Assembly (NCBI GenBank): GCA_021732805.1
Contig: JAKFUJ010000141.1
Coordinates: 1-28,973, forward strand
Source of the DNA: Betaproteobacteria bacterium
GTDB taxonomy: Bacteria; Pseudomonadota; Gammaproteobacteria; Burkholderiales; SG8-41
Length of the DNA stretch: 28,973 bases
Direction: 5' to 3'
Part shown: positions 1 to 28,973 of the stretch, piece after piece
How the letters are laid out: each line of letters starts with the position of its first letter
How positions within the stretch are numbered: position 1 is the stretch's first letter
Made by a program: the position numbers and the translations under genes
The notes under the pieces: model-generated
The model's database searches: none
Told to the model about the DNA's origin: nothing
The model's input: the letters and a program-made list of their open reading frames with translations, nothing else

Positions 1-171
1 GGTCTCGATATTGACTACCACGCCTTTTTTCAGGCCGCGCGACGGATGGCTGCCCATGCCGATGATCTCGAAGCCGCCTTTGGGCTTGATTTCCGCAACA
101 ATGGCGACGATCTTCGAGGTGCCGATGTCGAGGCCCACCACCAATTTCTTGTTTTCCCTGGTCTTGTTCAT
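1..171 (-). CDS. ftsA: Cell division protein FtsA, N-terminal part (runs off the window edge)
   Basis: Manual translation from ATG at 171 gives MNKTRENKKLVVGLDIGTSKIVAIVAEIKPKGGFEIIGMGSHPSRGLKKGVVVNIET, with the actin-like GLDIGTSK motif. It follows ftsQ. An alternative in-frame ATG lies at 183. Confidence 0.95.
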   Translation of the reverse strand, partial: MNKTRENKKLVVGLDIGTSKIVAIVAEIKPKGGFEIIGMGSHPSRGLKKGVVVNIET

Positions 172-186
172 GATCCCTGTCATTTC

Positions 187-924
187 CTAAGCACCTCGTT
201 TGCGACGGGGTTCCTCTGCCGCAGACGGCAGACCCGGCGCACGTGCGGCGAATCCATTGGCATAACGCAGATCTACGCGGTCAACCGGGTGCGGCATGCG
301 CGCAATCGTCCGCGAATAGGTATTGACGAAACGCAGCAGGCGCGCCTCGACGTACTCACGCCCCAGATCCAGCGTCATGCCGTCCTCGAGACGAATCTGC
401 CAGGCGCGCCGCGGCGATACATTGACGGCGTCCGGGGTCTTGTCGATCGCAGCCAGGCTGCGCCTGAAGTGGTCGTACTGGATGGTCATTTCCTTGGCAG
501 CGCCTGGCGGACCGTTGAACACCGGCAATGCGCCGTCATAGGCTGCTTCGAAAACCTCGCCCTGGACATTAACCAGCGCTTCCTTGCCCCAACGCGCCAG
601 CGGCACATGTTCTGTCAGCGCCACCGCGATGCCGCGTGGCCATTCGCGCCGCAGATCCGCGCTGCGCACCCACGGCAGTTTCTCGAAAGCAGCCCGCGCT
701 GATCCCAGTTGCATGGTGAAAAACGTGCCGCGCACTTCGCGCTGAACAATGTCCTCGATCTGCTGGCGCGTGACATGCGCCGGCGGTGTCGCCACACGCA
801 CGGCGTTGACCGCAAATACCGGCAGCCGCACGGCATAAGCCACGCCGGCATACAGCAACCCGAGCAATGCCGTGACGAACAGCAGGTCGGCCAGCGTGTT
901 GAGGGCTGCAGGCTTATCCCACAT
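187..924 (-). CDS. ftsQ: Cell division protein FtsQ/DivIB
   Basis: MWDKP start, a single TM segment, a POTRA-like region ([14 protein letters not shown]) and C-terminal [10 protein letters not shown]; lies between ddlB and ftsA. Start placed at ATG 924 rather than 960. Confidence 0.93.
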
Positions 925-1825
925 GAGCCAGCTCCAGTATCTGTAGCACCAGATCTTCAAACGACATTCCGCCCTGCCGCGCGGCCATCGGCACCAGGCT
1001 GTGGCCGGTCATGCCGGGGGAGGTGTTCAATTCCAGGAACTGCACGCTGCCGTCGGCGCGGCGGATCAGGTCGGCGCGGCCCCAGCCGCTGCAGCCCAGC
1101 GCCTGCGCACTCTTCATCACCAGCGTCCGGATACGAAGCTCATCTTCCTCGGGCAGCTCGCAGGGACAGTGGTATTTCGTCTCATCGCTGAAATACTTGT
1201 TCTGGTAATCGTAATTGCCCTGCGGCGCCTCGATGCGGATCAGCGGCAGCGCCTCCCCGCCGAGAAACCCCCCCGTCAGCTCCTCGCCCGCGATGAATTC
1301 CTCCGCCATCACCAGTGCGTCGTGCTGCGCGGCCAGCGCATAGGCGGCAGGCAGGTCGGTGGCGGCCGTCACCTTGGTCAACCCGATGGTCGAACCCTCG
1401 CGCGCCGGCTTGACGATCAGCGGCAAGCCCAGCCGCTCCGCGACACCGGGCCAGTCGCTGCCGCCCGTGACCACCTCGAAACGCGGTGTCGGGATGCCGG
1501 CCGCTGCCCACACCATCTTGGTACGCACCTTGTCCATTGCCAGTGCGGAACCCATCACGCCGCTGCCGGTATAGGGGATGCCCATCAGTTCCAGCGCGCC
1601 CTGCACCGTGCCGTCCTCGCCGTGGCCGCCGTGCAGCGCGATGAACACCCGGGCAAATCCTTCGCGTTTCAAGTCGAAGATTTCACGTTCGGCCGGATCA
1701 AAGGCGTGGGCGTCACAACCCGCCGCGCGCAGGGCCTCGAGCACGTTTTTCCCGCTCATCAGCGAGATCTCGCGCTCGGCGCTGCGCCCGCCCATCAACA
1801 CCGCGATTTTTCCGAATCCACTCAT
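914..1825 (-). CDS. ddlB: D-alanine--D-alanine ligase
   Basis: [30 protein letters not shown] and ELNTSPGMT motifs; dcw position. Confidence 0.96.
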
Positions 1826-2832
1826 AGCCGCTCCCCGATCACCCTCACTTCGCGCTCCAGCGCAATGCCAAAACGTTGCTGGACCGTTTGCTGTGCGAGT
1901 TCGATCAAGGCCTCGATGTCTGCGGCGCTCGCACCGCCGGTGTTGACGATGAAGTTCGAGTGTTTCGCCGAAATCGCCGCGCCGCCGATCACCCGGCCCT
2001 TCAAGCCACAGGCTTCGATCAGGCGTGCCGCATGATCTCCCCGTGGATTGCGGAATACCGAACCGGCATTGGGCATCCCCAGCGGCTGGGCGGCGATACG
2101 CTGCGACAGCAACGCCTTGATTTTTGCCCGGGATTCAATACCATCACCGCGCGGCAGTTTGAATGTCGCTGACACAAACCATTCCTCGGCATCGGCATTT
2201 TTGCGCGCTCCGCAACCCGGCACGCTCGACAACTGGCGGCAACGGCGTTCAACGCTGCGGTAACCAACGGTGTAATGGCCGGGGGTGCGCACGCGCAGCG
2301 TTCCGGTTCGGTCTATGGTTTCAACCTGGGACACGATGTCCCAGGTTTCGCCGCCGTAACAACCGGCATTCATCGCCACCCCACCGCCGACAGTACCCGG
2401 GATACCGGCAAGGAATTCCGCTCCGGCAAGGTTGTTGATTGCAGCGATGCGCGCCACCTTGGGGCTGGCCACGCCGGCTTGCGCCCTGATTACTCCGGCG
2501 AGACCGGCAACGGCCGACACTTCCACTTCGCGCAGGGCCCAGTGGGTAAAAATCACCGTGCCGCCATATCCACCATCGCGCACCAGCAGATTGCTGCCGA
2601 GGCCAACCATGCATACCGGCTCCGCATCGGGCAATCCACGCAGGAATACGGCCATGTCGTCAAGGTCAGCAGGCGCATAAGTGCAGCGCGCGCTGCCTCC
2701 CGCCCGCCAGCTGACATGGCGCGCCATGGGTTCATCGCAATGCAAGGTGCCGCGCAATCCCTGTTTCCGTATCTGTTCCTGCTCGCTCATATTCATGTCT
2801 GTATTTCGCCCAAGCGCGGCATCCCGGCTCAC
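1822..2832 (-). CDS. murB: UDP-N-acetylenolpyruvoylglucosamine reductase
   Basis: [45 protein letters not shown] and LEREV motifs. The GTG at 2832 overlaps the murC stop; ATGs at 2796 and 2790 are alternative starts. Confidence 0.95.
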
Positions 2833-4241
2833 GCGCTTTCCCTTTCTTCCCTTTTTTTCGCCAGCCTGCCTGCCACCGTACCGATGGAACCGGCCCCCAT
2901 CGCCAGCACCACATCACCGTCACGCGCTGTGCCGGAAATCGCCGCAGGCAAATCACCCACCTGCTCGACAAACACCGGCTCCACCTTGCCCAGCACGCGC
3001 ACTGCACGCACCAGCGCACGGCCGTCTGCAGCAACAATCGGCGCTTCGCCCGCCGGATACACTTCGGTCAGCAGCAATGCATCGACCCCGGACAACACGC
3101 GCGCAAAATCCTCGAAACAATCACGGGTGCGTGTATAACGATGCGGCTGGAATGCCAGCACCAGCCGTCGTCCGGGAAACGCGCCGCGCGCAGCGGCGAT
3201 GGTGGCGGCCATTTCCACCGGGTGGTGACCATAGTCGTCGATTAGTTCAAAAGTGCCGCCGCCGGCCAATGGCACCGCGCCGTGGCGCTGAAAACGACGA
3301 CCGACGCCCTTGAATTCAGCCAAAGCCTTGATGATTTTTTCATCAGCCACACCAACTTCCATGCCGATGGCAATCGCAGCCAGCGCGTTAAGCACGTTAT
3401 GCACGCCCGCCAGATTCAGCGTGATGTCGAGATCAGGCAGCCGTCGCCCGTTATTGCGCTGCACCCGGAAATGCATGCGCCCGGCATCGGCCTTCACTGC
3501 AGTCGCGCGCACTTGCGCGCCCTCATCCAATCCGTAGGTCACCACGGTTTTGGTGAGCCTGGGCATGATCGCGCGCACGTTGGCATCATCGCTGCACAGC
3601 ACGGTCACGCCATAGAACGGCAGACGCTCGACGAAATCGACGAACGCCTGCTTCAGTTTGTCCAGCGAGTGGTCGTAGGTCTCCATGTGGTCAGAGTCGA
3701 TGTTGGTGACGACCGAAATCACCGGCTGCAAATGAAGGAACGAGGCATCCGATTCATCCGCTTCGGCGACGATGAATTCGCCGGCCCCCAGGCGGGCATG
3801 CGCACCGGCGCTCTCCAGCCGGCCGCCGATGACAAAAGTCGGATCCAGTCCGCCCTCGGCCAGCACGCTGGCGGCAAGGCTGGTGGTCGTGGTCTTGCCG
3901 TGGGTGCCGGCCACGGCTATACCCTGCTTGAGGCGCATCAGTTCTGCCAGCATCAGCGCCCGAGGTACTACGGGCACATGGCGGGCACGCGCCGCAACCA
4001 CCTCGGGGTTGTCGGATTTGACTGCGCTGGAAATCACCACGACATCGGCCGTGGCAACATGTGCCGCGGCATGCCCGATGTCGACCTTCGCGCCCATCCC
4101 GACCAGGCGGCGCGTGGCGGCGCTCTCACTCAAATCAGAACCGCTGACCACATAGCCGAGGTTCAACAAAACCTCGGCGATGCCGCTCATGCCGGCGCCG
4201 CCGATGCCCACGAAATGCACTTGTCGGACTTTATGCCGCAT
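2829..4241 (-). CDS. murC: UDP-N-acetylmuramate--L-alanine ligase
   Basis: Starts [25 protein letters not shown]; also [16 protein letters not shown] and DDYGHHP motifs. ATG at 4241 has a GAAGGAG RBS at 4253-4259. Confidence 0.97.
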
Positions 4242-4396
4242 TACCGGATCGTCTCCTTCAACGCCCGCGAATCGGCGGCGGGCCATGCTCGCGGCCGGTC
4301 GCATCCCGCGCGAACCCCCTGCGCGGAGCCCTGCTTCCTGCTCGCATGGGCCCCACCTCTGCCTACAAAATGAATCTGGCGAACCTTGTGTCTCAT
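4241..4396 (-). CDS. Small 51-aa ORF whose first 16 codons duplicate the MurC N-terminus (displaced murC 5' fragment plus spacer)
   Basis: Manual translation: [55 protein letters not shown] lies 8 nt upstream of the ATG, and its TAA overlaps the murC ATG (TAATG). Expression is unproven. Confidence 0.5.
4242..4348. repeat. 107-bp hairpin-rich spacer A between the two murC 5' copies
   Basis: Stems GCCCGC..GCGGGC and CCGCGC..GCGCGG; supplies the murC RBS; partial by-eye similarity to spacer B (8127-8234). Confidence 0.45.
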
Positions 4397-4406
4397 GTCA
4401 GACGCC

Positions 4407-5480
4407 TCATACCGGTGCCAGCTCCGTACAAAACTCGGCCACCTTCTGTGCGGCTTCCGGTTTACCCACGGCGCGCGCTGCGCGCGCCATTTCCAGCAGC
4501 TTTTGCCTGGTCAGGCCGCGCAGCGTATCCGCCAGCGATTGCGGCGTCAGCGTGGCCTGCGGTATCAACAGCGCAGCACCGCGGTCAGACAGATACGCGG
4601 CATTGCGGGTCTGGTGATCATCAGCGGCGTACGGGAACGGCACCAGGATGCTGCCGACTCCGGCCACTGCGAGTTCGGTGATAGTGGTCGCCCCGGCGCG
4701 GCAGATCACCAGATCGGCGTTGCCATATCGCAGGGCCATGTCATCAATGAAATCAACGATTTCAGCATCGACACCGGCGTTGCGATAGGTGTAACGCAAT
4801 GCTGCCAGATGCGCCTTGCCCGCTTGATGTGTCACCACCGGTCGTTCAGCCTGCGCCAGCAGCGCCAGCGCTTGCGGCACCGTGACATTGAGTGCCTTGG
4901 CGCCGAGGCTGCCGCCAACCACCAGAACCCGCAACGGACCACTGCGGTTGGCAAAACGCGCCTCGGGTGGCGGCAGGTTGACGATGTCGGTGCGCACCGG
5001 ATTGCCGGACCAGATCACATCGATGCGGCCGTTGAACGCATCGGGAAACGCTGCAAGCACGCGATCGGCAACACCGGCGAGCACGCGGTTGGCCAGACCC
5101 GGCACCGCATTCTGTTCGTGGATCAGCAATGGCTTGCCCAGGAGCGCCGCCATCATGCCGCCGGGAAACGCAGCGTAACCACCCATGCCCAGTACCACGT
5201 CGGGCCGGTGGCGGAAAATCGCCTTGGCGCTTTGCCAGAACGCAATCAGCAAAGACGCCGGCAGCAACAGCTTGCGTAACAAACTTTTGCCGCGCACACC
5301 GCCAAAGCGGATCCATACCGTCGTGTAACCGTACGGCGGCACCAGGCGCTCTTCCATGCCGCCACGTGCACCCAGCCAGACCACGTTCCAGCCGCGACCG
5401 CGTAATACTTCGGCCACAGCCAATGCGGGAAAGATGTGACCACCGGTGCCGCCGGCCATGACAAGAATGGTCAGGCTCAT
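4407..5480 (-). CDS. murG: Undecaprenyl-PP-MurNAc-pentapeptide GlcNAc transferase
   Basis: [35 protein letters not shown] and DDHQTRNA motifs. Confidence 0.97.
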
Positions 5481-6655
5481 ACCGTGAACCCCCGCATCAG
5501 TTGCCGATTCTCCCAGTCAATCCGCAACAGAACCGCCAGCGCGCAGCAGATCGCCAAAATCGCACTGCCGCCGAACGACAACAGCGGCAGCGTCAGCCCC
5601 TTGGTCGGCAACATGCCCATGTTGACGCCCATGTTGATGATGGTCTGCACACCGATCCACAGGCCGATGCCCTGCGCCACCAGCGTGGCATAAGGCCGTT
5701 CGAGCTCACCCGCCCGACGACCGATGGCAAAGGCGCGCCACACGATCCACGCGAACAGCAGCGTCAGCACCAGCACGCCGGCGAAGCCCAGTTCCTCGGC
5801 AATCACCGCCAACAAGAAGTCGGTGTGCGCTTCCGGCAGGTAAAACAGCTTTTCGACACTGGCGCCGAGCCCGACACCAAACCATTCGCCGCGGCCGAAC
5901 GCAATCAGCGCATGCGATAACTGATAACCCTTGCCGTACGGATCAGCCCACGGATCCATGAATCCGATCACGCGCTGCATGCGATAAGGGCTGCTCCAGA
6001 TCAGCAGCAGAAAACCGATGACCAGCATCACGATGAGGCCCGCGAATAAACGCCAGTTCATGCCGCCGAGGAACAGGATGCCCATCGCTATCACGGTAAT
6101 CACCGCAAACGAGCCAAAGTCGGGTTCGCGCAGAAGCAATCCACCGGTGAGCAGCATCACGCCGGCCATCGGCAGAAAACCCTTGCGCAGGCTGTGCATG
6201 AATGCCGCCTTGCGCGCGGTGTAATCGGCGGCATAGAGCACCGCGCACAGCTTCATCAACTCAGACGGTTGCAGGTTGGCAATGCCGAGTGACAGCCAGC
6301 GCCGGCTGCCGTTGACTTCGCGGCCGATCCCCGGAATCAGCACCAGTGTCAGCAGCACAAGGCCGATCACAAACAGGATGGGCGCTGCGCGCTGCCAGAT
6401 GCGCAACGGCACCTGGAACACGATGGCCCCGGCCACCAGACTCACCAGCACATAGGCGGCATGGCGCGACAGGTAATAAAACGCATTGTTACCGGTGCTG
6501 CGACTGGCTTCTGCGATCGCGATGGACGCCGAATACACCATGACCATGCCGAATCCGAGCAGCAAAACAGTAACCCAGATCAGCGCGCTGTCGTATTCCT
6601 GAACCACATTGCGCTGGCCCAGCGGCTGGTTGATGGTCGCGTAGTAGCGGCTCAC
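5477..6655 (-). CDS. ftsW: Peptidoglycan glycosyltransferase FtsW (SEDS)
   Basis: Polytopic membrane protein with [28 protein letters not shown] and LPTKGLTLP motifs. Confidence 0.97.
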
Positions 6656-8025
6656 GCGAACCTCCGCTGCAATGCCGCCACTGCGGCAGCAAACACTTGT
6701 GCGCGATGGATGTAATTGCGGTACATGTCATAACTGGCACAGGCCGGCGACAGCAGCACTGCATCGCCCGATTGCGCGGCTTTGAACGCCAGTTCCACTG
6801 CCTCTTCCATGTCAGCAGCACGCAGCACCGGCACCTTGGCGCCGATGGCCTCGGCGATGCGCGCCGCATCACGGCCGATCAGCACCACGGCGCGTGCCCG
6901 GCGTTGCGCCGCCGCCGCCAGCGGCGTGAAATCCTGTCCTTTGCCATCCCCCCCGGCAATCAGCACCACCGGTTGCGGCATGCCGTCCAGTGCGGCAACC
7001 GTGGCGCCGACGTTGGTTCCTTTGGAATCGTCGTAAAACCATATGTTATTGATTTTATTGATATTTTTTACACGATGCGGCAGCCCGTCAAAAGCCAGCC
7101 AAGCCTTGGCAATCGCCGCATCATCAACACCGATCACACGGCACAGCGCACCCGCCGCCAGTGCATTGGCGGCATTGTGCAAACCGGCAACGCGCAGCGC
7201 GGCAACCGGCGCCAGCGCGGCATCGCCGCGCATAAGCGTTTGCGTGTTGCCCGTGCCACCGATACCCCAGGCTTCGACTTCCCGCGGCACATCCAGTCCG
7301 AAACGCACCACCCGGCGTGCAGGCAATGCCATGCCGTCGCTCCATGCATCCTGACGATTGAGCACCTGCGTGCCGTTGCCAGCAAAGATGCGGCTTTTGG
7401 CAGCGGCGTATTCCCGGATGCCCTCATAACGATCAAGATGGTCTTCGGAAAGATTCAATACCGTCGCCGCGCGCGGCTGCAGCGATATCGTGCTTTCCAG
7501 TTGAAAACTCGACAACTCCAGCACAAAGGCTCCCGGTAGCGGCGCACCCTCTTCAATTTCCGTCAGCGCGTCCAGCACCGGCAAACCGATATTCCCCGCC
7601 ACCACCGGCCGCAACCCCGCCGTTTTGCAGATTTCACCGGCCAGTGCGGTCACCGTACTTTTGCCGTTGGAACCGGTAATGGCAATCACCGGCGGTGCAT
7701 CACCGCGTGCAGCCAGCGCCTGCGCGAACAGCTCGACATCGCCCACCACCGGCACGCCTTTTGCCGCTGCCTGCGCCAGTGCACCGCTGCGCCGGTCCAC
7801 ACCGGGACTCACCGCGATGATGTCAACATCGCTGACATCCGGCGCCACGCCCAGCGCGAGCGGAATCTGCGGCAGCTCGCTGCGCAGTGTGGCTGCATGC
7901 GGAGGCGCTGCGCGACTGTCCGTCGCGCGCACGTCGGCGCCGCAGCGCTGCAGCCAGCGCGCCATCGACAACCCGGTATCACCGAGACCAACGACCATTA
8001 CGCGTGCACCCTTGAGATCAAACAT
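6652..8025 (-). CDS. murD: UDP-MurNAc-L-Ala--D-glutamate ligase
   Basis: [48 protein letters not shown] and SPACAS motifs; ATG at 8025. Confidence 0.97.
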
Positions 8026-8027
8026 CA

Positions 8028-8057
8028 ATTCCGGTTTCGCATTCCGTTTTGCATTCC
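8028..8057. repeat. Short imperfect tandem repeat (GGAAT x3 on the minus strand, 12-13 bp period) just upstream of murD
   Basis: ATTCC occurs at 8028, 8041 and 8053. The minus strand reads GGAATGCAAAAC GGAATGCGAAACC GGAAT. Confidence 0.7.
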
Positions 8058-8060
8058 CTG

Positions 8061-8234
8061 CTACCGCAACTTCAGCGTCGACAGACCGATCAGCGCCAGC
8101 ATCATCGTGATAATCCAGAAACGCACTGGGTAGTTTTGGCTGCGGCCGCCATGTCGCGCGAGCGCAACATGGCTTAACCTGCCAAGCAGGTTAGCCTTCG
8201 CCGAAACCACCCCGTCGTTCGCTTTTCTGTTCAT
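8061..8234 (-). CDS. Small 57-aa ORF ending in a duplicate of the MraY C-terminal helix (spacer plus displaced mraY 3' fragment)
   Basis: ATG directly follows the mraY TAG, in the same frame. Translation: [57 protein letters not shown]. The last 21 aa match the MraY C-terminus at 20/21. Expression is unproven. Confidence 0.55.
   Translation of the reverse strand: MNRKANDGVVSAKANLLGRLSHVALARHGGRSQNYPVRFWIITMMLALIGLSTLKLR
8127..8234. repeat. 108-bp hairpin-rich spacer B between the two mraY 3' copies
   Basis: Stems GCCATGT..ACATGGC and TAACCTGC-caa-GCAGGTTA; partial by-eye similarity to spacer A. Confidence 0.45.
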
Positions 8235-9320
8235 CTATCTCAATTTCAGTGTCGAGAGCCCGATTAACACCAGCATCATCGTGATGATCCAGAAGCGAAC
8301 GACGACCTGGTTTTCTTTCCAGCCTTTCAATTCATAGTGGTGATGCAGCGGCGCCATGCGGAATATGCGTTTGCCGGTGAGCTTGAATGAAGCCACCTGC
8401 AGCATCACCGACAGGGTTTCGACGACAAACACGCCGCCCATGATGAACAGCACGATTTCCTGGCGCACGATGACGGCGATGGTGCCCAGCGCAGCACCCA
8501 GTGCCAGCGCGCCGACATCGCCCATGAACACTTCCGCCGGATAGGCGTTGAACCACAAAAACGCAAGGCCGGCGCCGGCCAGCGCGCCGCAGATCACCGT
8601 CAGTTCGCCGGCCCCCGGGATGTACGGGAACGCGAGATACTTGGCAAACACGGCATTGCCCGCCACGTAGGCAAAAATGCCCAGTGCACTGCCGACCATC
8701 ACCGTGGGCATGATCGCCAGACCGTCCAGTCCGTCGGTCAAATTGACGGCATTGCTGGTGCCCACAATCACCAGATAGGTCATGGTGATGAACCCGATGG
8801 CGCCCAGCGGGTAAGTCACCTGCTTGAAAAACGGCACAATGAATTCGGTCTGCGCCGGCAGATTGGTCGAGTAAGCAATAAATACCGCCGCACCGAGGCC
8901 AAGCACTGACTGCCAGAAAAACTTCACCCGCGCCGGCAGCCCTTTGGGATTGCGATGCACCACCTTGCGGTAATCGTCAACCCAGCCGATGGCGCCAAAT
9001 CCCATGGTCACGACCAGCACTACCCAGACAAAACGGTTCCGCAGGTCTGCCCACAGCAGTGTCGTAATAATGATCGACACCAGGATCAGCGCACCGCCCA
9101 TGGTCGGTGTTCCGGCTTTGATCAGATGGGTCTGCGGACCATCGTCGCGCACTGCCTGACCGATTTTGTACGCTGTCAGCCTGCGGATCAGTGCAGGTCC
9201 GACAATGAACGAGATCATCAGCGAGGTCAGACAAGCCAGCACCGCGCGCAGCGTCAGGTAACTGAACACATTGAAGGCGCGGACATACTGTTCCAGCCAT
9301 TGCGCCAGTTCAAGCAGCAT
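8235..9320 (-). CDS. mraY: Phospho-N-acetylmuramoyl-pentapeptide transferase
   Basis: [32 protein letters not shown] and MAPLHHHYE motifs; about 10 TM segments. Confidence 0.98.
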
Positions 9321-9323
9321 TGC

Positions 9324-10688
9324 CTATGTCCCCGCCGTTGAAGTTTCGATGGCGCGCACCACACGTTCCATCTGCATGAATCGCGACCCTTTCACCAGCA
9401 ACGCGGTCTGCGCGCCGAGGGCATTTTCGATATCAGCAAGCAGATCCTCGATACGCTGGTAATGGCGGGCGCCCTCGCCAAAGGCGCGCACCGAGACCGC
9501 GGCGAGCTCACCCAGCGCGTACATCCGGTCGATACCGGCAGCACGCGCGTAAGTGCCGACCTCCTCGTGAAACGCCGCACCCTGTGCGCCGACTTCGCCC
9601 ATATCACCGAGCACCAGCAACTTGCGCCCGGGCGCCCGCGCCAGCACGTCGATCGCCGCGCGCACCGAATCGGGGTTGGCGTTGTACGTGTCATCGATCA
9701 GCAGCGCCCCATGGCGTGCGGTTTTGACCTGCAGCCGGCCCTTTACGGCAACAAAACGGGCCAGCGCACGCACACAGGAGTCCATTGATGCGCCTGCCAC
9801 CGTGGCAGCGGCAATCGCAGCCAGTGCATTGCGCACGTTGTGTTCGCCGGCCAGCGGCAGATCAAATTCGGCCGGTTCTTCGGGCGTAACCACATCAAGG
9901 TGCGCCAATCCTGTCTGCATCCTGCATTGCGCTCGCACGCTGGCCGCATCCCGCAGTCCGAAATCGCGGACATGGCGCGCTCCGGCAGCGGCGCGCCAGA
10001 CACCGGCATGGGCATCATCGGCATTGACCACCGCCACACCGTCCTGCGGCAGCGCACTGATCAGGCTCGCATGTTCGGCGGCCACATCCGCAACCGTATG
10101 CATGAACTCCTGATGTTCGCGCTGCGCGTTATTGATCACCGCAATCGTCGGCGCGACGATAGCGGCCAGCTGCGCAGTTTCACCGGGATGGTTCATGCCG
10201 ATCTCGACCACGGCGACACGGTGCGCCGCGCGCAGTGCAAGCAAAGTCAGTGGCACACCGATATGGTTGTTGAGATTGCCGCGAGTGGCCAGTACTGCTG
10301 CATCGCCGAAATGCGCGCGCAAACAGGCGGCGATCATTTCCTTGACTGTGGTTTTACCGTTGGAACCGACGACCGCAACCAGCGGAATCTGAAACTGCCG
10401 GCGCCAATGGGCGGCCAGTGTCGCCAGCGACGCCGTGGTGTCCGTCACCACGGCCAGCGGCAATCCCGCTGCGTCGGGTACATGTGTGTGATCCACCAGC
10501 GCGGCGACAGCGCCCGCGGCGGCGGCACGGCCGATAAACTCATGCCCGTCGTAACGCTCGCCCCGCAAGGCAATGAACAAATCGCCCTTCTTTGCGGTGC
10601 GGCTGTCCGTGCATACATCCTCAAACCGCGCATCGGCGCCGCGAAGTTCGCCGCCGAGCACCGCTGCTGTCTGGGCCAGGCTCATCAC
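9324..10688 (-). CDS. murF: UDP-MurNAc-tripeptide--D-Ala-D-Ala ligase
   Basis: GSNGKTTVKEM, NLNNHIGVPLT, EIGMNHPGE, DDTYNANPDS and KGSRFM motifs. Confidence 0.97.
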   Translation of the reverse strand: MMSLAQTAAVLGGELRGADARFEDVCTDSRTAKKGDLFIALRGERYDGHEFIGRAAAAGAVAALVDHTHVPDAAGLPLAVVTDTTASLATLAAHWRRQFQIPLVAVVGSNGKTTVKEMIAACLRAHFGDAAVLATRGNLNNHIGVPLTLLALRAAHRVAVVEIGMNHPGETAQLAAIVAPTIAVINNAQREHQEFMHTVADVAAEHASLISALPQDGVAVVNADDAHAGVWRAAAGARHVRDFGLRDAASVRAQCRMQTGLAHLDVVTPEEPAEFDLPLAGEHNVRNALAAIAAATVAGASMDSCVRALARFVAVKGRLQVKTARHGALLIDDTYNANPDSVRAAIDVLARAPGRKLLVLGDMGEVGAQGAAFHEEVGTYARAAGIDRMYALGELAAVSVRAFGEGARHYQRIEDLLADIENALGAQTALLVKGSRFMQMERVVRAIETSTAGT

Positions 10689-12166
10689 CTTTTGCTCCCG
10701 GAGAGCGCAGCGCGCACGACCGCGGCGTCGCTGTATCGCCGCTTCACGCCGCCGATTTCCTGGTAACGCTCATGTCCCTTGCCGGCAATCAGCACAATGT
10801 CGCCGCGGCGCGCCCGCGCCAGCGTCTGCATAATGGCCTGTCGCCGGTCGACGATCTGCTGGTGTTTCCCGGCAACGCCTTCGGCAATGTCGGCGATGAT
10901 GGCCACCGGATCTTCATGACGGGGGTTGTCGCTGGTAATGATCACTTCATCAGCCAGGCGCGAGACCACGGCGCCCATCAACGGCCGCTTGCCGCGATCT
11001 CGGTCACCGCCGCCGCCGAATACGCAAAAAAGCCTTGAACCTTGTCCTGCCGCCGCACGCAGGCTGCATAGCACTTTTTCCAGCGCATCCGGCGTATGCG
11101 CGTAATCGACGATGACCAGCGGCGCGCGACCTCCACCATAACGCTCCATCCGCCCCGGCGCCGGCTGAACTTTTTCCAGCGCTGCAACCGACAGATCCAG
11201 ACCGACATCGCTGGCCAGCAGCGTCGCCAGCGAGCCAAGCAGGTTCGCTGCATTAAAACCGCCGATCAACGGACTGTGTAACGTTGCCCGACCCCAGGGT
11301 GAAGCAATGTCAAATGAAACGCCATCCAGACCGACGCGCAGGTTTTTGCCTTCAACACAGGGGGTTTTCGCGCGCTTCCCCCGCAACTGGAAACCATAAC
11401 CGAGCACTTTCGCGCGTTTGTGCTTCCAGCACTGGGTCAGTTCGCGCCCGAATGCATCATCGAGGTTAAGTACAGCATGGCTCAATGTCGGGCAGCGAAA
11501 GAGCTTGGTTTTTGCAGACTGATAACGCCGCATCGTGCCGTGATAATCGAGATGATCACGGGTCAGATTGGTCAGCATTGCGACATCAAATTCAACGCCG
11601 GCCAACCGGTCCTGATCAAGGCCGATCGACGAAACTTCCATACTCACTGCACGTGCGCCGGCATCTGCCAGCGTGCGCATGCGTGCATGCAGCGTTATCG
11701 CATCCGGCGTGGTGTTGATGGTGTGGGTCTGCGCACCCAGGCGGCCAGGAAATCCGCTGCCCAGCGTGCCAATCACCGCACATTTGCGTCTGGCACAGGT
11801 CAGCGACTGCGCAATCCACTGGCTGCACGACGTTTTGCCATTGGTGCCGGTGATACCGACTGTCCACAGTTTCACGCTCGGTTTGCCGTACACCTCGCTG
11901 GCAATGACGCCGGCCTGTCGGCGCAACTGCGGTACGCCTAGATTCGGCACCCGCCAGCGCGGATTCCATGCATATCCGCCGCTGTCCCACAGTACTGATG
12001 CCGCACCGTTGGCGATTGCCTGTGCAATGTAATCACGGCCGTCGCGTGTTTCGCCGGGATAGGCGACAAAGGTGTCGCCCTTTCTGACTGCGCGACTGTC
12101 TGCCGTCAAACGATGCACACCAAGCCGGCCTACTGCCTGCAGGTCGAGACGAGCCGCGGGCATCAC
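10685..12166 (-). CDS. murE: UDP-MurNAc-dipeptide--meso-DAP ligase
   Basis: GITGTNGKTS, TTPD, NLTRDHLDYH, DYAHTPDAL, DNPR (meso-DAP specificity) and GKGHE motifs. Confidence 0.97.
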   Translation of the reverse strand: MMPAARLDLQAVGRLGVHRLTADSRAVRKGDTFVAYPGETRDGRDYIAQAIANGAASVLWDSGGYAWNPRWRVPNLGVPQLRRQAGVIASEVYGKPSVKLWTVGITGTNGKTSCSQWIAQSLTCARRKCAVIGTLGSGFPGRLGAQTHTINTTPDAITLHARMRTLADAGARAVSMEVSSIGLDQDRLAGVEFDVAMLTNLTRDHLDYHGTMRRYQSAKTKLFRCPTLSHAVLNLDDAFGRELTQCWKHKRAKVLGYGFQLRGKRAKTPCVEGKNLRVGLDGVSFDIASPWGRATLHSPLIGGFNAANLLGSLATLLASDVGLDLSVAALEKVQPAPGRMERYGGGRAPLVIVDYAHTPDALEKVLCSLRAAAGQGSRLFCVFGGGGDRDRGKRPLMGAVVSRLADEVIITSDNPRHEDPVAIIADIAEGVAGKHQQIVDRRQAIMQTLARARRGDIVLIAGKGHERYQEIGGVKRRYSDAAVVRAALSGSKR

Positions 12167-13896
12167 ACTTCCTCCCGCACCAAGGGCGCGTCTTCCGGCA
12201 TCAGCACTGTTGTTTTCCCGGGCGCATCCGGCGGCACTGCGAGCAGGCGCAGCGTGCCGGCAGCAACCTGACTGAACACCGGCGCTGCCACGGCGCCGCC
12301 GTAGTACTTTCCGGCGGAGGGCTCATCGATCATCACGGCGATCACCACACGCGGCCGTGTTGCCGGTGCCATGCCGACGAACGACGCCACATAACGATTG
12401 GTGGCATAGGCTTTGCCCTCAAGCTTGTGCGCAGTTCCCGTCTTGCCGGCAACCGTATAACCCGACACCTGGGCGCCTGGCGCAGTGCCGCCGGGCTGCG
12501 CCGCCAGCTCGAGCATTTTGCGCACCGCGAGCGCGGTTTGTGCTGACACCACGCGTGTGCCCTGCACCGGGCTGTCGCGTTTCAGCAGGGTCACCGGATG
12601 CAGCATGCCATCAGACGCGAATATGGTGTACGACCGCGCAAGCTGCATCAGCGATACTGATATGCCATAACCGTACGACATCGTCGCCTGTTCAATCGGC
12701 TTCCATGTCGCGTAACCGCGCAACCGTCCAGACACTTCACCAGGAAATCCCGAGCGCGGCGGCAAACCAAAGCCGGCGCGATTAAACAGACTCCACAACG
12801 CTTCAGATGGCAACGCCAGCCCCATTTTGGCAGTACCAACATTCGAGGATTTCTGGATCACCTGCGCCACTGTCAGCGCGCCTTGCGGATGCGCGTCATG
12901 AATTGTGCGATTACCGATGGTCAACTGCCCAGGTGCGGTCTGGATGATCGTTCCGGGTTGGTACAACCCTGCCTCCAACGCCGCTGCCGCAGTAAATGGC
13001 TTAAGCGTCGAGCCCGGCTCGAACAGGTCGGTGACTACGCGATTGCGGGTGCGGCGCGGATCCAGATTGCCTCGGTTATTGGGGTTGTATGCCGGCAGGT
13101 TCGCCATCGCCAGAATCTAGCCGCTTTCGGCATCAAGCACGACGATGCCGCCGGCCTTTGCGCGATGCGCAGCAACCGCTGCTTTGAGTTCGCGGAACGC
13201 AAGGTACTGGATACGTGCGTCTATCGACAAACGCAGTTGTTGCCCGTTTTGCGGTATGCGTATGCTTTCGACGTCTTCGACAATGCGCCCCAGACGGTCC
13301 TTGATCACACGGCGGCTGCCGGGTTTACCGGCCAGCTTGTCTTCGAATGCGAGCTCCAGCGCCTCCTGACCTTTGTCATCCACACCGGTGAACCCGATGA
13401 TGTGCGACATCACCTCGCCCGCCGGGTAATAACGGCGATGCTCGCGCTGCAGAAAAACACCGGGAATGCCCAGTTGCACTACGCGCTCCGCCTGTTCCGG
13501 AGGCAGCTGCCGTTTCAAATAGACGAATTCACGCCGGTTGTCGGACAACTTGGCGCGCAACTCATCGTTGCTGATTTCCAGCAGTTTGGCGAGCTTGCGC
13601 AGATCAGCGGGCTCGGCTTCGATATCGGCAGGACTGGCGGCGACTGATTCCACCGGTGTTGAAATCGCCATCGGCTCATTGTTGCGATCAACAATCATGC
13701 CGCGGCTGGCGCCGATTTCGATAACCCGCGAATAGCGGGACTCACCTTTGCGCTGCAGGAAATCGTTGTTCAGCGCCTGCAGCCACAACGCGCGCCCGGC
13801 AAGCGCGATAAACCATGCCGCGAGCAGCAACAGCAGCAGGTTTGCGCGCCACGTTGGCAGGCTCGGCGACGGCTGCCGGGTTGTTGCCGGCTTCAT
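12163..13896 (-). CDS. ftsI: FtsI/PBP3 transpeptidase interrupted by one in-frame TAG (codon 260); N-part 13117-13896, C-part 12163-13107
   Basis: The two ORFs share a frame and read ...DAESG-TAG-ILAMANLP, where the family has GEILAMA. Catalytic motifs SxxK (STLK), SxN (SSN) and KTG are intact; an N-terminal TM anchor is present. Could be a nonsense allele, readthrough or a sequencing error. Confidence 0.9.
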
Positions 13897-14177
13897 GGCC
13901 GTGCCTCCGCGCGTGGCGCCGGCACCACTTCAACGCGATTGGCCGCCGGCAGTCGCATGTTCAGTTCGCGGGTCGCAATGCGCTCAATCCGCCCATGCGT
14001 ACCCCAGGTTCCCTGCTCAAGCTGCAACTGGCCCCATTCGACGTCCAGATGCTTCGTTGCCACCTGCTCCTTCTGCAGTTCGACATACAGTTTGCGCGCC
14101 TTGTGCTGCGAAGCCACCAGTCCCAGCGCGCAGGCGATCAGCGCCCCCATCAGGATAAACACAAGGCGCGCCGTCAT
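13893..14177 (-). CDS. ftsL: Cell division protein FtsL
   Basis: 94 aa, TM segment then coiled coil ([21 protein letters not shown]), between rsmH and ftsI. Confidence 0.93.
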
Positions 14178-15112
14178 GCCGCCACCGCCGCAGTACGCTC
14201 AGCAACGCGCATTACCGCGCTGCGCGCGCGCGGATTGGCTGCCAGCTCTGCACTGCCCGCACGCTGCGCACGGCCGATCAGGCGCATCCGCGGCTGCGGC
14301 AGATCACGGGCACGTACCGGCAGACGCGCCGGCAGATGATCAGCCCGTGACTGATCGCGCATGAAGCGCTTGACGATGCGATCTTCCAGCGAATGAAAAG
14401 CGATGATCACCAGCCGGCCCTGCGGTCGCAGCAGGGCTACGCATTGCGGCAGCACTAGCGATAGCTCCTCAAGCTCCTGATTGACGTGAATCCGTAAAGC
14501 CTGAAACGTGCGCGTCGCCGGATCCTGGCGTGGCTCGCGCGCGGGAACGGCTTCTGCCACGATCGCGGCAAGTTGTCGTGTGGTGTCAACAGGTCCCCGC
14601 GTCCGAGCCGCAACAATCGCTGCTGCAATCTGTTTAGCAAACCGTTCTTCGCCATGATCCCTGATGACCTCCCTGATCTTTGTCTCTTCTGCCGTGGCCA
14701 GCCATTGCGCCGCGCTGATGCCGTGCCCCGGATCCATACGCATGTCGAGCGGCGCGTCGTGGCGAAAACTGAAACCGCGACGCGCATCGTCCAGCTGCGG
14801 CGACGACACGCCGATATCCAGCAGCACGCCGTCGACCGCCGTCACACCCTTCTCCCGCAGTACCGCAACCGTCTGACTGAACGCGCTGTGCAGGATGGTG
14901 AAGCGCGGATCGCTCACCGCGCGACCTGCCTGCACCGCTTCGGGATCGCGATCCAGCGCCACCAATCGCCCTCCTTCACCCAGCTGTTCCAGAATCAGGC
15001 GGCTGTGCCCGCCCCTGCCAAACGTGCAATCGACATAAGTGCCGTCGGACCGGATGTTCAATGCTGCCAAGGCTTCCTGCGCGAGCACCGCGGCATGCGC
15101 GCCGCTGGTCAC
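14174..15112 (-). CDS. rsmH: 16S rRNA m4C1402 methyltransferase RsmH (MraW)
   Basis: [46 protein letters not shown] and NPRARSA motifs. Confidence 0.97.
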
Positions 15113-15555
15113 AAAGAGAAGCCCTCCAGCTCCGCCGGCAAACCGCCGGCGCCGAAACTGCCCGCGCTGTCGATCAATTGCGTCCAGCGTTCGTCATTCC
15201 ACAATTCGAATTTGCGACCTTGCCCGACCAGCACCACGCTTTTTTCCAGCTGCGCGAAACGCCGCAGCTCGGGTGAAATCAGCACGCGTCCGGCGCTGTC
15301 GATGTCGACATCAACGGCAAAGCCGATCAGGCGCCGCTGCAGTTCACGCACGCGCGGATCGAGATTGGACAGGCCTTCGAGTTTTTGCTGGATGAGTTCC
15401 CAGTCGGGCAGCGGATAAACCAGTAGGCAATGATCCGCATCAGCGGTGATCACCAGGTGACCCGCGCAACGTTCGAGCAGCGCATCGCGATGGCGCGCCG
15501 GAACGGCGAGCCTGCCTTTGCTGTCGAGATTGAGTTGTGCGACCCCGCGAAACAC
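15109..15555 (-). CDS. mraZ: Transcriptional regulator MraZ
   Basis: [16 protein letters not shown] and DSAGRVLI (two DxxGR repeats); GTG start at 15555; first gene of the dcw operon. Confidence 0.95.
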
Positions 15556-15610
15556 GCTTCCCCCTTGACCGCGGAAGCCCTGCACAGCCGGAGGTCCGGC
15601 AGGCATTTCT

Positions 15611-15635
15611 CCCACTTTCTACCACTTCATCCCAC
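15611..15635 (-). promoter_or_regulatory. MraZ operator: three direct repeats GTGGG/GTGGT/GTGGG at 10-bp period
   Basis: Plus strand has cccac at 15611, accac at 15621 and cccac at 15631, matching the known TGGGN-type MraZ boxes upstream of mraZ. Confidence 0.85.
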
Positions 15636-15662
15636 TATAAATAACTGGGCGAAGCCGGTCAA
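15634..15662 (-). promoter_or_regulatory. sigma70 promoter of the dcw operon (Pmra)
   Basis: Minus strand reads TTGACC-N17-TATAGT; the -10 overlaps the first MraZ box. Confidence 0.8.
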
Positions 15663-15705
15663 GGGTCGAATTACCAAATTCCTTTTTAATGACAATGACT
15701 TACAG

Positions 15706-15718
15706 CAACTTGTTGATT
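15706..15718 (-). promoter_or_regulatory. Putative IHF site upstream of Pmra
   Basis: Minus strand AATCAACAAGTTG is an exact match to WATCAANNNNTTR, inside an AT-rich intergenic region. Confidence 0.45.
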
Positions 15719-15883
15719 CCTGGTTTTAGTGTTTTTTCTTGTAGTAATAAATCAATAAAAACAACAGGATATTGCGCGTACTGAAAGTAGCGCATTAAGT
15801 AAATATGCTTAAAAATCAGGCAATTACAGCGAATTGACGTCATCAGCGCCCGACCCTACTGCTGAATCGCCTTGAGGAAGGGT

Positions 15884-16245
15884 GAAGCTGGCCGGTAAGC
15901 CGGGTTCTGTCGTGGACAGCCATTCCTCTGGGCCGCACATTACTGCACGGCTCAAGCCACCTACCCGCAAGCTCGGCGGGACGCGTCAACGCTTGCCTAT
16001 TCGGTGTTGCTCCGGGTGGAGGTTACCGCGTTTCACCCCGCAGGTCGGGCCGGGTAGCGCGCACGTTGCCGCACTCACCACCCACCGCCCCGCGGACTCG
16101 TCTCTGTGGCCCTGTTCCTCGCCTCACGGCGGACGGGCGTTACCCGTCACCCTACCCTGTGGAGCCCGGACTTTCCTCTATGCATGGCACGGACAGGTTG
16201 CCCCATCCGGTTTGTTCCACACACAGCGACTGCCTGGCCAGCTTC
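15884..16245 (-). ncRNA. rnpB: RNase P RNA (bacterial type A)
   Basis: P1 ends GAAGCTGGCC..GGCCAGCTTC; conserved GAGGAAAGTCCGGGCTCCA and ACAGAACCCGGCTTA; typical location upstream of mraZ. Confidence 0.97.
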
Positions 16246-16261
16246 GCCGCGGATTTTATCA
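16246..16261 (-). promoter_or_regulatory. Extended -10 promoter of rnpB with GC-rich discriminator
   Basis: Minus strand TGaTAAAAT followed by CCGCGGC, then the mature 5' end. Confidence 0.6.
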
Positions 16262-16323
16262 TTGGGACACGCACCGCCCCCGCTTTTCTTCCGGTGCGCC
16301 CCGTCCGCTGCATCTCGCCCACC

Positions 16324-16944
16324 TCAGCACGCCGGCCGCGCACGCACCGCCTCCAGCAAATGGTGAAGATGATGATCATGCACCCCCAGCGCATCGAGAT
16401 GTTGCAGCGTGTTCACCAGATAATCCACGTTGGGCCCACGCTCACCGCAGCAGCCCGCGATGATTGCGGCCGCAACATCCACCTCCAGCGCCCCGGCATA
16501 GCTGGCATGACGGCGATTGGCGAGAAAAGTCAACGCTGTCCGGCGCTGCGCATCGATGATCACCGGCAACAGCCGTGGCACATACACCCGCCGTCGCATT
16601 TCCTGCCGCCATAGCAACTCCAGTACGGCGGGAACATCGGTTGCGGCAACACGGTAGGCCGTGCCCCTGCAGGCGCCACCGCGATCCAGCCCGAGCACCA
16701 GTCCCGGCGCGGATACCGTGCCACGGTAGCGGCTGGAATAAATGCAAAAAGAACGGTGGTAACCGCGCAGCAACGCCGATGCCGCCGTTTTCGGCTGAAA
16801 ACCCGGATTCCACATCAGCGAACCGTAGGTGAACAGCCACAGGTCGCCTCGCGGCAGTTCAAGCTGACTGTAATGAAACGGATCATCCGGCGGCAGCGGC
16901 TCGGCTGCGCTGTAATCAGGGCGCTGCGGCGGGGACGCGCTCAA
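16324..16944 (-). CDS. chaC: ChaC-family gamma-glutamylcyclotransferase
   Basis: [24 protein letters not shown]...[12 protein letters not shown] and GPNVDYL motifs. Likely TTG start overlapping the pyrC TGA; start uncertain. Confidence 0.85.
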
Positions 16945-17978
16945 GAGCCGGCCATCCTCCACTGGATCGTCGTGCCGGCACGCATCGGCACCAGGGTGTC
17001 GGCGCCGAAGGAAACGCTGTCCGGCACCGCCCACGATTCGCGCACCAGCGTGATTTTTTCCGTGTTGCGCGGCAGTCCATAAAAATCCGCGCCGTAATGA
17101 CTGGCGAATCCCTCCAACCGGTTCAGCGCGCCCGCTGCTGCGTAAACCTCGGCGTACAACTCGATGCCGGCGTGCGCGGTGTACATGCCGGCGCAGCCGC
17201 AGTCATTTTCCTTGGTATGCCGCGCGTGCGGCGCGCTGTCAGTGCCGAGAAAAAATTTCGGATTGCCGCTGACAGCCGCGGCCACCAGTGCCGCACGGTG
17301 CGTTTCACGTTTAAGGATCGGCAGGCAGTAGTTATGCGGACGCACACCACCGGTAAACAGCGCATTGCGATTGAGCAGCAGATGCTGCGGCGTCAGCGTC
17401 GCAGCAATCCGTGCCGGCGCTGCCGTCACAAACGCTGCGGCTTCACTCGTGGTGATGTGCTCCATCACCACCCTCAGCCCCTGAAAACGTTCAACCAGCG
17501 GCGCCAGTGTGCGCTCAATGAACATGCGTTCGCGGTCAAACACATCGACATCCGCATCCGTCACTTCGCCATGCACCAGCAGCGGCATCCCGGCCTTTTC
17601 CATCGCTTCCAGCACCGGAAAACATTTTTCCATTGCAGTCACGCCGGAATCGGAATTGGTGGTGGCGCCCGCCGGATAATATTTCACCGCATGCACCGCG
17701 CCGCTGTTTTTCGCTTTGTCGATTTCTTCGGGCCGCGTGTTGTCGGTCAGATAAAGCGTCATCAACGGCTCGAAGCGGCTGCCCGCGGGCAGCGCCGCGC
17801 GGATGCGGTCGCGATACGCCAGGGCGAGCTCGGTGGTGGTCACCGGCGGCTTCAGGTTGGGCATGACAATGGCGCGCGCAAAACGCGCCGCAGTATGCGG
17901 CAGCACGTCGCGCATCGCCGCACCATCGCGCAGATGCAGATGCCAGTCGTCGGGACGGGTGATGGTCAGGGTGTTCAT
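16941..17978 (-). CDS. pyrC: Dihydroorotase (type II)
   Basis: [38 protein letters not shown] and FLGTDSAPH motifs; ATG at 17978. Confidence 0.97.
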
Positions 17979-18042
17979 GACGTCATGTATGTTAAACGGC
18001 GCATCACCAACAGTAAATTGCCGCAATCCGGATATTTCAAAA

Positions 18043-18897
18043 TCAAACCCCACCCTTCAGTTCCAGCGCAAGCTTGTACAGCGCATTGCGGTTGCCCCCG
18101 GTAAGCCTGACGCCCAGCGCCACCGCCTGCTTCAAAGGCAATTCATCGAGCAGGATTTTCAGCACGGCCTCAACGTCAACCGCCTCCGGCGCCGATGCCG
18201 CATCCGCACCCTCGACCACCAGCACAAATTCGCCGCGCCGGTGATTGTCATCAGCCTGCAGCCATGCAGCGGCTTCATCCAGCCGGCAATGATGCAGGGT
18301 TTCGTGAATCTTGGTCAGTTCGCGGCCGATGACCATGCGCCGCGCGCCGCCCAAAGCCGTGCATAGATCAACCACACAATCGGCCACGCGATGCGGCGCC
18401 TCGTAAAACACCAGCAAAGCCGTCTGATCCGCAAGCTCCGCCAGCACACGGCGGCGCTCAGAGGCGCGCGATGGCAGAAAACCGCAGAACAGAAAACGGC
18501 TGGCCTCGAACCCGCTCGCCGACAACACTGCCGCCGCCGAATTCGGCCCGGGAATCGGCACCACCGGATACCCTGCTTGCCGAACCGCGCCAACCAACTG
18601 CGCACCTGGATCGGCAATGGCCGGCGTGCCGGCATCGCTGACCAGCGCCACCGTTTTGCCTTCGGCCAGCAGCGCTGTAACCCGTTCCGAAGCACGCCGT
18701 TCGTTATGTTCATGCACCGCGAGCAGGCGGCCGGCGATGCCATGGCGCTCCAGCAGCCGCATCGTCACCCGGGTATCCTCGGCGGCAATGACATCGGCCG
18801 ACTTCAGCACTTCCAGTGCGCGCAGTGTAATGTCGCCGAGATTTCCGATAGGCGTGGCGACTACATATAATGTCGCCCTGTTCACCACTTCCACCAT
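18043..18897 (-). CDS. rsmI: 16S rRNA Cm1402 methyltransferase RsmI
   Basis: [36 protein letters not shown] and RELTKIHE motifs; start 18897 or 18927. Confidence 0.96.
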
Positions 18898-18936
18898 GAT
18901 TCCGTCACCTGTGTTTAAACCCTGCATCGCCGCCGG

Positions 18937-20055
18937 ATGCGCCGGATGATTTCCCGCCGATTGCGGCGCATCGCCGTATCCGCATGCGCCGGCCTCGCCG
19001 CTTGCCTACTATACGGAGCGTCCGTTGCATTGGCCAGCGAAGCCGCGGCGCCAGCAGCTCCGGTTGCCGCAATCACGCAATCACCGCACATTGCGCTGCT
19101 GCTGCCGGTGAATTCAAAAATATTCGGTCGTCACGCGTCTGCGTTGCGCAACGGCTTTCTTGCAGCATCCGCGGCAGCAAGCCGCACCTTGCTGCCGGTA
19201 CGCGAATATGCAGTGACCGAAAGCGTCGCCAACGTGCTGGAGGGGTATCGCACGGCCGTCGCTGCGGGAGCGCAGGTCATCGTCGGCCCGCTGACCCGTG
19301 ATGCCGTCACCGCGCTGGCTTTCGGCGAACCAGTGCCCGTACCCACGCTGGCGCTCAACGTGCCCGAGAACACCGGGCGCGTTCCCGGCAATCTGTACAT
19401 GCTGAGCCTGCAGATCGAAGCGGAAGCGCGGCAAGTCGCGCAACTGGCCTGGAATGACGGTCGTCGCTACGCGGTCACCATCAATGGCGGCAGCCCTGTG
19501 CAGCGCCGCATGCAATCCGCCTTTTCTGAAACGTTTTCGCGACTCGGTGGCCAGGTTGCTGATGCCGCCTATGCGCCTGCGCCGGATCAGCTGAAATCCA
19601 TCGCGCGCGGCAGCGGATCCGCCGACATGTACTTTCTGGCGCTGGGCTACGCAGAAGCGCGAAATGTGCGCACGTATCTCGGCGCCAAGCCGGTCTATGC
19701 CACATCCACGGTACACGCGGGCGACCAGGGACCGCTGGCCGGGTTCGACCTCGCCGGCGTGAACTTCGTCGACATGCCCTGGCTGCTCGAGCCCAATCAT
19801 GCCGCAGTCATGGTTTACCCGCGCCCCAAAACCCGCGGCACCATGGACCTTGAGCGACTGTATGCGCTGGGCATCGATGCCTGGCGTGTCGCCCAGTTGC
19901 TGCTTTCCGGCGCCCGCGACATCCATCTTGATGGTGTCACCGGGCGACTGTCGCTGGGCCCCGACGGACTGATCGAACGGGATCTGGTCACCGCACGGTA
20001 TATCGACGGCCGGCCTCAGGCGGCGGACCAGGCTCAGCGCGAACCGGCACGGTGA
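18937..20055 (+). CDS. LpoA/LppC-like penicillin-binding protein activator (periplasmic binding fold)
   Basis: Signal peptide, IALLLP, IVGPLTRDAV, DMPWLL and RLYALGIDAW..GVTG.L; synteny rsmI/lpoA/yraN. Confidence 0.85.
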   Translation: MRRMISRRLRRIAVSACAGLAACLLYGASVALASEAAAPAAPVAAITQSPHIALLLPVNSKIFGRHASALRNGFLAASAAASRTLLPVREYAVTESVANVLEGYRTAVAAGAQVIVGPLTRDAVTALAFGEPVPVPTLALNVPENTGRVPGNLYMLSLQIEAEARQVAQLAWNDGRRYAVTINGGSPVQRRMQSAFSETFSRLGGQVADAAYAPAPDQLKSIARGSGSADMYFLALGYAEARNVRTYLGAKPVYATSTVHAGDQGPLAGFDLAGVNFVDMPWLLEPNHAAVMVYPRPKTRGTMDLERLYALGIDAWRVAQLLLSGARDIHLDGVTGRLSLGPDGLIERDLVTARYIDGRPQAADQAQREPAR

Positions 20056-20393
20056 ACAGCCGTGGCGCGCAGGCCGAAATACTGGCCACCGACTTCCTCG
20101 TCAACAAGGGATTGCGCATCACAGAACGCAATTACCGCTGCCGTTTTGGTGAAATCGATATCATCGCGCGCGACGGTCGTACGGTGATTTTTGTCGAAGT
20201 GCGCAGTCGCTCCAGTGACGCTTTCGGCGGCGCAGCAGCCAGCATCACCCCGGCGAAACGCGAAAAGCTGCTGAAAACCGCGCGCCACTATCTCGCCGGC
20301 ATGACCCCGCTGCCGCAGTGCCGCTTTGATGCAGTGCTGGTGACGGGAAGACCGCCGCGCATCGAATGGATACGCAATGCCATTGAAGGCTGA
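20052..20393 (+). CDS. yraN: YraN family protein (UPF0102)
   Basis: G..AE, NYRCRFGEIDIIA, FVEVRSR and CRFDAV motifs. Confidence 0.93.
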   Translation: MNSRGAQAEILATDFLVNKGLRITERNYRCRFGEIDIIARDGRTVIFVEVRSRSSDAFGGAAASITPAKREKLLKTARHYLAGMTPLPQCRFDAVLVTGRPPRIEWIRNAIEG

Positions 20394-20428
20394 TCCGGTG
20401 CAGCACAAAAAATCCGCAACCCCGTTAG

Positions 20429-20596
20429 CAGGGTGTTGAAAAACGCAGGAACATCACATCAATCAAGCACTATCGATTTTTCAACGCTCATAAAATCAAC
20501 GGTTTGCACGCGTGTGCGCTTGGTCGCTACGCGCCCCGAAGGAAGTCCCCTTGGGGGGCTCCCCACGCCCTCGCGCATCACTTTTTCAACAACCTG
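20429..20596. mobile_element. 168-bp MITE (non-autonomous IS derivative)
   Basis: Terminal inverted repeats CAGGGTGTTGAAAAA (20429-20443) and TTTTTCAACAACCTG (20582-20596) match at 14/15. Flanked by a TTAG direct repeat (20425-20428 and 20597-20600); no transposase. Confidence 0.8.
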
Positions 20597-20600
20597 TTAG

Positions 20601-21209
<609 letters not shown>

Positions 21210-21227
21210 TTTTCGGGAGTTGAATAA

Positions 21228-21791
21228 ATGCGTAATCTTTTGACAATGATCTGCCTCGCGCTGTTGCCTGTCCTCTCCGGATGTCTGGCAGTGGCGGCCG
21301 GCGGAGTTGCCGCCGGCTTCCTGGTTGCCGAAGACCGGCGCACGGTCGGCACCATCACCGAAGACCAGGGTATCGAACTGAAGGTTTCAAACCGGATCGA
21401 CGAAAAAGTGAAGGACGGTCATGTCAACGTCACCAGCTTCAATCGCACTGTGCTTCTGACCGGTGAAGTGCCCACTGAGGCCGCCAAAACCGATGCTGAG
21501 CGCATCGCGCGCGCCGTGGACAACGTACGCAGCGTATTCAATGAACTGCGGGTGTCAGGCAATACTTCCCTGCAGGCACGCACCAACGATTCCGTGCTGA
21601 CCTCCAAAGTCAAGGCGCGTTTTGTCGATGCCCGGAAGTTCAGCCCGGTACACGTCAAAGTTGTTTCGGAAAACGGCGCCGTATACCTGATGGGGCTGGT
21701 CAAACGCCAGGAAGCCGCAGATGCCACCGAAGTGGCGCGCACCACCGGCGGCGCACAGAAAGTGGTCCGGGTTTTCGAATACCTGGATTAA
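21228..21791 (+). CDS. Dual-BON-domain lipoprotein (DolP/YraP-like)
   Basis: Lipobox LSGC, DRRTVGTI.ED and two BON repeats (VLLTGEV, VYLMGLV); synteny. Confidence 0.9.
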   Translation: MRNLLTMICLALLPVLSGCLAVAAGGVAAGFLVAEDRRTVGTITEDQGIELKVSNRIDEKVKDGHVNVTSFNRTVLLTGEVPTEAAKTDAERIARAVDNVRSVFNELRVSGNTSLQARTNDSVLTSKVKARFVDARKFSPVHVKVVSENGAVYLMGLVKRQEAADATEVARTTGGAQKVVRVFEYLD

Positions 21792-21831
21792 CAGGATCAT
21801 AAATAGTCAATAAAAACAATTACTTATTGAT

Positions 21832-22272
21832 TCATGGGGGCGTCTGCGGACGCCCCTGTCGCTTCAGGAAACGCATCATCGTACCGATAGCCGGCAATTT
21901 CTCATACAACTCTTCCGCGGCATCCCAGTAGTCGCGGTGTTCGCTCACCAGCCCTGTCGCATCAAAAGTGAGCAGACTCGCGCCATGTATGCATTGCACG
22001 ACCTGCGGCTGCCAGCGCCGAAAACGGAATTCGAAATTCCAGGTCAGCAGCGCACGCTGCCCATCAAGTAAACGGTCGCGCACGATAAAGCGCGGTGCGT
22101 CAAGTTGATCGAACATGTGGCTGAAAATCGACTGTAACGGATCCACTCCGCGCACATCGTTGAACGGGTCCTTGAAGCGGCAGTCACCCGCATAAAAACG
22201 CGGCAGGTCGGCAACCGACTGCGGCGTCAGTGTCTCAAAAAACCGCACCAGTGCATCAACACGGTCGCGCAT
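21832..22272 (-). CDS. NTF2/SnoaL-like protein
   Basis: FKDPFNDVRG and HRDYWDAAEELYEKLP motifs; ATG at 22272 overlaps the SDR TGA. Confidence 0.85.
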   Translation of the reverse strand: MRDRVDALVRFFETLTPQSVADLPRFYAGDCRFKDPFNDVRGVDPLQSIFSHMFDQLDAPRFIVRDRLLDGQRALLTWNFEFRFRRWQPQVVQCIHGASLLTFDATGLVSEHRDYWDAAEELYEKLPAIGTMMRFLKRQGRPQTPP

Positions 22273-23048
22273 CACAATCCCGTGCCTTTGCGCACCAGCG
22301 CAAAATACCAGCGGTACGGCAGCAAGCGCAGCAGTTTCAGCCACAGCGTAAAGCGCCGCGGGAAATGGATTTCAAAACGGCCGCGTTCAAACCCGGCCAC
22401 CATTTCGCGGGCCGCTTCATCGGCACTGATCAGCGCCGGCATTTCAAACGTGTTTTTGTCGGTCAGCGGTGTTTTGACAAAACCCGGATTGATCAGATAC
22501 ACCCCGATGCCGCGTGGCGCGAGATCCATATACAGGGTTTCGCTGAGGTTGATCAGCGCGGCTTTGGTCGCACCGTAGACCAGTGCCGTCGGCAAACCGC
22601 CATAACCGGCGACACTGGACACGACGGCGATGCCACCGGATTTCTGCAGCAGCATCTGCTGCACGATCGCCGGAAGCGCGTTGAATACGCCGTTGAGATT
22701 GACATCAACCATCCGCCGCGCCATGCCTGCATCAAGCTCCCAGGCCCGCACCGGCTGATGCGTGCCGGCGCACAACACCACCAGGTCGACGCCGCCCCAT
22801 GTCGCGATGATTTTCTGCAACGCCGGGGCGATGTCAGCTTCAACAGTGACGTCCAGCGGAACCGCCAGCGCACGTTCGCCATGCATCACGGCGGCGTGCT
22901 GCAGATCCTCGCTGCTGCGCGCGGACAGCGCAACCCGTGCGCCACGTTCCAGCAGCGCCCGGGCAAGCGCGGCGCCGATACCGCTGGACGCGCCGACGAT
23001 CCAGACGCGCACATCACGCCAGTCGCTGATCGGGGGATTCAGGCTCAT
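22272..23048 (-). CDS. Short-chain dehydrogenase/reductase
   Basis: GASSGIG Rossmann motif, SSVAG and YGATK (YxxxK) catalytic motifs. Confidence 0.92.
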   Translation of the reverse strand: MSLNPPISDWRDVRVWIVGASSGIGAALARALLERGARVALSARSSEDLQHAAVMHGERALAVPLDVTVEADIAPALQKIIATWGGVDLVVLCAGTHQPVRAWELDAGMARRMVDVNLNGVFNALPAIVQQMLLQKSGGIAVVSSVAGYGGLPTALVYGATKAALINLSETLYMDLAPRGIGVYLINPGFVKTPLTDKNTFEMPALISADEAAREMVAGFERGRFEIHFPRRFTLWLKLLRLLPYRWYFALVRKGTGL

Positions 23049-23575
23049 GACCGTTTGCGGAAACTCAGGGTCAATTCGCCCAGGCGCACGCCGAACTTGC
23101 TCATCACCGAACGATTGAGCATCACGCCGTCATCCATCTGGAACATCCAGTCGTCAAAATCAACCTCCCAGGTGCGGCCGTCGACTTCGAGCTTCAGCAC
23201 ATACTGCCAGCGCAGCGCGTTGCCCCGGGCTTCGCCGCGCGCCTCACCGACCACATCATCGGCAACGCCGCGATAGCGGTGCGCATCGAGCCGGGTGATC
23301 GTCCACACCCGCTTGCTGCGCGTGCCGTCGGAATATTCAAAGTCTTCATCCAGCGTGCCGGTATCGCCGCTCCATCTGGCATTGATCGTGACATGAAAGC
23401 GCTTGACGACATCACCGCTGCGGTCCTGGAATATGCCCCAGCCGTCGATGGTGCCGTTGAAATAACGGCGCAGGTCCAGCTCGGGCCGCTGGTCACGGAA
23501 TTTTTCCACCGGCACCGATCCGCAACCTGCCAGGGTCACGGCCAGCACCAAAAGCAACAACAGTCGTTTTGTCAT
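23045..23575 (-). CDS. DUF3833-family lipoprotein
   Basis: Lipobox LAGC, LDLRRYFNG, LDEDFEYSDG and FDDWMF..NRSVMSKFG; ATG at 23575. Confidence 0.85.
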   Translation of the reverse strand: MTKRLLLLLVLAVTLAGCGSVPVEKFRDQRPELDLRRYFNGTIDGWGIFQDRSGDVVKRFHVTINARWSGDTGTLDEDFEYSDGTRSKRVWTITRLDAHRYRGVADDVVGEARGEARGNALRWQYVLKLEVDGRTWEVDFDDWMFQMDDGVMLNRSVMSKFGVRLGELTLSFRKRS

Positions 23576-24870
23576 GCCAAGTCTCCTTTCATTTTGGGCC
23601 GTTGCGTACCGGACTCCAGCGCCGCCAGCCACAAACCCAGCGCTGCCAGCAATTTGATGGCGCACGGTACCAGCGCATAAACCAATGACAAAGCGCCCAC
23701 CGGATCAGTCGCACTGCCGGGCACGTAACCCAGCCATTGCAGCAATGGCAGCGCAATGCCGGCAGCCAGCGCCAGCGCCAGTTTTTCCAGCAAATGCCAC
23801 AACCCGAAGTACACGCCGTCCGGCCGCCCCGCCTGACCGGTGTCGTCGTCGATGACATCCGCCAGCAGCGATGCCGGCAGCGCCAGGTCGGCGCCGAATG
23901 CCAGCCCCGACAAAACACACACCACGGCAAATGCCACGACATCCCCGGGGCCGAGGAAATAAGCCCAGATGAATGCCGCGACCGCCAGCACCATCGCCAG
24001 CAGCCAGGCGCGCGCCTTGCCGACCGAGGCAGCGAGACGCACCCATAACGGCATGCCGGCGGCGCCGGCAACAAAATACAGCACCAGAAACATGGCCGTC
24101 AGATCAGGCCGACGCAGGACGTCGGCGACATAAAACAGCAACAGTGTCGCCGGAATTGCCGCCGCGACGCCGTTAATCAGAAAAACTGTCGCCAACCGGC
24201 GAAACCGCGGATTGCGCATCGGCGACCATAACCCGCTCACCGTCAGCCGCCGCATCCCGCCGAGCATCATCGATTGGGGGCCCACGGCGACCGTGATACC
24301 GACTGCAATCAGCAATAGCGGCGCGTACCCGGCACTGAACAGCGCCAGGCCTTCTGTCGCGCCGTATCGCTGTGCCAGAACTTCAGGTAATGCCGCAGCA
24401 AGCAGCACGCCGACCAGCGCAGCGCCACCGCGCGCTGCGCTGATGCGCGTGCGCTCGACGTAGTCCCGCGACAACGCGCTGCCCAATGCAAAATAGCTGA
24501 TGCTGGCCGCGCTCAATCCCAGATAGACCAGGATCAACGACATCGCCAGCCACGACACCAGTCCGATGCCGCCGGCCGGCGGATGAAACAACAGAAACAT
24601 CCCCGCCGCCACCACCGGCACTGCAGCGGCGAGCATCGCCTTGCGCCCGCCATAACGCGCTGGAATGCGGTCGGCCATCACACCGAGCAGCGGATCGCTG
24701 AACGCATCCAGTACGCGCACTGCCAGCAGCAAGGTGCCGATCAACGCCAGATCCAGCCCGAGCCCGGAATAAAATTTCGGCGCGTGCACGTAAACCGGCA
24801 GTGCCGCCGCGGCCAGCGGCAGCGAAGCGGCCGCGTACGCCGCCAGCGCAGGATTACTTAGGCGGGACAT
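23572..24870 (-). CDS. MFS transporter (GPH/sugar-cation symporter-like)
   Basis: About 12 hydrophobic segments, DAFSDPLLGVMAD and SLLADVID motifs; ATG at 24870. Confidence 0.88.
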   Translation of the reverse strand: MSRLSNPALAAYAAASLPLAAAALPVYVHAPKFYSGLGLDLALIGTLLLAVRVLDAFSDPLLGVMADRIPARYGGRKAMLAAAVPVVAAGMFLLFHPPAGGIGLVSWLAMSLILVYLGLSAASISYFALGSALSRDYVERTRISAARGGAALVGVLLAAALPEVLAQRYGATEGLALFSAGYAPLLLIAVGITVAVGPQSMMLGGMRRLTVSGLWSPMRNPRFRRLATVFLINGVAAAIPATLLLFYVADVLRRPDLTAMFLVLYFVAGAAGMPLWVRLAASVGKARAWLLAMVLAVAAFIWAYFLGPGDVVAFAVVCVLSGLAFGADLALPASLLADVIDDDTGQAGRPDGVYFGLWHLLEKLALALAAGIALPLLQWLGYVPGSATDPVGALSLVYALVPCAIKLLAALGLWLAALESGTQRPKMKGDLA

Positions 24871-25390
24871 GGTTTCCCAGGAGCGCCGCCCGCAGATCCG
24901 GTGACTGGGTGCGCGGATCAAGCCAGATCGCGAAAAACCAGCGCGAAAACTCCGGGTCCTCGACCGCCCCGAGATAACCGGTCGCTGAATAAAACAGCGC
25001 ACCGCGCCCCGGCACATGGATGCCGATCAGGCGGCTGTCGGGACCGACATCCGGAAACAGCTTGCGCATCGCCGCGCCCCAGCGCGCCAGTGTCGGCTCG
25101 TCACCGCCACCCAATCTGCGTATTTCCTCAACACTGGTTTCTGCAAGCTGGGCGCCGGTAATGCGACGCGCATAACGGATATCGAGCGCATACGGCGCTT
25201 GCGCCTGCCAGCGCCCGCTGGGCGACCACAACGCTGCATCGTAGACATGGAAGCCCCACCAGCGCAGCGTGCCTTGTCCGACCGGACGGCAGGTCTGCAA
25301 TACATTGCACGCAGCGGCAGGCAGGTCCGGCGGCGCAGCGGCATGGGCCGACGCCGTCAGCAGCAGACCGAGCAATGCGGCTTTAAACAT
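24854..25390 (-). CDS. Chalcone-isomerase-like (fatty-acid-binding) exported protein
   Basis: Signal peptide, GQGTLRWWGFHVYDA, LFPDV and FFAIWLDPRT..P.LR..LLG; ATG at 25390. Confidence 0.75.
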   Translation of the reverse strand: MFKAALLGLLLTASAHAAAPPDLPAAACNVLQTCRPVGQGTLRWWGFHVYDAALWSPSGRWQAQAPYALDIRYARRITGAQLAETSVEEIRRLGGGDEPTLARWGAAMRKLFPDVGPDSRLIGIHVPGRGALFYSATGYLGAVEDPEFSRWFFAIWLDPRTQSPDLRAALLGNHVPPK

Positions 25391-26609
25391 GGACCAGCAG
25401 CGCCTGCACCACGTCGGTGGCACGCGCACGAAACCCGGCTTCGCAATACGCCAGATAAAAACGCCAGGTGCGCATGAATCTTTTGTCAAAACCCTGCGCC
25501 TGCACTTCTGCCGCGACGGCGTTGAAGCGTTGATGCCAGCACCGCAATGTTTCGGCGTAATCCAGCCCGAATCCATGCATCCCGGCGACAGCCAACCCCT
25601 GCGTCACCGCCACTTCATGCAGCCGTTTTGGCGACGGCAACATGCCGCCCGGAAAAATATATTGCTGAATGAAATCGGTACCGGTGCGGTAGCGCTCGAA
25701 CTTGGCATCGGCAATGGTGATTGATTGCACCAGCGCGCGGCCACCGGGCTTGAGGCGGTCACGCAGCATTGCAAAATAACCGGGCCAGTAGGATTCCCCC
25801 ACCGCTTCGAACATTTCAATCGACACCACGTGATCAAACTGTCCTTCAAGATCGCGGTAATCCAGCAACTTCAGTTCGACGCGATCCTGCCGGCCGGCAG
25901 CGGCCATGCGCTTTTGCGCGTAATCCAACTGCGCCTGGGAAATGGTGATGCCGGTGACACGGCAACCGAAGCGCGCCGCATGTTCGGCGAATCCTCCCCA
26001 GCCACAGCCAACTTCGAGGATATGCTGTCCGGGCTGCGCTTCCAGTGCCTGCAGGATGCGCGCATATTTTGCCGTCTGTGCATCCGCCAGACTGCGCGTC
26101 ATATCGCCATCGAACAGCGCCGATGAATACGTCATGCCCTGATCCAGCCACAGGCCATAAAAATCGTTGCCGAGGTCGTAATGGGCATGGATGTTTTTGC
26201 GGCTGCCGCGGCGGGAATTGGGCCGCAGCCAGTGGCGCAGCCGGTAGATCAGCGTTGCCCATCTGCGGCCATGGATGGCCTGTTCGATGGCCTGTTCGTT
26301 CAACGCGCCCAGCAGCAGCAGCTGCACCAGATCATCGGAATCAGCACGTCCTGCGATAAATGCCTCGGCCAGCCCGATATCGCCCTTGGTCAGCATGTCC
26401 TTGCAAACACCCCAGTCTGCCAACACCAGCGTGGCATGCGGCCCCGGTTGCCTGCCGGCAAACGCCAGCTTGCGGCCATCCGGGCAACGCAGTTCGATGC
26501 TGCCGCAGTGCAATCGCGACAGCAGTCTGAACATCCAGCGCGCGGCGGCAGGTTCGGCGCCGTTTTGGGCGATTTCGGTTTGCGCGTTCTCAGTGATTGC
26601 ATTATTCAT
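25383..26609 (-). CDS. cfa: Cyclopropane-fatty-acyl-phospholipid synthase family SAM methyltransferase (UfaM/CfaS-like)
   Basis: NIHAHYDLGNDFY, MTYSSA, LEVGCGWG, SIEMFEAVG, IFPGGMLP and YLAYCEAGF motifs; ATG at 26609. Confidence 0.92.
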   Translation of the reverse strand: MNNAITENAQTEIAQNGAEPAAARWMFRLLSRLHCGSIELRCPDGRKLAFAGRQPGPHATLVLADWGVCKDMLTKGDIGLAEAFIAGRADSDDLVQLLLLGALNEQAIEQAIHGRRWATLIYRLRHWLRPNSRRGSRKNIHAHYDLGNDFYGLWLDQGMTYSSALFDGDMTRSLADAQTAKYARILQALEAQPGQHILEVGCGWGGFAEHAARFGCRVTGITISQAQLDYAQKRMAAAGRQDRVELKLLDYRDLEGQFDHVVSIEMFEAVGESYWPGYFAMLRDRLKPGGRALVQSITIADAKFERYRTGTDFIQQYIFPGGMLPSPKRLHEVAVTQGLAVAGMHGFGLDYAETLRCWHQRFNAVAAEVQAQGFDKRFMRTWRFYLAYCEAGFRARATDVVQALLVHV

Positions 26610-27388
26610 CGGGTGATTTTCTCCGCCGGCGGCAGGGGTTTCGAGTAAAACGGCACGCGCTTCAGCCACAGCCGCAGCGCGTGATAGTGGATGCGCAACA
26701 CCACGCCCAGCGTCATCCATGGATAACGGAAAAAAGCATGCACCAGCGCATTTGCACACAGCGGTGCGGCGGTTCCGGCGATGCTGGTGATCAGGCGCCC
26801 GCCCCGCGCGTCGTCGTAATCGATGCGGAAAGTGCAGCGCTTGCCGTTACCAGTTTCAATTTCAGTGAAACGAAACCGGTACTGTCCGGTCACCGGAAAA
26901 AACGGCGACACATGAAACACTTTCTGCGCATGCAGCCAGTCGCCGGACATTATGGGCCGCGCGCCGTCGTGGGCCACCAGGTAGTGGTGATGCTCGCCGA
27001 AGGTATTGCTGACCGCCACCAGCACCGCGCGCAGCGCCCCGCTGCGGTCGTGGCACAGCCAGAAACTGACCGGATTGAACACATAACCCAGCACCCGCGG
27101 AAAAGTCTGCAGCCAGATCGCGCCGTCGGCGCAATCCAGTCCATGCCGCGCCAGCAGGCCGCGCAACCAGGGCTCCAGCGCACTGCCGTCGCGCGGACCG
27201 TGATCGGCGTCATGGAAACTGAACACATTCCAGCGGTTGTGCGACATCAGCGCCGGCCAGCGCGATGGCGGTGCATCAACGCGCAGGCGCATGAAAAAAA
27301 CGCCATGCCGAAATGCATGCACCGCGGGCGACGTCCGGCGATGAATGACCTCGCCGGTGTACAGCAGTGCTGATTCATCGTGGCTCAT
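26606..27388 (-). CDS. DUF1365-family protein (UfaO-like)
   Basis: H.R..P..H.F, FPRVLGYVFNPVSFW, VSNTFGE.H.Y, KVFHVSPFF and IHYHAL.LWLK; ATG at 27388. Confidence 0.88.
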   Translation of the reverse strand: MSHDESALLYTGEVIHRRTSPAVHAFRHGVFFMRLRVDAPPSRWPALMSHNRWNVFSFHDADHGPRDGSALEPWLRGLLARHGLDCADGAIWLQTFPRVLGYVFNPVSFWLCHDRSGALRAVLVAVSNTFGEHHHYLVAHDGARPIMSGDWLHAQKVFHVSPFFPVTGQYRFRFTEIETGNGKRCTFRIDYDDARGGRLITSIAGTAAPLCANALVHAFFRYPWMTLGVVLRIHYHALRLWLKRVPFYSKPLPPAEKITR

Positions 27389-28701
27389 GCCGCCGCCTTC
27401 AACTCGTCGGATTGCGCCTGCCACGGCGCCGTGACGCCCAGTCCTGCAGCCGCCGCCATGCCGGACTTCAAGCCGTCTTCATGGAAACCGTATCCGGTCC
27501 ACGCGCCGCAAAACCAGGTGTTGCGCCGGCCCTGCATGGTTCGCAGCCGCGCCTGCGCAGCAATGCCCGACTGGTCGAATACCGGATGGGCGTAGGTGTA
27601 GCGATCGATGACGGATTCGGCGCGCGGTTCGGCGCCCGGATTCAGCGTCACGATCACCGGCTGGCGGAACGGCAACGGCTGCAACCTGTTGATCAGGTAA
27701 CTCACACCTACCGGCCGGTCCTGGGCCACGCCATCAATCGCGTGATAGTTCCACGCTGCCCATGCCCGACGGGACCGCGGCAGGAAATTGCGGTCGGTAT
27801 GCAGCACGGCGGCATTTTCCTGATAACGGATCGCACCGAGCACACTGCGCTCGGTCGCATCGGCATCGCCCAGCAAGCGCAAGGCCTGATCGCTGTGGCA
27901 GGCCAGCACCACGGCATCGAACGTCTGCTGTCCGCCGCCGGCCAGCGTCAGTGTTGCACTGCCCGGGCGGCGCGATATCGTTTCAACCGGTGCTTTGAGG
28001 CGAACCTCGCTGATCTTTGCCGCAAGCTTTTCGACATAGGTGCGGGCGCCGCCGACCACCGTCCGCCATTGCGGACGGTCGCTGATCTGCAACAGACCGT
28101 GATTGGCGCAGAACGAAAAAAATGTCTGCGCAGGATAATCAAGCATGGTTGCTGTCGGGCACGACCAGATTGCGCCGGCCATCGGCAACAGGTACCAGTC
28201 ACGGAATGCGCGGCCATAACCACCGGCTTCGAGAAATTCTCCGAGCGTTGCGGAGTCCTGACTGCTGCGCGCAATCGCGGAAGCCTCGCGGTTAAAGCGC
28301 AGGATGTCGGACAACATGCCCCAAAACCGCGGCCGCAGCAGATTGCGCCGTTGCGCAAACACAGACGCCAGATTATTGCCCGCCCATTCGATGTTTTCAG
28401 CGGCAATGCGCACTGAAAATGACATGTCGCTGGCACAGGACGTCACACCGAGATGATCGAACAACGCGATCAGGTTGGGATAAGTGCGGTCGTTGAACAC
28501 CAGAAATCCGGTATCGACCGGCGCGGTCACGCCGTCCAGCGTCACATCGGCGGTGTGGGTATGGCCACCGAGGTAGTCATTGGCCTCGAACAGGGTGACC
28601 TGATGAGCGCGTGACAGCAGCCAGGCTGCGGAGAGCCCGGAAATGCCGGCGCCGACCACGGCAATGCGCCGGCCTGCTGGGTGCTGTTGCATCCTGTTCA
28701 T
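27385..28701 (-). CDS. FAD-dependent oxidoreductase, amine-oxidase fold (UfaD-like desaturase)
   Basis: IAVVGAGISGL, GGHTHT, VDTGFLVFN..TYP, SDMSFS and GAWTGYGFHEDGL motifs; start 28701 or 28692. Confidence 0.9.
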   Translation of the reverse strand: MNRMQQHPAGRRIAVVGAGISGLSAAWLLSRAHQVTLFEANDYLGGHTHTADVTLDGVTAPVDTGFLVFNDRTYPNLIALFDHLGVTSCASDMSFSVRIAAENIEWAGNNLASVFAQRRNLLRPRFWGMLSDILRFNREASAIARSSQDSATLGEFLEAGGYGRAFRDWYLLPMAGAIWSCPTATMLDYPAQTFFSFCANHGLLQISDRPQWRTVVGGARTYVEKLAAKISEVRLKAPVETISRRPGSATLTLAGGGQQTFDAVVLACHSDQALRLLGDADATERSVLGAIRYQENAAVLHTDRNFLPRSRRAWAAWNYHAIDGVAQDRPVGVSYLINRLQPLPFRQPVIVTLNPGAEPRAESVIDRYTYAHPVFDQSGIAAQARLRTMQGRRNTWFCGAWTGYGFHEDGLKSGMAAAAGLGVTAPWQAQSDELKAAA

Positions 28702-28732
28702 ACCATTACTACCCCGAATCAAGCTGTTTGGA

Positions 28733-28891
28733 TGTCCATGACAGAAATACCGGCTGCCGGCTGTGCTGCTGAATTGCCGGGAGGTGAGTTGACTTTGATT
28801 GCTTGTTGACCAATAATGTCCAGGTCAATGATGCATTTAAAGCGCTGAAAATCCCACATTTAGCTAATTATTACCACTTTTGTCCAAGACA
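28733..28891. promoter_or_regulatory. Three copies of an 11-bp TGTCCAnG(A/T)CA motif in the divergent promoter region (putative LitR/MerR operator)
   Basis: TGTCCATGACA (28733-28743), TGTCCAGGTCA (28817-28827) and TGTCCAAGACA (28881-28891). Confidence 0.55.
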
Positions 28892-28893
28892 AT

Positions 28894-28973
28894 ATGCAAG
28901 CCGCTGTCGACATTCCTGAAGATGCTCTCTACAACATCGCTGCCGTAGAACGCGATACCGGGCTGTCCAAGGA
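28894..28973 (+). CDS. MerR-family regulator, LitR/CarH-like, N-terminal fragment
   Basis: Manual translation MQAAVDIPEDALYNIAAVERDTGLSK, where YxIxxVERDTGLSK is the start of a MerR HTH. Divergent from the cfa-type operon and truncated by the window edge. Confidence 0.75.
   Translation, partial: MQAAVDIPEDALYNIAAVERDTGLSK

Follow-up and report, generated by a model that had tools for sequence, protein, structure and literature searches.

Likely insertion of two small structured repeats, with duplication of their targets, at mraY and murC in a Burkholderiales dcw cluster

Known repeats and insertions resembling the locus

In the summary that PMC2229807 gives of the work by De Gregorio et al. 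(2006), the palindromic YPAL/RU-2 elements of Yersinia are short, structured, non-coding sequences, not AT-rich and without a terminal TA motif, which cause target duplications of variable size (3–26 bp) at targets spanning or adjoining a dyad symmetry. Insertion with long target duplication (Nobusato 2000; Furuta et al. 2010, PMC2853133), the mechanism of which is unknown, involves variable duplications of more than 30 bp, often overlapping gene 3′ ends, and no mobility gene; the inserts are kilobase-sized restriction-modification genes, acquired as single events. The tRNA-linked repeats (TLRs) of E. coli (Egan and Landy 1978; PMC8144298), whose function is mostly unknown, are found downstream of genes for tRNA or rRNA and terminate in an 18–19-bp copy of the 3′ end of the upstream gene.

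A 28,973-nt stretch of DNA from a Betaproteobacteria bacterium (assembly GCA_021732805.1, contig JAKFUJ010000141.1), hereafter the window, contains two sites of a comparable kind. The end of mraY and the beginning of murC each occur twice, on either side of a small structured repeat, termed X at mraY and Y at murC. X and Y share the above features of YPAL/RU-2 other than the size range and are set apart from them, as described in that summary, by far longer duplications (19–107 nt), a closing stem formed by a target-derived inverted copy, an A-run junction and a Burkholderiales host. Compared with the long-target-duplication insertions, the cargo here is a family of 60–100-nt repeats, present tens of times per genome, whose junctions follow defined rules. 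Whereas TLRs are bound to stable-RNA operons, X and Y also hit the ends, starts and coding regions of protein genes, with longer duplications.

X resembles the REP/BIME sequences linked to RAYT (Y1) transposases in being a GC-rich palindromic repeat, often located just past stop codons and in clustered arrays, but is 60–90 nt long, has a Y-shaped fold and is not linked to Y1 transposases. To our knowledge, long target duplications have not been reported for REPs (see PMC2817692). Integrative elements that restore a gene end, such as e14 and phage 21 at icd and the islands targeting dusA and tRNA genes, likewise leave a functional gene with its end present twice and mostly silent differences; however, the integrase that they encode, their single fixed attachment site and their kilobases of cargo are all absent from the X and Y scars. 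Genes can tolerate small palindromic repeats in frame: Rickettsia palindromic elements (RPEs) are one case, and X in purL of one sampled genome (G031) is another. Eukaryotic SINEs are non-autonomous elements whose A-rich 3′ end meets a T-run of the target, and they show variable target duplications and irregular 5′ junctions; X is like them in junction anatomy only, and no reverse transcriptase tracks it.

Duplicated gene ends flanking native murD-ftsW-murG

The duplicated mraY tail and murC head, as first described in the initial annotation, are real, and the difference counts, spacers and minus-strand orientation of all locus features were reproduced (Table 1). The mraY tail copies (8235–8300 and 8061–8126) differ at 12 of 66 nt with one V/A change, are separated by 108 nt (8127–8234) and constitute the strongest short-range direct repeat of the window. 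The murC head copies (4194–4241 and 4349–4396), 107 nt apart (4242–4348), differ at 15 of 48 nt and share 14 of 16 amino acids. On nucleotides alone the murC pair is weak (z 2.9); confirmation comes from sister genomes that share this layout and whose copies differ at only 2–4 of 36 nt. In degenerate form, this duplication reaches approximately codon 19, near position 4340.

Table 1. Coordinates of the duplicated gene ends, inserted elements and small ORFs in the window
Feature	Position	Strand	Description
Working murC start	4194..4241	-	first 16 codons; murC starts at 4241
51-codon upstream ORF	4241..4396	-	from old murC start codon through Y; stop in TAATG overlapping working murC ATG
Y 3′ tail	4242..4288	-	holds new Shine-Dalgarno sequence (GGAG, ~4252–4256)
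Element Y core	4289..4343	-	GAGCAGGAAGCAGGG, variable hairpin, then GATGCGACCGGCCGCGA
Displaced murC head	4340..4396	-	codons 1–16 clear, ~17–19 degenerate; still behind murG stop
murD-ftsW-murG block	4407..8025	-	native genes: murG 4407–5480, ftsW 5477–6655, murD 6655–8025
Displaced mraY tail (T2)	8061..8126	-	with own TAG; adjoins the lineage's native mraY-murD spacer
57-codon ORF	8061..8234	-	starts directly after mraY stop, runs through X, ends at T2 stop
Element X	8127..8215	-	Y-shaped structured repeat: outer stem, conserved hairpin, variable second hairpin
a′, inverted target copy	8204..8223	-	copy around duplication start; 5′ strand of the element's closing stem
Linker	8224..8234	-	11 nt, mraY stop to a′; starts with ATG of the 57-codon ORF (TAGATG)
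Working mraY tail (T1)	8235..8300	-	last 21 codons + TAG; upstream copy of duplicated target
Working mraY	8235..9320	-	last 21 codons and stop at 8235–8300

The source genome is fragmented (474 contigs, 84% complete), and ftsI contains an in-frame TAG suggestive of consensus errors, as might be expected if the scars were an assembly artefact, namely a metagenome bin chimera of two strains. However, contigs assembled independently from the runs of three separate studies cover the start of murD, T2, the spacer and mraY (7964–8400, 7987–8301 and 7987–8283) with 0–2 differences, two overlapping contigs cover the murC scar, and homologous scars are present in assemblies of other species. We therefore give practically no credence to a chimera.

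The search for the same scars in related genomes, suggested in the initial annotation, found them in independent combinations among sister species (G- and L-numbers denote sampled genomes and X loci; G000 is the genome of the window). The mraY scar is present in G000, G011, G001 and G021 and absent from G009 and G022, while the murC scar is present in G000, G009, G022, G005 and G001 and absent from G011 and G021. In each carrier, the sequence beyond the displaced mraY tail is a spacer of the type native to that lineage. Over its first 50 nt, T1 shows no difference from the only mraY tail of sister genome G022.

It had been proposed that 4349–8126 is a piece of the dcw cluster of another lineage that replaced the native murD-ftsW-murG, with the spacers as stubs of the lost genes. 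Both extra copies point inward, the differences are mostly silent, and in G000 the displaced mraY tail is closer to the tails of G009 and G023 than to that of G022, all of which would suit such a replacement. Nevertheless, trees of the block (murD-ftsW-murG) and of its flanks (murF, mraY, murC, murB) have the same topology and similar branch lengths, both placing G000 as sister to (G009, G011, G022) with support 1.0, and this congruence refutes the proposal on the terms set in the initial annotation itself. The nearest relatives stay constant along the cluster without a switch, and a foreign cassette was rejected on these two grounds. Codon usage also gave no sign of a foreign block: GC3 is 0.68–0.80 across the genes read in frame, without a step between block and flanks. 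Furthermore, the two scars are inherited independently of each other, and the spacers contain no murD or murG remnants, being instead members of dispersed repeat families. The replacement is thus exceedingly improbable, and on the phylogenetic evidence murD-ftsW-murG is native.

Elements X and Y and their junctions

X was found in 61 of 151 sampled Burkholderiales genomes (39 of 96 genera), with up to at least 29 copies per genome, including tandem arrays, and with mraY, argF, serS, purL, tRNA-Ser and others among its targets. It is about 86 nt in size here (60–90 nt across the family). The conserved hairpin is formed by GGCTAACCTGC/GCAGGTTAAGCC, and the 3′ end contains GCCAAAAC. The copy in the window scores 90.5 bits with covariance model R1 and has a predicted fold of -53.9 kcal/mol (z -5.4); covariation was observed in 5 pairs. 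X is located 11 nt beyond the mraY stop, between two direct copies of a target of ~66–80 nt that comprises the tail, the stop and a few further bases. The mraY tail has also been hit in another family (G052), where the inverted copy matches G052's own codons.

Y is likewise a dispersed repeat, found in 29 of the 151 genomes. It is ~100 nt long and lies within the first 19 murC codons, between two direct copies of a ~57-nt target that includes the ribosome-binding region and the head. At other Y sites, too, a 47–51-nt tail separates the Y core from the downstream target copy, and the murC head was also hit in another family (G166). The anatomy of Y is mirrored relative to X and is less well quantified; part of its apparent inverted target copy is a conserved Y motif.

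Based on the above results, we consider it likely that X and Y, both small structured repeats that encode no protein, entered the window independently and long ago, each with duplication of its target. Since each insert is flanked by two target copies, one complete mraY and one complete murC survive.

The initial annotation had also considered an integrative element, and part of that proposal holds for each scar considered by itself, since a gene end has taken up a small insert and now occurs in two copies. In its fuller form, the scars would be what is left of site-specific integrative elements of the prophage, ICE or CIME type that supplied a replacement gene end and whose interior was deleted to ~100 bp. 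The layout resembles attL-remnant-attR with mosaic tails, tRNA genes are among the targets, and approximately the last 16 nt of T1 (AGA TAG) and the first T2 codon (GTG) travel with X in 4/4 carriers. However, no integrase occurs in the scars or in the X loci with listed ORFs (L045, L200), there is no single attachment site, the targets are many and widely different, and the duplications range in length from 19 to 107 nt. What is inserted is always the same ~60–90-nt repeat and not a random remnant, and neither an inverted target copy nor an A-run junction is a feature of tyrosine-recombinase att sites. Such remnants are therefore an improbable origin of the scars.

Among the sampled X loci, which are biased towards the best-scoring copies, 36 of 72 lie between direct target repeats of 19–107 nt with 77–100% identity, and mostly 0–6 nt separate X from the downstream target copy. 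The other half, with no detectable flanking repeat, may be old or may have arrived by another route. Clean single cases are L074, L222, L215 and L068. Young copies with identical duplications (L057, 81/81; L202, 36/36; L074, 26/26) indicate that the duplication was made in place.

In the window, a′ matches the reverse complement of native mraY 8294–8313 (AAACCAGGTCGTCGTTCGCT, the last 20 nt of a 22-nt stretch at 8294–8315) at 17 of 20 nt. Of 36 other X sites, 26 likewise have the best inverted match of their X 5′ flank lying across the point where the duplication begins (p ~1e-16). This inverted target copy of 13–20 nt on the 5′ side, which is missing from the tRNA-Ser sites, means that the closing stem of the hairpin is target-derived. 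AAA[AC] stands just upstream of the duplication in 21 of 37 cases, against a 10% background (p ~1e-12); in mraY the duplication originally started at AAAAC upstream of the tail. The junction from X to the target reads the same A-run as the target (GAAAAC in mraY), and there the downstream copy abuts the 3′ end of X.

These junctions also bear on the view that nothing was inserted, X having already stood beside the gene and the target having been duplicated locally in tandem through slippage, or unequal exchange, between short repeats. Arrays built as (target + X)n do exist, and the A-run provides microhomology at the junction. Some arrays terminate in a degenerate X and not in bare target (L057, L077, L062), which shows that unequal exchange also shapes such loci. 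On the other hand, the sister species have empty mraY and murC sites without X or Y, native sequence and no second X follows the downstream copy in mraY, argF, L074 and L222, and the inverted target copy is left unexplained. No allele with X and a single target copy at mraY or murC was found in the 24 genus genomes searched. Tandem duplication without insertion is thus very improbable.

As for how the likely insertions arose, neither integrase nor Y1 transposase nor reverse transcriptase tracks X. Among the 151 sampled genomes, Y1_Tnp was found in 40/61 X-positive and 52/90 X-negative genomes, and RVT_1 in 23/61 X-positive genomes compared with 52/151 overall; the complete genome G049 contains at least 29 near-identical X copies and neither Y1_Tnp nor RVT_1. 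As no enzyme, intermediate or transposition event was seen for X, the mechanism is read from junction anatomy alone. It is possible, and we propose it tentatively, that X is copied in by host enzymes in a target-primed manner. The T-run at the 3′ end of a nicked bottom strand would anneal to the A-run end of an X template, either RNA or single-stranded DNA, and prime its copying. The new strand would then snap back on itself over 10–20 nt, giving the inverted copy, and join the other end of a break with nicks staggered by 20–100 nt. Fill-in would create the long duplication, the work being done by host polymerases.

Silent divergence and small ORFs across the inserts

The 57-codon ORF is open in 4/4 genus carriers, with varying X-encoded residues. 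The 51-codon ORF is open and ends on the murC start in 5/5, and in G166 the upstream ORF ends in ATGA. Neither peptide has a family match in Pfam. In four genomes the displaced mraY tails show 47 silent versus 3 replacement nucleotide differences (13 versus 0 in G052), whereas ~76% of random changes in this tail would be replacements; the displaced tails are thus more protein-like than simple neutral decay allows.

That both copies are under selection had been suggested from the outset. Selection, rather than recombination, would then have left silent-only divergence, either in a 57-aa membrane peptide reusing the last helix of MraY or in the displaced murC head as an initiation region. The silent excess suits this explanation, and it gains from the ORFs using displaced copies being open in every carrier and from the upstream one stopping precisely at the murC start in two highly diverged lineages. 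However, the residues encoded by X and Y change freely (6 amino-acid from ~9 nucleotide changes between G000 and G021), and the G052 tail is intact even though the frame upstream of it has no start codon. Moreover, the displaced murC head of G005 is decaying (4 of 5 differences are replacements), all three replacement changes of the mraY tails fall in the half adjoining X, and the peptides match no family. Selection on the copies, although supported in part, therefore appears unlikely.

The mostly silent differences are best explained, as far as the pattern of substitutions can tell, by recombination refreshing the displaced copies. Two causes would act together: the insertions are old, and homologous exchange with insert-less alleles would overwrite the displaced copy as far as the boundary of the insert, resetting it again and again from a working gene; the confinement of replacement changes to the X-proximal half is as this model predicts. 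The two small ORFs open across the inserts probably keep translation coupled: with ribosomes reading through the hairpins, murD and murC would stay linked to translation from upstream, which would be why the ORFs persist.

Duplicated gene ends and their distribution in the genus

The initial annotation described a second copy of the mraY 3′ end and of the murC 5′ end with mostly silent differences from the copies in the intact genes (hereafter, displaced and working copies). Both duplications were confirmed in the dcw genes, which are on the minus strand, and the coordinates are given in the table. The 66-nt mraY pair is the top short-range direct repeat of the window. The inserts that form the two scars together with the second target copies are 155–174 bp in size and contain no gene. 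Three studies contributed runs whose Logan contigs span the mraY scar with 0–2 differences, and the murC scar is covered by two overlapping Logan contigs; thus, the scar sequence is real and not a mis-assembled junction.

Features of the two scars and of neighbouring genes (positions in the window)
Feature	Position	Strand	Remarks
Last 21 codons and stop of mraY	working 8235–8300, repeated 8061–8126	minus	12/66 nt differ, one amino-acid change
First 16 codons of murC	working 4194–4241, repeated 4349–4396	minus	15/48 nt differ, two amino-acid changes
Spacer after mraY, with element X	8127–8234		108 nt
Spacer before murC, with element Y	4242–4348		107 nt
57-codon ORF	8061–8234	minus	starts at TAGATG after mraY, runs through X to the stop of the displaced tail; open in 4/4 carriers
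51-codon ORF	4241–4396	minus	from the old murC start through Y, ends in TAATG on the working start; open in 5/5 carriers
Upstream extension of the murC frame	4242–4304	minus	open to an ATG at 4304 within Y
In-frame TAG in ftsI (PBP3)	13117–13119	minus	position of the conserved Glu of TGEILAMAN in three sister genomes
Dimerisation-domain ORF of ftsI	13120–13896	minus	
Transpeptidase ORF of ftsI	12166–13107	minus	

The same scars were sought in 24 further species of the genus, an uncultured Burkholderiales lineage from freshwater and drinking water; the organism studied here is present in drinking-water and biofilter samples. Besides the source genome (G000), the mraY scar was found in G011, G001 and G021, and the murC scar in G009, G022, G005 and G001. 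The mraY scar was absent from the other species in which the mraY–murD junction was read, including G009 and G022 (eight aligned, the rest judged by hit spacing). Likewise, the murC scar was absent from the other species with a readable murG–murC junction, including G011 and G021 (seven aligned, the rest judged by hit overlap). Since their carriers differ, the scars are separate insertion/deletion polymorphisms (~174 and ~155 bp) rather than the opposite ends of a single segment.

These data bear on the earlier proposal that murD-ftsW-murG is a xenologous cassette from a diverged lineage. Maximum-likelihood trees of murD+ftsW+murG and of murF+mraY+murC+murB had the same topology around G000 (support 1.0; branch lengths of 0.138 and 0.131, respectively), so the phylogenies show no discordance. 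According to sliding windows, the nearest relatives (G009, G011 and G022) remain unchanged from murF to murB. No GC3 step was found between the block and its flanks, with a range of 0.68–0.80 across genes read in frame. In all carriers, the displaced mraY tail is followed by each lineage's own type of mraY–murD spacer. The congruent trees, the stable neighbours, the even GC3 and the separate distribution of the scars refute the cassette model. The spacers are not stubs of a native murD or murG either, because both belong to repeat families. A false lead is thereby removed: nothing here indicates inter-lineage exchange of essential cell-wall genes.

Elements X and Y as dispersed repeat families

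The spacer after mraY is predicted to fold into a very stable Y shape (−53.9 kcal/mol, z −5.4). X-related copies of 60–90 nt, with a three-way or two-hairpin fold, were found at unrelated loci in other genomes of the order, and an alignment of ten copies exhibited covariation in five base pairs. Using a covariance model built on this alignment, X was detected in 61 of the 151 sampled genomes (39/96 genera), some of which contain at least 29 copies as well as tandem arrays. The spacer before murC is a member of a second dispersed family, Y, whose conserved core consists of GAGCAGGAAGCAGGG, a variable hairpin and GATGCGACCGNCCGCGA. This family is present in 29/151 genomes, also in arrays. When further copies of either spacer were sought elsewhere in G000, only a single weak second X match (30 bits, contig 30) was obtained; both families have almost died out in this genus.

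Rfam 15 covariance models run over 4000–8500 gave no relevant match to X or Y at E up to 5, and no intrinsic terminator was predicted at either element. A literature description of these Burkholderiales repeats was not found in a search that covered few subscription journals, and the reviews searched offer only a loose description of this repeat class. The closest published matches found are the Yersinia YPAL/RU-2 repeats with variable 3–26-bp duplications (PMC2229807), the tRNA-linked repeats of E. coli, which terminate with a duplicate of the 3′ end of the gene (PMC8144298), and insertions with long target duplication, reported for restriction-modification genes (PMC2853133).

Several loci present X or Y in an unusual setting. 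At six loci of G049:C1 (L204–L209), X lies inside a composite unit of 143–280 nt, 97–100% identical between loci, in which a 64-nt module occurs once or twice. No target duplication flanks these copies, which are a recently amplified composite form of X. In L047 (G031:C1, ~1508–1621), purL contains two in-frame 57-nt X units in tandem, which add 38 residues in a loop (GGFGEDLPAKQVSRSQND, twice) and leave the 1000-codon frame unbroken; in this respect, they resemble the Rickettsia palindromic elements, which also insert in frame within a gene. Y occurs as one copy or a three-copy array between the nuoA stop and the nuoB start in two genera (L085/L086; G108 and G042). Here, a Shine-Dalgarno/ATG segment appears repeated, with a flank test that was not significant (z near 0).

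Insertion sites, junctions and a possible mode of spread

The survey of X covered 72 singletons or arrays at 71 loci. Direct target repeats of 19–107 nt, 77–100% identical, flank 36 of the 72 sites (z over 8 against shuffled controls), and the gap from X to the downstream copy is usually 0–6 nt. In young cases, the two copies are identical (81/81, 36/36 and 26/26), which indicates that the duplication was made in place. Among the targets are gene tails (argF, serS and others), gene starts and, in tRNA-Ser(GGA), the 5′ half as far as the anticodon loop. In 27/36 cases, as at mraY, the upstream copy contains the end of a frame of at least 100 codons that runs in the same direction as X.

The junction between the 3′ end of X (..GCCAAAA..) and the downstream target copy falls within an A-run already present in the target; target and junction read alike, e.g., GGAAAGAAAACCAGGT versus GGAGCCAAAACCAGGT. 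The motif AAA[AC] stands just upstream of the duplication in 21/37 cases against a background of 10% (p about 1e-12). On the 5′ side of X, 13–20 nt are an inverted target copy spanning the duplication start (26 of 36 cases, p about 1e-16); window 8204–8223 reads AGCGAACGACGGGGTGGTTT, and the reverse complement of native mraY there reads AGCGAACGACGACCTGGTTT. Each X copy thus has a closing stem made from its own target, and the mobile core comprises only ~55–75 nt. The first 22 nt past the mraY stop, considered as a duplicated spacer, are mostly this inverted copy, and that reading was dropped.

It is worth noting that the same sites are filled elsewhere: the mraY site by X in G052, a genome of another family, and the murC codon-12 junction by Y in G166. 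The inverted copy in the G052 mraY site matches that genome's own codons, which favours separate hits at a preferred site over shared descent. Repeated targeting was also observed for tRNA-Ser(GGA) in four genera (L048, L061, L067 and L201 of G027, G160, G102 and G081), with a duplication of the 5′ half of the tRNA and of the sequence upstream of it ahead of one to four X copies, and an intact tRNA downstream. The inverted target copy is absent at these four loci.

The anatomy of Y is mirrored. The upstream copy adjoins the 5′ end of Y at a shared GCATGAG, and the downstream copy begins 47–51 nt past the core. An inverted target copy is not claimed for Y, as GCCGCCGA, which contributes to the apparent match, is itself a motif conserved in Y.

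An integrative element of the type of e14 at icd, suggested previously, does not agree with these data. The inserts are geneless, the ORFs listed for the two inspected X loci (L045 and L200) included no evident integrase or transposase, and the many unrelated targets with duplications of 19–107 nt do not correspond to a single attachment site with a core of fixed length. REP/BIME sequences are simple palindromes of 20–40 nt with a GTAG or CGTC head and would be expected to co-occur with a Y1 transposase (RAYT), whereas the longer X consensus has no such head. Y1_Tnp (PF01797) was found in 40/61 X-positive versus 52/90 X-negative genomes, with no match in G049, G155, G130 and G027, which hold from 12 to at least 29 X copies. 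Classical IS-derived MITEs carry their own terminal inverted repeats and produce a short target duplication of fixed length, whereas the target-derived closing stem of X is different at every site and its duplication is long and variable.

With retroelement-dependent SINE-like repeats, X shares an A-rich 3′ end meeting a target T-run and variable target duplications, but not the reverse transcriptase expected in genomes with recently active copies. In a search with Pfam RVT_1 only, this domain was found in 23/61 X-positive genomes versus 52/151 overall and was not found in G049, G108, G080, G130 and G155. The complete genome G049, with at least 29 X copies, many of them 97–100% identical, has a match to neither domain. 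Both enzymes, as represented by these two Pfam domains, were rejected as drivers of X, there being no association. A diversity-generating retroelement was also rejected: the differences between copies are of all types, in both directions and not adenine-specific, and G000 has no RVT_1 match. Ribosomal bypass was dropped since the working copies are complete.

In L200 (G081:C1:793732–796585), inverted 153-nt X-bearing copies at 680–832 and 2023–2175 flank ~1.2 kb with a MazF/PemK-like toxin and small partner ORFs. This toxin-antitoxin-like interval was considered as an autonomous parent element and rejected for lack of a transposase; possibly, the X-bearing repeats moved or framed it as a cassette.

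The scars fit the class of insertions with long target duplication described by Nobusato and Furuta (more than 30 bp, no mobility gene). Comparison of empty and filled sites within the genus gave duplications of 66–80 nt for mraY and about 57 nt for murC. The cargo of that class is a restriction-modification or other gene unit, whereas here it is a non-coding repeat of ~90–110 nt.

Based on the junction anatomy of X, which fits target-primed copying, we tentatively suggest the following pathway, to which we assign somewhat less than an even chance in this form. The T-run 3′ end at a nick would pair with the A-run at the end of an X template (RNA or DNA), and a host polymerase would copy X from the primed target 3′ end. 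The new strand would then snap back over 10–20 nt, giving the inverse copy of the target, and the filling in of a break with nicks 20–100 nt apart would yield a target duplication of 20–100 nt. With the break sealed in this way, a hit in an essential gene end, a tRNA or a start region would be tolerated. Similarly tentative is the wider proposal that X and Y belong to a broad unnamed class of protein-less hairpin elements spreading by target-primed copy-in.

Fate of the displaced copies and consequences for the operon

In each of the four carriers, 11–14 of 66 nt differ between the working and displaced mraY tails, including 0–1 replacement; in G052, 13/72 nt differ, with no replacement. About 76% of random changes in this tail would be replacements; hence, the displaced tail is not simply decaying. 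All three replacement changes of the displaced tails fall in the X-proximal half. The working tail of G000 equals that of G022 over 50 nt and then passes into an X-linked ending (AGA TAG). The mraY end with X (window 8235–8440) is 96–99% identical between G000 and G011 (L002/L092), with ~85–90% in the flanks, which suggests a recent between-species exchange of the insert-bearing segment. We infer that homologous exchange is frequent. Tracts from insert-free alleles would end at the heterology, and the displaced copy would thus be reset from a working gene.

Alternatively, the displaced copies could be kept by selection, as translated peptides or swappable termini according to the initial annotation. 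Both small ORFs are indeed open in all carriers, and the G166 equivalent of the 51-codon ORF ends in ATGA on the start. However, the insert-encoded residues vary freely, and the displaced murC head of G005 is decaying, with replacements accounting for 4/5 differences. A Pfam search of both ORFs gave no match. In our reading, what selection maintains in the ORFs is through-translation and coupling rather than the peptides; for the silent differences, we prefer recombinational reset.

Two observations concern gene calling. The murC frame is open upstream into Y, so an automatic caller could predict a MurC of 491 aa that is 21 residues too long. In addition, ftsI is split by an in-frame TAG, which may reflect a consensus error of the bin, variation among strains or a genuine nonsense codon.

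Very stable hairpins now sit inside the dcw operon, and the conserved through-reading ORFs suggest how expression stays intact. For annotation, such scars produce short ORFs, gene ends present twice and sequence that looks recoded, each of which could pass for horizontal transfer, programmed recoding or a pseudogene. For the repeat class, junction rules counted over 72 sites are now available: the A-run junction, the target-derived closing stem and the long variable duplication. If host-driven copy-in lies behind these rules, they would account for the spread of small repeats through compact genomes with no transposase involved, and for their accumulation exactly at gene ends. If both the proposed class and its copy-in are true, DNA in prokaryotes would have a general route of mobility that needs no transposase.
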